Assembly (NCBI GenBank): GCA_048571215.1
Contig: CP182352.1
Coordinates: 1,440,001-1,504,000, forward strand
Length of the DNA stretch: 64,000 bases
Direction: 5' to 3'
Origin: Halarcobacter sp.
Lineage (GTDB): Bacteria; Campylobacterota; Campylobacteria; Campylobacterales; Arcobacteraceae
The position numbers and the translations under genes were made by a program. Shown here in pieces: positions 1-64,000 of this stretch. The first letter of the stretch is position 1. Each line of letters opens with the position of its first letter. The notes beneath the pieces were generated by a model. The model searched no databases and was not told the DNA's origin. It saw only the letters and a list, made by a program, of their open reading frames with translations.

Positions 1-1604
1 TTATCCATTGGTTTAGTTAATAAAGAGACTATTATAATAGCTGCTATTGATAATGGTAAGGCAATAATTAAGGCATCTACAAATATGATCTTACCACTTA
101 ATATAGAATTTGTTCCAAATAAGGCCTTAGCAACACCTAACTCTTTTGCTTCTTTAAAATGAACAAATAATAACCAAAAAGATGAAACAAAAAGTCCAAC
201 AAGCATTGAAACTATAGCAGCTGTTTTTGTAACTCTTTTCCAAAATAAACCTGCAATAAATGCTGGTAAAAATATAGAAGCACAAAGGGCAAAAAAGATA
301 GCAGTACTTCTTGCTATAATAGCAGGTTGTTTATCAAAGGCATAGGCTAATGAAACAGATACAATAATCATAATAACAATCCCAAATCTTGTTATCATCA
401 CTGAGTTTAGATTTGGTTTTATTTGTTCTATCAAATCTCTTCCTACAGCGGTTCCCATAGTATGAAATTGTGAAGATAGTGTTGACATAGCAGCACTAAT
501 AAGTGCAAAAAGGAAAATAAAAGCAAACCATTTTGGCATAGCAGTATTTATAAAATGTGGTATAACTTTTCCAATACTTCCTGCACTTTCTAAAGCATTT
601 TTCCCCTCATTGAACTCATAATACCAAGCATTAGTTAAAGAACCAACAATAAAAACAACTCCAGTCATTGCGACTATAAATATACCACCAATTAAAACTG
701 CTCTATTTAGTTCTTGTTTTGATTTCACAGTCATAAATCTTACTATCAATTGAGGTTGAGCCAAAACCCCTATTCCCACACCTAATGTAATAGTTGTAAT
801 TACAAACAACCATCCAGGACCCATAAAAGAAGGCATTTGATTCCAACCATTAAATCCCCACATTGTTGATAACTTCATCATAAAATCAGCACTTCCAGGC
901 TTATACTCTTTTAAACTATGTGTTGCTAAAGGTTCAACAGTAGCTTGCCATACCTTATCAAGTTTTATAAAAGCTTGTTCAACCCCACCTAAAGAATCAA
1001 AGGTAAAATATAAAAGAAGTATCATAGCAAGAAACATTATACTTCCTTGTAAAGCATCTGTTAGCATTACACCCTTTAATCCACCTGCTATAACATATGC
1101 TGTGATTATCACAGAAAAAACCAATAAGGCAGTATGATAATCAATACTAAAATAAAGAGTTATAAAATGTGTTCCACCAATTAATACAGCAGTTGCATAC
1201 AAAGGCATAAACAGCAATATAATCAAAGCACCAAAAATTTGAACAAATTTAGAATCATATCTTTTTCCTAAAAGTTCAGGAAAAGTATGAGCATTAAGTC
1301 TGTAACCTAATTTTCTTGTTGGATTTCCTAAAAAAACAAAGGCTATAAAAATACCAACAAATATATTAAAAAAAGTCAACCAAAGCAAAGAGTTACCAAG
1401 CCAGGCTGCAACTCCACCAAATCCAACTATAGCAGCAGTTGATATAAAAGTAGCCCCATAAGATAAAGCCATAATAAAAGGATGAGTATCCCTACCTGCA
1501 ATTAAATAATCTGTAGTATTTTTAGTTTGTTTGTATCCCACAAAACCTAAATACCCAACAAAAGCAAGGTATAAAATGATAATTATATTTTCATAAATAT
1601 CCAT
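1..1604 (-). CDS. Sodium:solute symporter (SSS family), runs off the left edge
   Basis: Manual translation from ATG at 1604: MDIYENIIIILYLAFVGYLGFVGYKQTKNTTDYLIAGRDTHPFIMALSYGATFISTAAIVGFGG..., typical SSS N-terminus, many TM segments. Not in the ORF track because it is truncated. Confidence 0.9.
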   Translation of the reverse strand, partial: MDIYENIIIILYLAFVGYLGFVGYKQTKNTTDYLIAGRDTHPFIMALSYGATFISTAAIVGFGGVAAWLGNSLLWLTFFNIFVGIFIAFVFLGNPTRKLGYRLNAHTFPELLGKRYDSKFVQIFGALIILLFMPLYATAVLIGGTHFITLYFSIDYHTALLVFSVIITAYVIAGGLKGVMLTDALQGSIMFLAMILLLYFTFDSLGGVEQAFIKLDKVWQATVEPLATHSLKEYKPGSADFMMKLSTMWGFNGWNQMPSFMGPGWLFVITTITLGVGIGVLAQPQLIVRFMTVKSKQELNRAVLIGGIFIVAMTGVVFIVGSLTNAWYYEFNEGKNALESAGSIGKVIPHFINTAMPKWFAFIFLFALISAAMSTLSSQFHTMGTAVGRDLIEQIKPNLNSVMITRFGIVIMIIVSVSLAYAFDKQPAIIARSTAIFFALCASIFLPAFIAGLFWKRVTKTAAIVSMLVGLFVSSFWLLFVHFKEAKELGVAKALFGTNSILSGKIIFVDALIIALPLSIAAIIIVSLLTKPMD

Positions 1605-1775
1605 TTATAGTCCTTTTTCTATATTATCTTCAACTTTTGCCCATTTTTTAGCACTCTTATCAACTTTTACTTGACTATCTTTATTCCAGTTTACTGAACC
1701 ATACCAAATACAAAGTACTGAAGATGCGATAGTTAAACCAAAAGCTAAACTAACTCCAAAATCTGCTCCAAACAT
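1605..1775 (-). CDS. Small membrane protein (56 aa), probable symporter accessory subunit
   Basis: MFGADFGVSLAFGLTIASSVLCIWYGSVNWNKDSQVKVDKSAKKWAKVEDNIEKGL*; stop abuts the SSS start codon; GGAGA RBS upstream; one TM helix followed by WN. Confidence 0.75.
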   Translation of the reverse strand: MFGADFGVSLAFGLTIASSVLCIWYGSVNWNKDSQVKVDKSAKKWAKVEDNIEKGL

Positions 1776-2235
1776 ATATCTTCTCCCAAAAATAAATTTT
1801 AACTTAAGATAATTCTATATTATAAGTAATTATATAAAACTAAAGAAAATTAAATTATTAGTATATGGTATAAAAATAGACTTTTTTTTACTAAATTATT
1901 AGATTTTTTAAAACTTTATTTTTCTAATTATTTTATTAATATCAATAAATTATTGTAATTTAGAATCAAAAATTAAAATAAAGTATATTTTTTAATAAAT
2001 TTTAAAATTTTTATACAATTTATTTTTAAAGAAATATTAAAACTGAAAAATTTTGTATAATTATTATAAATATTAGTGAAATATATTTAAATATTTTGAC
2101 TTAGAACTTATATTTATTAGAATATATCTCAAATTATTTAAATTTTGTACAATATTTATAAAAAAATATCTATTAATGCTTAATAAATAAAATTATATGT
2201 ATAATATTTGTAAAATTTAATATTTTAGGAAAAAA

Positions 2236-4050
2236 ATGAAACAAACATTAATGGGAAACGATGCAATTGCATTGGGGATGATTCATTCAAATATTGATAT
2301 GGTTTCAGGATATCCTGGAACTCCATCAAGTGAGATTTTGACTAATGTTCAAAAATTAAAAACTCAATTAAACCTAGATTTGTATGCACAATGGGCTACA
2401 AATGAAAAAGTTGGCTATGAAGTAGCTTATGCTGGTGCTATTACAGGAAGAAGAGCTGCTGCAACTATGAAACAAGTTGGTTTAAATGTTGCTGGTGATG
2501 CTTTAATGAGTTCAGCATATATTGGAAATATTGGGGCATTTGTATTAGTAGTTGCCGATGATCCGGGATTTCACTCTTCTCAAACTGAACAAGATAGTAG
2601 AGTATTTGCAAAATTTGCAAAAATACCAGTATTAGACCCAGCAACTCCACAAGATGCTTATGATTTTGTAAGTTTAGCTGTTGAGATATCTGAAAAGTTC
2701 CAAACACCAACAATGCTAAGACCTGTAATGAGAGTTTGTCATGCAAGACAAATAGTTGAAGTAAAAGAGGATGTAAAATTTACTCCAACAAAAGGGGAAT
2801 TTAAAAGAGATATTCCAAGATGGGCAGCAGTACCAAGAGCTGGTAGATTAGGTCAAGGTTATGAGATGATTGATAGAATCAATGCTATCAAAGAGTATAA
2901 CTGGGAAAACCTTATCAAACCAGAGTTTGATAAATGCAAAGGTGGAAAACTACTTGTTTTAACTTCAGGGACAGGATATGGTTTTGCAAAAGAGGCTTTA
3001 GATGACTTAGGAATTGAAGCTGATATTGTTAAATTTAAAATGCCTTACCCTCTTCCTGAAAATAAAATTAGAGAGCAGTTTAATAATTACGAAAAGGTAT
3101 TGGTTATAGAAGAGCCTATGGCATGTATTGAAGAGCAAGTACTTACAGAAAAAGTACATGGAAAACTTGATAATACAATGCATGTAATTGATGAACTACA
3201 AAAGGTTTATATCCAAGATGCTTTGATTAAGATGGAAATATATAAAGGTGAAAACCTTTACCCTGTAATACCTTTTAAAGAAGAGATACCAGCTCGTCCA
3301 CCAAACCTTTGTCCTGGTTGTCCACATAGAGATGTTTATTATTCTATTATGAAGGTATTTAAAAAAAGAAAATCAATCTACCCTTCTGATATTGGGTGTT
3401 ACACCTTAGCTATAAATCAAGATGCTATTGATACTGTTTTATGTATGGGTGCTTCTGTATCTATGGCAAGTGGTTTTTCTATTGCCGATCCAGATAAGTA
3501 TACAGTTGCAACCATAGGAGATAGTACTTTTTTCCATGGAGGAATTCCCCCACTTATAAATGCAGTTTATCAAAAACATAAATTCTTACTTGTGGTTTTA
3601 GATAATTCAGTTGTAGCTATGACAGGAAGGCAACAACCACCACAAAGACAAAATGGGGAAGTTGATATTGCAAAAATTGCTCAAGGTTGTGGTGCTCAAA
3701 CCTTTGAGTATGTTTACTCGAATGATTTAAATAATACTATTGATTTCTTCAAAAATATGAAAGAGGAATATGATAAGGCAACAGGTCCTATAGTTGCAGT
3801 TGTAAGAGAGTTTTGTGTTTTAGATAAAGAGGTAGTAAATGATCATATTCCAGGTGAGTTTTCAACTGTTATTGCTGAAAACTGTGTTGCTTGTGATCAA
3901 TGTACAACTGTATATAAATGTCCTCCAATGGCATACAATAAAGATGAAAAAGTTGAAATAGACCCATTTTTATGTATAGGTTGTGGTTCATGTTTAAATG
4001 TTGTTTGTCCAACAGAAGCCTTCACCCTAGATGAAGAAAGGAGTAAATAA
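2236..4050 (+). CDS. iorA: Indolepyruvate:ferredoxin oxidoreductase alpha subunit
   Basis: GYPGTPSSE, CPGCPH, DIGCY, TPP-binding GDSTF and C-terminal ferredoxin motifs. Confidence 0.92.
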   Translation: MKQTLMGNDAIALGMIHSNIDMVSGYPGTPSSEILTNVQKLKTQLNLDLYAQWATNEKVGYEVAYAGAITGRRAAATMKQVGLNVAGDALMSSAYIGNIGAFVLVVADDPGFHSSQTEQDSRVFAKFAKIPVLDPATPQDAYDFVSLAVEISEKFQTPTMLRPVMRVCHARQIVEVKEDVKFTPTKGEFKRDIPRWAAVPRAGRLGQGYEMIDRINAIKEYNWENLIKPEFDKCKGGKLLVLTSGTGYGFAKEALDDLGIEADIVKFKMPYPLPENKIREQFNNYEKVLVIEEPMACIEEQVLTEKVHGKLDNTMHVIDELQKVYIQDALIKMEIYKGENLYPVIPFKEEIPARPPNLCPGCPHRDVYYSIMKVFKKRKSIYPSDIGCYTLAINQDAIDTVLCMGASVSMASGFSIADPDKYTVATIGDSTFFHGGIPPLINAVYQKHKFLLVVLDNSVVAMTGRQQPPQRQNGEVDIAKIAQGCGAQTFEYVYSNDLNNTIDFFKNMKEEYDKATGPIVAVVREFCVLDKEVVNDHIPGEFSTVIAENCVACDQCTTVYKCPPMAYNKDEKVEIDPFLCIGCGSCLNVVCPTEAFTLDEERSK

Positions 4051-4051
4051 G

Positions 4052-4585
4052 ATGAAGTATCAAATTGTAATTGCAGGTTTTGGTGGTCAAGGTTCTGTTT
4101 TTTTAGTAAAAATATTAGCCCTATGTGCAGGGAATAAAAATGTAGCATGTTTAGGTACAGAAAATCATGGAATGTCACAAAGGGGTGGTGCTGTTTCATG
4201 TACTATTAAATTAGGTGATTATACAAACCCTGTGATTGATGCAAATCAAGCTGATTTGCTAATTGGTTTGGAAAAAAATGAAGCCTTAAGAAATCTAAGT
4301 TTCTTAAAACAAAATGGTACTTTAGCTGTAAACTCAGATAACTCTTTTCCAAATGATGATTTAAATGCAAATGTTATCCAAATAGATGCCTTTGAAAAAG
4401 CAAAGAAAAATGAGTTTCCAATTCAAGGACTAAATGTATATATGTTAGGGGTAGTATTGGCAAAATGTGATGATTTTCCTTTCTCTCTTGAAGATGTAGA
4501 AGAAGCCTTAGTTCAGTTTAACCCGAAAGTTGCCCAACAAAATATTGAGGTATTAAAAAAAGCTATTTCTGATATTAAAGGATAA
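4052..4585 (+). CDS. iorB: Indolepyruvate:ferredoxin oxidoreductase beta subunit
   Basis: IAGFGGQG and HGMSQRGGAV motifs; follows iorA; ATG 4052 has an AGGAG RBS. Confidence 0.88.
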   Translation: MKYQIVIAGFGGQGSVFLVKILALCAGNKNVACLGTENHGMSQRGGAVSCTIKLGDYTNPVIDANQADLLIGLEKNEALRNLSFLKQNGTLAVNSDNSFPNDDLNANVIQIDAFEKAKKNEFPIQGLNVYMLGVVLAKCDDFPFSLEDVEEALVQFNPKVAQQNIEVLKKAISDIKG

Positions 4586-4587
4586 AA

Positions 4588-5883
4588 ATGGTTTGGAATC
4601 AAATAGAAACTAGTCCTCTTGAGGAGATTACAGCTCTTCAATCGAAAAGATTAAAAGATACAGTCCAAAGAGTATATACTCTTACCCCTTTTTATAAAAA
4701 ATGTTTTGATGAACTTAATATCAAACCAAGTGATATTAAATCAATCAAAGATATATCAAAACTACCTTTTACAAAAAAACAAGATTTAAGAGATCACTAT
4801 CCTTTTGGACTTTTTACAGTTCCTATGAGTCAAGTTATTAGAGTTCATTCTTCATCGGGAACAACAGGTAAACCAACAGTTGTAGGTTATACTAAAAAAG
4901 ATTTAGATATTTGGGATGAAGTTATGGCAAGGGTTTTTACCATGGCTGGAGCAAACCAAGAAGATATAGTACATAATGCTTATGGATATGGACTTTTTAC
5001 TGGAGGCTTAGGCTTACATAATGGTGCTGAGAAAGTTGGAGCAACTGTGATTCCAAGTTCTGGTGGCTTTACTGAAAGACAAGTTATGCTTATGAAGGAT
5101 TTCAAAGCTACAATTTTAGCCTCAACTCCCTCTTTTGCTTTACATATTGCAGAAGTTGCTTCAAGATCTGGAGCTTGCTTTAAAAATGATTTCAATCTAA
5201 AAGCAGGTGTTTTTGGAGCAGAACCAACATCAAAAGGTCTAAAAGAGGAGATATCAAAAGTTTGGGGAATTGATTATCATGAGGTTTATGGATTATCTGA
5301 AGTAATTGGACCAGGAGTTAGTTGTTCGTGTAAACACTCAGAACTACTTCATGTTTTTGAAGATCATTTTTATCCAGAAATTATTGACCCAAAAACTAAA
5401 GAACAAGTTCCCGATGGTCAAAGGGGAGAACTTGTAATAACCTCTTTAACAAAGCAAGCCTTGCCAATTATTAGATATCGAACTGGAGATATAACTTCAC
5501 TTACAAGAACTCCATGTAAATGTGGAAGAACTATGGTTCGAATGGAAAGTGTAGTTGGAAGAGTTGATGATATGATTATAATAAATGGAGTAAATGTATA
5601 TCCATCACAAATTGAACATGTGATTTCTCAAACAGAGGGCTTAACATTAAACTATCAAATAGTTATTGACAAAAAAGGTCATTTAGACCAATTGGAGATA
5701 TTAATAGAGATAAGTGATGAGATTATGATAGATTCAATTGGTGAAATGGAAAAGATTAAAAAAACTATCCAACATGACCTATTAAGTAATTTATATATAA
5801 AAACAAATGTTAAATTAGTGGAACCTAGAAGTATAGAAAGAAGTGTTGGTAAAGCTGTAAGAATAGTTGATAAAAGGAAATAA
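4588..5883 (+). CDS. paaK: Phenylacetate-CoA ligase
   Basis: HSSSGTTGKPTVVGYT, YGYGLFTGGLG, YGLSEVIGPGV, RYRTGD motifs. Confidence 0.92.
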   Translation: MVWNQIETSPLEEITALQSKRLKDTVQRVYTLTPFYKKCFDELNIKPSDIKSIKDISKLPFTKKQDLRDHYPFGLFTVPMSQVIRVHSSSGTTGKPTVVGYTKKDLDIWDEVMARVFTMAGANQEDIVHNAYGYGLFTGGLGLHNGAEKVGATVIPSSGGFTERQVMLMKDFKATILASTPSFALHIAEVASRSGACFKNDFNLKAGVFGAEPTSKGLKEEISKVWGIDYHEVYGLSEVIGPGVSCSCKHSELLHVFEDHFYPEIIDPKTKEQVPDGQRGELVITSLTKQALPIIRYRTGDITSLTRTPCKCGRTMVRMESVVGRVDDMIIINGVNVYPSQIEHVISQTEGLTLNYQIVIDKKGHLDQLEILIEISDEIMIDSIGEMEKIKKTIQHDLLSNLYIKTNVKLVEPRSIERSVGKAVRIVDKRK

Positions 5884-5884
5884 T

Positions 5885-6307
5885 ATGAAATATTCTATAA
5901 AACAACTCTCAATTTTTATTGAAAATAAAAAAGGGGAATTAACACAAATCACTGATGTTTTATCTATAAATAAAATATCAATCAAAGCTCTAAACTTAGT
6001 TGATGGAAGTGATTTTGGTATTTTAAGAATTTTAGTGGATGATAGTGATTCTACAAAAAGGATTTTAGATGACAATGGATTTTCTTTAACAATAAGTGAA
6101 GTATTCGCTGTATTGATTGATGATCATATAGGTTCATTTAACGAAGTTTTATCCATCTTATCTCAAAATGATATAAATATAGAGTATACATATACTATTA
6201 ATTCATCAAATAAAGGTGCCTTTATTTTTAAGGTTTCAAGTGAAGATTTTGCTAAGGCAACAAAATTATTATCAAAATCAAAAGTGAAACTTTTAGAAAA
6301 TATATAA
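5885..6307 (+). CDS. ACT-domain (amino-acid binding) protein
   Basis: IKQLSIFIENKKGEL...DFGILRILVD tandem ACT pattern; usual neighbour of paaK/iorAB. Confidence 0.85.
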   Translation: MKYSIKQLSIFIENKKGELTQITDVLSINKISIKALNLVDGSDFGILRILVDDSDSTKRILDDNGFSLTISEVFAVLIDDHIGSFNEVLSILSQNDINIEYTYTINSSNKGAFIFKVSSEDFAKATKLLSKSKVKLLENI

Positions 6308-6366
6308 AAATAAATTTATATTTAACAAGTAATAAAATATAATATTAGCCAAAATAGGAATGTTCA

Positions 6367-6819
6367 ATGTTAACTCCAAAAGAGATAAGTGATTTATTTG
6401 AAGTACAAGTTAATACCCTGTATAACTGGAAAAAAAGTAAACCAAAATTATTTGCTTATCTACAAAATGCAGATTATAATTCAAAAATAAATAATGAAAT
6501 AAATGCATTATTAGACTATTTTTCTAAAACTATACAAAAAGATTTTACTTTAAAAGAGATAGATTTTTTGATTATTAGTGATTTTGAATTAAACTCTATA
6601 GAAGAGGTAAATGAATTTCAAGAGTATTTTATAAAAGCAAACTATAAAATACTTATTACAAAACATAAGTTTGTATTAAATATTTATGACAAACTAAAAG
6701 TATTGAATGTAGTAGAAAAATACCTTTTATATAAAAAAATATTCAAGGTTAGAAAATTTGGGGATAAAAACAGAGCAGAATTTTTTAGTGAATTTATAAA
6801 AAACGAGGAGAAGAGTTAA
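6367..6819 (+). CDS. Hypothetical protein with N-terminal HTH
   Basis: [23 protein letters not shown] resembles an excisionase/MerR-type HTH; stop overlaps trpB start. Confidence 0.6.
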
Positions 6820-8033
6820 TGTCTGATTATTTAAGCAATCATCCAGATAAAAATGGATTTTTTGGAAGATTTGGTGGTTCATTTATTCCACCTGTGTTAG
6901 AAGAGCCCTTTAAAAAAATAATTAAAGCTTATGCAGATTTAAAAGATGATGGAAAGTTTATTGAAGATTTAAAATATGTTAGAAAACACTACCAAGGAAG
7001 ACCCACACCAATAAGTTATGCTAGCAACCTTACTAAGTATTGTGGTGGTGCAAAAATCTATCTTAAAAGGGAAGATTTAAACCATTCTGGAGCTCATAAA
7101 CTAAACCATTGTATGGCAGAAGTTATTTTAGCTAAACATATGGGATTTAAAAAAGTTATAGCAGAAACAGGAGCAGGACAACATGGGGTTGCCCTAGCAA
7201 CAGCTGCAGCTTACTTTGGCTTGGAGTGTGAAATACATATGGGTGAAGTTGATATTAAAAAAGAGCACCCAAATGTGGTAAGAATGAAAATTCTAGGTGC
7301 AAAAGTAGTTCCTGCAACACATGGATTAAAAACTTTAAAAGAAGCTGTTGATAGTGCCTTTGAAAGTTATATTTCCCAAGCAGATACTGCAATATATTGT
7401 ATAGGTTCAGTTGTTGGTCCACATCCATTTCCTATGATGGTAAGGGATTTTCAAAGTATTGTTGGAATTGAAGCAAAAGAGCAGTTCTTGGAACATGAAA
7501 AAAATTTACCAGATAATATAATTGCTTGTGTTGGTGGTGGTTCAAACTCAATGGGTATATTTGCCCCTTTTATAGATGATGAGGATATCAATCTATATGG
7601 AGTAGAACCTATGGGAAGAGGAGAAAAACTAGGAGATCATGCTGCAACCTTAAGCCATGGGGAAGAGGGAGTTATGCATGGATTTAATTCTATCATGCTA
7701 AAAGATGAAAATGGGGAACCAGCACCGGTATATTCTATTGGTTCGGGGATTGATTATCCCTCAGTTGGACCTGAACACGCATATTTAAAAGATATAGGTA
7801 GAACAAAGATTGGTTTATGCAATGATATAGAAGCAGTTGATGCTTTTTATAAACTCTCTCAATTAGAAGGGATTATCCCAGCGCTAGAATCAGCCCACGC
7901 AGTTGGATTTGCTATGAAACTAGCAAAAACTTTATCAAAAGATAAAACTATTTTGATAAATCTAAGTGGTAGAGGGGATAAAGATATTGATTTTGTTGTA
8001 GAAAACTACCCTATTCCTAACGCAAAATTTTAA
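6819..8033 (+). CDS. trpB: Tryptophan synthase beta subunit
   Basis: [14 protein letters not shown] (PLP lysine), [29 protein letters not shown]. Confidence 0.95.
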
Positions 8034-8053
8034 ATAAAAGAGAATTTTCTCTT

Positions 8054-8713
8054 TTATTTAAACTGATTTAAAAGACTATTGTTTTTATTTTTTTGCTCAT
8101 TATATTTATACTCTAGTTCCTGATACTTTAGATAAAAATCATTATATAAAAATGCATATTGATCATCCTCATCTTTATATCTATCATTTAAATCCTTATA
8201 GCCTGTAGATAAGGCTTCTACAAAGTTAAAAGAGTTAACAACAGTTAAAATCTCATTTAGTTTTGTTTGTGAAATTTTATCTGTAATCTTTTTATCTCCA
8301 TCATCTAGTTTTGTACTAATTGATTTTTGAAGTAGACTTGCTAAACTTGTTTTTGAAGAGTTTAAATAACTACTTTTATCTTCATACATATCAAATAAAT
8401 AACTGTAGCCCAAATCAAAAGGTTTTCCCATTACTGTATTAAATAAAGCTTTTGATAAATTATCATCAGTTGAAAACATTGTTGCTAGTTTTAAGTTTTT
8501 TGCTAGAGATTTTTTATCTTCATCTTCAAATAAAATTTCAATTTGTTCTAAAGATACACTTTTTATATTTTCATATGTTAGTTTGGCTGTTTGTGTATGA
8601 TTTTTTTTATCTGCTATTAGAGTATCTACAAACTCATTATTTGTAGTTTTATTGTTAATCTTATTTTCTATTTGATTTTTTATTAGTATCTCATTTATAT
8701 TTGAAGTTATCAT
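8054..8713 (-). CDS. Hypothetical protein
   Basis: 219-aa ORF co-oriented with upstream gene; no recognised motif. Confidence 0.65.
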   Translation of the reverse strand: MITSNINEILIKNQIENKINNKTTNNEFVDTLIADKKNHTQTAKLTYENIKSVSLEQIEILFEDEDKKSLAKNLKLATMFSTDDNLSKALFNTVMGKPFDLGYSYLFDMYEDKSSYLNSSKTSLASLLQKSISTKLDDGDKKITDKISQTKLNEILTVVNSFNFVEALSTGYKDLNDRYKDEDDQYAFLYNDFYLKYQELEYKYNEQKNKNNSLLNQFK

Positions 8714-8723
8714 AATTTACCCC

Positions 8724-9542
8724 TTAATTGCAATTATCCCTTTTAGATAAAAATTTAAGTTCATCACAGCTAAAACCTGCTTTTTTTCTTGCATCTATAT
8801 TTAAATCATATTTTTTAGAAGTACTTCCAGGATAAACCCGTTCCAAAATCTCAATATATGTATTTTCATGATTTAACTTTAATCTTTCACACTCATATTT
8901 AAACCATTTGTCACCTTTTAACACATGATCGATCTCCTCTTCAAGTATTACATTTAGTGCCTTAATTATCTTTTTATTAAACTCATCAGGGTTAGAATTT
9001 AATTTATCCATAATCTTTGGATTTTGTTCTAAGCCATTTGCTTCTAAAAACCTTGGAACAACTGCCATTCTTGATAAAAAATCAGGAGTCTTTTTCATTG
9101 CTTCAAAAAGATTTGTGTGAACCTCTAAACTACCATAAGATGAGTCTAACTCATTTAGAAGTTGTTCAATCATCTCAAAATGTCTAACTTCATCATTGGC
9201 AACCTCTAACCAATCATTATAATACTCTTTTGGAAGATTTTGAAACCTTAATGCAGCATCTAAAGCTAAATCAATAGCACTATATTCTATATGGGCTATT
9301 GTATGTAAAAGATTTATTTTACCCTCTTTTGTATTCATATATTTTCTTTGTTTAAGCCCTTTTGGAACTACAATATTAAATATTTTATTATAAGAGGGTT
9401 CATACATTATATATGGTTCATAATTAGATTCTTTTATATAATCTTCATTTAAATAATTTTTATAAAAGCTCTTAAACATCCCTATTTTTTCCTTCGGATT
9501 TGCCTCTAATATGATATTTTCTATATTTTTATAATATCTCAT
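8724..9542 (-). CDS. Ferritin-like domain protein (DUF455-like)
   Basis: LHTIAHIEYSAIDLALD, DEVRHF, EANGLE, EEIDHV di-iron motifs. Confidence 0.85.
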   Translation of the reverse strand: MRYYKNIENIILEANPKEKIGMFKSFYKNYLNEDYIKESNYEPYIMYEPSYNKIFNIVVPKGLKQRKYMNTKEGKINLLHTIAHIEYSAIDLALDAALRFQNLPKEYYNDWLEVANDEVRHFEMIEQLLNELDSSYGSLEVHTNLFEAMKKTPDFLSRMAVVPRFLEANGLEQNPKIMDKLNSNPDEFNKKIIKALNVILEEEIDHVLKGDKWFKYECERLKLNHENTYIEILERVYPGSTSKKYDLNIDARKKAGFSCDELKFLSKRDNCN

Positions 9543-9608
9543 AAACTACCTTACAGCTTCAATAATATATACTTAGATAGATTCTATCTAAGTAAGGATT
9601 AAAAAATA

Positions 9609-10202
9609 ATGGAAATTAAAATACATCCTATGGGAGAGTATAGAACAAATTGTTATATTATAACTATTAATGAAAAAGATTTAATAATAGACCCAGGAGT
9701 TGGTGCAACACCTTGGGTAAAACAAAATGTTGAAAATCCTATAGCAATATTAAATACTCACGGACATTTTGATCATGTTTGGTCAAATAAAGAGTTAAAA
9801 GATTTACTAGATATAAAAATTTATACACCTAAGAATGATGAATTTATGTTACAAGGTGATCCATTTGGACTTGGTCTTCCAAGTTCTATACCTGATGTTT
9901 TAGTGGAACCTGATCAAGAACTTGACATAGATGGAATAAAAGTAAAATTTCACTTTTTCCCTGGTCATACTCCTGGTTGTTCTGCAATAGAGATAGAAAA
10001 CACTTTATTTAGTGGTGATTTTATATTTAATGGTTCAATTGGTAGATGTGATTTACCTCACTCAGACCCAAGCCTTATGATAAAAAGTATTGATAAGATT
10101 TTAAAATGGGATAAAAATATTCGAATTTATCCTGGACATGGAGACTCTACTACACTAAAAAGTGAAAGGACGTCATTGAATAGTTGGAAAAATTACTTAT
10201 AG
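9609..10202 (+). CDS. MBL-fold metallo-hydrolase (glyoxalase II-like)
   Basis: THGHFDH, PGHTPG, FSGD, PGHG motifs. Confidence 0.9.
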   Translation: MEIKIHPMGEYRTNCYIITINEKDLIIDPGVGATPWVKQNVENPIAILNTHGHFDHVWSNKELKDLLDIKIYTPKNDEFMLQGDPFGLGLPSSIPDVLVEPDQELDIDGIKVKFHFFPGHTPGCSAIEIENTLFSGDFIFNGSIGRCDLPHSDPSLMIKSIDKILKWDKNIRIYPGHGDSTTLKSERTSLNSWKNYL

Positions 10203-10210
10203 GATTTCAG

Positions 10211-11128
10211 ATGGATGATTTACTAAAATTAAATGTAACTAGTGTTCAAACAATATTAGAGTTAAATGATGAATTAAAAAAAACAAATAACTTTGATAAA
10301 ATGTTTAAACTAATTTCTAACTTTATAAGTGAACAATATAATGTGCATCACTATTTAGTAACTATAAATGAAAACTTAATCTATTCAAACTTTGAATTAT
10401 CAAATGGTTTAAGTTTCAAAGACTTTAGTATAGAACTAACAAGTGAAAATCTTCTAAAAGTTTCTATATTTTATGAAGATAGTAAACAAAAAGAAAATCT
10501 ATTAATGAGCAATATTGAGATAATAAAACTTCTTTTTAATCTAATTTCCCAAACAATTTATTCAAAGTTTTTGGAGTTCAAAATAGATACACTTGCGCTA
10601 AAAGATTGTTTAACAGGTCTTTATAATAGACAATATATAGATGAATACCTAAAAACAACCCTTCCTTTATCAAATAGAGAAAGAAAAAAGATGGCATTTA
10701 TTAAAATAGGAATTGACCATTTCAAAGCCGTTATAGATGAATTTGATTATAATGTTGGTGATAAAGTTTTAAAAGAACTAGCAAAAAGTGTTCAAAATAG
10801 TGTAAGAAAATCAGACCTAGTTGCAAGAATAGAAGCTGATGAATTTTTTGTAGTACTACACAATGTTATTAATGAAGAAAATGCTATAAATATAGCAAAT
10901 AAAATAGTTGAAAATTTTAAAAACACAAAAGTTGTTGTAAATGATGTGACCAAACAAATATTGATGAAAACTATTTGTACTGGTGTTTCAATGTATCCTG
11001 ATGATGCAAATAAAATTGAAGAGATATTTAGATCTTCTGATATAGCTTTATATGAAGCTAGAAATAAAGGTAGAAGTCAAACCTTTAAATTCAGAAAAGA
11101 AGATACAAATACAATTGATTTATTTTAA
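10211..11128 (+). CDS. GGDEF-domain protein with degenerate motif (IEADEF)
   Basis: DCLTGLYNR, IDHFK, GDKVL, ALYEARNKGR; start chosen at ATG 10211 (track start 10184). Confidence 0.85.
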   Translation: MDDLLKLNVTSVQTILELNDELKKTNNFDKMFKLISNFISEQYNVHHYLVTINENLIYSNFELSNGLSFKDFSIELTSENLLKVSIFYEDSKQKENLLMSNIEIIKLLFNLISQTIYSKFLEFKIDTLALKDCLTGLYNRQYIDEYLKTTLPLSNRERKKMAFIKIGIDHFKAVIDEFDYNVGDKVLKELAKSVQNSVRKSDLVARIEADEFFVVLHNVINEENAINIANKIVENFKNTKVVVNDVTKQILMKTICTGVSMYPDDANKIEEIFRSSDIALYEARNKGRSQTFKFRKEDTNTIDLF

Positions 11129-11136
11129 GGAAAAAT

Positions 11137-12114
11137 ATGAGTAATAGTATATTAAAATTAATAAAAGCTTCTGCAACTGATGATAAATCCTATAAAGCAT
11201 TAGAAAAAATTTATAAATTATATGACCAATTACAATATTCTTCAAATATAAAACAAATGGCTGAGGATATATTTCTTTGGTTAAATACTAATTTTAATAT
11301 TGATAATGTTACCTTCTCTTTATTTGATATAGAAAGAAATAATAGAGAAAATATTTTTATAGAGGGGGAAGAGTTTAACTTAGATGATAACTTATCTTTT
11401 TTCTTTATTATAAATACACATACTAATCTTAATGCAATTGTATCTTTTGCAGCAAATACAAAAGAACACTATAAGATAATAAACTCACAATATGACACAA
11501 TTGAATCAGCACTATTTCAAATATCACCTATAATACAAAATGGTATTATCAAAAAGAATTTTATTGAATCATTATCTTTAGATTCAGTTACCCAAGTGTA
11601 CAACAGACACTATTTAATAGAAAATCTAAATAAACAAATACACTTATCAAGAAAAAACTACGACTATATATATTTTTTAATGATTGGTATAGACCATTTT
11701 AAAGCAGTTATTGATGAGTTTGATCATGATATTGGGGATCAAGTTTTAGTAGAATTAGCAAAGATTATACATACAAATATTTCAGAATTTGATATGGTTG
11801 CTAGACTTAGCGGAGATGAGTTTCTAATCTCTGTTTTAAGCACAACAAATAAAAAAGATATTATAAAAATGGCTGAAAATATTATCAAAGATTTTAGTGA
11901 GGTAAAGGTTTTAGTTAATCCAGAAATAAAACAAACACTTCAAAAAACTGTATGTATTGGAATAGACCTTTATGAAATTAGTAATAGTAGTGATAATATT
12001 GATAAAACAATTAAAAATGCAGATATTGCCCTATATGAAGCAAAAAACAAAGGTAGAAGTCAGTATTTTTTTTATAACCAACTTCAACCAGAGGATACTA
12101 TAGATTTATTCTAA
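11137..12114 (+). CDS. GGDEF-domain protein (SGDEF variant)
   Basis: IDHFK, GDQVL, RLSGDEF, ADIALYEAKNKGR. Confidence 0.85.
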   Translation: MSNSILKLIKASATDDKSYKALEKIYKLYDQLQYSSNIKQMAEDIFLWLNTNFNIDNVTFSLFDIERNNRENIFIEGEEFNLDDNLSFFFIINTHTNLNAIVSFAANTKEHYKIINSQYDTIESALFQISPIIQNGIIKKNFIESLSLDSVTQVYNRHYLIENLNKQIHLSRKNYDYIYFLMIGIDHFKAVIDEFDHDIGDQVLVELAKIIHTNISEFDMVARLSGDEFLISVLSTTNKKDIIKMAENIIKDFSEVKVLVNPEIKQTLQKTVCIGIDLYEISNSSDNIDKTIKNADIALYEAKNKGRSQYFFYNQLQPEDTIDLF

Positions 12115-12117
12115 TAA

Positions 12118-13032
12118 TTATAGTATCTTTCTAGCTTTCATATAAACTCTTTTGGGAGCTGGATACCCTTCAACCGTTTTAGTTTTATCATTTGGGTCTA
12201 AAAAGTCCTCTAAACTTTGATCAAAAGACCATTTAGTTTTTCTTTGCTCCTCAGATGTAGTTGTAGTAGTTGCAATCACCTCAATATTTTCAAAACCTGC
12301 CCTACTTAGCCAATTTTTGAGTGCAGATATTGTTGGAATAAAATATATATTTGGGATCTTTGAGTATCTTTTATTTGGTGTTAAGCAAATCTCATCTTCC
12401 CCATCAATCATAAAAGTATCAATTAAGATTTCCCCTTTACTATTTAATCCCTTTGCTAGCGATTTTAAAGTACCTACAGGATCAGGTCTATGGTATAAAA
12501 CCCCCAGCATAAAAATAAAATCAAAACTATGGTTATAGTACTCTAAATGTTCAACACCCAACATCTCATAAACTATATTTGACTTTACAAAATGGTTTAT
12601 AAATTCAAATTGGTGCAAAGTCAAAGCAGATGGATCAAATCCAACAATTCTTTTTGGTTTATCCTCAAGCATTCTAAACATATAATAGCCATTGTTGCAC
12701 CCAATATCTGCAACAACCTTATCTTTTAGATTAAAATGTGGTCTTATTAGATTATATTTTATATTACTTTGCCATTCACTATCTATTTCAAGACCAAAGA
12801 TATTAAAAGGTCCTTTTCTCCAAGGTATAAGTTTTTTAGCAGTCTCCTCTATTAGATCATACTCTGTTTTAGTAAGATTCTTTTTTTCTCCTATACTAAA
12901 CCAATCCCCATAATCAATTTTTAACTTATCTTTATTTAGCTCAAATACTTTTAATAATTGTTCATACCAAGGTTGTACATTTTTCCATGACCTACAGTCA
13001 TCTTTTTTTTTCTTTAATTCTTCTAAGTTCAT
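12118..13032 (-). CDS. cmoB: tRNA U34 carboxymethyltransferase
   Basis: PWRKGPF, IDSEWQS, DIGCNNGY, GVLYHR, TVEGYPAPKR; start probably ATG 13032. Confidence 0.92.
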   Translation of the reverse strand: MNLEELKKKKDDCRSWKNVQPWYEQLLKVFELNKDKLKIDYGDWFSIGEKKNLTKTEYDLIEETAKKLIPWRKGPFNIFGLEIDSEWQSNIKYNLIRPHFNLKDKVVADIGCNNGYYMFRMLEDKPKRIVGFDPSALTLHQFEFINHFVKSNIVYEMLGVEHLEYYNHSFDFIFMLGVLYHRPDPVGTLKSLAKGLNSKGEILIDTFMIDGEDEICLTPNKRYSKIPNIYFIPTISALKNWLSRAGFENIEVIATTTTTSEEQRKTKWSFDQSLEDFLDPNDKTKTVEGYPAPKRVYMKARKIL

Positions 13033-13210
13033 AAGTGCAATTATAATCATAAATTATTAAATAGAAGTTTACAGCAAAAGAGATAATAAAGTTTTTTAGT
13101 TATAATTACGGAATTTTTATGTTTTGAATTCTTTAGGAGTATAAACTCCACGTTAAGTTTACATTTGAAATGTATAATATAGAAATATAATAGATAAAAA
13201 AGGATTTATA

Positions 13211-16018
13211 TTGAAAACTATTTGGGATTTTATATCCTCATTTAAATTAACACTAGTTTTATTTTTAATTTTAGCTATAGGAGCCGGTGTTGCAACTTTT
13301 ATTGAAAATGACTTTGGAACATCAACTGCTAGAGTTTTAGTTTATAATAACCTGTGGTATGAGGCAGCATTAGTATTAATTACAATAAATCTAATGGCAG
13401 TTATCTACAAATATAAAATGTGGAAACATAAGGCAAGGTTTTTGTTTCACCTTTCATTTGTAATAATTTTATTAGGAGCAGGTGTTACAAGATATATTGG
13501 ATATGAAGGAATTGTTCATATAAGAGAGGGTCAAACTCAAGATAAAATGATCTCACTAGAACCTTATTTACAAGTGAAAATCAAACAAAAAGATGCAACT
13601 TACTACAAAGAATACCCTTTGGAATTTGCAGCTTCAAGTTTTAGAAAAGGTATGTCAGAAGGTTCAAAAGGTGGAATTGTTCAATTATTTTCAGAAATGT
13701 TAAATAGATTTAATTATGATGTTAAATTCAATAATAAAAATTTAAATATAAAATATGATGATTACCTTGTAAGTAAAAAAGGTAAGGCAGAGATGGGAAT
13801 TTTAACTGTTGATTTAACTTTAAATGGACAAACTAAAACCGTCAGACTTCCAGGAAAAAGAGGGATGAAAGGTATTTCAAAAGTTGAAGATTTTGGAGAT
13901 ACAATTGTAACGCTAGAATATGGTTCAAAAACATTACAACTACCTTTTGCAATAAAACTAAGAGATTTTCAACTTGATAGATACCCAGGAAGTATGGCAC
14001 CATCTTCTTATGCCTCTGAGGTTACAGTTATTAAAAAAGATGGCGAGAATTTTGACTATAGGATATTTATGAATAGAACACTACACCAAGGAAACTTTTT
14101 ATTCTTTCAAAGTTCATACGACCCAGATGAACTAGGAACTGTACTTTCTGTAAATAACGACCCAGGGAAATGGCCTACTTATTTAGGATATTTTTTATTA
14201 ACTCTTGGTCTAATTTTAAACCTTTTTGATAAGAAATCTAGATTTTGGAAACTAACAAAATATGTTAGTAGTAAAAATGCAGCAGCTTTTATCATCTCAT
14301 TATTCTTTGCTTTATCTTCACATAACTTAGAAGCAAATGACAATGTTACTACACAACAGCAAGATATTAAAAAAAATATGGCAGAGTATTTAGTACGATT
14401 TAAAGAGAATTCGAAAGCAACAGCAGAACAGTTCTCAAAAATAGTAGTACAAAGTCATGGTGGTAGAATGAAACCTCTTAATACTCTAAACAGAGAAATA
14501 TTAAGTAAACTTAGTTCTAAAACTTCAATGTTTGATATGAATGCTGATCAAATCATCTTAGGAATGTTAACAAGACCTGAAATTTGGCGAAATTTTAGAA
14601 TGATTAAGATAAAAACACCTAAATTGAAAAAACTCTTAAGCATAGATCAATCAAGAAAATATATCTCGTTTACTGAAGTATTTAAAGATGGTAAATATCT
14701 ACTTCAAAAAGAGGCACAAAAAGCTTCAATGACTCAACCTAACCAAAGGGGTACTTTTGAAAAGGATATTATAAAATTAGATGAAAAACTAAATGTTGCT
14801 TATATGGTTTATAATGGAAACCTATTTAGAATGTTTCCACAAACCAATGCAAATGACAATAATAAATGGTATCCGCCACTTGAAGCTATGGAAACCTTTA
14901 AAGGGGATAATCAAAAAGCTATAGAAGCCCTAGTTAGAGGTTTTATTAACTCTGTTATAGAAGAGGATTGGAACCTAGCAAATAAATTTATAGATATGAT
15001 AAAACAATACCAAGCACAAGTTGGTAAAGATATTATGCCTCCTCAAAGTCAAATTGACAATGAGATATTTTTTAATAAAATAGATATTTTTCCTAAGCTA
15101 ACCTTAGCATATGTATTTTTTGGTCTAATTATGTTGATTGCTGCTTTTGTAGTAGTATTTAACCCAAAAATAAAACCTAGAAAAACAACTTTATTTTTCT
15201 TTGTTATCTTAGCTTTACTTTTTGCAGTTCATACTTTTGGAATGGGATATAGATGGCTTATATCAGGACATGCACCTTGGTCTAATACATACGAATCCCT
15301 TTTATATATCTCTTGGTCTGCAGTATTTGCGGGAGTAATATTTTTTAGGAAATCTTTACTTGCCTTAAGTGCTGCAATTATTGTTGCTGGTATATTTATG
15401 TTTACAGCACATTTAACAAGTATTGACCCACAAATTACAAACTTAGTACCGGTTTTAAAATCATATTGGTTAACAATACATGTTTCAATTTTAACAGCCT
15501 CATATGGTTTCTTTGGACTTGGTGCAATATTGGGATTTATGTCACTTATAATGTTTATTTTTAGAAAAAATAGACCTCACTTAGATGAGACTATTAAGCA
15601 TATAGCAGCTATTAATGAAATAGCACTTATTATTGGTCTTAGTGCTATTACAATAGGAAACTTCTTAGGTGGTGTTTGGGCAAATGAATCATGGGGTAGA
15701 TATTGGGGTTGGGACCCTAAAGAGACTTGGGCATATGTATCAATAGTTACTTATGCTTTAGTTGTGCACCTTAGATTTGTAAAAAAATTCAATACACCTT
15801 TTGTATTCTCTACTGCATCACTTTTGGCATTTGGAACAATCTTAATGACCTACTTTGGTGTTAACTTTTATCTATCAGGACTTCACTCTTATGCAACAGG
15901 TGATCCAGTACCAATTCCAGCATGGGTATATGTTGTAACAGGACTAGTTTTCGTTACTATTGCACTTGCTTATAGAAATAGAGACTTAAAAGATACAATC
16001 TGTCATTCAAAAGGGTAA
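13211..16018 (+). CDS. ccsBA: Fused cytochrome c biogenesis protein (system II, CcsBA)
   Basis: ResB-like periplasmic region plus WWD motif WANESWGRYWGWDPKETW and GLHSYA. Confidence 0.92.
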   Translation: MKTIWDFISSFKLTLVLFLILAIGAGVATFIENDFGTSTARVLVYNNLWYEAALVLITINLMAVIYKYKMWKHKARFLFHLSFVIILLGAGVTRYIGYEGIVHIREGQTQDKMISLEPYLQVKIKQKDATYYKEYPLEFAASSFRKGMSEGSKGGIVQLFSEMLNRFNYDVKFNNKNLNIKYDDYLVSKKGKAEMGILTVDLTLNGQTKTVRLPGKRGMKGISKVEDFGDTIVTLEYGSKTLQLPFAIKLRDFQLDRYPGSMAPSSYASEVTVIKKDGENFDYRIFMNRTLHQGNFLFFQSSYDPDELGTVLSVNNDPGKWPTYLGYFLLTLGLILNLFDKKSRFWKLTKYVSSKNAAAFIISLFFALSSHNLEANDNVTTQQQDIKKNMAEYLVRFKENSKATAEQFSKIVVQSHGGRMKPLNTLNREILSKLSSKTSMFDMNADQIILGMLTRPEIWRNFRMIKIKTPKLKKLLSIDQSRKYISFTEVFKDGKYLLQKEAQKASMTQPNQRGTFEKDIIKLDEKLNVAYMVYNGNLFRMFPQTNANDNNKWYPPLEAMETFKGDNQKAIEALVRGFINSVIEEDWNLANKFIDMIKQYQAQVGKDIMPPQSQIDNEIFFNKIDIFPKLTLAYVFFGLIMLIAAFVVVFNPKIKPRKTTLFFFVILALLFAVHTFGMGYRWLISGHAPWSNTYESLLYISWSAVFAGVIFFRKSLLALSAAIIVAGIFMFTAHLTSIDPQITNLVPVLKSYWLTIHVSILTASYGFFGLGAILGFMSLIMFIFRKNRPHLDETIKHIAAINEIALIIGLSAITIGNFLGGVWANESWGRYWGWDPKETWAYVSIVTYALVVHLRFVKKFNTPFVFSTASLLAFGTILMTYFGVNFYLSGLHSYATGDPVPIPAWVYVVTGLVFVTIALAYRNRDLKDTICHSKG

Positions 16019-16034
16019 TATCCCCTTTTGAATA
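16005..16034 (+). terminator. Hairpin at end of ccsBA
   Basis: ATTCAAAAGGG-taatatc-CCCTTTTGAAT inverted repeat. Confidence 0.55.
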
Positions 16035-16119
16035 TTCAAAAAAATTATTTATTCTTAACTTCTAATTAATTAATTTTAAACATTAATTCATATATAATTC
16101 CCTTAAGGATTTATTTAGT

Positions 16120-16857
16120 ATGATTAAAAATAGGTTACAAGAGATAATTGCATTTACAAAAAATTTAAAAGTATTATATATTGAAGATAATGTAGATGTA
16201 AGAGAACAAACACTTAAGATGTTAAATATCTTTTTTCATAATATTATTGTTGGCTCAAATGGCGATGAAGGATTAATTATCTTTAAAGCTAATAATAACT
16301 ATGAAAATAAAAACTTTGATTTAATTATTACAGATATTGAAATGCCTGTTATTGATGGTATCTCTATGATTAACTCTATTAGACAAATCAATAGACATAT
16401 TCCTATTTTAGTATTTTCTGCCCATAGTAATCCTGATTATATGTTACAAACAATAAATGCAGGGATAGATGGCTATCTTTTAAAACCATACAATATAGAA
16501 CAAATTTCAAACACACTAATGAATGTAATTGAAAAAAATAAATTAACTAAAATCAATGATAATAGAGTTAATCTAGATTTTGATTTTTCTTGGGATAGTG
16601 ATAACTCAATTTTATATAAAAATGGTGAAGTGGTTAAACTTACAAAAAATGAAATAATGCTATTTAAACTATTTATAAACTCTAAAGGCTTATTAAAAAC
16701 TTATGATGAAATAGAAAACTTTATTTTTGATGGAAATAGTTCTAATAATAAAAGGGTTAGAAACTTAGTTTCAAGACTAAAAACTAAACTAAACCATGAA
16801 CTTTTTGAAGCTATATACTCACATGGTTATAAACTAAGATATAAAAGATTTGATTAA
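16120..16857 (+). CDS. OmpR-type DNA-binding response regulator
   Basis: Receiver (IED, TDIEMP, LKP) plus winged-helix C-terminus. Confidence 0.88.
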   Translation: MIKNRLQEIIAFTKNLKVLYIEDNVDVREQTLKMLNIFFHNIIVGSNGDEGLIIFKANNNYENKNFDLIITDIEMPVIDGISMINSIRQINRHIPILVFSAHSNPDYMLQTINAGIDGYLLKPYNIEQISNTLMNVIEKNKLTKINDNRVNLDFDFSWDSDNSILYKNGEVVKLTKNEIMLFKLFINSKGLLKTYDEIENFIFDGNSSNNKRVRNLVSRLKTKLNHELFEAIYSHGYKLRYKRFD

Positions 16858-16863
16858 ATATTA

Positions 16864-19698
16864 ATGCACTTCTTAAAAATATTTATTCTAATTTTACTAG
16901 TAAGTAATATATATGCAAAAACTGATATTGAACTAACAGATAAAGAGATAGAGTTTTTAAAAAACAACTCCCCTATTAGACTACACAACGAACAAAATTG
17001 GCCCCCATATAACTACTTTGAAAATGGAAAACCAAAAGGTTTTTCAATCGATTATATGAATCTTTTAGCAAAAAAACTTGATATAAAAGTGAAATATATA
17101 ACTGGTCCATCTTGGGATGAGTTTATGCAAATGTTACAAAATGATCAACTAGATGCTATTATTAATATCTCTAAAAATGCTCAAAGAGCTAAAAATATCT
17201 CTTTTACATCCATATTTCATACAGCAGCAAATGCTATTTATGTAAAAAAAGGCAATGAGAGTATAGATTCATTAGATAAATTAGAGGGAAAAACAATAGT
17301 TATGCCAAAGGGTTTTTTTGCTCAAAAAGCTATAGAAAAGTATTATCCTAAGATAAAACAAATTCTAGTTAAAGATTCCCTAGAAGCACTTAAGTTTCTC
17401 TCTTTGGGGAAAGCTGATGCAACTATTGGGAAAAAAAATGTATTAGACTATGTAATTGCCTTAAACAATATCTCAGGAGTTGTTCCTACAAACTTTATTT
17501 ATGATAATAGAATGATAAGTTTAATAAGAATTGGAACATCAAAAGATAAAACTATCTTAAGAGATATTTTTGAAAAAGCCATGCAAACAGTTAGTGATGA
17601 AGAACTTCTAAGCCTAAAAAGAAAATGGTTTGGCGTAAGAAAAGTGGAAAAAAAAGAAAATAATAAGCTTTTATCAAATGAAGAAAATGAATTTATTCAA
17701 AATAAAAAAGTGATTACAGTTTGTACAAGAAAAAATTTAAAACCTATTGATTATTATGAAAATGGTAATTATCTAGGTATCTCAATAGATATTTTAGAAA
17801 AAATTGAAGAACTTACAGGAATAGAGTTTCAAACATTAAAAGTAAAATCATTATCACAACTAAAAAGTTATTTGAAACTAGGTCTTTGTGAGGTGGTATC
17901 TTCGGTGACAAATACTCAAGATATATTAGAATATGTCAAATTTACAGAACCTTATTTAGACTATAAATTAGCAATAATTACAAAAAAAGATAAACCTGTA
18001 GTTTCTAGTTTAGAATCTATTTTAGAAAAAAAAGTTGCAGTTAAACAGAACTCTCAGATTGAACACTTGCTTAAATTATCAAATAAAAACCCAAATATTA
18101 TTTATACAAAAAATGACAAGGATAGTTTTAACTTAGTTAATTTGGGACAGGTTTATTATACAATACAACCACTTCCCATTGCTTCATATTACATGTCAAA
18201 TTATGCTTTAAATGACCTTTATATCTCCAGATATACAAATATGTCATATAAAGTAAGTATGGCTGTAAATAGAAACTCTGATGAAAGATTATTAAATATT
18301 TTAAATAAATCATTAAACCACCTATCTCAAAAACAAATAAATGAGATATCAAATAAATGGACTGCCATCAATATAAGTTCAATATTTGATTATAAATATT
18401 TTTGGCAACTATTTTTTTCTATGATTCTTATCCTAATAATCTTTATATATAGACAAACTATTTTAAATAGACATAATAAAGTACTACAAAAAGCAAAAGA
18501 AGAGATAGAGAATAAAACAATAGAATTAGCAAAACAAAAAAAATTGTTTGAAAATCTATATATTAAATCAGCAGATGGGGTTCTACTAATAAAAGATAAT
18601 ATAATCATTAACTGCAATGAATCCTCACTTAAAATACTAAACAGAACAAAAGATAAAATTCTAAATTCAAAACTTTATGAACTTTCACCAGAATACCAAA
18701 CAATAAATATTTTATCAAAAAAGCAATTTGAAGAGAAAATAAAAGAAACTAAAAAGAATGGTGTTAGCTCTTTTGAATGGATAATATTAGATGGTAAAGG
18801 GAAAAAAATAGATGTAGAGATAGTTTTAACTTTAATACAAATAGATAACAACGATGTTATTCATGCAGTGATAAGAGATATAACTATTAGAAAACATTTA
18901 GAAAAAGAACTTGCTCAACTTAACTCTACATTGGAAAATAGAGTAAAAGAAGAGATCAAAAAAAATGAATTAAATACAAAACAATTAATAGAAAAATCAA
19001 GACTTGCTCAAATGGGGGAGATGCTTGCAATGATAGCCCACCAGTGGAGACAACCATTAACAGCAATTTCTGCTACAACTAATAATCTCATTATGAAAAC
19101 ATTAATACATAATAATCTTGATAAAAAAACCTTTGAAGAGGAATTAAAACTAATAGCTAACTATTCAAACCACTTATCTACTACTATAGATGATTTTAGG
19201 AATTTTTTCAAGAATAATAAAGAAAAATCAAATTTTAACCTGGAACAATTAATATTTAAATCTATCGATTTAGTAAAAAACTCATTAACTCAAAATAGTA
19301 TAGACTTAAGAACTAAATTTAATTGCTCAATTAATCTTATCTCATATCCAAATGAGATACAACAAGTTTTATTAAATCTAATAAAAAATTCCGAAGATAT
19401 TCTTATTGAAAATAATAAAGAAAAGAGAATTATAGAGATTGAAACATCAAAAAAAGATAATAAATTTGCTATTATAAGGATATATGATAATGGTGGAGGT
19501 ATAGATGAAGAGGTTATTGAAAAAATTTTTGATCCATACTTTTCAACAAAACTTTCTAAAGATGGTACAGGTTTGGGGCTTTATATGAGTAAAATAATTA
19601 TAAATGATCACTGCAAAGGTAGTTTATTTGCAAAAAATGAATACAATGGAATAAGCTTTTATATCCATTTACCACTAGATGATAAAGAGTTATTATGA
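16864..19698 (+). CDS. Sensor histidine kinase (two periplasmic binding domains, PAS, HisKA, HATPase)
   Basis: Signal peptide, two SBP_bac_3-like repeats, IAHQWRQPL H-box, DNGGGI, GTGLGLY. Confidence 0.9.
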   Translation: MHFLKIFILILLVSNIYAKTDIELTDKEIEFLKNNSPIRLHNEQNWPPYNYFENGKPKGFSIDYMNLLAKKLDIKVKYITGPSWDEFMQMLQNDQLDAIINISKNAQRAKNISFTSIFHTAANAIYVKKGNESIDSLDKLEGKTIVMPKGFFAQKAIEKYYPKIKQILVKDSLEALKFLSLGKADATIGKKNVLDYVIALNNISGVVPTNFIYDNRMISLIRIGTSKDKTILRDIFEKAMQTVSDEELLSLKRKWFGVRKVEKKENNKLLSNEENEFIQNKKVITVCTRKNLKPIDYYENGNYLGISIDILEKIEELTGIEFQTLKVKSLSQLKSYLKLGLCEVVSSVTNTQDILEYVKFTEPYLDYKLAIITKKDKPVVSSLESILEKKVAVKQNSQIEHLLKLSNKNPNIIYTKNDKDSFNLVNLGQVYYTIQPLPIASYYMSNYALNDLYISRYTNMSYKVSMAVNRNSDERLLNILNKSLNHLSQKQINEISNKWTAINISSIFDYKYFWQLFFSMILILIIFIYRQTILNRHNKVLQKAKEEIENKTIELAKQKKLFENLYIKSADGVLLIKDNIIINCNESSLKILNRTKDKILNSKLYELSPEYQTINILSKKQFEEKIKETKKNGVSSFEWIILDGKGKKIDVEIVLTLIQIDNNDVIHAVIRDITIRKHLEKELAQLNSTLENRVKEEIKKNELNTKQLIEKSRLAQMGEMLAMIAHQWRQPLTAISATTNNLIMKTLIHNNLDKKTFEEELKLIANYSNHLSTTIDDFRNFFKNNKEKSNFNLEQLIFKSIDLVKNSLTQNSIDLRTKFNCSINLISYPNEIQQVLLNLIKNSEDILIENNKEKRIIEIETSKKDNKFAIIRIYDNGGGIDEEVIEKIFDPYFSTKLSKDGTGLGLYMSKIIINDHCKGSLFAKNEYNGISFYIHLPLDDKELL

Positions 19699-20108
19699 AT
19701 AATGATTTAGCAGAACTGATTAAATACACAAAAAATTTAAAAATTTTATTTATTGAAGATAATAAAGAGGTAAGAAATCAACTTATAAAATTCCTTAACA
19801 ACTTCTTTTTAGATATAGATGTAGCTTGTGATGGCTCTGATGCCCTTGATATATATATAAATAACAACCATCAATATGATTTAATAATCACAGATATCAG
19901 CATGCCAAAACTTGATGGTATTGAGTTTAGTAAAAAAGTCAAAGACCTAAATAAAGAGCAAACTATTTTAATCATATCTGCCCATACAGAAACTGATAAA
20001 TTAAATACCTTAAGGCAATTAGGGGTTTTTGATATTATTCAAAAACCTGTAGGATATGAAAAACTAATTGAAGTCTTAGGGAGTGTTAGAAAATCTGTGT
20101 CAGTCTGA
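19695..20108 (+). CDS. Single-domain response regulator; last 9 codons supplied by IS256 left end
   Basis: Receiver motifs (IED, TDISMP, QKP); frame runs into the IS inverted repeat. Confidence 0.85.
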   Translation: MNNDLAELIKYTKNLKILFIEDNKEVRNQLIKFLNNFFLDIDVACDGSDALDIYINNNHQYDLIITDISMPKLDGIEFSKKVKDLNKEQTILIISAHTETDKLNTLRQLGVFDIIQKPVGYEKLIEVLGSVRKSVSV

Positions 20109-21408
20109 TATAATAAATATTATAAGGATTGATATAGATGGAAAAGAAAAAACAATTTGATTTTAATGAAGCTGTACAAGATTTACTTGCAGGTAAAAAT
20201 ATCAATGGTAAAGATGGAGTACTTGCTCCATTAGTAAAACAATTAGTTGAAGCTGCTTTAGAAGCAGAATTAGATTCTCATATAACTCAAGATGTATTTG
20301 CAGGAAATAAAAATAGAAAGAATGGTAAAAGCTCTAAAACAATAAAATCAACAAGTGGTTCCTTTGAATTGAATACTCCAAGAGATAGAACAGGTTCTTT
20401 TGAACCACAACTTGTAAAGAAAAACCAAACAACAATGTCTAATGAAATAGAAGAAAAGATATTATCTATGTATGGCTTAGGATTAAGCTATAGAGATATT
20501 ATAAAACATATTGAAGAGATATATCAAATACAATTATCAAGTGCAACAATAAGCACTATTACAGATAAAATTATAGATAAGGTAAAAGCTTGGCAAAGTA
20601 GACCTTTAGAAGCTATTTATCCATTTGTATGGCTTGATGCGATACATTATAAAATAAAAGATGGTGGGAAGTATGTGAGTAAAGCAGTTTACACAGTTTT
20701 AGGGATGGGAATTGATGGTAAAAAAGATATATTAGGATTATATTTATCCCAAAGTGAAGGAGCAAACTTCTGGCTTAGTGTTCTTACTGATTTAAATAAT
20801 AGAGGATTAGAAGATATACTAATTGCATCAGTAGATGGTCTTAAAGGCTTTCCTGAAGCTATTAAAACAATATATCCAAATACCGAAGTACAACTTTGTG
20901 TTGTACATCAAATTCGTAATTCATTGAAGTATGTAGCTTCTAAAGACCAAAAAGAGTTTATGAGAGATTTAAAACTTGTTTATCAAGCAACAACAAAAGA
21001 ACTTGCAGAAGATGAGCTTTTAAAACTAGATGAAAAATGGGGGAAAAGATATCCCATAGTACTTCAATCTTGGCAAAATAAATGGGAGAATTTATCTTAT
21101 TATTTTAAATATCCAAAAGAGATAAGAAAGATTATGTACACTACAAATATTATTGAATCTGTACATAGGCAATTTAGAAAATTAACCAAAACAAAAGGAG
21201 CTTTCCCTAATGAGAATTCACTTTTAAAATTGTTGTATATGGGAATATTAAATGCAAAAGTAAAATGGACTCAGCCAGTGCATAATTGGAGTTTAACAAT
21301 CTCCCAACTTGCTATATTTTTCGAAGGGAGATTGGATAATTATTTAGAGTTGTAACAAGTATGGATTTGTTACTTTAGGTGACTTGACACAGATTTTTGA
21401 ACGGTCTC
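20079..21408 (+). mobile_element. IS256-family insertion sequence with 8-bp target duplication AAGTCTTA
   Basis: Imperfect IRs GGGAGTGTTAGAAAATCTGTGTCA and (reverse complement) GAGACCGTTCAAAAATCTGTGTCA; AAGTCTTA at 20071-20078 and 21409-21416. Confidence 0.92.
20138..21355 (+). CDS. IS256-family (Mutator-type DDE) transposase
   Basis: PRDRTGSFEP, WLDAIHYK, DGLKGF, QLCVVHQIRNS, YTTNIIES. Confidence 0.95.
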   Translation: MEKKKQFDFNEAVQDLLAGKNINGKDGVLAPLVKQLVEAALEAELDSHITQDVFAGNKNRKNGKSSKTIKSTSGSFELNTPRDRTGSFEPQLVKKNQTTMSNEIEEKILSMYGLGLSYRDIIKHIEEIYQIQLSSATISTITDKIIDKVKAWQSRPLEAIYPFVWLDAIHYKIKDGGKYVSKAVYTVLGMGIDGKKDILGLYLSQSEGANFWLSVLTDLNNRGLEDILIASVDGLKGFPEAIKTIYPNTEVQLCVVHQIRNSLKYVASKDQKEFMRDLKLVYQATTKELAEDELLKLDEKWGKRYPIVLQSWQNKWENLSYYFKYPKEIRKIMYTTNIIESVHRQFRKLTKTKGAFPNENSLLKLLYMGILNAKVKWTQPVHNWSLTISQLAIFFEGRLDNYLEL

Positions 21409-21439
21409 AAGTCTTATTAAAACTAATGAATAACTAAGC

Positions 21440-23269
21440 TTACAGCTCTTCAAGTTTTTTATCATACTCATGTATGATTTCATCAAGTTTTAATTGACTC
21501 TCTTCCAATAATTCAAATTTTTCTTCAACCTCTTTTTCATATCTTAAAATTATTTGAGATAGTTCTATTATCTTACTATTATCACCTATATTTGAAGCTT
21601 GTATAAGTTCAGCTTGCTCTTTTTCTATCAAATCTTCTAACTCTATAATTGCATTTTCTAGTTTCTCCACCTCTTTTTTAAAAGGAGTTGCCAATTTATT
21701 TTTCTCTTGAATTAAAGAAGCTCGTAGTTTTTTGTTCTCTTTTTTATTTACTTTTGGGGCAATTTTTACTTTCTCTTCATCCTCTTCTTCATCCCAACCA
21801 ATCTTTTCTAAAAACTCATCATATGTTCCATCAAAATAATCTGCACCATCTTTTGCGAACACAATCAACCTATCGCAAACTTCTCTTAAAAGTTTTTCAC
21901 TGTGAGTTACAATTATACAAGAGCCTGCAAAGTTTTTTATAGCTTTAGTTAAAGAATCAATAGATTGCATATCCAAGTGATTTGTAGGCTCATCTAGAAA
22001 CAGCAGATTTACATCTTTTGCTAAGATTTGTCCTAACATCACCCTACTTTTCTCTCCCCCTGATAATAAAGATATTTTTTTCTTAACATCATCTCCACTA
22101 AACATCATAGAACCACAAATGCCCCTAACTGTAGCTTCTGGTAATTTTGAGTTTGAAACATAAATTTCATCCATGATATTATTGTTTGGATTAAGATGGG
22201 ATATATTAGTTTGTCCAAAATGACCAAATGAAGTAGTTCCATGATAATCCACTGTTCCATTTATTTGTTTTAATTCACCTGCAATAACATTTAATAAAGT
22301 TGATTTACCCTTACCATTTTTTCCAATAATTCCTAAGGTTTCCCCTTTTTTTAAAGTAAATGAAATATCTTTAAAAAGAATATTGTCTTTTGTATATCCA
22401 AAAGATAAATCTTTTACATCAAGTAAAACTTTTGCTGGTGTGTCTTTATAATTAAAATCAAAATCTATAGTAGCCTCATCTACAAGGGAATCCATATTAT
22501 CCATTTTTTCCAATAACTTAACTTTTGACTGGGCTTGTGATGCTGTTGAAGCCCTTGCTTTATTTTTAGCTATAAATTCCTCCAACTCTTTTCTTTTTTT
22601 ATCTTGTGCCTCTTTTTGCTTTTCATAATGTTCATCATTTGCTGCTAACTGCTCATAAAACTTATAAGTACCACCTGATAAAATAAATAAAGATTTTCTA
22701 ACAATACCCATAGTATGTGTTGTAATACTATCCATAAAATCCCTATCATGGGTGATTAAGATAACCTCTCCATCAAAGTTCTTTAAAAATATTTTCAACC
22801 ATCTTAAAGATAAGATATCTAAGTAGTTTGTAGGCTCATCAAGAAGTAATAGGTTTGGTTCAGTAATCAATAGTTTAGCAAGATTTATACGAATTTGATA
22901 ACCCCCAGAAAAAGACAAAGGGTCTTTTTCTAAATCTTCATGGGAAAAACCTAAACCAAATAAAATCTTCTCAACCTTGTAAATACTAAACTTGTCATCA
23001 ACACTCAAAGCAAGAGCAGTTTCATCCCTAAGTGTTTTCTCACTAAATTCCAAGTGTTGTTTAAGTGCCCCTATTTTATACCCTTTAGGTATTAAAATCT
23101 CACCATCATCAACTACCTCTTCACCAAGTATTAGTTTAAAAAGTGTAGATTTTCCTGTACCATTTCTCCCTACAAGCCCTATTCTTTGTCCTTGTCCTAA
23201 AATAAGATTCAGATCTGTAAAAAGTGTTTTCTCACCATAATGTTTTGAAAGATTTTTTAGTTGTATCAT
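21440..23269 (-). CDS. ABC-F family ATP-binding protein
   Basis: Two ABC cassettes (GRNGTGKS, GKNGKGKS, DEPTN twice), no TM segment, coiled-coil tail. Confidence 0.92.
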   Translation of the reverse strand: MIQLKNLSKHYGEKTLFTDLNLILGQGQRIGLVGRNGTGKSTLFKLILGEEVVDDGEILIPKGYKIGALKQHLEFSEKTLRDETALALSVDDKFSIYKVEKILFGLGFSHEDLEKDPLSFSGGYQIRINLAKLLITEPNLLLLDEPTNYLDILSLRWLKIFLKNFDGEVILITHDRDFMDSITTHTMGIVRKSLFILSGGTYKFYEQLAANDEHYEKQKEAQDKKRKELEEFIAKNKARASTASQAQSKVKLLEKMDNMDSLVDEATIDFDFNYKDTPAKVLLDVKDLSFGYTKDNILFKDISFTLKKGETLGIIGKNGKGKSTLLNVIAGELKQINGTVDYHGTTSFGHFGQTNISHLNPNNNIMDEIYVSNSKLPEATVRGICGSMMFSGDDVKKKISLLSGGEKSRVMLGQILAKDVNLLFLDEPTNHLDMQSIDSLTKAIKNFAGSCIIVTHSEKLLREVCDRLIVFAKDGADYFDGTYDEFLEKIGWDEEEDEEKVKIAPKVNKKENKKLRASLIQEKNKLATPFKKEVEKLENAIIELEDLIEKEQAELIQASNIGDNSKIIELSQIILRYEKEVEEKFELLEESQLKLDEIIHEYDKKLEEL

Positions 23270-23425
23270 ATTGCTCTTTGTTTTAATAAATTTATATTTT
23301 TTTTGAATATGGATTATATTATAATATGGGTTATAGAATAGTTTAGTATTCCTTTTCAGAGCACTTTAATTTTATATTTGACAATTATGTTTAAATGATA
23401 TATATTCATATATAAAGGAGTCATT

Positions 23426-24178
23426 ATGGAAAACTATTTTGATAAAGAGTTTGAATTAAGATTTTTTGAAATGAATAGATTAGGTGAAGCTTCGGCTATT
23501 TCTATATTAACTCTACTTCAAGAAACTGCCGCTGAACATTGCCGATATGCTGGGCATGACCTTTTATCTTTAATGTCTGAAAACCTTGGGTGGGTACTAC
23601 TTGCTGGTGCAATGGAAATGGAACGCTACCCACTTTATAAAGAAAAGATAATTATAAGAACATGGATATCAAAATATCATGCCATTAGGGGATTTAGAGA
23701 AAATATAATTTATGATGAAAACTACAATATAATAGGTAGAGCTAGAGGTTTGTGGGTATTTTACGATATAAAAAAAAGAAGACCTAAAAAAATACACCCT
23801 GATTTTTTAAAAAAATGGTCATCTTGTAAGACAATATCTCTTGAACATGATATAAGTAATAAGATTGAACCTCTTAATTCTTTTGAATGCAAAAAAGAGT
23901 TTAAAGTCAATATGTATGATACAGATACCAATAAACATGTTAATAATCTTAGATATCTACAATGGCTTATGGAATCAATTCCAGATGAGATATTAGACAA
24001 TTACTACTTGTATTTTATTGATGGACGTTTTATTTCAGAAGCTAATTATGGTGATTCTATTTTATCTTTAACAAATAAAGATGTTGAGGAAAACTCTTTT
24101 ATTCATACTATTCAAATAAAAGAAAGTGGCAAAGTTTGTGCTACTGGTAAATCAGTTTGGAAAAAAATACGAAAATAG
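23426..24178 (+). CDS. Acyl-ACP thioesterase (FatA/B-like)
   Basis: LLQETAAEH and DTDTNKHVNNLRYLQW hot-dog motifs. Confidence 0.88.
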   Translation: MENYFDKEFELRFFEMNRLGEASAISILTLLQETAAEHCRYAGHDLLSLMSENLGWVLLAGAMEMERYPLYKEKIIIRTWISKYHAIRGFRENIIYDENYNIIGRARGLWVFYDIKKRRPKKIHPDFLKKWSSCKTISLEHDISNKIEPLNSFECKKEFKVNMYDTDTNKHVNNLRYLQWLMESIPDEILDNYYLYFIDGRFISEANYGDSILSLTNKDVEENSFIHTIQIKESGKVCATGKSVWKKIRK

Positions 24179-24233
24179 GTTTTTCTAGAAGTTGAACACT
24201 TCTATAATCTCGCTTGTACTCACTGCGTAAGAA

Positions 24234-24437
24234 CGCTTTCTTTACTTTTAGTGGTAAAAGTAAAACAAAAGCCACCAGACGCGTTGTTGAAGCTAAAGTT
24301 CCCTCCCACTTCACTTTTTAAAGCTAGCCTGCAAAACTCCTCGAAAAAGTGACATCTAGTCACTTTTCTCTCGTTAGACAGTTTCGGCTTTTTCCGCTTT
24401 AAAAAGCGAAGTACTCGGCTTCAACAAAGTCTGGACT
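24234..24437 (+). repeat. Structured repeat copy B1 (same family as A copies, opposite orientation)
   Basis: Ends match 32256-32497; nested stems CCAGAC..TTGTTGAAGC / GCTTCAACAAAGTCTGG; inner hairpin AAAAGTGAC-atcta-GTCACTTTT. Confidence 0.8.
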
Positions 24438-24473
24438 AAAATTCCCTAGCCTTGAACTTTCTCATACTATTTG

Positions 24474-24848
24474 AGTATTACACAAATCCAAACAAAATGG
24501 TACCAAAAAATGAAAAGGTCATTATCCCACCTTCCCGCATTTGAGAAGCCGAGTGTTTATTTTTGCTTTTCGGATGTAATCCTGCTTGCAGGCAAAAGTT
24601 TTTTAACTGTCTGAGTGTCAAAAACGTAACTAACTTACGTTTTAGCGAGTTTTGAAAAACAGAAAAGTGAAATAATAAGCGAGGGAACCTTCGGCTTCGA
24701 AACCCGCGGGATAATTTCTTTGCTACTTTCTTTTTCACAAAAGAAAGTCGGAATAAGTTAAAACGTACTGCAAAAGTTTATTTATACTCAAATATTTTGA
24801 TAATAGTATTACCCAAATATACATAATATATTTATCATTTTGTTAAAC
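24474..24848 (+). repeat. Structured repeat copy A1 with conserved flanks
   Basis: Near-identical blocks at 27276-27503 + 28802-28937, 31899-32220 and 32533-32690; structured core about 24532-24750. Confidence 0.85.
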
Positions 24849-25066
24849 AATAAAATGTTATTTAAAGTTAAGTTTTTCACCTTTAACATACATTATGTAT
24901 ATTAAAGTACTAAATATAAACATAAAATATATATAAAGATTATAACTTATAATAAAAATATATAGAAAAAAATATCATATTATGTAATGTTTTTTCTATA
25001 AAGATGTATAAGATGAGCTTTCTTTGTAAATATATAATAAAGTAGTATATTTAAGTACTTTATTTA

Positions 25067-25095
25067 TATAATGTATATTCAATAAATAGTTAGAC
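25067..25095 (+). promoter_or_regulatory. attI/Pc-like array-start site 1 (TATAAT-N16-GTTAGAC)
   Basis: Same spacing and similar sequence as 29135-29163 and 32868-32896; GTTAGAC is the exact reverse complement of GTCTAAC at 26562. Confidence 0.6.
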
Positions 25096-25109
25096 ACAAA
25101 GGAGTAGTA

Positions 25110-25757
25110 TTGCCATTAAAGCCAGATATAATAGAACTGATTGACAATTATTGTACTAAAGATTTGCCAGGAGATTTACAGTGGCATATTGATAGATTTA
25201 ATTTCATTAAAAATACAGATTTACAAAATAAAATAGGCAGAGCATATTATAGTTCTCGTTATATGAGTAAATTAATGGAAGCACTAAGAGGAACTGGGGA
25301 TGAACTTCATCCATTTGTTAAATTCCAAATATTACAATATGCATCTATTTATGAAGCGGTTATAACTTACTTACTTTGGGATACATTTAAAGAACATGAT
25401 GAAGTAATACAATTACAAACACATAAAACATATAAACCAGTTCATGCTTTAGGAAGTAAAACTAGCATAAAATATGATGGAGAGGATGTTTTCACTTGTG
25501 TATATCGTGATGTAAAAACACATAAAAACTCAATTTCTTTTCCAAGCAAAGTAGATTGTGCAGTTAGAATTGGTTTTTTAAATGAAACATATGCTGAGGA
25601 TATTAAACATATTTATATGCTTAGAAATTTAGCACACATTGAAACAGAAGCTGATAAAAAAATTGAAGTTGAAATTGAACATTCAAAACTAGGATATTGG
25701 AGATTAAAACCTTTTCTTGATGATATTGTAGCTTTTTTTGAAGAAAACAATAGCTAA
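25110..25757 (+). CDS. Cassette-borne hypothetical protein (possible HEPN-like, LRNLAH)
   Basis: 215-aa ORF, TTG start with AAGGAG RBS just after the GTT core. Confidence 0.7.
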   Translation: MPLKPDIIELIDNYCTKDLPGDLQWHIDRFNFIKNTDLQNKIGRAYYSSRYMSKLMEALRGTGDELHPFVKFQILQYASIYEAVITYLLWDTFKEHDEVIQLQTHKTYKPVHALGSKTSIKYDGEDVFTCVYRDVKTHKNSISFPSKVDCAVRIGFLNETYAEDIKHIYMLRNLAHIETEADKKIEVEIEHSKLGYWRLKPFLDDIVAFFEENNS

Positions 25758-25776
25758 TGAACATTAAAGAGATAAT

Positions 25777-26577
25777 ATGACAATTGAAGATATTCAGAAG
25801 CTAATTAACATTTATAATAAAGGTATAAAAACCTATAAAGAAATGTGCGACCATATTTTAAAACAAGATACAAAAATTAATAATGAATTATTTTTACTAT
25901 TATTAGCAGTATCAGACTCAATGGAATCATTAGCAATATTAGGCAACTTCAATAAAATGAGAGATTGTTATGTTGTCTCAAGAACAATTTATGAAACTAC
26001 TTTAAATATTCTGCTTATTTTATCCACAGATTTTGAATCAATGGATGAAATGACTAAATATACATATGATGAAATTGAGCAAGAAGATTCTCGTTCAATT
26101 ACTACCGACAGTGAAGCAGTATTTTTTGCTTTTGATGGAATAAAGCATACTGTTGGATTTGCTAAAAATAATCCTTTTAAAGTAAGAAATCCACGTTCTT
26201 GGACAAAACATAAAATACAGAATAGAATAAATCTTATTGATAAAAAATATGGAAAAGTTGTATCTCGTTCTTTACAAGTAGCTCACTTGACAATTTATAG
26301 AACAAGCTCAAATATTGCTCATGGAACTCTTTATGGAATGCTTCAAGCTATGGGTTTAATTCATGAAAAAGAGATCAAAGAGTTTACAGATATTAGTATG
26401 ATAGAACATAATTTTCAAGTAATTACTACGTTATTACTAACTATATCTCAAAGTGTTTATGGATTGACATATGCATTAGATAAAGAACTAGGGTTAGAAG
26501 AATTTGAAAAAAGTTTTTATACTAGTTTAGAAGAATTTATAAATGAAGGCAAACAATTATTGTCTAACAAAACCTAG
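25777..26577 (+). CDS. Cassette-borne hypothetical protein (DUF5677/HEPN-like)
   Basis: SRTIYE and YRTSSNIAHG motifs resemble DUF5677-type proteins; stop lies inside the attC-like site. Confidence 0.65.
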   Translation: MTIEDIQKLINIYNKGIKTYKEMCDHILKQDTKINNELFLLLLAVSDSMESLAILGNFNKMRDCYVVSRTIYETTLNILLILSTDFESMDEMTKYTYDEIEQEDSRSITTDSEAVFFAFDGIKHTVGFAKNNPFKVRNPRSWTKHKIQNRINLIDKKYGKVVSRSLQVAHLTIYRTSSNIAHGTLYGMLQAMGLIHEKEIKEFTDISMIEHNFQVITTLLLTISQSVYGLTYALDKELGLEEFEKSFYTSLEEFINEGKQLLSNKT

Positions 26578-26632
26578 GAGAGAAATAAGTTACCCTAGCG
26601 GGCAAACTTATTTCTCAAGTCAAACGTTATAA
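26562..26632 (+). other. attC-like recombination site 1
   Basis: GTCTAAC...GAGAAATAAGTT-acccTAGCgggca-AACTTATTTCTC...GTTATAA; 71-bp imperfect palindrome between co-oriented genes. Confidence 0.8.
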
Positions 26633-26643
26633 ATAAGGAATAA

Positions 26644-27204
26644 TTGATGAATAAAAAATATTCAATTGTTATAGTGATTTGTTTTTTAATTTTTTGGTTT
26701 GTAAAACTTTTAGATTCTACGGGAACAATAGATACTATAAAATTAGCTATGAATGATAAATTTAATTATAAAATAGAAACATTACTTACACAAGCGGATG
26801 ATGAGGATATGGTAAAAATATTAAATAGTTTTATGAAAAAAGTTCAAAAAGATTATGCCAATAAAACTACAAGTGAAACGGTATTATTAAGTGCAAATCA
26901 AAAAAACAAACATGTAGTGTATAAATTTCAAATGAATTATGATGACCTATTACAATCTGTACCAAATAAAAGAAAGTTATCAAATAAAATTAAAAATTTA
27001 GTATATAAAGATATATGTTCCCAAGGAATATTATCCTTTATTGTTGAAAATAAGGCAGTAAGTTTTGAGTATATTTATTATGATTCTTTATCAAAAGAGC
27101 AAAATAGATATTTGATTCAGAGTGATGATTGTAAAATATGGGAAGATAATAATTTAGTATTTTCATTAACTAAAAAAGCGAAAAATTTTATAAATAGTCT
27201 TTAG
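26644..27204 (+). CDS. Cassette-borne hypothetical membrane-anchored/exported protein
   Basis: N-terminal hydrophobic segment; bounded by GTTATAAATA (26626) and its reverse complement TATTTATAAC (27211). Confidence 0.7.
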   Translation: MMNKKYSIVIVICFLIFWFVKLLDSTGTIDTIKLAMNDKFNYKIETLLTQADDEDMVKILNSFMKKVQKDYANKTTSETVLLSANQKNKHVVYKFQMNYDDLLQSVPNKRKLSNKIKNLVYKDICSQGILSFIVENKAVSFEYIYYDSLSKEQNRYLIQSDDCKIWEDNNLVFSLTKKAKNFINSL

Positions 27205-27544
27205 ATATAATATTTATAACGAATCAGTGAAATAACACCCCCAGAGAATGAATTTCCACTTTTATAATAATTATTGAGTATCACACCAATTCAAATAAAA
27301 TGGTATCAAAAAATGCAAAGGTCAATTTCCTACCTTTCCGCATTTTAGAAGCCGAGTGTTTATTTGTCTCTTTTGAAAACAAGTGACTAAACTGTTTGAA
27401 GCGTAAAGAAACGTTCTGGGAGAACGTTTTAGCAAGTTTTTAGGCACTCAAAAGGGATGAATAATAAGCGAGGGAACCTTCGGCTTCGAAACCTGTGGGA
27501 TAATTCGTATAATAAAATATTGGAAATATGATAGTATATTTTCA

Positions 27545-27748
27545 TAGAGTTCAATAGAAGATGATATATTGTGTGGGTGGTTGAAGCAATTAAAAATAAT
27601 TTTAATTAGCTTGTAAAGAAGTTCAATAGTTATACTTCAAATTTGAGTGGCAACAAGAACAGTTTTATAACTAGTTCGTATTTACGAGTCTAAAGTTTGT
27701 ATGACGAAATATCAGGTAGGAATTTTATTCCTACCCTAACGAACTCTT
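27545..27748 (+). ncRNA. Predicted IS110 bridge RNA
   Basis: Closing stem AGAGTTC/GAACTCT; two internal-loop hairpins carrying segments that match the target (TGTGGGTGG, AAAGAAGTT) and donor (GTGGCAA, TACGAGT) junctions. Confidence 0.75.
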
Positions 27749-27772
27749 TATATTAATACAAAGGTTCTAGAT

Positions 27773-28756
27773 ATGTATTCTATCGGATTAGATATAAGTA
27801 AGTCAACAATTAATATTTATATCCCTATCAATGATTTAGATATTCAAATATCAAATAATTTGAAATCACTTAAAGGTTTTTATTCTAAGTTAAAAAAACT
27901 TTATAAAAAAGATATAGATAAACTTGTATTTGTTTTTGAACCTACAGCTAATTATTCCTTTTTAATTAAAAAGTTTTGTTCTGAAAAAAGTATACACTGT
28001 TTTATTGTTAATCCAAAGAAAAGTGCTAACTTTGCTAAAGCAATTGGTCAAAGAAATAAAACTGACCTTTTAGATGCTAGAATGTTATCTCAGATGATAG
28101 TTACTGCAAGAAAAAATCAGATTAAAATACCCATTATTAATCCTTATGCCGAGGAATTAAAAGAGCTTATTACATATTATAAATTTATATCAAAAATTAA
28201 AACTCAAAATAAAAATCATTTGGAAGCTTTAGTTTCAAAAGATGCTTCATCTATTATAATTAAATCATTAAGAAAAGATATAAAATCATTTGAAAAAAAA
28301 GAAAAAGATATTCTTATTGAGATAAAAAAAGTTATTGCAAAAGACAAAAATTTACATAATGCATTTTTAAATATCCAAACTATAAAAGGCATAGGAGAAT
28401 TATCTTCAATTATATTATTACACCATTTTATACAATATCCTGATACAAATCAAAAGCAAATTGTTTCATTAGCTGGATTAGATCCAGTTAGTAGAGATTC
28501 TGGTTCATCAATAAAAGGAAAAACAAAAATATCAAAATCTGGTTCAAAATTATGTAGGGGTACATTATTTATGGCAGTAATGACAGCGATACAATACAAT
28601 GAAGAATTAAAAATATTTTATAATAGATTAAAAGAGAATGGCAAACATACTACTGTAGCACAAATTGCTGTAATGCGAAAAATGATTGTAATTGCTCACT
28701 CATTATATAAAAATAATAATATATATGACCCTAATAAATTTAAAAGTATATCATAA
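27773..28756 (+). CDS. IS110-family DEDD recombinase/transposase
   Basis: IGLDISK, FEPT, KTDLLDA, IKGIG, AGLDP..DSGSS (catalytic Ser region), AVMRK. Confidence 0.95.
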   Translation: MYSIGLDISKSTINIYIPINDLDIQISNNLKSLKGFYSKLKKLYKKDIDKLVFVFEPTANYSFLIKKFCSEKSIHCFIVNPKKSANFAKAIGQRNKTDLLDARMLSQMIVTARKNQIKIPIINPYAEELKELITYYKFISKIKTQNKNHLEALVSKDASSIIIKSLRKDIKSFEKKEKDILIEIKKVIAKDKNLHNAFLNIQTIKGIGELSSIILLHHFIQYPDTNQKQIVSLAGLDPVSRDSGSSIKGKTKISKSGSKLCRGTLFMAVMTAIQYNEELKIFYNRLKENGKHTTVAQIAVMRKMIVIAHSLYKNNNIYDPNKFKSIS

Positions 28757-29134
28757 ATATTAGATTTAAATATTTTATATTTTATCATTTTTTAAGGTGG
28801 CAACTTCTTTGCTACTTTCTTTTTAGAAAAGAAAGTCGAGAAAACCAAGAGGTACAGCAAAAGTTTATTTACACTCAAATATTTTGAAAATAGTTTTACC
28901 CAAACACAACATAATATATTTATCATTTTGTTAAACTATCAAGATTTTCACCAAATAGTCATACAAAATGATAAGATATTAAGGATATACCTTGATAATC
29001 TAACATAAAAAATGTTCTACTTTTTCTTATATTATTTTGTATTTTATTAAATTTAGACTATTTAAGGCTTATTTGAGCTAATATCTTTACATTTTTAATG
29101 TTAAGATATTAGATGTTTTTATATATTATTTATA

Positions 29135-29163
29135 TATAATGTATTATTAATAAGAAGTTGTAT
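29135..29163 (+). promoter_or_regulatory. attI/Pc-like array-start site 2 (TATAAT-N16-GTTGTAT)
   Basis: GTTGTATGAA (29157) is the exact reverse complement of TTCATACAAC (30370) at the cassette end. Confidence 0.6.
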
Positions 29164-29192
29164 GAACATATAAAATTAACTGAAGAGTATAG

Positions 29193-30362
29193 ATGAACAA
29201 TCATATAGAAATTTTTATAAATAATAAGTCTAATCAAATTCCGAGTAATGATATTGACTATATAAATAGTTTTTTACCATTTTATGCAGATGTTAAAAAT
29301 GACAATATAGCTTATTTATTCGCTTATTATCATTATAAATTTAACAGTTTATTTAGTTTTATGAATTCTAAATTAAATTCTGATAACCATCATTATAATG
29401 CTGACCCAAGTCGAGAACTAATAGCAATAATCGATGACTTAGAAAATGTATCAAGGGAACTGAAAAATACAGAATATAATTTTAACATTGATACTAATTA
29501 TCTAGAAATCATTAAATTATGTAAGACATTTTTATTAGGTAGTGGGGGAAGTCCTATTCCAGATGACTTCAAAAAAATTAATATCATTGAAGCTAAACCA
29601 ATTTTTCACATAAATACAACTATTACAGTTGAAAATGTAAAACTTGGTTTAAAATTAATAGGTGAAGGTTCATATGCACAAGTACTAAAATATAAAGACC
29701 AATTTTACAATAAAACATTTGCTTTAAAAAGAGCAAGACATAATCTTACTGATAAAGAATTAAAACGATTTAGAAGAGAATACGAAAGTATGAAGAGTTT
29801 AAATTCTCCTTATATTTTAGAAGTATACAAGTTTGATGAAAAAGAAATATCGTACATAATGGAATATGCTGATTTCACATTAGCTGATTACATAAAACAC
29901 AATAATACTAAATTAACTTATAATCAAAGAAAAAATATTATAAATCAAACTTTCAAGGCTTTTGAATACTTAGAAAGTAAAGATATACTACATCGAGATA
30001 TTAGTATAAATAATATACTTTTAAAACAATATGATGACTTATTTGTTGTAAAAATTTCTGATTTTGGACTTGTAAAACTAAAAAATAGTGACTTGACAAG
30101 TCAAAACACAGAATATAAAGGCTCACTAAATGATCCAAAGCTAGATATAGTTGGTGGATTTAAGAACTATGAAATACATCATGAAACATATGCATTAACT
30201 AGATTAATATACTTCATTTTAACTGGTAAAATTCGTATAGATAACTATAAAAAAAATGAACAACTAGAAACATTCATAAAAAATGGGATTTCTGATAATA
30301 TAGACCTTAGATATCATTCTATTAAAAAGATGCGAAAAGCTTTTAATGACCTTGTGTTTTAA
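29193..30362 (+). CDS. Cassette-borne Hanks-type Ser/Thr protein kinase
   Basis: IGEGSYAQV, ALKR, RFRRE, HRDISINNILL, KISDFGL; ~140-aa N-terminal extension; no TM segment. Confidence 0.9.
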   Translation: MNNHIEIFINNKSNQIPSNDIDYINSFLPFYADVKNDNIAYLFAYYHYKFNSLFSFMNSKLNSDNHHYNADPSRELIAIIDDLENVSRELKNTEYNFNIDTNYLEIIKLCKTFLLGSGGSPIPDDFKKINIIEAKPIFHINTTITVENVKLGLKLIGEGSYAQVLKYKDQFYNKTFALKRARHNLTDKELKRFRREYESMKSLNSPYILEVYKFDEKEISYIMEYADFTLADYIKHNNTKLTYNQRKNIINQTFKAFEYLESKDILHRDISINNILLKQYDDLFVVKISDFGLVKLKNSDLTSQNTEYKGSLNDPKLDIVGGFKNYEIHHETYALTRLIYFILTGKIRIDNYKKNEQLETFIKNGISDNIDLRYHSIKKMRKAFNDLVF

Positions 30363-30372
30363 GGCGTTATTC

Positions 30373-30442
30373 ATACAACAAAAACGAGGAGACCAATAAT
30401 TTACCCTTGCGGGAAAATTATTGCTCACGACAAACGTTAACT
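30373..30442 (+). other. attC-like recombination site 2
   Basis: ATACAAC...GAGACCAATAATTT-acccTTGCggga-AAATTATTGCTC...GTTAACT; 70 bp, same architecture as 26562-26632. Confidence 0.8.
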
Positions 30443-30461
30443 CAACAGTAAGGAAAATAAA

Positions 30462-31448
30462 ATGGAATCTAAGCATATAATTTATCTTGACACTTCAGGA
30501 TTAAATTATTTAGCTGATAAAGTCAAAAATTTTGATGATTTTTCTAAAATTAAAAATCATTTAAATTTTGAATTCTATTTATCTCCAATAACACTATGGG
30601 AAATCTTACTTAATGGGAATGATGAAAGAAAGGACTACTTAATTTATTGGTCTCAATTTAACTGTGCTAATAATCTAATAAAATCACCAACAGAAATAAT
30701 TTTAGATTTTATTAAATTGGACTGTCCATTAAAGGACAGAAAAGAATTCTATACTGATCCATATACAAAAATGGACTTAGGTATTACTTGGCAGAATATC
30801 CATCGTAAAATTGATAAAACTATTCCAATAGATTTAAATGAACTAAAAGAAAAAACTAAACCAATCAGAGATTTTTCAAAAAAGTTAAAAAAGATAATAA
30901 CTGATATGTGTAACGAAGAATATTCAAACTATAACAACGACCCATTTCATAAAGCTATGTTAAAAGTATGTAAAAATCTTGACTACTCTGACTCTCAAAT
31001 TAGTAAATATGAAAAACTTATAAAAATAGCATTAGTTTTCTTATTTTTCATTATCTGTATTGGAATCGAACTTCAAAATAATTTACTTAGAGCATATTGG
31101 AAAGAACTAAAGATAGAGGACCCATTTGATAAATTAGATTATTTGATAGATAATTATCCAATGTTATTAAATAGAGGACCTTTAATCGAAATGGCTAAGA
31201 TGTCTGATGAACAATTGAAAATGAGTAATTCTAAAAGTAGAGGTCTCCTTCATGATTGTTTTCATGCAATTTATTGTTACTATACAGATAATGTAATTAC
31301 AGGTGACGAACATTTCAAATCATTGAGAGAAAATGAAAAAGATACAATTTTTAGTCGTATTTTAATGACTGAAGAGATAGAACTGATATGGGAAGAAACA
31401 CTAAATGAGCTAACAAATCAGTCAGACTGTGAATTTAGTCCCAAATAA
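30462..31448 (+). CDS. Cassette-borne PIN-like domain protein
   Basis: IYLDTSGL, PITLWEI, HDCFH..., ITGDEHF acidic motifs typical of PIN folds; last codons come from IS sequence. Confidence 0.6.
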   Translation: MESKHIIYLDTSGLNYLADKVKNFDDFSKIKNHLNFEFYLSPITLWEILLNGNDERKDYLIYWSQFNCANNLIKSPTEIILDFIKLDCPLKDRKEFYTDPYTKMDLGITWQNIHRKIDKTIPIDLNELKEKTKPIRDFSKKLKKIITDMCNEEYSNYNNDPFHKAMLKVCKNLDYSDSQISKYEKLIKIALVFLFFIICIGIELQNNLLRAYWKELKIEDPFDKLDYLIDNYPMLLNRGPLIEMAKMSDEQLKMSNSKSRGLLHDCFHAIYCYYTDNVITGDEHFKSLRENEKDTIFSRILMTEEIELIWEETLNELTNQSDCEFSPK

Positions 31449-31794
31449 ACTAAATTTACAGTAAAAATCCAAATTAATTTCCAGAATATCTGATATTTTT
31501 TCTTAAATTTTTTAGATATAAAAATTTTTGTAAAAAATAAACCAAATAAAGTCCAAACACTAAGATATATTCCTCTATATCTTTTGTAATTTGGGTTAAA
31601 TCTTTATTTTTTATGGCTAAACACAGTTTTTTAAACAGAGTTATCCCTATAAGATTTAAAAGTCTTCTAAAATTATATGTAAACATAATAAGAGCATTTT
31701 CACCAAGTACCTTTTCTTTAGAACGAACTAAAAAATGATCCCAACTTAAAGTTCTTTTAATTGTATCATAGAGTGAAACGGAATCTACTTGCAA
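31423..31794 (-). pseudogene. IS1182-family remnant (one end plus transposase C-terminal fragment)
   Basis: TIKRTLSWDHFLVRSKEKVLGENALIMFTYNFRRLLN resembles IS1182 C-termini; terminal CAGACTGTGAA interrupts the attC-like site beginning GAGCTAACAAATCAGT. Confidence 0.7.
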
Positions 31795-31898
31795 AATGTA
31801 TGTTCTACTATTAAAGATCTTTTTTTAACTATATCTTTAGCTTTTTTGCTATTTATTATTATACGAGAGAATTAATCTCCACTTTTAAAATAGTTATT

Positions 31899-32220
31899 GA
31901 GTATTACACCAACAAAAACAAAATGGTACCAAAAAATGCAAAGGTCAATTTCCCCTCTTCCCGCATTTGAGAAGCCGAGTGTTTATTTGTCTCTTTTGAA
32001 AACAAGTGACTAAACTGTCTGAAGCGTAAAGAAACGTGACTAACTCACGTTTTAGCAAGTTTTTAGGCACTCAAAAGGGATAAGTAATAAGCGAGGGTAG
32101 TTTCACCTTCGAAACCTGAGGGATGATTTTTTTGCTACTTTTTTTTTCACAAAAAAAAGTCGAGAAAGTTAAGACGTACAGTAGAAATTTAACTACACTC
32201 AAATATTTTGATAATAGTTT
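31899..32220 (+). repeat. Structured repeat copy A3
   Basis: Aligns along its length to A1 and A2; inner hairpin AAACGTGA-ctaac-TCACGTTT. Confidence 0.85.
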
Positions 32221-32255
32221 TAATTGTATACACCCCCTTGTAGAGCAAAGCTCTC

Positions 32256-32497
32256 CGCTTTCTCACTTTTTAGTTGTAAAAAGTAAGACAAAAAGCAACC
32301 AGACGCTTGTTGAAGCTAAAGTTCCCTCCAGCTTTCTAATTATTTTGTCTGTACCAGAATTTAGTCACTTCGTTCCAGCATCTGACCTGCGGAACGCCTT
32401 CCTAAAAGGTACATTCAGTACCTTTTATCCACTTGAACGGTCCTCGGTCTTCTCCGAAAATAATTAGAAAACTTCCGGCTTCAACAAAGTCTGGACT
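32256..32497 (+). repeat. Structured repeat copy B2
   Basis: Shares CCAGACGC-TTGTTGAAGCTAAAGTTCCCTCC and CGGCTTCAACAAAGTCTGGACTAAA with B1; interior different but self-complementary. Confidence 0.8.
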
Positions 32498-32532
32498 AAA
32501 TACCCTAGCCTCAAACTTTTAGAATGCTTTTT

Positions 32533-32730
32533 AAGTATTACACCAATTCGAATAAAATGGTATAAAAAATGTAAAGGTCCTTATCCTACCTTCCCGCATT
32601 TGAGAAGCCAAGTGTTTATTTATTGTTTCGGAGAAGTTTTATAACTGTTTGAACATTAAAAACACAACTAACATATGTTTTTTCACAGAGAATGCAAATA
32701 TAAGTCTTACTTTTTTCAATAAAAAAGTGA
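32533..32730 (+). repeat. Structured repeat copy A4, internally deleted/decayed
   Basis: CCTTCCCGCATTTGAGAAGCCAAGTGTTTATT matches A1; 3' half degenerate. Confidence 0.7.
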
Positions 32731-32867
32731 ATATTCCAAACTTATTTCTCATAACATTATAATTTACTTAAAAGATATATCTTTCTATAATATTTTTTAT
32801 ACCAATATCTTATTTAAAAGCTTTATTGATTGTGCTATACAATCAGGCTATTTAAGTAATAAATTAA

Positions 32868-32896
32868 TATAATCTATGTTTAATAAATAGTTAGTT
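32868..32896 (+). promoter_or_regulatory. attI/Pc-like array-start site 3 (TATAAT-N16-GTTAGTT)
   Basis: TATAATctatgtttAATAAATAGTTAG matches site 1 TATAATgtatattcAATAAATAGTTAG. Confidence 0.6.
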
Positions 32897-32918
32897 CAAA
32901 GAAAGGAACAGCAATACT

Positions 32919-33536
32919 ATGAATGATGTATATACACAACTAATTACAGTTTTTATGGGCTTTTTTGCCATTATGAACCCTATTGCTAATACAGCAGCAT
33001 TTTCAGGTTTAGTTGGTGATAAAAGTAAATTAGAACAAAGAAAAATTGCCACTAAGGCACTTATAATTACTTTTTTTATAATTCTAGCTTTCTCTATTCT
33101 TGGGAAAGCTATTTTTCACTTATTTGGGATTACTATAGATGCACTTAGGATAACTGGTGGAATTCTAGTATTTATTGTTGGGTATCATATGCTTAATGGG
33201 CATGGCTCTAAACTACATTCTGCAGAGGATGAGTACGAATCTGATTTAGCAGTATCACCTTTAGCTGTTCCACTTCTTGCTGGTCCTGGGACTATTGCAA
33301 CAGCAATGAATTACTCTGCATCTGGTGGGATGGTTGGAATACTAACTACCGTATCTGTATTTGCAGTTTTATGCTTTATAACATTTTTTTGTTTTATTTA
33401 TAGTTCAAATATTTTGTCAGTTATAGGTAAAAGTGGACTTAGTATAGTTACTCGACTGATGGGATTAATTCTTGCTGTTATCGGTACACAAATGATTATT
33501 GTTGGGATAATGACTCTCATCAATAAAATAAGTTAA
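32919..33536 (+). CDS. MarC family integral membrane protein (cassette-borne)
   Basis: IMNPIAN, ITGGIL, PLAVPLLAGPGTIA, TRLMGLIL. Confidence 0.9.
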   Translation: MNDVYTQLITVFMGFFAIMNPIANTAAFSGLVGDKSKLEQRKIATKALIITFFIILAFSILGKAIFHLFGITIDALRITGGILVFIVGYHMLNGHGSKLHSAEDEYESDLAVSPLAVPLLAGPGTIATAMNYSASGGMVGILTTVSVFAVLCFITFFCFIYSSNILSVIGKSGLSIVTRLMGLILAVIGTQMIIVGIMTLINKIS

Positions 33537-33581
33537 CAAGGTGCTGCACGAAAACCAATTATCGTGATCACGACGTTATGC
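33531..33581 (+). other. Short attC-like site 3
   Basis: AGTTAAC...GTG-ctg-CACGA-loop-TCGTG-at-CAC...GTTATGC overlapping the MarC stop codon. Confidence 0.6.
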
Positions 33582-33594
33582 TACAAGGAAAAAA

Positions 33595-34215
33595 TTGAAA
33601 TATCTGTTAGTTTTTATAATCATAATTTTTCTAGTATTATTTTTAAGTAGTGCAGTATTACTTGATACACCTTGGTTTTCTGATAATTTATTAAAATTTA
33701 GAAGTGAAAATAATTTTCCTATTTTTATTGTATTACAAAATATAAAATTCTTTACTTTTTTATTTTTAACAACTATTGTTATATCATATATCCATTATTC
33801 TAGAAAGGTATATGGAAATAGTATTAGAAAAAATGTGATGTTTTATATGGGTATATTTTTTGGAATCAGTATTGTTTTAAATTTGTTGCAAACTTATTAT
33901 TCAATAGTTTCGTCAGAAGAAATATTGAAAGAAATAAGATATTCATCAAATTCATATTTAAAAGGTAAATTAACAATTTCAGACGCAAGGGAAATATATG
34001 CCAAGAATAATATTTTAATTGACTATTATGATTATAATAATACAATTCAAAAATTTAAACCAACTAAACAAGATATAGAATATCAAGAAACTGTACAGTG
34101 GCTTCTATTTAAAAAGAATATAATACCACTAAAAGTAGTATTCTCATTTTTTATATTTATTACTATATTTAGTTTTGGGAATTATATTGCTAATAAAAAG
34201 AATGACAAATCTTAG
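33595..34215 (+). CDS. Cassette-borne hypothetical membrane protein
   Basis: About 4 hydrophobic segments; TTG start with AAGGA RBS right after GTTATGC. Confidence 0.65.
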   Translation: MKYLLVFIIIIFLVLFLSSAVLLDTPWFSDNLLKFRSENNFPIFIVLQNIKFFTFLFLTTIVISYIHYSRKVYGNSIRKNVMFYMGIFFGISIVLNLLQTYYSIVSSEEILKEIRYSSNSYLKGKLTISDAREIYAKNNILIDYYDYNNTIQKFKPTKQDIEYQETVQWLLFKKNIIPLKVVFSFFIFITIFSFGNYIANKKNDKS

Positions 34216-34283
34216 AAGTGAACGTTACCCACCTTCAAAAAAAGAAGATGGGCTTCATTTATTTCAAAAACCGTTTCAAAAAA

Positions 34284-36062
34284 CTATTTTTTCTTAATAG
34301 CCTTCGCATTAGGCAAGTCAGTAATACTTCCGTGGAATATCTCTGCACACATACCTACAGATTCATGTAGTGTTGGGTGTGCGTGAATTGTAAGTCCTAT
34401 ATCTTCTGCATCACAATCCATCTCTAGAGCTAGTGAGATTTCTCCTAGAAGTTCACCTGCATTGTCTCCTACTATAGCTCCACCTATTAGTTGGTGTGTA
34501 TCTTTATCAAAAATAAGTTTTGTCATACCAGAGCCTGCAACATCTGCTGCTAATGCACGTCCAGATGCACTCCATGGGAAAGATGAAACTTCGTAGTTGA
34601 TACCAGCTTCTTTAGCTTCTATTTCACTCATACCAGCAGTTGCAATTTCTGGGAAGGTATATGCGATACCTGGGATTTGTTTTGGTTCAAAGAATACTTT
34701 ATGTCCTGCTATAACCTCTGCTGCTACATGACCTTCATGTACAGCTTTGTGTGCTAACATAGGTCCACCTATGATATCACCTATTGCATAGATATTAGAA
34801 ACCTTTGTTTTCATTTGATTATCAACTTTGATAAAACCTTTATCATCAACTTCTACACCTGTATTTTCTAAACCTATTTTTAGTCCATTTGGTGATCTAC
34901 CCATAGCTACTAATACAGCATCATATGTTTTTGGTTCAGGGGCATTATCACCTTTGAACTCTACATAGATACCATCTTCTTTTGGGATGATTGCTTGTGT
35001 TTGAGTTTTAAACATAAAGTTAAATCTTTTTTCATTTGCTTTTGTATAAACTTTTACAATATCCTTATCAGTTCCTGTCATAACTTGAGGCCCTCTTATT
35101 ACAACATCAACTTCTGAACCTAACTTTTGGTAAACAGTACCCATCTCAAGTCCAATGATACCACCACCCATGATAAGCATTTTTTTAGGAACTTCTTTTA
35201 CCTCTAAGGCATTTGTAGAGTCCCAGATTCTTGGATCATCATGTGGGATAAATGACATTTTAGAGCTTTGAGATCCTGCTGCAATAATACAATTATCAAA
35301 TTTAACAACTGTTTTACCATCATCTTTTGTATGTTCAACTACAACTGAATTTTCATCAATAAAGCTTGCACTACCTTGTATAACAGTTACTTTTCTCATC
35401 TTAGCCATAGCTGTTAAACCATCAGTAAGTTTTTTTACAACTGCACTTTTATAAGCTGCTACTCCTGGTAAGTCAATCTCAGGTTTTGTAAATTTAATTC
35501 CAGCATGTTCTATATGTTCAGCTTCTTCAATCACTTTTGCAACATGAAGTAAGGCTTTTGATGGGATACATCCAACATTTAGACAAACACCACCTAAAGT
35601 ATCATGTCTTTCAACTAAAACTGTATCTAAACCCAAATCAGCACATCTAAAAGCAGCTGAATATCCACCAGGTCCAGCACCAATAACCAATACTTGACCT
35701 TTTACCTCTTTTGCTCCACTTACATCTGTTGGTGTAGCACTTTGTTTTTGCTCTTGTTTTGGTGTTGAATCTTTTGGTTTCTCTTCTGTTTTTTCTTCAG
35801 CAGGAGCAACTGAAGCTTCATCTTCAACTTCAACCTTAGCTATCAAATCACCAGAGTTTACCTTCTCCCCTACTTTTACAAGTATCTCTTTAATCACACC
35901 ACTGTGAGTTGAAGGTACATCCATAGAGGCTTTTTCAGTCTCTAAGGTAATAAGCCCTTCCTCTTCCTCTACAGTGTCTCCAACGCTAACCATTACATCA
36001 ATTAAATCAACATCTTTATCTGCACCTAAATCAGGAATAAATATATCTACAACTTTACCCAT
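34284..36062 (-). CDS. lpdA: Dihydrolipoamide dehydrogenase with N-terminal lipoyl domain
   Basis: ETEKAS lipoyl motif, GAGPGGY, GGVCLNVGCIPSK, HAHPTLHE. Confidence 0.95.
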   Translation of the reverse strand: MGKVVDIFIPDLGADKDVDLIDVMVSVGDTVEEEEGLITLETEKASMDVPSTHSGVIKEILVKVGEKVNSGDLIAKVEVEDEASVAPAEEKTEEKPKDSTPKQEQKQSATPTDVSGAKEVKGQVLVIGAGPGGYSAAFRCADLGLDTVLVERHDTLGGVCLNVGCIPSKALLHVAKVIEEAEHIEHAGIKFTKPEIDLPGVAAYKSAVVKKLTDGLTAMAKMRKVTVIQGSASFIDENSVVVEHTKDDGKTVVKFDNCIIAAGSQSSKMSFIPHDDPRIWDSTNALEVKEVPKKMLIMGGGIIGLEMGTVYQKLGSEVDVVIRGPQVMTGTDKDIVKVYTKANEKRFNFMFKTQTQAIIPKEDGIYVEFKGDNAPEPKTYDAVLVAMGRSPNGLKIGLENTGVEVDDKGFIKVDNQMKTKVSNIYAIGDIIGGPMLAHKAVHEGHVAAEVIAGHKVFFEPKQIPGIAYTFPEIATAGMSEIEAKEAGINYEVSSFPWSASGRALAADVAGSGMTKLIFDKDTHQLIGGAIVGDNAGELLGEISLALEMDCDAEDIGLTIHAHPTLHESVGMCAEIFHGSITDLPNAKAIKKK

Positions 36063-36072
36063 ACCTTTCTCC

Positions 36073-37800
36073 TTACAGACTTAATAGTCTAATATCACTT
36101 AAAAGTTGTGATAATGTAGTTGTAAATCTAGCACCGTCAGCACCGTCAATAACTTTATGATCATAAGATAATGATAATGGCAATGTCAATCTTGGTACAA
36201 AGTTTTCTCCATTCCATACAGGTTTCATTTCAGATTTAGATAATCCTAAAATTGCAACTTCAGGAGCATTGATAATTGGAGTGAAATATGTTCCTCCAAT
36301 TCCACCTAAACTTGAAATAGTAAAACAAGCACCTTGCATATCAGGAGCTTTTAGTTTACCTTCTCTTGCTTTTTGTGAAAGATCAGCTAACTCTAAAGCT
36401 ATATCTTTAAAACCTTTTTTATCTGCATCTTTTATAACTGGAACCACTAAACCATTTGGTGTATCAACTGCAACACCAATATGGAAATATTTTTTCATAA
36501 TTAATGATTGTCCATCAGGGCTTAATGAAGCGTTAAATTTAGGATGGATAGCAAGTGCTTTTGCAACTGCTTTTACCACAAATACTAGTGGAGAAAGTTT
36601 AAATCCATCTGCAATAGCATTTTGTGATTTTCTAAACTCTTCCATTTCAGTAATATCAGCTTCATCAAATTGTGTTACGTGAGGCATTGATACCCAGTTT
36701 CTATGTAATGATGGTCCAGAGATTTTTTGAATTCTACTTAATTCAACCTCTTCAATCTCACCAAATTGTGAGAAATCTATCTCTTTAAGTTCAGGGAAAG
36801 CAAAACCTAGACCAGTTCCACCAGCTGCAACTGCAGGTTTGTTTAACTGTTCTTTTACATAAGCTTTAATATCATCTTTAAGGATTCTACCTTTTCTACC
36901 GCTTCCTTTTACAAAACCTAAATCTACTCCAAATTCACGTGCAAGTCTTCTTACACTTGGACTTGCATAGATTTTTTTAGATTTTTCTGCAAGTACAGTT
37001 GTACTTTCTGTTGTAACATTTGCAGCTGCCGCTTGGACAGTTTTAGGTGCTTTTTCCTCTTTTTTCTCTTCAACTGGTGCAGTTTTTGCTGGAGTTGGAA
37101 CTTTATTTTCCATAACAACAGTTTTAACCATTTTTGCAATCAAGTCACCACTATTTACCTTTGTTCCAGCTTCAACAAATAGTTCTAAAATTTCACCTGC
37201 AAATGGTGCTGGTACATCCATAGATGCTTTTTCTGTTTCAAGAGTGATTAAGCCCTCATCAAACTCAACTGTATCACCAACTGATACCATAACATCTATC
37301 AAATCTACATCTTTATCAGCACCTAAATCTGGAACAAACACCTCTTCAATTACTGAACAAATTGTTTGTTCATTTACAAATTGACAAGAGATTTCAGCAT
37401 TTGATGCTGAAGCAGCTTGAAGTTCTGCTTCTGCTTCTTTTAAGCCCATAGATGATGAAGTATCAGTTGATGGTTCAGCTTTAGAAACTTGTTCTTCAGA
37501 TTTTTCTTCTTTCTTATCTTCAGTTTCTTCTTTTGCTTCCTCTTTTAATGAACTATCATCTTCCACTTCAATTCTTGCAATTAAATCACCCGAATTTACC
37601 TTGTCCCCTACTTTTACTAAAATCTCTTTTACAACACCTGCATGGGTAGTTGGAACATCCATTGACGCTTTTTCTGTTTCTAAAGTAATTAGTCCATCTT
37701 CAACTTCAACAGTATCTCCAACACTAACCATAACATCTATTAAATCAACATCAGTATCGGCTCCTAAATCTGGAATAAAAATATCTTGAATTGTACTCAT
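36073..37800 (-). CDS. aceF: Pyruvate dehydrogenase E2 (two lipoyl domains)
   Basis: ETEKAS twice, ASPSVRRLARE, SYDHKVIDGADGARF. Confidence 0.95.
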   Translation of the reverse strand: MSTIQDIFIPDLGADTDVDLIDVMVSVGDTVEVEDGLITLETEKASMDVPTTHAGVVKEILVKVGDKVNSGDLIARIEVEDDSSLKEEAKEETEDKKEEKSEEQVSKAEPSTDTSSSMGLKEAEAELQAASASNAEISCQFVNEQTICSVIEEVFVPDLGADKDVDLIDVMVSVGDTVEFDEGLITLETEKASMDVPAPFAGEILELFVEAGTKVNSGDLIAKMVKTVVMENKVPTPAKTAPVEEKKEEKAPKTVQAAAANVTTESTTVLAEKSKKIYASPSVRRLAREFGVDLGFVKGSGRKGRILKDDIKAYVKEQLNKPAVAAGGTGLGFAFPELKEIDFSQFGEIEEVELSRIQKISGPSLHRNWVSMPHVTQFDEADITEMEEFRKSQNAIADGFKLSPLVFVVKAVAKALAIHPKFNASLSPDGQSLIMKKYFHIGVAVDTPNGLVVPVIKDADKKGFKDIALELADLSQKAREGKLKAPDMQGACFTISSLGGIGGTYFTPIINAPEVAILGLSKSEMKPVWNGENFVPRLTLPLSLSYDHKVIDGADGARFTTTLSQLLSDIRLLSL

Positions 37801-37810
37801 CTTTTACTCC

Positions 37811-40483
37811 TTAGGCTTTTAGTGGATTGATTTTTGTTGAATCAATATGATGTTTTTCCATAGCTTCAGCTAAAACTTTTTTATCTAATTTACCTTTTTT
37901 AACCAATTGTGATAAAGTTGTAAATACAATAAAGTCTGAATCAACTTCAAAGAAAGATCTTAAGTTTGCTCTTGAATCAGATCTACCAAAACCATCAGTA
38001 CCAAGTGCTTTAAATGAACCTTTTATGAAAGGTGCAATTTGCTCAGAGTAAGTTTTAATATAATCTGTTGCAGATACTATAATATTCTCTTCATCACTTC
38101 CTAATACTTGATCAACATAAGGTGTTTTATCTTCTAAATCGATATGTAAAAGATTATTTCTTTCAACATCTTGTGCTTCTCTTGCTAACTCATTATATGA
38201 AGTTACTGAATAAACTTCTGAAGATATTCCATAATCTTCTGCTAAAATTGAAGCTGCTTTTCTAACTTGTTCTAAGATTGAACCAGAACCAAGTAATTTA
38301 ACTTTATGATTCTCTTTTGCTTCAAGTGTATCTAATTTGTAAATACCTTTTATAATTCCTTCAACAGCACCTTCTGGCATTGCAGGTTGTTTGTAGTTTT
38401 CATTTAATGTAGTGATATAATAAAATACATTTTCTTGATTTTCACCATACATTCTTTCAATACCATTTTGAACTATAACTGCAACTTCATAACCATATGT
38501 TGGGTCATAAGTAACGCAGTTTGGAATTGTATTTGCTATAACATGTGAATGTCCATCTTCATGTTGTAAACCTTCACCATTAAGTGTAGTTCTACCAGAA
38601 GTACCACCAACTAGGAAACCTCTTGCCATTTGGTCACCTGCTGCCCAACACATATCACCTGTTCTTTGGAATCCAAACATTGAATAAAATACATAGAAAG
38701 GAATCATTGGACAATCATTGATTGAGTAAGAAGTTGCAGCTGCAACCCAAGAACCCATAGCACCAAGTTCATTAATACCCTCTTGTAAAACTTGTCCTTT
38801 TTTATCCTCTTTATAATATGCTACTTGGTCTCTATCTTGAGGAATATATTTTTGCCCCTCTGATGAGTAGATACCAACTTGTCTAAACATACCCTCCATA
38901 CCAAATGTTCTTGCTTCATCAGGAACAATTGGAACAATTCTTTTTCCAATTTTTTTATCTTTTACTAAAACATTTAAAACTCTTACAAATGCCATTGTTG
39001 TAGAAATCTCTCTATCTCCACTACCATTTGTTACTGCATCAAAAGCGCTTAATGCTGGTATCTCTAATTTTTCACTAAATTTTTGTCTTCTTTGAGGAAC
39101 AGAACCACCTAAATCAGCTCTTCTTTCCATCATATATTTGTACTCTTCAGAATCTTCTGCTGGTCTATAATAAGGGAATTTTTCAATATCTTCATCAGAA
39201 ATTGGGATACTAAATCTATCTCTAAATTGTCTAAGTGAAGCTAAATCAACTTTTTTAACACCATGAGCGATATTCATACCTTCAGCAGCTGCACCCATTC
39301 CATAACCTTTAACAGTCTTAGCTAAAATAACTGTTGGTTTATCTTTAGTCTCTTTTGCTTTTTTAAATGCAGAATAAACTTTTATAGGATCATGTCCACC
39401 TCTATTTAATCTCCAAATATCATCATCACTCATATTTTCAACTAATTTTGCAGTTTCTGGATACTTATTAAAGAAGTTTTCTCTTGTATAAGCTCCACCT
39501 TTTTGTTTAAAGTTTTGATATTCACCATCAACTGTTTCTTCCATTAGTTGAAGTAGTTTTCCTGATTTATCTTTTCTTAATAACTCATCCCATAATCTTC
39601 CCCAAATAACCTTTGTAACTTCCCAACCGTTACCTCTAAAGTTACCTTCAAGTTCTTGGATAATTTTTCCATTACCTCTAACTGGTCCATCTAGTCTTTG
39701 TAGGTTACAGTTGATAACAAATACTAAATTATCTAAACCTTCTCGTCCTGCTAGTCCTATTGCTCCTAAAGATTCTGGCTCATCACACTCACCATCTCCC
39801 ATAAAACAATAAACTGTTTGATTGCTACAATCTTTAATTCCTCTATCTGTTAAATATTTTAAAAATCTTGCTTGATAAATTGCTTGTATTGGTCCAAGTC
39901 CCATAGATACTGTTGGGAATTGCCAATAATCAGGCATAAGTTTTGGGTGTGGATAAGATGACAATCCATTCCCTTTTGATTCTTGTCTAAAGTTATCCAT
40001 TTGATCTTCTGATATTCTACCTTCAACAAAACTTCTAGCGTAGATACCAGGAGAGATATGTCCTTGGAAAAATACTAAATCTCCCCCATCTTTATCATTT
40101 GGAGCTTTAAAGAAGTGATTAAAACCTACATCATATAAAGTTGCTGATGATTGAAATGATGAGATATGTCCACCAAGTTCTAGACCTTTTTTAGATGCTC
40201 TTTGCACCATAATTTGAGCATTCCATCTAACTATAGATTTAATTCTTCTTTCGATATCTCTATTACCTGGCATTGCAGGTTGTTGTTCTACTGGAATTGT
40301 ATTTACATAAGCAGTAGTTGCATTATAAGGTAAGTATGCACCGTTTCTTCTTGCTTTATCAATTAACTTCTCTAACAAATAGTGAGCTCTTTGCGCTCCC
40401 TCTTCTTCTATAACAGCTTCTAAAGCCTCCATCCACTCTTGAGTTTCTGCTGGGTCAATATCATTTAAGTTTAAATGAGACAT
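37811..40483 (-). CDS. aceE: Pyruvate dehydrogenase E1, homodimeric type
   Basis: FPTVSMGLGP, GDGECDEPES, NCNLQRLDGPVRGNGKIIQELE, GEGLQHEDGHS. Confidence 0.96.
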   Translation of the reverse strand: MSHLNLNDIDPAETQEWMEALEAVIEEEGAQRAHYLLEKLIDKARRNGAYLPYNATTAYVNTIPVEQQPAMPGNRDIERRIKSIVRWNAQIMVQRASKKGLELGGHISSFQSSATLYDVGFNHFFKAPNDKDGGDLVFFQGHISPGIYARSFVEGRISEDQMDNFRQESKGNGLSSYPHPKLMPDYWQFPTVSMGLGPIQAIYQARFLKYLTDRGIKDCSNQTVYCFMGDGECDEPESLGAIGLAGREGLDNLVFVINCNLQRLDGPVRGNGKIIQELEGNFRGNGWEVTKVIWGRLWDELLRKDKSGKLLQLMEETVDGEYQNFKQKGGAYTRENFFNKYPETAKLVENMSDDDIWRLNRGGHDPIKVYSAFKKAKETKDKPTVILAKTVKGYGMGAAAEGMNIAHGVKKVDLASLRQFRDRFSIPISDEDIEKFPYYRPAEDSEEYKYMMERRADLGGSVPQRRQKFSEKLEIPALSAFDAVTNGSGDREISTTMAFVRVLNVLVKDKKIGKRIVPIVPDEARTFGMEGMFRQVGIYSSEGQKYIPQDRDQVAYYKEDKKGQVLQEGINELGAMGSWVAAATSYSINDCPMIPFYVFYSMFGFQRTGDMCWAAGDQMARGFLVGGTSGRTTLNGEGLQHEDGHSHVIANTIPNCVTYDPTYGYEVAVIVQNGIERMYGENQENVFYYITTLNENYKQPAMPEGAVEGIIKGIYKLDTLEAKENHKVKLLGSGSILEQVRKAASILAEDYGISSEVYSVTSYNELAREAQDVERNNLLHIDLEDKTPYVDQVLGSDEENIIVSATDYIKTYSEQIAPFIKGSFKALGTDGFGRSDSRANLRSFFEVDSDFIVFTTLSQLVKKGKLDKKVLAEAMEKHHIDSTKINPLKA

Positions 40484-40818
40484 TTATTATTCCTTGTAAA
40501 TATTTTTATCATTTTTACTAATTTGAAAGCCCTATTTAAAGGAGCATATGTCAATTATGTAAAAATTATGTAGCTATCCGAACGACTCTATCGAATTCTG
40601 GGCATATGATACTTTAAATCAATTTAAAATATTTTAAATTAAAAAATTAATTTTTTAACTTAAGCTTATTGTTTTAAAAATCATTTATAATGCACAAATA
40701 TAATCAAAAACTTCAACTTTTTAAGTTTTTTATAAGATTAATAGTAACATATTAAGATGAATTTATTATGATATTTTTATGTTAGTTTTAGTATTTATTT
40801 AAATTATCAGGGAGTAAA

Positions 40819-41559
40819 ATGTTAGAGTCAAAAAGTATCTTTAGAGTTATAATTACAACAAAAAAATCTGCAAAAGAAAATATGGCTATTGATGAAGCTT
40901 TATTAACATCTTTTGAAGAAGATGATTTGCCTATATTAAGACTCTATACATGGGAAGATTCCTTCACTATTGGGATTTCTCAAAATTTTGACAATTATGA
41001 TTTTACAAAAGAGTTTAATGGAAATTATGCAAAAAGAGTGACAGGTGGTGGTGTACTTTTTCATGGTCATGATTTATCATATTCACTTATAATTCCAACA
41101 AAAATTTTAAAAGACTTAAGTATTAAACAAAGCTATGAAAAGATATGTACTTTTATACTAAATTTTTATAAAAACTTAGGGTTAAATTGTACTTATGCAA
41201 AAGATGATGAGTCGATTAAGTTATCTAAAAATGAATATTGCCAAGTTGGTTTTGAAGCGTATGACATTTTGGCAAATTGTACAAAAATTGGTGGCAATGC
41301 TCAAAGAAGAACAAAAAAAGCAGTATTTCAGCATGGTTCAATTCCTGTGAAATGTACAAAAATTGAAAAACTTAAATCAGAGGTTGGTTCAAGTTTGGAA
41401 GATTTGGATATTTTTATAACTTTTGAAGAAGCAACACAAAAGCTAATTGAATCTTTTGAAAAAACTTTTAATGTTGAAGTAAAAAACTCCTCTTTAAGTA
41501 AAAAAGAGGAAGAAAAAATGAATTTATTATTAAAGGACAAATATGACTATGTCAACTAA
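40819..41559 (+). CDS. Lipoate-protein ligase / octanoyltransferase family protein
   Basis: NMAIDEALL, RVTGGGVLFH, KIGGNAQRR; next to lipA. Confidence 0.88.
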   Translation: MLESKSIFRVIITTKKSAKENMAIDEALLTSFEEDDLPILRLYTWEDSFTIGISQNFDNYDFTKEFNGNYAKRVTGGGVLFHGHDLSYSLIIPTKILKDLSIKQSYEKICTFILNFYKNLGLNCTYAKDDESIKLSKNEYCQVGFEAYDILANCTKIGGNAQRRTKKAVFQHGSIPVKCTKIEKLKSEVGSSLEDLDIFITFEEATQKLIESFEKTFNVEVKNSSLSKKEEEKMNLLLKDKYDYVN

Positions 41560-42424
41560 ACCACAATTTAAAAAACCAGAGTGGTTAAGAAAAAAACTAG
41601 TTCCAACTGCACAAAAAGAGATGGAACAACTTTTAGGAGATCATAAACTTCATACAATCTGTCAAGAAGCAAAATGTCCAAATATAAGTGAATGTTTTGC
41701 AAAGAAAAATGCAACTTTTTTAATTCTTGGAAATATCTGTACTAGAAGATGTACTTATTGTAATGTACATACAGGAAAACCTACAGAAGTTGATTTAGAT
41801 GAGATTGAAGGAGTTACAACTTCAGTTATTAGACTTGGACTTAAATTTGTTGTTATTACAAGTCCTGCAAGGGATGATTTAGCAGATGGTGGAGCAAAAC
41901 AATTCTACAGAGTTACAAAAAATATTTTAGAAAAATCACCTGGAACTCAAGTTGAGATTTTAATTCCTGATTTCAAAGCAGATGAAGAAGCTTTAAAAAC
42001 AGTTGTAAACAGTGGTGCTGAGATTATTGGACACAATGTTGAAACTGTACCTTCACTATACCATATCAGAAGAAATGCTTCATATAAAAGAAGTTTAGAG
42101 GTTTTACAAAAACTAAAAGAGATAGGTGGAGATAAGATTAAAACAAAATCAGCTTTAATGGTTGGACTTGGAGAAACCGAAGAGGAAATGGTTCAAGTAT
42201 TTAAAGACTTAGTTGCTGTTGGTTGTAAATTTTTAAGTATAGGACAATACCTAGCTCCATCAGGTGAATATGAAAAAGTAAAAGAGTATGTAAAACCTGA
42301 ACAATTTGAAAGATATAAAAAACTTGCACTTGACTTAGGATTTGAGTTTGTACACGCTACTCCATATGCTAGAAGTTCTTATTTAGCTCATGAATACTTA
42401 GGTCATAAAGAAGCTACTAAATAG
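41543..42424 (+). CDS. lipA: Lipoyl synthase
   Basis: CQEAKCPNISEC, CTRRCTYC, HNVETV, RSSY. Confidence 0.95.
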   Translation: MTMSTKPQFKKPEWLRKKLVPTAQKEMEQLLGDHKLHTICQEAKCPNISECFAKKNATFLILGNICTRRCTYCNVHTGKPTEVDLDEIEGVTTSVIRLGLKFVVITSPARDDLADGGAKQFYRVTKNILEKSPGTQVEILIPDFKADEEALKTVVNSGAEIIGHNVETVPSLYHIRRNASYKRSLEVLQKLKEIGGDKIKTKSALMVGLGETEEEMVQVFKDLVAVGCKFLSIGQYLAPSGEYEKVKEYVKPEQFERYKKLALDLGFEFVHATPYARSSYLAHEYLGHKEATK

Positions 42425-42443
42425 AGGAGTCTTCAACTCCTCT
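42423..42443. terminator. Hairpin between convergent lipA and IclR gene
   Basis: AGAGGAGT-cttca-ACTCCTCT. Confidence 0.6.
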
Positions 42444-42459
42444 AAAAATTTAAAAATCT

Positions 42460-43188
42460 TTACATATATCCATTTACTAGTTTAAATATCTCTTGCCCAT
42501 ATTTATGTAAAACCTCCTCTTGAAGTCTTACAGATAGTCCAGAAATACCAACTGCTCCTACAAATCTATTTTGTTTATTGAAATATGGAACAGCTAAAGA
42601 TTTTAGTCCAAACTCATGTTCTTCACTCCCTATTGCATACCCTCTTTCCTTAACTAATTCTATCTCTTTTAAAAGTTTTGTTTTACTTGTGATTGTATTA
42701 CTTGTAAACTTTTTAAGTTCTAGGTTTTCAAAATCTACATTTTTACTAAATGCTAATAATATTTTTCCAAAACCATTTGTATGCAAAGGAGCATGTAGTC
42801 CTATAGAATCTCTTGTTTTTAATACTCTCTTTGATTTATCCACTTGATTTATATATAAAACAGAGTTATTATCAAATATTCCTATATATGCACACTCATT
42901 TGTTAAATAAAAAATCTCATCCAATAAGGCTTTTGTTTTTTCAACAATTTTTTGTATATCATCTTTTTGAACTATTTTTTTCATCAAATCACTAAGAACT
43001 ATCTCTTTACTATTATCCTTGTATTCAATAAAATCTTCATATATAAGTGTTGAAATAAGTCTTGACATTGTACTTTTATCTATCTCTAATCTATGACATA
43101 AAGTGTTTGCAGTCATAGGTTTTGTAGATATCATAACCTCTTTTAAAACTTGTAAACCTTTACTTAAGGATTTATTTTGATTTTGCAC
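42460..43188 (-). CDS. IclR-family transcriptional regulator
   Basis: N-terminal HTH (KSTMSRL), PLHTNGFGKILLA, ERGYA, divergent from the CitE cluster. Confidence 0.9.
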   Translation of the reverse strand: MQNQNKSLSKGLQVLKEVMISTKPMTANTLCHRLEIDKSTMSRLISTLIYEDFIEYKDNSKEIVLSDLMKKIVQKDDIQKIVEKTKALLDEIFYLTNECAYIGIFDNNSVLYINQVDKSKRVLKTRDSIGLHAPLHTNGFGKILLAFSKNVDFENLELKKFTSNTITSKTKLLKEIELVKERGYAIGSEEHEFGLKSLAVPYFNKQNRFVGAVGISGLSVRLQEEVLHKYGQEIFKLVNGYM

Positions 43189-43522
43189 TTTTTAAAACTC
43201 TTTTTTTATTAAATTTGTTGAAATTATAGTCATATTCTACAAAAACTATACAATTTATCAAATTAAATAGGTTTTTTGTAAATTTTTTATTTTATATGAT
43301 GAGATTATACAATAAATTTTTCTCACTATGTGAAACTATCATATTCTCATTTTTATAAAGCCCTATTTTATGGTCTTCTTAGCCTTTATAAATTTAAACT
43401 TAAAAACAATTATCATATAAAAAAAATAGCTTCAGCTTATTTTTTATATGGATTAATTCTCCCATCAGAAAAATATATCTGAAATAAAATTTATTAAATA
43501 TAAAACAAAAAAGGTAATTATC

Positions 43523-44656
43523 ATGACTTCATCTTTCGTAGATTTATCAAAATTAACAGCAAATGATGATTTGAAACCAGTACTTGGTGGTAAATGGCCA
43601 GGTATACAAATTTATTATCCGCCAATTAAGTTCAATCCATTAGATGGAACATATGAAACTATGGAGCAAGCTAAGTATAGATTACAAAAACATGCCTATA
43701 AAACAAAAGCTCATACTGTTTTATTTGACCTTGAAGATGGTTGTAGAATGAAGGAGATGTCTAGAAAACTTCTTATTGAGGAATTACCAAAATTTCCCGA
43801 AAGAGATTTTCAAATAGCAATTAGGATTAATCCTTTTAGAACAGAAGAGTATGAACAAGATTTAAAAATGTTAAAACAAGTACACAAATATATTGATGCA
43901 ATTGTTTTAGCAAAAGCTGGGGAAGTTTATGGGGATGCTGAAATTAGAGACTTATCATCTTGGTTGGTTTCTATTGGTAGTAATTTACAAATTCAACCAA
44001 TTATTGAGCATCCAAAATCTTTACAAATTGCAGATAAACTAATGAGTCACTCAACAGTACAACATGTTGTATTTGGTATCCATGACTTTTCAAAAGCTAT
44101 GGCATATAAAATTACACCTGAGGGATGGATTGATGAATTGGAAACTTTCTTTAATATTCTTACTATGGAAGCAAGAATTAAAGGTAAAGGGGTTATTGGT
44201 GGAGTTGAAGTATTACTAACACCAAATTCATTACCAGATTCTTGTGTTGAGAAAAAAGATATTAGAAGATGGTTGGACTTACATGGAGATGATGCATCAA
44301 GACATGTATATGCCCATGCACAAAGAGAATATGCAATGGGACTTACTGGTAAACAAGTAATTACTCCAAACCATATAAATGTTTGTAAAGTTGCCTTTAC
44401 GCCAAGTCCAAATGAGATTAAAAGAGATATAAATATATTAAAAGCTGCAATTGAAACTGATGCTTTATTAAGTGGTGCTATTAGATATGAAGGTGAGATG
44501 TTAGACCCACCGATGTTTGGTAAATCTTTACAAAATATCTTAAGAGCAGGTGCTTTAAATAGTTTAAGTAAAGAAGATTATGAGTTTGCAGTAAAAGTAT
44601 TAAACAAAATGCCTTTACATACATTTAAAGAAAACTGGCCTTATGGTCAAATATAA
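43523..44656 (+). CDS. CitE/HpcH-family CoA-ester lyase-like protein
   Basis: VLFDLEDG, IRIN, IIEHP, FGIHDFS, GKQVITP. Confidence 0.8.
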   Translation: MTSSFVDLSKLTANDDLKPVLGGKWPGIQIYYPPIKFNPLDGTYETMEQAKYRLQKHAYKTKAHTVLFDLEDGCRMKEMSRKLLIEELPKFPERDFQIAIRINPFRTEEYEQDLKMLKQVHKYIDAIVLAKAGEVYGDAEIRDLSSWLVSIGSNLQIQPIIEHPKSLQIADKLMSHSTVQHVVFGIHDFSKAMAYKITPEGWIDELETFFNILTMEARIKGKGVIGGVEVLLTPNSLPDSCVEKKDIRRWLDLHGDDASRHVYAHAQREYAMGLTGKQVITPNHINVCKVAFTPSPNEIKRDINILKAAIETDALLSGAIRYEGEMLDPPMFGKSLQNILRAGALNSLSKEDYEFAVKVLNKMPLHTFKENWPYGQI

Positions 44657-44673
44657 TTGGGGAGTTATTAATT

Positions 44674-47193
44674 ATGAGTTCAAATTTAAAAATTGAAGTA
44701 CCAGAATTTCTAAATATTGGTGTAGCTTGTACATCAAGTCATTTAGGTACATCTAAAGAGAATAGCACAGCTATGATAATTGAAGATGACAAACTTGGTA
44801 CTGATGAAATTACATATAAAGATTTAGCAACTAAATCAGACCAAGTTTGTAACTTCCTTATAAGTATTGGAATCAAACCAAGAGATAGGGTTTTAGTTTG
44901 TTTAAAAAACTCTTTAGCTTACCCTATTTCATTTTTTGGAAGTATCAAAGCTGGGATTACAGCAGTTCCAACCTCTACACTTTTAAGTGGTTCAGAAGTT
45001 AAATATTTAGCTGAGGATTCACAAGCAAGTGCTATAGTATTATCAGCTTCTATGTATGAGAATTTAGTTCCATATTTAGAAAATGTAGATAATCTAAAAA
45101 CAATTATAGTTGCTGCAATTGACAGTGTAGAAAACCTTAAAAAACCAAAGGGTATAAATGTATATGCATTAAATGATATTTTGGCAAATGCAGATACAAC
45201 ACCTAATCATTATAATTCAAAAGCTGGTGAACCTGCATATTTGGTATATACATCTGGAACTACTGGTTATCCAAAAGGAGTTTTACACTCTCATAGATCA
45301 CTAATAGGTAGAACTCCTGCGACTGAGTATTGGTTTAACTTTAAAGAAAATGATAGAATCATGCATTCTGGGAAGTTTAACTGGACATATGTTTTAGGTT
45401 CTGCACTTATGGATCCATTATTTAATGGTCACACAGTAATCGCTTATGAGGGGGCAAATGATGCTTCAACATGGATTAACTTAATAAAAAAACATAAGTG
45501 TACTATCTTTATTGGAGTACCTACAATCTATAGACAAATCATCCAAAAAACAGATTTTACAATAGATGATTGTCCAAGTTTAAGATACTGCATGAGTGCT
45601 GGAGAACATTTATCAGATGAGATGATTGGTTTATGGAAAGAAAGATTCAACCAAGATATTTTTGAAGCAATTGGGATGAGTGAATGTTCTTATTATATTT
45701 CCCACTCAATCAATAATCCAATCAGACCAGGAAGTGCAGGATTTGTTCAACCAGGTCATACTGTAAAACTTTTAGACCCTAATACTTTACAAGAAGTAGG
45801 TGTTGAAGAGGAAGGTATGATATGTATAGGTATGGATGATCCAGGACTATTTTTAGAGTATTGGCAGTTAGAAGAGGAAACAACAAAAGCAAAACATGAT
45901 GGATACTTCTTTACAGGGGATTATGCTAAAAAAGATAAAGATGGTTATATCTGGTTTATTGGTAGAAAAGATGATATTATCAACACTTTTGGATTTAGAG
46001 TTTCGCCACATGAGATTGAAAGAGTTGTTAAAACCCATGAAGATATTGCAGATTGTGTTGCCTTTGGTTTAGAAATAGAAAAAGATAAAACTATAGTAGC
46101 AATTGCTGTTATAGGTCATGAAAAATTAAGTCAAGAGAAACAAGATGAAATCTTAGCATTTTCACAAGCTAATTTAGCAAAATATAAAGCACCAAAGACA
46201 ATTTTTGCTTTAGATGATTATCCTAGAACAAAAAACGGGAAAGTTTTAAGAAAACAACTTGTAAAACAATTACATGAACAATACCATGCAAAACAAAGTG
46301 GTGAAGAGATTATTGAGTATAAAGCTAGAAGATCAATGTTATTTGTTCCTTCATACAATAAAAGATATGTGCAAAAAGCAAAAAATATACTTGCCGATAC
46401 TGTTGTGTTTGATTTAGAAGCGATTTTACAAGAGCAAAAAGAGATAGCAAGAGGTGTTATAAAAGAGGTATTTAAAGAAAATAACTCTAAGTTTGGAGAA
46501 AGTGAAAGAGTTTTAAGAGTTAACTTTATTGAAAGTGATGATTTCAATAAAGATATACAACTAGCTTCAGAACTTGAACTAGATGGTATTTTATTTTCAC
46601 AAATCGAAACAGTAGAACAAATTTTGGAAGCTGAAAGAGTTATCAATGAGTTAAACCCAAATCTAACTATGATGGTTATGATTGAGACCCCTTTAGCTAT
46701 TTTGAATTCACCTGATATTTGTTCATCATCTAAAAAACTTGAGGTTGTAGTTGTTGGTTCAAATAACTTAGCAAATAGGCTTCAAATTGATATAAAAAGA
46801 GGTTCAAAAGCGATGTTTAATTACCTTGCTCGTATTGCCCTATCTGCAAAAGCATATGGTAAAACTGTTATTGATGGACCACACTATGATGTACATGATG
46901 AGTTTGCTTGTGAAGATTCGACAAAAGATGCTTTTAACTTAGGATTTGATGGTAAAGCCTTAATCCATCCAGTACAAGTTGAATATATCAATGATATCTT
47001 TACTCCAAAACAAAAAGAGGTTCAAGAGTATGAAGAGATGATTTCTAAATATGAAGATGCAATAAAAGATGGTAAAGAGGTTATTTTATATAAAGACAAA
47101 CTTGTTGATAAATGTAGAATTGTTTGGGCTAAAAAGATGATAACTCTTTATGAAACATATAAGTCTTTAGGTCAAAACCTATTTAATAAATAA
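44674..47193 (+). CDS. Acyl-CoA synthetase fused to C-terminal CitE-like domain
   Basis: YTSGTTGYPKG, FTGD, GRKDD, PRTKNGKVLR, then RRSMLFVP, FDLE, MIETP, GFDGKALIHP. Confidence 0.88.
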   Translation: MSSNLKIEVPEFLNIGVACTSSHLGTSKENSTAMIIEDDKLGTDEITYKDLATKSDQVCNFLISIGIKPRDRVLVCLKNSLAYPISFFGSIKAGITAVPTSTLLSGSEVKYLAEDSQASAIVLSASMYENLVPYLENVDNLKTIIVAAIDSVENLKKPKGINVYALNDILANADTTPNHYNSKAGEPAYLVYTSGTTGYPKGVLHSHRSLIGRTPATEYWFNFKENDRIMHSGKFNWTYVLGSALMDPLFNGHTVIAYEGANDASTWINLIKKHKCTIFIGVPTIYRQIIQKTDFTIDDCPSLRYCMSAGEHLSDEMIGLWKERFNQDIFEAIGMSECSYYISHSINNPIRPGSAGFVQPGHTVKLLDPNTLQEVGVEEEGMICIGMDDPGLFLEYWQLEEETTKAKHDGYFFTGDYAKKDKDGYIWFIGRKDDIINTFGFRVSPHEIERVVKTHEDIADCVAFGLEIEKDKTIVAIAVIGHEKLSQEKQDEILAFSQANLAKYKAPKTIFALDDYPRTKNGKVLRKQLVKQLHEQYHAKQSGEEIIEYKARRSMLFVPSYNKRYVQKAKNILADTVVFDLEAILQEQKEIARGVIKEVFKENNSKFGESERVLRVNFIESDDFNKDIQLASELELDGILFSQIETVEQILEAERVINELNPNLTMMVMIETPLAILNSPDICSSSKKLEVVVVGSNNLANRLQIDIKRGSKAMFNYLARIALSAKAYGKTVIDGPHYDVHDEFACEDSTKDAFNLGFDGKALIHPVQVEYINDIFTPKQKEVQEYEEMISKYEDAIKDGKEVILYKDKLVDKCRIVWAKKMITLYETYKSLGQNLFNK

Positions 47194-47202
47194 GGAAGAA
47201 AA

Positions 47203-48273
47203 ATGTCTACAATAAATACAAAGATAAATATGGGGAATTTTTTTGAAGACTTTTCAATGGGTCAAAAAATAATCCACCCTCTTCCTAGAACTATTAGTAA
47301 TGGAGATGTATCTTTATATATTGCCTTTACTGGTTCTAGATTTGCCCTACACTCTTCTGATGTGATAGCAAATCAACTAGGATATACTCAAAGACCAATA
47401 GATGATGTTTTGATGTTTCATCTAACTTTTGGGAAATCAGTACAAGATATCTCTTTAAATGCTATTGCAAATTTAGGATATGCGGAGATTAGTTTTCCAA
47501 ACCCTGTTTTTGTAGGTGATACAGTTTCTATGACTTCAACAGTTATAGGGCTAAAAGAGAATTCAAATGGAAAAAGTGGAGTTGTTTATGTACACTCTAT
47601 TGGAACCAACCAAGATAATAAAGAGGTATTAAACTTCAAAAGATGGGTTATGGTTCATAAAAAGGATAAAGAGACTTTAACCGGTATCAAAGAGATTCCT
47701 CAATTTAAAGAAGCAACACCTATAGTTGAAGATATTAATATCCCAACTATAACAACAGTAGATACAGATGCAACTGGCGGTGAGTATTTCTTTGAGGATT
47801 ATGAAACAGGGGAAAGATTAAACCATCCAGAGGGTATTACAATTGATGACAGTGACCATACACTAGCAACAAAGTTATACCAAAACAATGCAAAGGTACA
47901 TTTTAATGACCATATGATGAAATCAACTCCAATGGGTCAAAGACTTATGTATGGAGGGATTATAATCTCAATGGCTAGAGCTATTTCATTTAATGGCTTA
48001 CAAAATGCCCAATGGATCTATGCAATAAATAGTGGAGTACATGCAAATCCAAGCTATGCAGGAGATACTATCTACGCATATACAGAAGTTATAGATACTA
48101 TTGATTTAAAAAGAGATGATATTGGTTTATTAAGACTAAGAACAGTTGCAATTAAAAACCAAAAAAGTGATGAGATAAGTTCACCAAAAGGTGAAGATGG
48201 TAAGTACTTAAAAAATGTAGTACTTGATTTAGATTACACAGTTGTAATCCCAAAAAGAAATACAAAAAAATAA
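47203..48273 (+). CDS. Double hot-dog MaoC dehydratase (mesaconyl-CoA hydratase-like)
   Basis: GNFFEDF, FGKSVQDISLNAIANLGY, FFEDY, LYQNNAKVHF, HANPSYAGDTIYA. Confidence 0.8.
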   Translation: MSTINTKINMGNFFEDFSMGQKIIHPLPRTISNGDVSLYIAFTGSRFALHSSDVIANQLGYTQRPIDDVLMFHLTFGKSVQDISLNAIANLGYAEISFPNPVFVGDTVSMTSTVIGLKENSNGKSGVVYVHSIGTNQDNKEVLNFKRWVMVHKKDKETLTGIKEIPQFKEATPIVEDINIPTITTVDTDATGGEYFFEDYETGERLNHPEGITIDDSDHTLATKLYQNNAKVHFNDHMMKSTPMGQRLMYGGIIISMARAISFNGLQNAQWIYAINSGVHANPSYAGDTIYAYTEVIDTIDLKRDDIGLLRLRTVAIKNQKSDEISSPKGEDGKYLKNVVLDLDYTVVIPKRNTKK

Positions 48274-48434
48274 CTAATTTAAGATAAGAGGTAAACACTG
48301 CCTCCTTTAGGTTTTCTCGAAAAGAGTTTAACAACAAGCTACTTTTAGCAATTTTTTATAAATTGCGTTAAAAAGTAGATAAAGAATATAAAAGGTTCCC
48401 CTTCAAATGGGGAACCAATTTTAAGGAGAAAAAA

Positions 48435-49418
48435 ATGACACACCCAAACAAAGCACTATTTGAATCAGGAAAATCTTTACCGATTATTCCAACTTGTGAA
48501 CACTTTGCAGGAAGCGAAAAGCTAATCCTAAAAGGTTTTGAGATGCAAAAAAAATTAGGACCAGTATTTGATATTACTTGTGACTGTGAAGATGGAGCAG
48601 AAACTGGTAAAGAGGTTGAGCATGCTGAAATGATTGTAAGAGTTGTAAACTCTGAAGCAAATCCATATGGGATGGCAGGAACTAGAATCCATGACTTCTC
48701 TCATCCAGATTGGAGACAAGATGTTGATATACTTGTACCTGGTGCTGGAGAAAAGCTAGCATATATTACACTACCTAAATCTACTTCTTATGAAGAAGCA
48801 AAAACTCAAATTGAATATATTCAAGAGGTAGCAAAAAAAGCTGGTATAAAAAGAGAGATTCCTATTCATATCTTAATTGAAACCCATGGTGCATTACAAG
48901 ATGTAGAAAAAACTGCAACATTACCTTGGCTTCAAGTATTAGATTTTGGTTTAATGGACTTTGTATCGGGATATCAAGGGGCGATTCCTGCAATTAACAT
49001 GAGAAGTCCTGGTCAATTTGATCATAGATTAATAGCAGCTGCAAAAGCAAAAGTTTGTCAAGCAGCTATCCAAAACCATGTTATACCTTGTCACAATGTA
49101 ACTTTAGATTTAAAAAACCCATACCAAACATATAAAGATGCTGAACGAGCAAGAAATGAGTTTGGATTTATGAGAATGTGGTCAATTTATCCAACCCAAG
49201 TTCAAGCAATAGTTGATGCTATGAAACCAGACTTTACAGAGTTAGAAGCTGCACAAAATATTTTAATAGCAGCACAAGATGCTGAGTGGGGACCTATTCA
49301 ATATGATGGTGAATTACACGATAGAGCAACATATAGATACTTTTGGGAATTAGTTCAAAGAGCTAAATACTCAGGAGCAAAACTTCAAGATATAGTTGAA
49401 GAAAGATTTTTTGCTTAA
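48435..49418 (+). CDS. CitE/HpcH-family lyase
   Basis: CEHFAGSEK, DCEDGA, LIETHGAL, DFGLMDFVS, RMWSIYP, LHDRATYRYFW. Confidence 0.85.
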   Translation: MTHPNKALFESGKSLPIIPTCEHFAGSEKLILKGFEMQKKLGPVFDITCDCEDGAETGKEVEHAEMIVRVVNSEANPYGMAGTRIHDFSHPDWRQDVDILVPGAGEKLAYITLPKSTSYEEAKTQIEYIQEVAKKAGIKREIPIHILIETHGALQDVEKTATLPWLQVLDFGLMDFVSGYQGAIPAINMRSPGQFDHRLIAAAKAKVCQAAIQNHVIPCHNVTLDLKNPYQTYKDAERARNEFGFMRMWSIYPTQVQAIVDAMKPDFTELEAAQNILIAAQDAEWGPIQYDGELHDRATYRYFWELVQRAKYSGAKLQDIVEERFFA

Positions 49419-49442
49419 TTTAGATTTTTAAGGAAAAATTAT

Positions 49443-49468
49443 AGATAAGAAGTTTATACTTCTTATCT
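49443..49468 (+). terminator. Hairpin downstream of CitE cluster
   Basis: AGATAAGAAGT-ttat-ACTTCTTATCT. Confidence 0.55.
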
Positions 49469-49493
49469 CAAAAATAAATAAAAAGGAAAAAAG

Positions 49494-49583
49494 ATGATCA
49501 AGTACAATCAAATCATGCTTGCAGATAAGAAACAACTCGTCATGGTCGCCAACCATAGTGAGAAAAGTTTATACCCCAGGTAG
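49494..49583 (+). CDS. Possible small ORF (29 aa)
   Basis: AAGGA RBS then MIKYNQIMLADKKQLVMVANHSEKSLYPR*. Confidence 0.35.
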   Translation: MIKYNQIMLADKKQLVMVANHSEKSLYPR

Positions 49584-49705
49584 AGTTTTTTAGACAATAT
49601 AATTTAACTACCCAATAAACTTCCACAAAAAATTCTCACTTAAAACCCAATTACCCAAAAAATAAAAAAACAATTGTCATTAATTTTAAATTTAAGGACA
49701 AGATA

Positions 49706-50548
49706 ATGAATAGATATAATATTAACCAAGAAGAGTTAAAGGATTATTTAGGGTTTGGTGTTGCAGGTAATTTTGCGAATCACTTAGGTGAAGCTGGAGA
49801 AGCAGATGAATTCTCTGTAATTGAAACAAAAGAAAAAGATGCACCAAAAGGATTATTCCCCTTTTATATACCAAATCATGACACCTTTTTAGGTCAATAC
49901 CCTATTTCAACGGACAAAATAAATCATAATGATATTGAACATTTGCAAGTTGAAGCAGAAGTTGCATTAATATGTGATTTTGAGTATAAAGGTGAAAAAT
50001 TAATAGATATAAAACCAAAATATTTTGGTGCTTTTAATGACTGTTCAAATAGAATCCAAGATGGAAATAAACTAAGTACAAAGAAAAACTGGGGAGAATC
50101 ATCAAAGGGGATATCACCAGATTTTATAAAAATAGATAGTTTTGAAGAAGATGGTATCTTAAGTCAATTTCATATAGCATCTTTTATTAGAAGAGATGGT
50201 ATCTTAAGAGATTATGGAACTGTAAGTGCTGTTAAATCATACTCTTATTTTTTTAAAGAGTTAAAAGATTGGATGATAGAAAAATTTAATACCCAAGAGG
50301 ATATGGGACCATTAGAAGAGTTACCACCTTTTATGAAAAATATAAAAGAGCACAAAGGTTTGTTAATAGCAGCAGGTGCAACAGCATATACAGAGTTTGG
50401 TAAAACAAACTATTTAAAAAAAGGAGATGAGATATTTGTATATGTTTATAATGCTCATTTTCACTCTTTTGATGATATTATGAATGATATGTCTGGTATG
50501 GATTTACACTTATCTCAATGTAGTAAATTACATCAAATAGTTGAGTAA
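49706..50548 (+). CDS. Conserved hypothetical protein (DUF5718-like)
   Basis: GVAGNFANHL, FNDCS, KKNWG, AGATAYT motifs; family assignment from recall. Confidence 0.65.
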   Translation: MNRYNINQEELKDYLGFGVAGNFANHLGEAGEADEFSVIETKEKDAPKGLFPFYIPNHDTFLGQYPISTDKINHNDIEHLQVEAEVALICDFEYKGEKLIDIKPKYFGAFNDCSNRIQDGNKLSTKKNWGESSKGISPDFIKIDSFEEDGILSQFHIASFIRRDGILRDYGTVSAVKSYSYFFKELKDWMIEKFNTQEDMGPLEELPPFMKNIKEHKGLLIAAGATAYTEFGKTNYLKKGDEIFVYVYNAHFHSFDDIMNDMSGMDLHLSQCSKLHQIVE

Positions 50549-50693
50549 GAACTTTTTAGTTCTTACTTAAACTTGCCTACTAATAAATACTAAAATCTTA
50601 ATATTATCTCTATTATTTAAAACATATAAGAAATTATAATTTGTAATCATTTTATGATAAAATATAATATTGAGGAAAATTAAGGAGTGTCTT

Positions 50694-53099
50694 ATGGAAA
50701 AATCAAAAAACAATAGTTTTGGAAATAAACTGCTAATAAGAATACTAGGTGCTACTACTATAGTATTTATTATTACTATTTTCTTTATCTCAAAATATTC
50801 TTATGAAACAGCAGAGTCTGGTGCAGAAACATATGTAAAAGAGATGGCAAGTAACTACGCCTCACAAATAAAAGGAGATATTGATCTTTCTATATCAATT
50901 GTTAAGACACTTAAATCTGAATTTCAAGAAGCTATAAATCATAATAAAAAGCTTGATGAAAAAGAAACTATCGCAATGTTAAAATCTGTATTAAGAGACA
51001 ATGACCAACTTTTAGGTTTATGGTGGTCACTAAAAAACCCTAGTCTCTTATATGATTTAAAATCTAATGAAAACAATCTTCCAGATAATTGGTATGCAAA
51101 AAGTGGTGAGTTTTCTCCTTATGTAACAAGGGGTAAAGATGGTATTATTGTTCAAAAAGGTTCTGATTATAATGAAGAAAATAGTTGGATAAAAGGTCCT
51201 AAGGAAGCTGGCAAAGAGTTTATTACTAAACCCTATGTTTTTTCTATTGCTGGAATTGAGACACTTATGACAACTGTTGCCATCCCACTTTATAAAGATG
51301 GTGAATATGTAGGAGTTATTGGGGCGGAAATAGCTCTTGATACCTTTTCTAAATTAGCAAAATCAATAAAAGTATATGATAATGGATATGCTTTTATTGT
51401 TGATAGCTATGATGTTATTTTAGGTCATCCTAAAGAAAATTTTGTAGCAAAGAATTTACTTGAAATTACAAAAAATGATAGTGACTATAAAACTGCACTT
51501 GATAGTATTTCTAAAAATAAAGATTATCTTTTTACAAAAAAGTCAATTGAAAATAATTTAGAATCTTTATACTATGCAAAACCATTTACTATAAAAGGTG
51601 CTGATGTAAATTGGGCAATTTTTGTTAATGCTCCAATTGAAGAATATCTTTCTTTAGCAATCTTTGTAAGAAATTTCTCTATTGTAGCTGCGTTTCTTGG
51701 AATCTTTATAATTGGTGTAATAATTTTTTTAAGTGTAAAAGAATTAAAATCAAATCTAAATCTGATCACTAATGGTTTAAAATCTTTTTTCCAATACTTA
51801 AATAAAGAATCAAATACTACAGAACAGATTCAATTAGTTTCAAATGATGAGTTTGGACAAATGGCAAAAAATATCAATAATAATATTGTAAAAATCTCAA
51901 AAAGCATAAATGAAGACAATCTGCTAATTGAAGATGTAAAAAGAATTGTTAATCAAGTTAGTAGTGGTTACTTAGAAAATAGAATCGAAAAAGACACTTC
52001 TACAGACTCATTAAATGAATTGAAAAACCTATTAAATAATATGCTTAACAACTTAGAGTCTTTAGTTGGTAAAGATATCAATAAAATAAGTGAAGTTCTT
52101 AGCAGGTACACAAAAAGAGATTTCAAAGCTAAACTTGATAAAGATACGTCTGGTAAAATTGGTTCAGAATTAATTGAGATGAATAAAATGATGACTCAAA
52201 TGCTTCAAGATAGCCAAAGGGATGGAAACAACCTGCAAAAAAGTTCAAATGAATTAACTCAAAATGTTGGAACATTAAGTAAAAATGCAACTTCACAAGC
52301 TGCATCATTAGAAGAAACTGCTGCATCAATTGATGAGATTACAGGTAATATTCAACAAACAAGTGTAAAAGCACAAGAGATGTTAAGCATTTCAAATGAG
52401 ACTAAAGAGTCTGCACAAACTGGTAAAAACTTAGCAAATGATACAGTTCAAGCTATGGATGAGATAAATGAAACAGTTATTAATATTAATGAAGCTATTT
52501 CAGTAATCGACCAAATTGCATTCCAAACAAATATTCTATCACTTAATGCAGCAGTTGAAGCTGCAACTGCAGGTGAAGCTGGAAAAGGGTTTGCAGTTGT
52601 TGCACAAGAGGTTAGAAACCTTGCAAGTAGAAGTGCAGAAGCAGCAAAAGAGATTAAAGACTTAGTTGAAAATGCAACTACAAGAGCAAATAATGGTAAA
52701 GTGATTAGTACTAAGATGATTGAAGGTTTTAGTTCACTTGAAGAGAAAATCTCAAGCACAAATAATCTAATTGATGATGTATCAAATGCTGCAAAAGAAC
52801 AAAATTTGGGTATGACTCAAATTGCAGATGCAATGAATCAATTAGATAAGTTTACTCAAGAAAATGCTGCTATAGCTGACCAAACAAATGATATTGCAAA
52901 AGTAACAAATAATATTGCTATTGAAGTTGTTAAAAATGTTGATAGAAATGATTTTGATGGTAAAAACCTACAAATTGATATATCAAATCAGAAAAAAGAA
53001 AAAACAACTCACTTAAATGAGAATAAAAAAGTTAAAGCACCAACTAAAACAATATATTCTCAAAAGAAAGAAGAAAAAGATGAATGGGAAAGCTTTTAG
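50694..53099 (+). CDS. Methyl-accepting chemotaxis protein with Cache sensor
   Basis: Two TM segments, Cache-type periplasmic domain, [18 protein letters not shown]-terminal EWESF pentapeptide. Confidence 0.93.
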
Positions 53100-53133
53100 A
53101 AGTTGATATAAGAGATTTTAAATATAAAATCTC

Positions 53134-53781
53134 TTATACCTCCATATAAAAATCTTTTATATATTTTGTTTCACCTAAAAATACCAAAGAATCATCTTTT
53201 TTTATTTTATATGAACTATCGATATCAAATATCCAATTACCTTCTGTTTTGTAGGAAACTATTTTTAAATTTTTATGTTCTGCTTCAATAGTTGATATAT
53301 TTTTAGAAATAAAATTATCATTTGCAATAAGTTTAACTATTCTAATACTATTACTTATATCAATCTCCTCTATTGTTACATTATCTATTAGTTTCTTTAC
53401 AAGCATCCTTCCAGCTATTTTTTCAGGAGAAATAACTTTATAGGCTCCTATTTTTGATAAAATATCTCCATGGGTATCTGTAATTGCTTTAGCAATAATT
53501 CTTTTGTTGTTTAAATCTTTTAAAGCCATAACAGTTAGAATACTAGCTTCTATATTTTCACCAATACTTACAATAACTGTATTTAGATTGTATATCCCAA
53601 CCTCCTCTAAAGCTTGTTTATTTGTACTATCTATAACATAAGAATTATCTATATATTCACTTGTTTCCTGAACTTTTTTTTCATCATTGTCAACAGCTAT
53701 TACTGTAACATTAAGTTTAGCAATACATTTTGCGATATAAGAACCAAACTTTCCTAAACCTATCACTGCTATTGTTTTCAT
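53134..53781 (-). CDS. ktrA: Potassium uptake NAD-binding subunit (KtrA/TrkA family)
   Basis: VIGLGKFG, VIVSIG, RCK domain; overlaps ktrB stop. Confidence 0.85.
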   Translation of the reverse strand: MKTIAVIGLGKFGSYIAKCIAKLNVTVIAVDNDEKKVQETSEYIDNSYVIDSTNKQALEEVGIYNLNTVIVSIGENIEASILTVMALKDLNNKRIIAKAITDTHGDILSKIGAYKVISPEKIAGRMLVKKLIDNVTIEEIDISNSIRIVKLIANDNFISKNISTIEAEHKNLKIVSYKTEGNWIFDIDSSYKIKKDDSLVFLGETKYIKDFYMEV

Positions 53782-55103
53782 ATGATTATCCTTCCAACTG
53801 GGTATTTAAAATGTCTTGTTTTTGCTTTTCCTATTAAAACTAAACCAAAGGCAAAAACCCCTAACCTTCCTGCTAGCATCAATACTATAATAATACTTTT
53901 CCCTAGGGTATCAAATTGTTGGGAAAAACTTAAAATATCTCCATTTCCTGTAGAAACTCCAACTGTACCAAATGCCGATGCAACCTCAAATAAAATTCTT
54001 AGAAATGGTAACTCTTGGGTTTCTACCAATATTAAAACTGCAAAAAGTACAAAAAATGAGGAAGATATAATTATTGCTAATGCTTTATTTATAACTTTTT
54101 GTTCAATTGTTCTTTTAAAAATACTTGGTTGTTGATTACTCTCTTTTAAAATATAAATTACTGTAATAACCAAAATAGCAACAGTAGTTATTTTTATTCC
54201 ACCGGCTGTACTTCCTTGCCCTGCTCCTGTCATCATAAAAATAGTTGAAAAAAACAAAGATGAATCTTTTAAACCACTAAGGTCTATACTATTAAAGCCA
54301 CTAGTTCTAAAGTTTATTGATAAAAAAAATGCATTTAATATTTTTTTATATATATTTAGTTCCCCAAAAGTTTTAGGATTGTCCCATTCAATTGATAAAA
54401 ATAGAATCATTCCTGCTATTATTAAAATAAAAGTTCCATATATCATAATTCGTGTATGGATTGTAAAGCGTTTAGAGAACATCCTATTTTCATAAATCTC
54501 AATCAGCACAAAATATCCCAAACCTCCACTTATTACAAGAACTGAAATTGTAATTAAAGAGATAGCATCCCCTTGAAAGCCTATAAGACTATCTTTAAAC
54601 AAAGAAAACCCTGCATTGTTAAAAGCACTAATACTATGAAAGATACCAAACCACAAAGCTTGAAAAAACTCATGTTTCTCCATAAATTGTATTGTTAAAA
54701 TAATAGAACCAACTAGTTCTATAAAAAGAACAACAATAAAAATCTTTTTCAAAAAACTTGCCACATGAAGATTTGGTAAATCTAAAGATTGTTTTATAGC
54801 TTTTTTCTCATCAAGATTTAGTTTATGTCTAATAAATAAAAAAAAGATAATAACTAAAGACATATACCCAATCCCACCTATTTGAATAAGTAGTAATATA
54901 ATAAATTCACCAAAAAAAGTGAAATTTTCAGAGGTGCTAGTAACAATCAATCCAGTTACACAAGTTGCACTAGCAGCTGTAAAAATTGCATCTATAAATT
55001 TCAAGTCACCAATATGACAAATTGGCAAAGCTAATATAATACCCCCAAAGAATATTATAAGAACATAACCTAAAAATATAGATCTTACATATTTATATTC
55101 CAT
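53778..55103 (-). CDS. ktrB: Potassium uptake membrane subunit (KtrB/TrkH family)
   Basis: SATCVTGL, SAFNNAGF, RTSGF, STAGGIK, SAFGTVG pore motifs. Confidence 0.88.
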   Translation of the reverse strand: MEYKYVRSIFLGYVLIIFFGGIILALPICHIGDLKFIDAIFTAASATCVTGLIVTSTSENFTFFGEFIILLLIQIGGIGYMSLVIIFFLFIRHKLNLDEKKAIKQSLDLPNLHVASFLKKIFIVVLFIELVGSIILTIQFMEKHEFFQALWFGIFHSISAFNNAGFSLFKDSLIGFQGDAISLITISVLVISGGLGYFVLIEIYENRMFSKRFTIHTRIMIYGTFILIIAGMILFLSIEWDNPKTFGELNIYKKILNAFFLSINFRTSGFNSIDLSGLKDSSLFFSTIFMMTGAGQGSTAGGIKITTVAILVITVIYILKESNQQPSIFKRTIEQKVINKALAIIISSSFFVLFAVLILVETQELPFLRILFEVASAFGTVGVSTGNGDILSFSQQFDTLGKSIIIVLMLAGRLGVFAFGLVLIGKAKTRHFKYPVGRIII

Positions 55104-55114
55104 TGATTATCTTA

Positions 55115-55804
55115 TTATTCTTGATTGCAAGAGAATCTATATCCAATACCTGATTCGGTTTTTATGTAAGTTGGTCTTGTACTATTTAATTCTATTTTTT
55201 TCCTTAATACATTCACATAAGTTCTTAGATATTGCATCTCATTTTGATAACCAACACCCCAAACCTCTTCTAAAATCTGTCTATGGGTTAATGTTTTATT
55301 AGCATTTATTATAAAGTATTTTAAAAGTTCGTACTCTATAGGGGTTAATTTAAGCTTTTCACCTCTAAGTTTTATATCTCTAGCTAAAATATCCAACTCT
55401 AACTCATTGCATTCAAACTTATTTTCAACCACATCTGCGGTGATATTTCTTCTTAGATTCGCTCTTATTCTTGCTAATAATTCATTTACTGAAAATGGTT
55501 TAGTGATATAATCATCTGCACCTACATCTAAAGCTGCTACAATCTCGTCTTCATCATGTCTTGCTGTTAAAACAATAATTGGTATTTTAGATATCTCTCG
55601 TATCTCTTTTATAAAATCTTTTCCATCCCCATCAGGTAAACCTAAATCAACTATTAAAAGATTAGGGTTATGACTTAAATACATCATCAAAGCATTTTTT
55701 TTGCTCTCACTTGAGATATAGTTAAAATCATACTCCTTAAAAGTGATTTCTAATAATTTCTTAACTGAAGCATCATCTTCAATTATATGTATTAAATGTT
55801 TCAT
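55115..55804 (-). CDS. kdpE: KdpE-like response regulator
   Basis: DLGLPDGDG, GADDYITKPF, THRQILEEVWG, TESGIGYRF. Confidence 0.85.
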   Translation of the reverse strand: MKHLIHIIEDDASVKKLLEITFKEYDFNYISSESKKNALMMYLSHNPNLLIVDLGLPDGDGKDFIKEIREISKIPIIVLTARHDEDEIVAALDVGADDYITKPFSVNELLARIRANLRRNITADVVENKFECNELELDILARDIKLRGEKLKLTPIEYELLKYFIINANKTLTHRQILEEVWGVGYQNEMQYLRTYVNVLRKKIELNSTRPTYIKTESGIGYRFSCNQE

Positions 55805-56832
55805 ATTAGTTTTGCTCTTTTCAATATTGGTAGTTCTATCTCTATTAATATTCCATTATTTTGAGAAACTGCTTTTATCTCACCACTATGAAGTTTTACT
55901 ATACTTTTACAAATGGCCAAACCTATCCCACTGCCTGAAATATCATTTGTATCCTCAAACCTATAAAATTTATCAAATATATTTTTTAATTTGTTTTTAT
56001 TTATAAACTCTGCTTCATTAAAAATTTTGATTATTATTGAATTTGTTAGACTTAATATATCTAAATATATTTTTGTATTTTGTTTAGAATATTTAAAAGC
56101 ATTATCAAGAAGATTAATCATTAGTTGAGTTAAAAGGGTATTATCTCCCCAAAAAAGGCTAAGTTCATCTATATTTATTACTAGATTTTCATCGGTTTGT
56201 ATTTGGGGAAACTCATCTAAAGCAACACCTAAAATATCTTCAAAATCACACCATTGTTGCTTTAAATCAATTTCACCACTTGATAACCTAGTACTATCTA
56301 AAAGGTTTGTAATAAGCCTTTTCATTCTTAAAGAGGCATAATTAATATCTTCAAGGAGGCTATCTTTGCTTTTTTCATCTAATTTATTATTTGATAAGAT
56401 AAGATTGATACTGCCATGAATAGTAGATAAAGGAGTTCTAAGGTCATGGGAAATTATATGCAATAAACTTTCTCTAAGCTCATTTTGCTTTGTTTGGGTA
56501 CTAAGGTTTTTAGCTTGTACAGTAATAATCCACCCTACAATACCAAAAATAAAAAAACTCCATATGTAGAGCTCATTGTGAACTGAAAAGCTGTATAATG
56601 GAGGGATATATAAAAAGTTTAAAAATATCACGCTTAGAAAAGTCATAAAAAATGTAGCTTTTAGTTTACCATGTATCGCAACAACAACAACAGGTATAAT
56701 GTGTATTAGCGAAATATTTATAATATCTAAATGCTCTCTAAAAATATGACTTATTACTGTAATAACTACTAATATACCAAAGGCTTTAAGCAGATAATTA
56801 TACTTTCTATATTTAGTCAAAAAACTTTTCAT
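55801..56832 (-). CDS. Short KdpD-like sensor kinase (4-TM DUF4118 + HisKA + HATPase)
   Basis: NFLYIPPLYSFSV, ISHDLRTPL, NLLDNAFKYS, GIGLAIC; lacks the KdpD N-terminal, Usp and GAF regions. Confidence 0.82.
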   Translation of the reverse strand: MKSFLTKYRKYNYLLKAFGILVVITVISHIFREHLDIINISLIHIIPVVVVAIHGKLKATFFMTFLSVIFLNFLYIPPLYSFSVHNELYIWSFFIFGIVGWIITVQAKNLSTQTKQNELRESLLHIISHDLRTPLSTIHGSINLILSNNKLDEKSKDSLLEDINYASLRMKRLITNLLDSTRLSSGEIDLKQQWCDFEDILGVALDEFPQIQTDENLVINIDELSLFWGDNTLLTQLMINLLDNAFKYSKQNTKIYLDILSLTNSIIIKIFNEAEFINKNKLKNIFDKFYRFEDTNDISGSGIGLAICKSIVKLHSGEIKAVSQNNGILIEIELPILKRAKLI

Positions 56833-56833
56833 C

Positions 56834-56914
56834 TTATGCTTTAATTAATCTGATCACTAGAAAAAGTGTTAAAATAGATAATACAGCAAACATGCTTAGG
56901 TTTAAAATTGACAT
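56834..56914 (-). CDS. Small hydrophobic peptide (26 aa), KdpF-like
   Basis: MSILNLSMFAVLSILTLFLVIRLIKA*; AAGGA RBS; stop 1 nt before the kinase start. Confidence 0.6.
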   Translation of the reverse strand: MSILNLSMFAVLSILTLFLVIRLIKA

Positions 56915-57040
56915 ATATTTTCCTTAGTATCAATCTCTAGATATATTATATGCAATATTATGTAAAGAGAGAATCAAAATTTTACAAATAAAATAAAGAT
57001 TTTATAAAGATAGAACTAAATTTTAAATTTAACATTAAAA

Positions 57041-57220
57041 TTAATTCTTATTATTTTTTGGAAATATCATATTAACAAAAAGATAGATTAGTATAGGCAT
57101 TAGCACAAATAATACTAATAATATAGTTGTATTTAAATCATTTTGTATAGCAAAAAATAAAATAAAAGCGTAGATAAGAGTTAAAATTAGCTTTAGTTTT
57201 TTGTTAAATCGAGAATTCAT
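57041..57220 (-). CDS. Small two-TM membrane protein (59 aa)
   Basis: MNSRFNKKLKLILTLIYAFILFFAIQNDLNTTILLVLFVLMPILIYLFVNMIFPKNNKN*; GAGGTG RBS. Confidence 0.55.
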   Translation of the reverse strand: MNSRFNKKLKLILTLIYAFILFFAIQNDLNTTILLVLFVLMPILIYLFVNMIFPKNNKN

Positions 57221-57266
57221 AAATCACCTCTAAATCCATCATAGCTTGTAAGAGGTTAATACACTC

Positions 57267-57830
57267 TTACAAATCTATCATAGCCTTAAAGAAAGCTCCA
57301 CTTCTACCTATATTTTCCACATGAACATGAAATTTTGCATCTAGTCTTCCATCTTCTATATATTGTTTTTTTACTTCTAGAATGATTGGAGTAGTTTTTC
57401 CAGGTATATCAACTACTTGATAAAACTCACAAAACATTGCTGTTTGTGTTGAAGCTATCATTGGTGGATAATCCTCTAATGGTCTTTGAACCTCTATTTC
57501 ATACTTTTCAACTTCACTCTCTTCTTTATCCAGCATATTTGCACAAAGTTTTACCTCTTCAACATTTGATTGATTTACAAAACAGATTGTTGCTTTTTTA
57601 TTTTTTAATATATTATGTAAACTATCTTTTGGAACTCCTGGCTCTTTTTGTCCTATTGATACTATAAGTGTTGCTGGATTGCTTGAAAGGGGTATAAAAT
57701 ATGAAAATGGTGCAGCATTTATTACTCCATTATCTTCTGTTACTATCCAGGCTATTGGTCTTGGTACAACTGTATCAGACATAATTTTATATCTATTTAA
57801 ATCCTCAACATCTTTATAATCTATAATCAT
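57267..57830 (-). CDS. Flavin reductase-like (flavoredoxin family) protein
   Basis: VVPRPIAWIVT, NAAPFSYF, KDSLHNI. Confidence 0.88.
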   Translation of the reverse strand: MIIDYKDVEDLNRYKIMSDTVVPRPIAWIVTEDNGVINAAPFSYFIPLSSNPATLIVSIGQKEPGVPKDSLHNILKNKKATICFVNQSNVEEVKLCANMLDKEESEVEKYEIEVQRPLEDYPPMIASTQTAMFCEFYQVVDIPGKTTPIILEVKKQYIEDGRLDAKFHVHVENIGRSGAFFKAMIDL

Positions 57831-57966
57831 CTAATTCTCCAATGTTTTTGTATTGATATGATATAAAAAAGCTTTTATAAATAGCTTAAAATTGTGCATA
57901 TAGGTATATTTTATAATTTTAATCACAATTTGATATAATCAATGGAAAAAAATTTAAAGGTGTTTT

Positions 57967-59259
57967 GTGAATAATAATATTATAGAAATTTTTAAACAAA
58001 TTACCGCTATACCTAGATGTAGTGGAAACCATCAAGCATTTATAAAATATATAATAAAATTTGCTTTAGAAACAGATTTTGAATGTACAGTTGATAAATA
58101 TAAAAATATTTTATGTAAAAAAAACAATAAAAAAGCAAATTTATGTTTACAAAGTCATTATGATATTGTATGTTTAAGTGAAAACTGTATCCCACAAATT
58201 ATAGAAAGTGATGGTTTTTTAAGTGCAAAAGAATCAACACTAGGTGCAGATAATGGAATTGGTTGTGCATATATGCTTGATTTGATGAGCAAAGGATATG
58301 AACTTGAATATCTATTTACAAGTGATGAGGAGATTGGTTTAATTGGTGCAAACAATTTAAATTTGGAATTAGACTCAAAATATATGTTAAACCTTGATAG
58401 TGAAAGTGAAGGTGAGATATGTATTGGCTGTGCAGGTGGAGTTGATGTTTTTGCAAAAAATAGCTCTAAAACAATAATTGCAAATGATGAAAATTATCAA
58501 CTTTATGAAGTATCAATTTCCAATTTAGCAGGTGGTCATAGTGGAGTTGATATTGATAAAAATATCCCAAATGCAATTAAACTAATTGGACAAACTATTA
58601 AAGAAAGTGATGCCTTATTGTTAGATATAAATGGGGGAGAAAGAATAAACTCAATCCCAGTTAATGTAAAAGCGATAATCGCCTCTAAGAGTGTACCCTT
58701 AAAATCCCATGAAAATATTTGTATAAATGAAATAGATACTAAAAGTGAACATTTTAATATTTGGAATAGTGATATTACCAATTTCATTTATACATTTGCA
58801 AATGGCGTTAGAGCATATGATAAAAAGCTAAATGTGGTTTTAGATTCAATAAATTTAGCAAAAATTCATACCACACAAGACTCAATTGAGATTGAATTAA
58901 GTGCCAGATCTATGTCAAATGAGGGCTTAAATAGTATCAAAAAAGAGACAGTTGTTTTATTAGAATCTTTTGGTTTTGAAGTAAGAACATCAGGAAAATA
59001 TCCAGCATGGAAACCAGATATAAATGAGTTTACACAAGAGGTTCTAAAAATTTATAAAAAATATGATGATAATGCTTCCCTTGAAGCTATTCATGCAGGT
59101 TTAGAATGTGCCATATTTAAACAAAATTATCCAAATATAAAAATAGCATCAATAGGACCTAATATCTTTAATCCCCACTCTAAAGCCGAAAGGGTTGAAC
59201 TAAAATCAATTGAAAACCTTTCAAAAATAGTTTTAGAGATAGTAAATAGCTTTAAATAA
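57967..59259 (+). CDS. pepD: M20 peptidase, aminoacyl-histidine dipeptidase-like
   Basis: LQSHYDIVC, TLGADNGIG, DEEIGLIGA, GGHSGVDI, IHAGLEC. Confidence 0.85.
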   Translation: MNNNIIEIFKQITAIPRCSGNHQAFIKYIIKFALETDFECTVDKYKNILCKKNNKKANLCLQSHYDIVCLSENCIPQIIESDGFLSAKESTLGADNGIGCAYMLDLMSKGYELEYLFTSDEEIGLIGANNLNLELDSKYMLNLDSESEGEICIGCAGGVDVFAKNSSKTIIANDENYQLYEVSISNLAGGHSGVDIDKNIPNAIKLIGQTIKESDALLLDINGGERINSIPVNVKAIIASKSVPLKSHENICINEIDTKSEHFNIWNSDITNFIYTFANGVRAYDKKLNVVLDSINLAKIHTTQDSIEIELSARSMSNEGLNSIKKETVVLLESFGFEVRTSGKYPAWKPDINEFTQEVLKIYKKYDDNASLEAIHAGLECAIFKQNYPNIKIASIGPNIFNPHSKAERVELKSIENLSKIVLEIVNSFK

Positions 59260-59261
59260 CC

Positions 59262-60347
59262 ATGACTAGCTTTGAAATTTCAAAAGAATGGAACTATCAT
59301 AACCTAGAGAAGAAAATAAAAGATTTTGATAACTTTTATAAAAAAAATTTAAACTCAAAGGAGCAATTAGTATTTGACTTTACAAGTTTAGATGAGATTG
59401 ACTCCTCAGGGATTATACTTATAATAAAATACTTAACACTCTTTTCAAAAAAAAATATAGATGTTAAACTAAAAAACATCTCTACAAAACATAATAAAAT
59501 GTTGGAATTATATAAAGCAAACTATACCCACAAAGACGAGATTATAGAGTATAAACCCAATATACTAGAATCTTTAGGTAAAGAGGCCTTAGATAGTAAA
59601 ACCTCCCTTAAAAACTTTTTTTATTTTTTAGGACGAGTTTTTATCTATTCACTTTACCTTTTAGCTCACCCATCTAAGATACGATTTAAAGCTATCACAA
59701 ACCAAATAGAAATAGCTGCTATACATATTCTACCTATTATAGCTTTGGCTCTTTTTTTGGTAGGTTTTGTTACAGCATACCAAGGTGCTGAACAGCTAAA
59801 TAAGTTTGGGGCAGCTATTATTGTTGTAGAGATGTCAACCATGTCTATGTTTAGAGAGATTGCTCCATTTTTAGCAGCAGTCATAGTAGCAGGAAGAAGT
59901 GCTTCATCTTTTACAGCTCAAATTGGAACTATGAAAATAACAGAAGAGATAAGTGCTATGAAAACTATGGGTTTAGATGTTGATATATTTTTGATTATTC
60001 CAAGAATCATTGCTCTTATAATTGTTATGCCCCTTTTAGTGTTTTTTGCCGATATGGCATCCCTACTTGGAGAGATGATTATTGTAAAGATACACCTAGG
60101 TATCTCTTATACACAATTTATCCATAGAATTTATGAGTATGTAGAAATAAGACATATTATGCTTGGAATACTAAAAGCCCCTTTATTTGGTATACTAATT
60201 GCAATAATTGGATGCTATAGAGGTTTACAAGTTAGAAGTGGGACAGATATAGGTAAATATACTACAAAAGCTGTCGTAGACTCGATTTTTTGGCTTATTA
60301 TAATAAATGCCTTAATCTCACTTTTATCTATACAGTTAGGATTTTAA
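59262..60347 (+). CDS. MlaE-family ABC permease with N-terminal STAS
   Basis: IDSSG STAS motif; AGRSASSFTAQIGTMKITEEISA. Confidence 0.88.
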   Translation: MTSFEISKEWNYHNLEKKIKDFDNFYKKNLNSKEQLVFDFTSLDEIDSSGIILIIKYLTLFSKKNIDVKLKNISTKHNKMLELYKANYTHKDEIIEYKPNILESLGKEALDSKTSLKNFFYFLGRVFIYSLYLLAHPSKIRFKAITNQIEIAAIHILPIIALALFLVGFVTAYQGAEQLNKFGAAIIVVEMSTMSMFREIAPFLAAVIVAGRSASSFTAQIGTMKITEEISAMKTMGLDVDIFLIIPRIIALIIVMPLLVFFADMASLLGEMIIVKIHLGISYTQFIHRIYEYVEIRHIMLGILKAPLFGILIAIIGCYRGLQVRSGTDIGKYTTKAVVDSIFWLIIINALISLLSIQLGF

Positions 60348-60348
60348 G

Positions 60349-61092
60349 ATGGTAAAAGTAAAAAACTTATCAACTTCATTTGATGAAAAAGTTGTACACA
60401 ATAATATCTCTTTAGAGATATACAAAGGGGAAATCTTTGGTATCTTAGGGGGAAGTGGAAGTGGTAAAACCACCCTGCTTCGTCAAATGATTTTATTGGA
60501 TGAAATTCAAAGTGGAGATATAGAGATATTAGGACAAAATATCAAAACAATGAGACAAAAACAAAGAGATTATTTGAAAAAAAACTGGGGTATTCTTTTT
60601 CAATTTGGAGCACTATTCTCTTCACTTAATGTTATTGAAAATATTGGTATAATGTTAAAAGAGAATACAAAACTTCCAAAAGATTTGATAAATGATATAG
60701 CCTATACAAAACTTAAAATGGTAGGTCTTGATTCTAGTGTTGGAAAACTTAATCCAGAAGAATTAAGTGGAGGTATGAAAAAAAGAGTTGCACTTGCACG
60801 AAGTTTAGCCCTTGACCCCCAAATACTTTTTTTAGATGAACCAACTTCAGGACTAGATCCTGCTAGTGCTAAAGCTTTTGATAAACTAATTGTTGAACTA
60901 AGGGATATGTTAAATCTAACTGTTGTTGTAATTACCCATGAGTTAAATACTATAAAAGATGTATTAAATAGGTTTTGTATTATATCAGATGGAAAGCTTG
61001 TATTAACAGGTACTTACGAAGATGCAATAAATGCAAATAATGTTAAAATAGATAAGTTTTTAAAACTACAAAGGGATAAGTTTGGAAAATAA
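60349..61092 (+). CDS. MlaF-type ABC ATP-binding protein
   Basis: GGSGSGKT, LSGGMKKRVALARSL, DEPTSGLDP. Confidence 0.9.
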   Translation: MVKVKNLSTSFDEKVVHNNISLEIYKGEIFGILGGSGSGKTTLLRQMILLDEIQSGDIEILGQNIKTMRQKQRDYLKKNWGILFQFGALFSSLNVIENIGIMLKENTKLPKDLINDIAYTKLKMVGLDSSVGKLNPEELSGGMKKRVALARSLALDPQILFLDEPTSGLDPASAKAFDKLIVELRDMLNLTVVVITHELNTIKDVLNRFCIISDGKLVLTGTYEDAINANNVKIDKFLKLQRDKFGK

Positions 61093-62008
61093 AGCAAGAT
61101 ATACTTTAGTTGGACTTTTTTTAGTTATATTTACTGTAGCTATGGCTATATTTATTTTATGGCTTGCACGATATGATATAAAAGAGATAGAAGCAAAAGA
61201 GTATAGAGTCTATAGTAAAGTTTCAGTTGCAGGACTAAATGAAAATTCAATTGTGCAATACAAAGGTTTAAATATTGGAACAATTGATAAAATAGGTATT
61301 AACCCAAATAATTTAGAACAAGTAGAGATTATACTAAAAATTACAAAACCTGAAATTATAAAAACTGATAGTTTTGCTACTATTCAATCCCAAGGAGTAA
61401 CAGGAAATAAATATATAGAGATAGATGGGGGAACACAAAATGCCCAAGCTCTACAAAAAACTATTGATAAAGAGTATGCAATAATTCCATTAAAAAAATC
61501 ATTCCTTGATAAACTTACAAATAGTGCTGATAATATAAGTTCACAAATTGAAACTGTTTTAAAAAGATTTGATAATTTATTAGATAAAGAAAACTTAGGA
61601 AATATAAAAGAGTCTTTAAAGAATTTAAACAATAGTTCTGAGGATTTCAATAAAACTGTAATAAAAGTAAATACCCTTATAGATAAATCTATCACTAAAA
61701 CAGTTGAAAATGTTAATAATATGTCTAAATCAATTGATAAAGTTGTTAAAGAAGATGTTTCTAAAACATTAAATAATATTGATACTTTAAGTGTTGAAAT
61801 AAAACAAATAGTAAATGAAGATGTAAAAGAGCTACTAAAAGATTTAAAAACTACTGCAAAATCTTCACAAGATATTGATAGAGTTTTAAATTCACTAGAA
61901 AATACTTTGGATAAAATTGATAGTACCGTTGAAAATTTTAATCAAAATGGTGGTGATATGATATTTAAAACCAGAGAAGTAAACTATGGTCCAGGGGAGA
62001 AAAAGTGA
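61082..62008 (+). CDS. MlaD/MCE-domain protein
   Basis: N-terminal TM, SVAGL..VQYKG, QGVTG, coiled-coil tail. Confidence 0.88.
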   Translation: MENKARYTLVGLFLVIFTVAMAIFILWLARYDIKEIEAKEYRVYSKVSVAGLNENSIVQYKGLNIGTIDKIGINPNNLEQVEIILKITKPEIIKTDSFATIQSQGVTGNKYIEIDGGTQNAQALQKTIDKEYAIIPLKKSFLDKLTNSADNISSQIETVLKRFDNLLDKENLGNIKESLKNLNNSSEDFNKTVIKVNTLIDKSITKTVENVNNMSKSIDKVVKEDVSKTLNNIDTLSVEIKQIVNEDVKELLKDLKTTAKSSQDIDRVLNSLENTLDKIDSTVENFNQNGGDMIFKTREVNYGPGEKK

Positions 62009-62595
62009 AAAAATTAGCAATAAGTTTAGTTTTAACAATACTATTTTTTAGTGGATGTATAAGTATTACAAAAGAGTTACCAGCTTTTAGTACTTATTCT
62101 TTAAATATAAATGATAAAAAAGTTAGTAATAAATTTTATGATATCTCAATAAAAATAAATGAACCAAAAGCTATAAATAGTTTAAATAGTAAAGCAATAA
62201 TGTATTCAAAAGACTCAACTTCTCTAGAAAGTTATGCTTTAAGTAGATGGAGTGATAGACCTTCAAAACTTATTCAAGAAAATATAGCAAAATTTTTAAC
62301 AAAACAAAACTCATATAAACTTATCTCAACTTCTAATATAAAAGTTCTTAGTGATTATGTGATAAATAGTGAGATACAAGAATTTAAACATCAATTTGTA
62401 GGAAATAAATCTTTTGCAGTTTTTTCTATTAGAGTGTATCTAATCAATGAGAAAACAAATAGTGTAGTTTTTAAAAACTTCTCATATAAAAAATTACTAA
62501 AAGAAAACAATGCAAAAAACTTTGTAGATACAATGAATTATTTAGTATCAGTTTTTGCTATAGATTTAAATAAATATATACAATCTAAAGTTTAA
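62005..62595 (+). CDS. ABC-type transport auxiliary lipoprotein (PqiC-like)
   Basis: Lipobox FSGC, RWSDRP; last gene of the MCE operon. Confidence 0.8.
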   Translation: MKKLAISLVLTILFFSGCISITKELPAFSTYSLNINDKKVSNKFYDISIKINEPKAINSLNSKAIMYSKDSTSLESYALSRWSDRPSKLIQENIAKFLTKQNSYKLISTSNIKVLSDYVINSEIQEFKHQFVGNKSFAVFSIRVYLINEKTNSVVFKNFSYKKLLKENNAKNFVDTMNYLVSVFAIDLNKYIQSKV

Positions 62596-62600
62596 AAAAT

Positions 62601-62621
62601 CCCATTTGAATTTCAAATGGG
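62601..62621 (+). terminator. Hairpin after MCE operon
   Basis: CCCATTTGAA-t-TTCAAATGGG. Confidence 0.5.
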
Positions 62622-62728
62622 CATAACTGTAACTTCAAACTTCTAATCATAAATTTATTAACTATTTTATCTTTTTAATAATCTTTTCTTAGTTATAATT
62701 TAACCAAATTTTAACAAAAGGTTTTAAT

Positions 62729-64000
62729 ATGGCTAAAATTACAGAACAAGATATTATTGATAGTATAGCTGATGCATGTCAGTTTATTTCATTTTACCAC
62801 CCAGAAGATTTCGTAAAAGGGATGGTAGAAGCTTATGAAAATGAAAAAAGTGAATCTGCAAAAAATGCGATTGGACAAATATTAATCAACTCAAAAATGT
62901 GTGCAATGGGTCACAGACCATTATGTCAAGATACAGGAAGTGTAAATATTTTTGTAAAAGTTGGACTAAATGCAAACTTAGATATTAAAAAAGAATTAGT
63001 AGATTTATTAAATGAAGGTGTAGCTAAAGGATATACAGATCCAGATAACACATTAAGATATTCTGTTGTTTCAGATCCAGCAGGGGCTAGAACAAATACA
63101 AAAAACAATACACCAGCTGTTATTCATGTAACAGTAGATAACTCAGATGAGTTAGATATTACAGTTGCAGCAAAAGGTGGAGGAAGTGAAAATAAATCTA
63201 AATTTGCTGTATTAAATCCAAGTGACAGTGTATATGACTGGGTTATGGAAAATGTTAGACAAATGGGTGCAGGATGGTGTCCTCCAGGAATACTGGGTAT
63301 TGGTATTGGTGGAAATCCAGAAAAAGCTATGCTTTTAGCAAAAGAGTCTTTAATGGGTCATGTTGATATCCATGAACTTCAAGCAAGAGGACCACAAAAT
63401 GCTTTAGAAGAGCTAAGACTTAAACTATATGAAGATATCAATAAAATTGGTATTGGAGCACAAGGGCTTGGTGGTTTAACTACAGTTGTTGATGTTAAAA
63501 TCTTAGATTATCCATGTCATGCGGCATCACTTCCTGTTGCTATGATTCCAAACTGTGCTGCTACTAGACATATTCACTTTAAATTAAAAGGTGATGGACC
63601 AGCAAAATTTGATAAACCAGATTTAGACCTTTGGCCAGATATTGAACTTCCAATGGATACAATCAAAAAAGTAAATATTGAAGATTTAACAAAAGAGAAC
63701 CTATCTCAATTTAAATCGGGTGATACTTTATTATTATCAGGAAAAATTTTAACAGCAAGGGATGCAGCTCATAAAAAAATCGTTGAGTATAAAAATGCTG
63801 GTAAACCACTTCCAAATGGAGTTGATTTAAAAGATAGATTTATCTACTACGTTGGACCAGTTGATCCAGTAAGAGATGAAAAAGTAGGACCTGCTGGACC
63901 AACTACATCTACAAGAATGGATAAATTTACAAAAGATATGATGGAAATAGGTATTATGGGTATGATTGGTAAAGCTGAAAGAAAGCAACCAACTATTGAT
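62729..64000 (+). CDS. Class I (Fe-S) fumarate hydratase, runs off the right edge
   Basis: MAKITEQDIIDSIADACQFISFYHP..., RPLCQDTG, KGGGSENKS, GWCPPG, CAATRH, GPTTSTRMD; not in ORF track because truncated. Confidence 0.92.
   Translation, partial: MAKITEQDIIDSIADACQFISFYHPEDFVKGMVEAYENEKSESAKNAIGQILINSKMCAMGHRPLCQDTGSVNIFVKVGLNANLDIKKELVDLLNEGVAKGYTDPDNTLRYSVVSDPAGARTNTKNNTPAVIHVTVDNSDELDITVAAKGGGSENKSKFAVLNPSDSVYDWVMENVRQMGAGWCPPGILGIGIGGNPEKAMLLAKESLMGHVDIHELQARGPQNALEELRLKLYEDINKIGIGAQGLGGLTTVVDVKILDYPCHAASLPVAMIPNCAATRHIHFKLKGDGPAKFDKPDLDLWPDIELPMDTIKKVNIEDLTKENLSQFKSGDTLLLSGKILTARDAAHKKIVEYKNAGKPLPNGVDLKDRFIYYVGPVDPVRDEKVGPAGPTTSTRMDKFTKDMMEIGIMGMIGKAERKQPTID

Follow-up and report, generated by a model that had tools for sequence, protein, structure and literature searches.

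How can several short arrays of integron-type cassettes lie one behind the other at a locus without an integrase gene? The window, i.e., the whole 64,000-nt stretch of Halarcobacter sp. DNA that was analyzed, contains three modules, each composed of a platform, a TATAAT-N16-GTT site, and cassettes. An earlier note had described one unit that occurs three times, with a structured repeat (A repeat) 160-340 bp ahead of each site and no tyrosine recombinase in the window. This description holds: the sites are found with their crossover Gs at 25089, 29157, and 32890, 277, 258, and 190 bp separate the end of the A repeat from the respective G, and the window contains no match to a tyrosine recombinase. 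Nowhere in the window is an intI adjacent to attI as in a complete integron. The same three-module layout is present on a single contig of the relative G002, which argues against an assembly artifact. Contigs of run X2, which may be the source sample, are identical to the unique parts of the window and do not bridge the repeats. Small shares were seen in the sequencing runs X5, X6, and X10 (X10 is RNA, contigs only). The locus is composed as follows:

24201-24812, + strand: A repeat 1, one full unit of ~600 bp, with a 167-nt hairpin (24272-24438) in the left half
24813-25088, + strand: platform 1, by spacer identity an intI-attI intergenic region without intI, with presumed Pint/Pc
25067-25095, + strand: attI 1 (37.9 bits) with TATAAT, L box, 5-bp spacer, and R box; inferred crossover G 25089
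25089-26625, + strand: cassette 1a with ORFs 25110-25757 (no family) and 25777-26577 (weak DUF5677)
26562-26631, + strand: complete attC of the short family, R' G 26626 (nhmmer E 3.8e-14)
26626-27229, + strand: cassette 1b with ORF 26644-27204 (no family) and an attC left arm (27214-27229) at its end
27230-27263, + strand: "linker," a separate short repeat, here forming the left end of half an A repeat
27264-28899, + strand: A repeat 2, right half only, with an IS110 inside
27506-28804, + strand: IS110 element, transposase 27773-28756 (NF033542 above cut-off)
28900-29163, + strand: platform 2 and attI 2 (G 29157; 35.1 bits)
29157-30435, + strand: cassette 2a with a Ser/Thr kinase gene (29193-30362; best PADLOC match Stk2, E 6e-36)
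30373-30441, + strand: complete attC of the short family, R' G 30436 (nhmmer E 8.1e-14)
30436-31422, + strand: cassette 2b with ORF 30462-31448 (faint PIN match below cut-off) and an attC left arm (31408-31422)
31423-31865, - strand: IS1182-like remnant within the attC left arm of array 2; its end is shared with other copies
31866-32700, + strand: what remains of a linker, then A repeat 3 (right half, left half, and part of a right half)
32701-32896, + strand: platform 3 and attI 3 (G 32890; 31.7 bits)
32890-33574, + strand: cassette 3a with a MarC-family gene (32919-33536)
33531-33581, + strand: short and weaker site, probably an attC, R' G 33575 (RYYYAAC...GTTRRRY by eye, -6.4 kcal/mol)
33575-34224, + strand: cassette 3b with ORF 33595-34215 (no family) and a long-family attC left arm (34201-34224)

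The end of lpdA follows on the opposite strand just past cassette 3b, whose attC left arm resembles, by eye, the attC at genome position 899285. Some details of the earlier description change. The attC-like hairpins within the arrays are present; array 1 has three genes, as no hairpin separates the two ORFs of its first cassette. The terminal attCs are damaged as claimed, the precise form being a truncated left arm alone in all three; remnants of insertion sequences are common. The shared linker, previously taken for a continuation of the terminal attC, is instead a separate short repeat with 24 copies genome-wide, 13 of which are followed by the right half of an A repeat while 11 stand alone. 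The IS110 that splits A repeat 2 had been absent from that description.

An attI simple site consists of an L box, a 5-bp spacer, and an R box. All three window sites have this arrangement with the R box GTTRRRY, and L and R repeats in attI are named in a figure legend of PMC8946536. Judged by its sequence, TATAAT-N16-GTT is the attI of this lineage. The bare motif is too common to serve as a test (165 matches in a genome of 28.5% GC), and sites were modeled with a position weight matrix that covers GTT and the 28 bases upstream of it. This matrix yields 21 sites of at least 26 bits in 10 loci genome-wide, 25 sites of at least 20 bits, and 0 sites of at least 20 bits in each of three block-shuffled genomes. 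The 21 sites share the layout of L box, 5-bp spacer, and R box (19 with GTT, 2 with ATT); degenerate sites with ATT, CTT, or GGT in place of GTT exist. The top score belongs to the copy at 896493, beside the only intI of the genome (895245-896189, after guaA), which the search of the whole genome placed 570 kb from the window. The earlier proposal of numerous attI sites with intI elsewhere is thus borne out. Up to five heads occur per locus, with one to a few cassettes per array and a common orientation of all sites within a locus. With respect to replication, five loci point each way (GC skew counted by hand, origin uncertain).

attC sites were detected with our own nhmmer models for two families (short and long), not with the IntegronFinder model; a heuristic attC finder had proved too noisy (206 matches). 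The models miss some sites, and 33531 and several others were recognized by eye. Genome-wide, 30/30 nhmmer matches lie at most 10 kb behind an attI site on the same strand, the 10-kb zones behind attI sites making up 2.3% of strand space. Without intI nearby, the attCs at 26562, 30373, and probably 33531 make the window arrays a CALIN by the rule of two or more attC sites. The cassettes are bounded by attC (two strong and one weaker internal site), run in one orientation, and have their junctions at G/TT, as demanded of an integron.

Gene turnover exactly at G/TT, as claimed earlier, is supported by orthologous loci of relatives, in which the platform is kept and the sequence changes directly after G/TT. 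The last 70 bp before the G are 93-99% identical in 7/8 comparisons (0.71 in one), and the following 42 bp are 31-55% identical in 7/8; as an exception, the orthologues at genome position 963110 and in G002 have the first cassette in common, unchanged. Cassettes also recur in other settings. The marC cassette in first position at window site 3 is found behind an attC in G002 (94% identical, junction G/TT), where the attC homologous to 33531-33581 has a longer loop. Similarly, the first cassette at genome site 2822898 is 99% identical over 300 nt to a cassette behind a full attC in G015, again with the junction at G/TT. In metagenomes, downstream sequences differ in 110/110 cases, and after merging identical windows none of 654 pairs with near-identical upstream sequence has a common downstream sequence.

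The platforms point to the origin of the heads. The 250 bp ahead of the first window site are 88-89% identical to the intI-attI spacers of the relatives G024 and G019; identity to the host's own intI-linked spacer is 0.66, with a shuffled baseline of 0.58. Platform 2 belongs to a family with six genome copies of at least 26 bits and is 86-96% identical to the other five. Its best intI-linked match reaches 0.70. Among the 16 intI-linked loci found, none exceeds 0.73 to this family, each copy of which has a different first cassette. Platform 3 is 56-72% identical to other platforms, and near-identical platforms (96-98%) occur at distant loci of the genome. A 5' remnant of intI scores above all 30 shuffles in 6/22 orphan sites, where the first ~13 codons are fused to the end of an A repeat. 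The three window platforms all fail this test; sites 1 and 2 have only a decayed look-alike at that distance.

The host IntI keeps its catalytic residues and differs at six positions that are invariant in ten relatives, one substitution placing a proline right in front of the catalytic tyrosine. In each of two relatives with single-contig genomes (G012 and G023), four sites match attI exactly and nothing matches intI. Among relatives, intI lies at different loci and is broken in 5/25 genomes. The metagenomic sample has orphan and intI-linked heads at about 8:1.

The A repeat is a structured unit of ~600 bp (fold z = -6.5 as DNA for A repeat 1) and precedes 16/21 attI sites on the same strand. 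The earlier note had tied the arrays to this repeat. An association exists, whereas obligate pairing does not: attI is missing from 19/35 repeat blocks in the host genome and from 22/29 repeat loci in other genomes, and both repeat and intI are absent from 44/52 metagenomic sites. The hairpin appears to covary among copies with a bottom-strand bias (42 hairpins from few subfamilies, uncontrolled for kinship or by shuffling). The two halves are uncorrelated (Mantel r 0.17, p 0.11, 16 units; within the right half r 0.69, p 0.0005), as recombination between copies would predict. A search of 23000-35000 against Rfam gave no match near the gathering score. We rejected the hairpin as an attC and the unit as a cassette because GAC/GTC form the outer stem and conservation among copies continues past it, without turnover. 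An attI-like AATAG/TT at the unit boundary may be chance or an intI remnant. All four identical IS110 copies sit at one same point of the A repeat, and 6/6 ends of the IS1182-like element follow an attC left arm; its window fragment has no Pfam or NCBIfam match, and another copy contains DUF772. A single Y1 gene lies at genome position 2560411, 2.5 kb downstream of a linker copy.

Taken together, we consider it probable that the modules are integron heads without an integrase gene that are loaded in trans. Each module would comprise an intI-attI spacer with presumed promoters and attI, followed by a short cassette array, and the genome would thus harbor a distributed integron with one intI and about 20 further heads in 10 loci. 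By their sequence, the heads derive from intI-linked spacers of this family. Cassette capture by attI x attC recombination at G/TT very likely continued after the loss of intI, with IntI acting in trans from the host gene or from an integrase passing through the lineage. The TATAAT inside attI might be the -10 box of a cassette promoter and each short array might thus be expressed on its own, which, as the earlier note proposed, might avoid the expression gradient of a long array; TATAAT is conserved in the site, and a promoter consensus scan is at chance (73 matches vs. 70.8 expected). More tentatively, the A repeat might be a separate, lineage-restricted structured repeat in place of intI that is dispensable for capture and probably insulates the head by terminator-like hairpins. 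Homology between A repeats might allow heads to be exchanged and to accumulate one behind the other, whereby the preceding array would lose part of its last attC. We doubt a more far-reaching version, a distributed integron under selection whose single integrase would serve ~20 heads, each with its own promoter. In this version the 600-bp repeat, a structured element not described before, would take the place of intI at its first codons, give rise to a structured RNA from the promoter that intI left behind (or function as folded single-stranded DNA), and bring heads to new loci.

Alternatively, the heads might be a collection of fossils that were loaded while their own intI was present, were then transferred horizontally or lost intI by deletion, and now change by homologous exchange and decay, without loading in trans. 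This history is unlikely, even though the varying and partly broken intI loci of relatives, the drifted appearance of the host IntI, the truncated attCs, and the IS damage would fit it. Platform families are moreover ~60% alike, several resembling intI-linked platforms from other species (0.89-0.94) more than the host's own, and complex class 1 integrons exchange arrays by homologous recombination (PMC7056807). However, intergenic platforms at common intI-less loci are 93-99% identical and yet differ in the first cassette, one platform family combines many different first cassettes with no close intI-linked member, and an orphan site has a first cassette 99% identical to a second-position cassette of another species.

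Rather improbable, in our view, is a mobile composite of A repeat and attI that is spread by an HUH/RAYT-like single-strand enzyme or by IntI and plants capture sites. It would explain the repeat ahead of most attI sites, the platforms 96-98% alike at distant loci, the covarying, strand-biased hairpin, and those internal platforms (genome position 899415; L115) that, like cassettes, come after an intact attC. Of the 11 solo linkers, 5 have a second short motif no more than 80 bp away, and one such cluster lies immediately upstream of a gene for a RAYT-like protein (78.3 bits against a cut-off of 80). Against this stand the many repeats without attI and metagenomic sites without repeat, and the occurrence of the repeat at the same loci in several species. 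Furthermore, the RAYT-like gene is not flanked by A modules as in REP/RAYT systems, the 14 largest protein clusters listed for the surroundings of 31 repeat loci include no recurrent enzyme, and plasmid and phage collections contain nothing that matches repeat plus platform. In L103, a 46-residue integrase fragment next to a repeat matches the generic C-terminal motif at 46% and is not taken for IntI. Finally, the site presumably resembles dif, and TATAAT is a promoter box with many raw matches in an AT-rich genome. A dif-like Xer site or plain promoter followed by ordinary variable genes is nevertheless largely refuted and very improbable, given that the site adjoins intI in 16 distinct loci, that its copies within one locus are co-oriented, and that attC-bounded cassettes with junctions at G/TT come after it.

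Heads loaded in trans, the reading that we prefer, can be compared with known systems. A CALIN is a cluster of two or more attC sites without integron integrase (Cury et al., 2016, PMC4889954). Half of all CALINs are in IntI-encoding genomes, and those split off were described as cassette donors cut off from Pc, with the attI search limited to classes 1-3 (PMC4889954). Mobilization in trans has been proposed (PMC4889954; PMC9668308; 10.1101/2025.06.18.660453). The window shares short attC arrays and missing intI with CALINs; unlike in these, each attC match lies behind attI and an upstream spacer in ~20 arrays per genome, and the arrays might therefore be acceptors too. A sedentary chromosomal integron consists of intI, Pint, attI, Pc, and the array (PMC8946536). 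The host integron after guaA has the same attI layout and attC-bounded cassettes in one orientation, whereas the genome has one intI per 21 attI sites in 10 loci, short arrays, and no orientation bias relative to replication. Two tandem attI sites with different cassettes are known from the In104-type complex class 1 integron of SGI1 (PMC7056807), which likewise exchanges arrays by homologous recombination. That element is mobile, confers resistance, and has intI1 in cis, whereas the heads here are chromosomal and far from intI, with at most five per locus and several unrelated platform families. In attG/SALIN, IntI inserts cassettes in trans away from intI (10.1101/2022.09.11.507474). We rejected this assignment because attG has a GWT consensus only, unlike the full L-R simple site with up to 250 bp of integron spacer here, and because 21 sites of at least 26 bits have a conserved upstream spacer. 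Gene-less promoter cassettes restart expression inside an array (10.1101/2023.11.21.568050; PMC6557892) and are bounded by attC, whereas the internal units here end in attI and would accept new cassettes. REP sequences with TnpA-REP/RAYT are dispersed, palindromic, non-coding, and targeted by IS110 (PMC8266576), as is the A repeat, which differs in its size of ~600 bp and in not flanking the RAYT-like gene, to which only the short linker is linked. Our literature search found no paper on orphan attI heads loaded in trans.

CALINs outnumber complete integrons. As attI is not searchable in most taxa, they are commonly regarded as donors or relics, and published IntegronFinder tables may list the present arrays as CALINs. 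With a lineage-specific attI model, each attC array detected in this genome has an attI head of its own. This suggests that many integron remnants regarded as dead are still able to take in new genes. For tests, 21 attI variants from nature and a single integrase family are available, and the 600-bp repeat would be a separate, undescribed structured element. Should the heads take up cassettes and express them, current tools would underestimate how active integrons are in the Arcobacteraceae.

The three TATAAT-N16-GTT sites lie where the earlier note had placed them, and its anatomy of three modules stands. Some of its details need correction: the first cassette comprises two genes, the terminal attCs are truncated, and the linker is a repeat of its own. 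The array also contains an IS1182-like remnant and, within the second A repeat, an IS110. Promoters in the window are putative; a consensus promoter scan includes a hybrid-promoter match (27486-27513) at the IS110 junction.

Array region and surroundings (window positions)
Left neighbour: acyl-ACP thioesterase gene
20138-21355: Mutator-family (IS256-type) transposase, 5' of an ABC-F gene; missing there in the relatives G006, G016 and G012
25089, 29157, 32890: G of sites 1, 2 and 3
29193-30362: kinase cassette, best PADLOC match Stk2 (E 6e-36), then a gene with faint likeness to PIN; the two may form a phage-defence pair
Right neighbour: gene on the other strand, putative lpdA (label read from its sequence)

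The bare motif is frequent in the host genome, a single contig of 3.61 Mb and 28.5% GC (165 matches). A weight matrix started from the three window sites plus the DNA next to intI, and iterated to convergence, finds 25 sites of at least 20 bits, 21 of which reach at least 26 bits, and none of at least 20 bits in each of three shuffled genomes. The four sites of 20-26 bits were left out, as no cassette-like genes lie behind them among the matches listed. The other 21 form 10 loci, within each of which all copies share one strand. They have a 7-bp L-like box and a 5-bp spacer, followed by GTT (19/21) or ATT (2/21). The integrase gene, which the earlier note had left to be located, occurs once (TIGR02249, 398 bits, genome 895245-896189). 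The highest-scoring site lies ~290 bp from its start, pointing away, with attC-bounded cassettes behind. Furthermore, in the relatives G024 and G019, where intI is full-length, the intI-attI spacer matches the 250 bp upstream of window site 1 at 88-89% identity. Position, layout and spacer bear out the proposal that the motif is attI, as judged from sequence. Among all fetched loci, intI lies directly upstream at 16 distinct sites and is absent at 74, a count from loci fetched for varied reasons rather than a random sample.

A gene-less cassette with a strongly palindromic sequence opens the intI array (genome 896493-896680) and is repeated downstream at 99% (898384-898569; L232). Two more attI-like sites lie within this array (899415-899722 and 904735); one is degenerate and immediately follows an intact attC, as though a head had gone in the way a cassette does.

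Two nhmmer models for attC, built from five short-family and two long-family seeds, give 22 and 8 matches, respectively, across the host genome. All 30 lie 375-9254 bp downstream of a same-strand attI (the 21 sites plus three degenerate ones). The zones behind attI sites make up 2.3% of the strand space, yet hold 30/30 matches. Each detected attC has an attI head; this holds for the two modelled families, whose seeds come from attI-headed arrays, so that attC families present only elsewhere would escape.

The earlier note had predicted gene exchange exactly at G/TT. Around the window's downstream gene, 20 regions were fetched from 19 relatives; the seven cassette proteins of the window are absent from all 20, and 8 have an attI-like site. 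In the relative G002, the equivalent place carries three repeat-plus-attI modules with entirely different genes. Eight comparisons of host heads with the same locus in relatives, made between species rather than strains, locate the change: the 70 bp preceding G are 93-99% identical in 7/8 (0.71 in one), and the 42 bp following it 31-55% identical in 7/8, with one pair having a cassette in common. Cassettes also recur in other settings. The marC cassette lies behind window attI 3 in the host and behind an attC in G002 (94%), the cassette behind genome site 2822898 lies behind a complete attC in G015 (99% over 300 nt), and the cassette that opens the intI array recurs behind an attC within that array (99%). 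Taken together, this is good comparative evidence for cassette capture at heads that lack intI.

A metagenome scan returned at least 124 loci with 128 sites, 117 once identical windows are merged. Downstream sequence differs in all 110 sites with 60 nt on both sides, information content drops beyond position +5, and 0/654 pairs with upstream identity of at least 90% have a common downstream sequence. For 52 sites the upstream sequence extends to at least 600 nt. Within 1.4 kb, intI is present at 6 of these and the repeat at 2; the remaining 44 have neither, although three of them have short intI fragments. Another 65 sites have too little upstream sequence for classing.

Some heads retain traces of a lost intI. 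Six of 22 orphan sites align to the intI 5' end better than all 30 shuffles, and four translate directly into a 13-codon intI remnant that ends where the A-repeat end starts. The three window sites fail this shuffle test, with a decayed look-alike only at sites 1 and 2. Platform families are about 60% identical to one another and 82-98% inside, and several reach 0.89-0.94 against intI-linked spacers from other species. For the family of window site 2, no intI-linked match exceeds 0.73, yet each copy has a different first cassette, which is the best argument that capture may proceed without intI in cis. Against loading in trans stand the broken terminal attCs of the window arrays and two relatives (G012 and G023) with four exact attI matches each and no intI match. 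The host IntI has six positions altered that are invariant in ten relatives and may therefore no longer work well.

In G019, response regulator and ABC-F genes flank a complete integron (L033, 5621-6837), a few kb away from where the window array would lie; an orphan attI occupies that place in both G024 and G005. In G015 (C22, L036), an orphan array that follows another housekeeping gene ends with a 3' piece of the gene downstream of the window array. This piece is 88% identical, versus 82% for that genome's own copy, which suggests that the array was transferred together with flanking DNA. In G022 (L054), an internal head runs through a short palindrome into 36 nt from the start of a thioesterase gene, which resembles the one preceding the window array.

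The earlier note had also linked each mini-array to a structured repeat, a link that the counts do not support. The A repeat, a ~600-bp unit found alone or in tandem up to three, forms 35 blocks in the host genome; a block precedes 16/21 attI sites, and attI is absent behind 19/35 blocks. Named records sharing it belong to Arcobacter and Halarcobacter. Of 40 such loci examined, 31 are true repeats and 29 have room downstream, with attI behind 7 (two of which overlap, and whose records may coincide with genomes compared here). Together with the 2/52 metagenomic sites, this makes the repeat a frequent yet optional neighbour of attI heads. No Rfam family matches it. The unit folds far more stably than shuffled sequence does (z -6.5 as DNA, -5.1 and -4.6 as RNA). 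Among 42 distinct left-hairpin copies, at least two Watson-Crick types occur at 22/46 bottom-strand pairs (without tree control), with 102 G-T versus 9 A-C cells, which fits folded bottom-strand DNA or RNA made in the direction of intI. In the 16 full units, the left half shows no correlation with the right, and copies therefore recombine.

Four identical copies of IS110 share a single insertion point in the A repeat, and three more distant ones (63%) adjoin other A blocks. All six IS1182-like ends come after an attC left arm, with the rest of the attC past the other end in three, as expected of an attC-targeting IS. The linker has 24 copies, 13 preceding an A-repeat right half and 11 solo; a second short motif is found no more than 80 bp from 5/11 of the solo copies, against 2.5% of random positions with one within 1.5 kb. 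One motif cluster lies upstream of a RAYT-like gene, whose match is just below cut-off and which looks frameshifted close to its 3' end. This association is a lead rather than a mechanism.

Mobile elements and motif clusters
IS110, identical, same A-repeat point: window 27506-28804; genome 1705060-1706358, 2521360-2522658, 2826475-2827773
IS1182-like ends after attC left arm: window 31423; genome 632415, 900502, 960354, 1937602, 2825881
Clusters of short GGGGACAG-type motif, linkers and IS110 right-end remnants: genome 2555871-2560917 (L006), 807486-811129, 3395448-3396801

The host arrays fit the definition of CALINs set out in PMC4889954, and IntI acting on these in trans is stated in PMC9668308 and 10.1101/2025.06.18.660453. 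A tandem pair of attI sites is known from In104 (PMC7056807), attG sites are described as GWT only (10.1101/2022.09.11.507474), and the one-platform model with its expression gradient is presented in PMC8946536. The full texts searched, with most subscription journals and all supplements outside their scope, describe neither a multitude of dispersed attI heads nor the A repeat. Within the genus, a one-mismatch attI pattern matches in 22/25 genomes, with at least two exact matches in 14/25; the reversed pattern matches in none of 23 genomes and once in two. Full-length intI is single-copy in 7/25 and broken in 5 more, and no genome of the 25 has two. Heads also stand in tandem without the repeat in G016, G022 and metagenome contigs. 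A stricter exact pattern occurs in 17/32 other genomes of the family and 10/268 from the order's other families. The multi-attI integron architecture is real, and it is family-wide.

Follow-up and report, generated by a model that had tools for sequence, protein, structure and literature searches.

A stretch of 64,000 nucleotides from the chromosome of a Halarcobacter species (CP182352.1, positions 1,440,001 to 1,504,000; the window) contains gene units whose first and last bases are complementary, and an earlier note read each of them as a formerly circular integron cassette. A TIGR02249 profile search found no integron integrase within the window. Are these units true cassettes, and if so, how did they come to lie at sites with no integrase gene beside them? 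In our judgement the window probably contains a tandem of three short integron arrays, each starting at an integrase-less integron head.

Cassettes and attC sites of the window

The first array (features are on the + strand unless noted) follows one doublet of non-coding, ~300-nt hairpin units, here called repeat X (24233..24806, fold z -7.2), and starts at a type B head, a homologue of the intI-attI intergenic region (24822..25091; X junction at 24822, TATAAT at 25067, crossover G|TT at 25089). It contains cassette 1 (25090..26626), with an intact attC site on the - strand (26562..26632), and cassette 2 (26627..27229), which encodes a 186-aa protein of no family and whose attC is cut by the left end of X 9 nt after its R'' box (27211-27220). 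A further unit of X (27230..28893), with an IS110 element inside it (27506..28802, transposase 27773-28756), is followed by the type D head of the second array (28910..29159; TATAAT at 29135, crossover at 29157). There cassette 3 (29158..30436) carries a Ser/Thr kinase gene (29193-30362), a candidate phage-defence gene by its best PADLOC match, Stk2, and an intact - strand attC (30370..30442). Cassette 4 (30437..31423; 328 aa, weak PIN match) has an ORF that now runs into an IS end, which also cuts its attC 9 nt after R'' (31406-31414); this IS is the remnant of an IS1182-family element (- strand, 31424..31860), one that inserts in attC sites. The third array, unmentioned in the earlier note, lies beyond one and a half doublets of X (31865..32681) and consists of a shortened type C head (32723..32892; worn intI-stub junction at 32723, crossover at 32890), cassette 5 with a MarC-family gene (32891..33575; short attC at 33531-33581, weak fold z -1.3), and a probable cassette 6 (33576..34220, 206 aa; worn attC start at 34200), so assigned from its likeness to the long attC type at C1:899289.

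Sites were identified as attC by constrained folding, pattern and covariance model. R'' (RYYYAAC) and R' (GTTRRRY) boxes surround a hairpin in cassettes 1 and 3, and weakly in cassette 5, while in cassettes 2 and 4 only R'' is left. The two intact sites fold as bottom-strand hairpins (z -4.5 and -6.1) and reach 80.8 and 69.1 bits against a covariance model of 35 attC sites of other genomes; the pattern used to choose the training sites drew on this genome's own sites, and in the L box the model's structure is out of register, which makes the scores mainly a test of sequence homology. Scanning the 64-kb window with this model gave no further match below E 0.5, and an Rfam search of 23000-34500 returned four chance-level matches, none of them for attC or repeat X. 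When cassettes 1 and 3 were circularised in silico, the rebuilt junction closed the R box in the free minimum-energy fold, which went from -13.0 to -16.1 kcal/mol and from -13.0 to -17.0 kcal/mol, respectively; cassettes 2 and 4 left nothing to rebuild. The L box has an extrahelical bottom-strand base: with the C bulged, 90.8% of cells pair across the 35 family members, versus 37-51% when slid. In class 1 attC sites the extrahelical base is G, and this attC family differs from them in this respect.

All eight end motifs of the earlier note are present in the sequence where it placed them, and in three of its four cassettes the ends are exact reverse complements; the fourth pair (30436/31406) has the one mismatch already flagged. 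Counting GTT/AAC, the complementary runs are 8 bp in cassette 1 (25089/26561-26568) and 10 bp in both cassette 2 (26626/27211) and cassette 3 (29157/30370), and 8/9 positions are complementary in cassette 4. Since GTT/AAC is obligatory, only positions 4-10 are informative, and we took as background 54 R'' boxes from other cassettes. The lead of cassette 1 was matched as well by 0/54 of these at positions 4-7 and 3/54 at positions 4-10; the corresponding counts were 2/54 and 1/54 for cassette 2, 1/54 and 0/54 for cassette 3, and 6/54 and 0/54 for cassette 4. As a control, R'' matched the lead of the next cassette perfectly at positions 4-7 in 3/54 cases. The end match of cassette 5 is no better than chance, 37 of the 54 boxes being equally good. 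Complementarity between lead and R'' is a textbook feature of integron cassettes, and what we see here is that ordinary footprint, above chance. That the units were formerly circular is what we infer from it; cassettes 2 and 4 can no longer form an attC circle.

Their nature as cassettes is upheld by the boxes, folds and model scores and by the recurrence of cassette 2, which is found at 97% identity in another genus, starting at the identical G|TT after an attI-type site and with its attC intact. Cassette 5 likewise recurs, following an attC in genome G002 and a head here; cassettes 1, 3 and 4 were not found as whole units among 184 genomes, so the expectation of the same cassettes in other arrays was borne out for two of them. 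Cassette 1 does carry two genes, as had been proposed: its two ORFs (25110-25757, 215 aa, no family; 25777-26577, DUF5677-like, below cut-off) have no covariance-model attC match between them, and a 99%-identical contig from another study spans both. A possible attC remnant lies between the two ORFs. The earlier note would have given up the cassette reading if the rebuilt sites failed the attC model and the genes occurred elsewhere without these boundaries. The two intact sites passed. For the kinase and the DUF5677 gene, distant homologues do lie outside cassette boundaries (4/4 inspected for each), which goes part of the way towards that condition but is to be expected if genes get recruited into cassettes.

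Integrase-less heads around the chromosome

The complete single-contig genome has only one TIGR02249 match above cut-off (C1:895242-896201; 398 bits, cut-off 265). This intI adjoins guaA, with a divergent attI and a short home array, and lies 569 kb from the heads of the window (C1:1465089-1472890). Thus an intI with an IntI-specific domain beside an array, as a complete integron has, occurs only at C1:895-905 kb, and the window heads are not adjacent to intI in the way that usually defines attI. The window has what defines a CALIN (at least two attC sites with no intI nearby), namely two scored attC sites 3.8 kb apart without intI.

The heads, in contrast to mere attI-like sites, share homology with the ~290-bp intI-attI region that lies beside intI in this and related species (293 bp at 87% and 282 bp at 82%), and some keep a 12-codon 5' stub of intI. 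The suggestion that the array starts behave like attI is supported, since they are homologous to the intI-adjacent attI region, cross over at G|TT and have no attC hairpin. We counted 21 heads in 10 clusters round the chromosome, one beside intI (20 sites above 24 bits and one recognized by tail homology), and all 7 multi-head clusters are co-oriented. The motif scan gave 22 sites of at least 18 bits versus 0-2 in three shuffles, and on leave-one-out 12/13 seeds ranked within the top 16; low-scoring or leave-one-out-failing sites (C1:431215, 432733, 542728, 899722, 1697713, 2482285, 2673937 and 3010496) were left uncounted. Heads occur on both leading and lagging strands, with the origin placed roughly by GC skew. 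The motif is present in 81/154 genomes, 61 of which have at least two copies and none of those 61 more than one intI match; in genus g18 it is present in 14/38 genomes and intI in 0/38. Thioesterase gene or cluster starts were considered as GTT-led cassettes and no such lead was seen. Chance or an assembly artefact might be suspected in AT-rich, repeat-rich DNA, as the genome has 28.5% GC and repeats break the contigs of public runs. This reading is already largely refuted by shuffle, reversed-pattern and permutation controls, by contigs, possibly of the source sample, that bridge head-cassette and cassette-X junctions, and by the same architecture in other genomes, and we give it next to no weight.

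Most heads are fused to X, a hairpin repeat of ~600 bp: 16/19 satellites have X upstream, versus 0.8% of random sites. X is intergenic, often just after stop codons, and has 53 half-units of at least 150 bits, its two halves matching each other on opposite strands; the four identical genome copies of IS110 all lie at one site of X. It resembles REP/BIME/REPIN elements as multi-copy intergenic hairpin units in alternating orientation that are IS110 targets, and differs from them in its ~300-nt units, in matching no Rfam family and in being absent from Y1-transposase loci (0/8 loci in 5 genomes carry it), so that a RAYT partner was rejected. A GTAG/CGTC end tag is a REP/BIME trait. Two roles for the left end of X were also considered: it is not the cassettes' own R'', which lies 9-21 nt upstream, and a role as an inverted attI loading leftwards found no support, as the outward ORFs had no attC.

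At the X junctions intI has been removed at either of two recurrent points, one at codon ~12 and the other immediately upstream of the intI ribosome-binding site; ten heads have one common deletion junction and six or seven another, yet their cassettes differ. Every crossover in the window has TATAAT 22 nt before it, and a promoter scan was at chance level (6 vs 5.7). The heads might have been conserved as promoter modules while cassettes entered alongside at ordinary secondary attG sites; in what is available of 10.1101/2022.09.11.507474, IntI places cassettes away from the integron (SALINs) and the attG consensus is only GWT. The TATAAT boxes and this lax requirement would suit such a view. 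However, the crossover lies at the intI-adjacent attI base in all 21 heads, and these are true attI homologues over the whole intI-attI region rather than GWT sites only, which makes it very improbable.

Probable loading of the heads in trans

How, then, did heads without intI come to have cassettes? Heads that are near-identical and have one deletion junction in common differ in their first cassettes, whose ends match, and on this basis loading in trans after intI loss is most likely. Heads are 81-98% alike versus 48-56% for the DNA after G|TT, and first ORFs differ at 22/22 heads, as they do at 49/49 in relatives. Among 19 satellite pairs (R'' positions chosen by eye, one satellite without attC omitted), lead and R'' share 69 matches at positions 4-7, versus a mean of 38.5 and a maximum of 57 in 100,000 permutations, and 15/19 are perfect. 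An automatic rule applied to relatives gave 8/9 perfect pairs and 33 matches (mean 18.9, maximum 31). Behind carA in four genomes, heads 88-95% alike are followed by four different cassettes with matching ends, and at the locus orthologous to the window's, G002 has four head-cassette sets that differ from those here and G003 has none. Cassettes are common, at 94-97% identity, to satellites and to intI-linked arrays of relatives. It is thus fairly probable that one distant IntI, acting in trans, inserted cassettes by attC x attI recombination into scattered heads that had already lost intI. The use of a lone attI in trans is established in engineered form, according to the available part of 10.64898/2026.03.17.712381.

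The heads could instead be frozen relics that came whole, or by homologous recombination, from an intact integron and were never loaded after intI was lost, forming a CALIN graveyard. Relatives display intI decay at every stage (stubs of 120, 71, 50, 38, 32, 13 and 12 codons), each of several head types has its own intI-adjacent match, head/junction chimeras exist, and heads persist in genomes without intI. The resident IntI, which keeps its catalytic motif residues, deviates from 11 relatives at 5 columns in which these are invariant (among the changes are G46R, R144H and T298P near the catalytic Tyr), versus 0-2 such changes in 8/11 of them. Against this, heads with common junctions (ten, and six or seven) have different cassettes, cassettes turn over at orthologous integrase-less loci, and 8/8 close D-type heads inspected have X and no intI, the intI-linked D-like heads being only 67-84% alike. 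Frozen relics therefore seem unlikely to us, and loading in trans remains our preferred reading. The IntI substitutions, the heads in genomes without intI, the chance-level promoter scan and the B/D head swaps count against it.

The X-head modules may have increased in number through recombination of one X copy with another and/or in the form of attI-ended circles excised by IntI, a weaker suggestion; such a circle would hold gene, R'', X and head, like the present cassettes 2 and 4. B-type heads on a D-type junction show that heads were also swapped by ordinary recombination. No excision joint was found among the joints listed from contigs of public runs, those joints being explained by other repeat copies, and these small-share runs are no evidence on habitat or expression. 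A gene between two full attI1 sites is excised completely by IntI1 in the part of PMC12901181 available to us; with the enzyme active, tandem heads would accordingly be expected to be unstable, a further point against loading in trans.

Relation to known integrons, and what the heads may mean

The available part of PMC4889954 describes CALINs as attC clusters without nearby intI, lists intI loss among their origins, reports 95% of them to be without an intI pseudogene, defines them without attI, said to be unsearchable, and discusses them as cassette donors. The arrays here differ in keeping a full head, in apparently being recipients, and in having intI cut to 0-12 codons. In Delta-attI-type cassettes of class 1 and 2 integrons, as far as the available text of PMC12901181 goes, attC is replaced by attI-region DNA of up to 238 bp; IntI1 both excises such a cassette and re-inserts it, and the known ones come from mobile resistance integrons and lie inside one array. 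Cassettes 2 and 4 might be counted with them: they end in R'', stub and head, and their attC stops 9 nt after R''. Stub and head are separated, however, by X (and IS DNA), and the heads are complete, chromosomal, about twenty-fold and of several lineages. With sedentary chromosomal integrons this system has in common an intI beside guaA, a divergent attI and a homogeneous lineage-specific attC family, but in place of a single attI with a long array it combines one short home array with twenty satellite heads. In the literature covered, mostly open journals without supplements, we came across no account of multi-copy full attI heads.

End complementarity alone is ordinary, and what makes this locus of interest is the genome-wide set of integrase-less heads, unseen by the earlier note. 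Tentatively, the head (promoters and attI) could be a mobile integrase-free module fused to a structured repeat, giving one damage-regulated IntI about twenty promoter-proximal docking sites in a distributed integron. The spread of this module over Arcobacteraceae chromosomes, whether as circles ending in attI or through recombination from repeat to repeat, is about equally conjectural. Where integrase-less arrays come from, and whether they are active, matters: most are without an intI pseudogene and attI was not searched for, at least in the available part of PMC4889954. In Arcobacteraceae the attI is conserved and searchable, intI loss can be seen at several stages, and natural heads that are near-identical bear different cargo, which makes it directly testable whether CALINs are live recipients in trans. 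If the integron is distributed in this way, many prokaryotic CALINs would be live recipients whose attI was simply never looked for. The TATAAT box of each head would give each first cassette its own promoter, so that many cassettes could be expressed at once; chromosomal integron expression would then proceed from many first positions rather than one, including that of the candidate Stk2-like phage-defence kinase.

Cassette ends and attC sites

The eight end motifs that the earlier note had flagged are all in place in cassettes 1 to 4 (window 25090-26626, 26627-27229, 29158-30436 and 30437-31423), and the complementarity it called exact is so for three pairs (8, 10 and 10 bp); the fourth has one mismatch in 9, as the note itself says. 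Because GTT/AAC is obligatory, we scored only positions 4-10 of the lead, the bases after the G|TT crossover, and used R'' boxes (attC end boxes) of 54 other cassettes as a chance comparison. An equal match to the four window leads was found in 0, 2, 1 and 6 of the 54 foreign boxes over positions 4-7, and in 3, 1, 0 and 0 over positions 4-10; as a control, R'' matched the lead of the next cassette perfectly in 3 of 54. The attC sites at window 26562-26632 and 30373-30442 have fold z values of -4.5 and -6.1 and score 80.8 and 69.1 bits, respectively, in a model built from 35 sites of other genomes. Both belong to a homogeneous 69-71-nt attC family found across the bacterial family, in whose alignment the R box and the L box with its bulged C are paired in 90.8% of cells. 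When circularised in silico, cassettes 1 and 3 close their R box spontaneously at the rebuilt junction. Cassettes 2 and 4 keep R'' and lose attC 9 nt later, cut by repeat X (a ~600-bp hairpin repeat) and by an IS1182-family end, respectively. A third array start at window 32890 is followed by the MarC cassette, whose ends match no better than chance in the lead versus R'' test. The flagged observation is confirmed and its reading as integron cassettes supported; by itself, such end complementarity is a textbook feature of cassettes.

Two of the cassettes also occur in other arrays: cassette 2 is present at 97% in another genus, where it has the same starting base, follows an attI-type site and retains an intact attC, and in the relative G002 the MarC cassette is preceded by an attC. 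A 65% homologue of gene 1 of cassette 1 has an attC of its own after it, and in the window the remains of what looks like a worn attC separate the two genes, so this two-gene cassette may be a fusion. The earlier note would have given up its reading if rebuilt sites failed attC scoring and the genes occurred elsewhere without these boundaries; the intact sites of cassettes 1 and 3 do score as attC, and against the reading the 68-74% homologues of the kinase (4/4 inspected) and of the DUF5677 gene (4/4) lack cassette ends. The kinase of cassette 3 (window 29193-30362) has a PADLOC match to Stk2 that spans residues 45-387 (E 6e-36) and, in first position behind an attI-bearing head, is a candidate anti-phage gene.

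Heads and the single integrase

Contig C1, of which the window is 1440001-1504000, is complete (3.6 Mb), and the genome's only integron integrase lies at C1:895242-896201. The site next to the integrase gene has nearly the same sequence as the window array starts, which supports the suggestion that these behave like attI. An attI profile gave 22 sites at 18 bits or more (0-2 in shuffles); a refined profile gave 20 above 24 bits which, with one found via homology, make 21 heads in 10 clusters, co-oriented in 7/7 multi-head clusters. DNA upstream of these sites shares homology with the intI-attI intergenic region; we call this region with its attI a head, and a head lacking intI a satellite. Four or five head types can be told apart, for each of which some relative has a close counterpart beside intI, and the window holds types B, D and C. 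A worn head also lies inside the intI-linked array itself (C1:899520-899722), and gene-less cassettes with a long attC are repeated there (C1:896493-896690 and 898384); such cassettes also stand first behind a satellite head in the relative G022 (relatives' loci L023, L021 and L011). The attI motif is present in 81 of 154 family genomes (2 matches in a reversed control), cassette presence having been checked at fetched loci. By our own count at least two motifs occur in 61 genomes, none of which belongs to the five that have more than one intI match.

Lead and R'' were compared in the 19 satellites whose first attC could be identified, with the positions picked by eye and one attC-less satellite omitted. 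They agree at 69/76 positions, and perfectly in 15/19 satellites; permutations gave 38.5 on average and 57 at most. An automatic rule was met by 9 of 52 integrase-less heads in relatives, with perfect agreement in 8 of the 9. Where heads are 81-98% alike, the DNA after them is unrelated (48-56%), and first ORFs differ at 22/22 heads in this genome and 49/49 in relatives. Behind carA in four genomes (carA profile-confirmed in two) the junction is common and the head 88-95% alike, with four different cassettes. At the window locus, between an ABC-F gene and lpdA, G002 has four different head-cassette sets and the relative G016 a worn head; no head was found there in G003. X is present and intI absent at 8/8 inspected close D-type heads. 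Whole head-arrays might instead have been swapped in from intact integrons by homologous recombination, and head/junction chimeras show that such swaps do occur; the head/cassette pattern is most simply explained if IntI, acting in trans, inserted the cassettes by attC x attI recombination after the heads had lost intI.

Repeat X and neighbouring mobile elements

Repeat X lies within 350 bp upstream of 16/19 satellites, compared with 0.8% of randomly drawn positions when a distance of 700 bp is allowed. It joins heads at two recurrent points. One is near codon 12 of intI, with a stub still readable in six copies and further copies more worn (window 32723 among them); the other, immediately ahead of the intI ribosome-binding site, is found in ten copies, two of them at window 24822 and 28910. 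X folds strongly into ~300-nt hairpin units of alternating orientation, and two IS110 variants insert in it; neither an Rfam match nor a Y1 partner was found for it. Copies without a head also occur, many of them following stop codons and some at loci that in a relative hold both X and a head, so X could have supplied the shared homology by which heads move. Another possible route is excision and re-insertion by IntI of units that end in attI, such as cassette 2 + X + head, as reported for delta-attI cassettes (PMC12901181); this would account for co-oriented tandem heads but not for the starts of clusters, where no GTT lead is seen.

A ~25-bp palindrome is inserted in X hairpin loops at several positions (window 24578; eight genomic places), and the X left end (~40 bp) also stands alone at C1:3396750, 548530, 388226, 385015 and 906254; one of these copies adjoins an RHS-like region and one is accompanied by short tandem repeats. 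The first IS110 variant has four identical copies (window 27506-28802; C1:1705062, 2521360 and 2826475); the second, at 383489, 424829 and 969536, is 75% like it, and each occupies one fixed X site. The IS1182-family element (window 31424-31860; C1:632415, 900502, 960354, 1937602 and 2825881; relatives' loci L171-L184) has its end 9 nt past the AAC of an R'' box of attC in 6/6 own-genome copies and in 11 of the 15 examined loci of relatives, the other four having no called end. This makes it an attC-targeting IS1182, of which a literature search showed no obvious description. A Mutator-family (IS256-type) transposase adjoins the locus (window 20138-21355). An acyl-ACP thioesterase gene that carries a promoter-like leader of its own (window 23426-24178) is found in relatives (L024, L026, L028) in variable contexts, in one case cut short ahead of a head.

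Integrase activity, control and known systems

Five alignment columns that do not vary among 11 relatives are changed in this IntI, as against 0-2 in 8 of the 11, and it keeps R136, K162, H267, R270, H293 and Y302, as assigned by known motifs. No excision joint was found among those listed in contigs of public runs. Full attI pairs are reported to be excised completely by IntI1 (PMC12901181), by analogy with which the tandem heads here would imply a quiet enzyme. The palindrome upstream of intI (C1:896343) is the top match of a profile from sites at recA (3465374), radA (841847), radC (1065165) and an S24 repressor gene (1171480), which suggests that intI may be repressed until DNA damage. This 23-bp palindrome has 10 sites at 20 bits or more (0 in one shuffle), the intI site being the best and outside the training set; its genes form a candidate SOS-like regulon with a CI-like repressor, of which a literature search found no description. 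The window's three heads have lost the palindrome box.

The window arrays fit the definition of CALINs and are neither complete integrons nor attG. They show a partial likeness to delta-attI cassettes, with X (and IS DNA) lying between stub and head. Passages of earlier accounts describe one attI, next to intI, and see CALINs as donors (PMC4889954, the Xanthomonas preprint 10.1101/2025.06.18.660453, PMC9668308, PMC12614218), and no description of multi-copy full heads was found in the literature searched. The complementarity of cassette ends is already known; this case adds the joining of satellite heads to repeat X, the junctions with intI stubs and the turnover at orthologous loci. The genome's arrangement would work like a sedentary integron with many attI sites.
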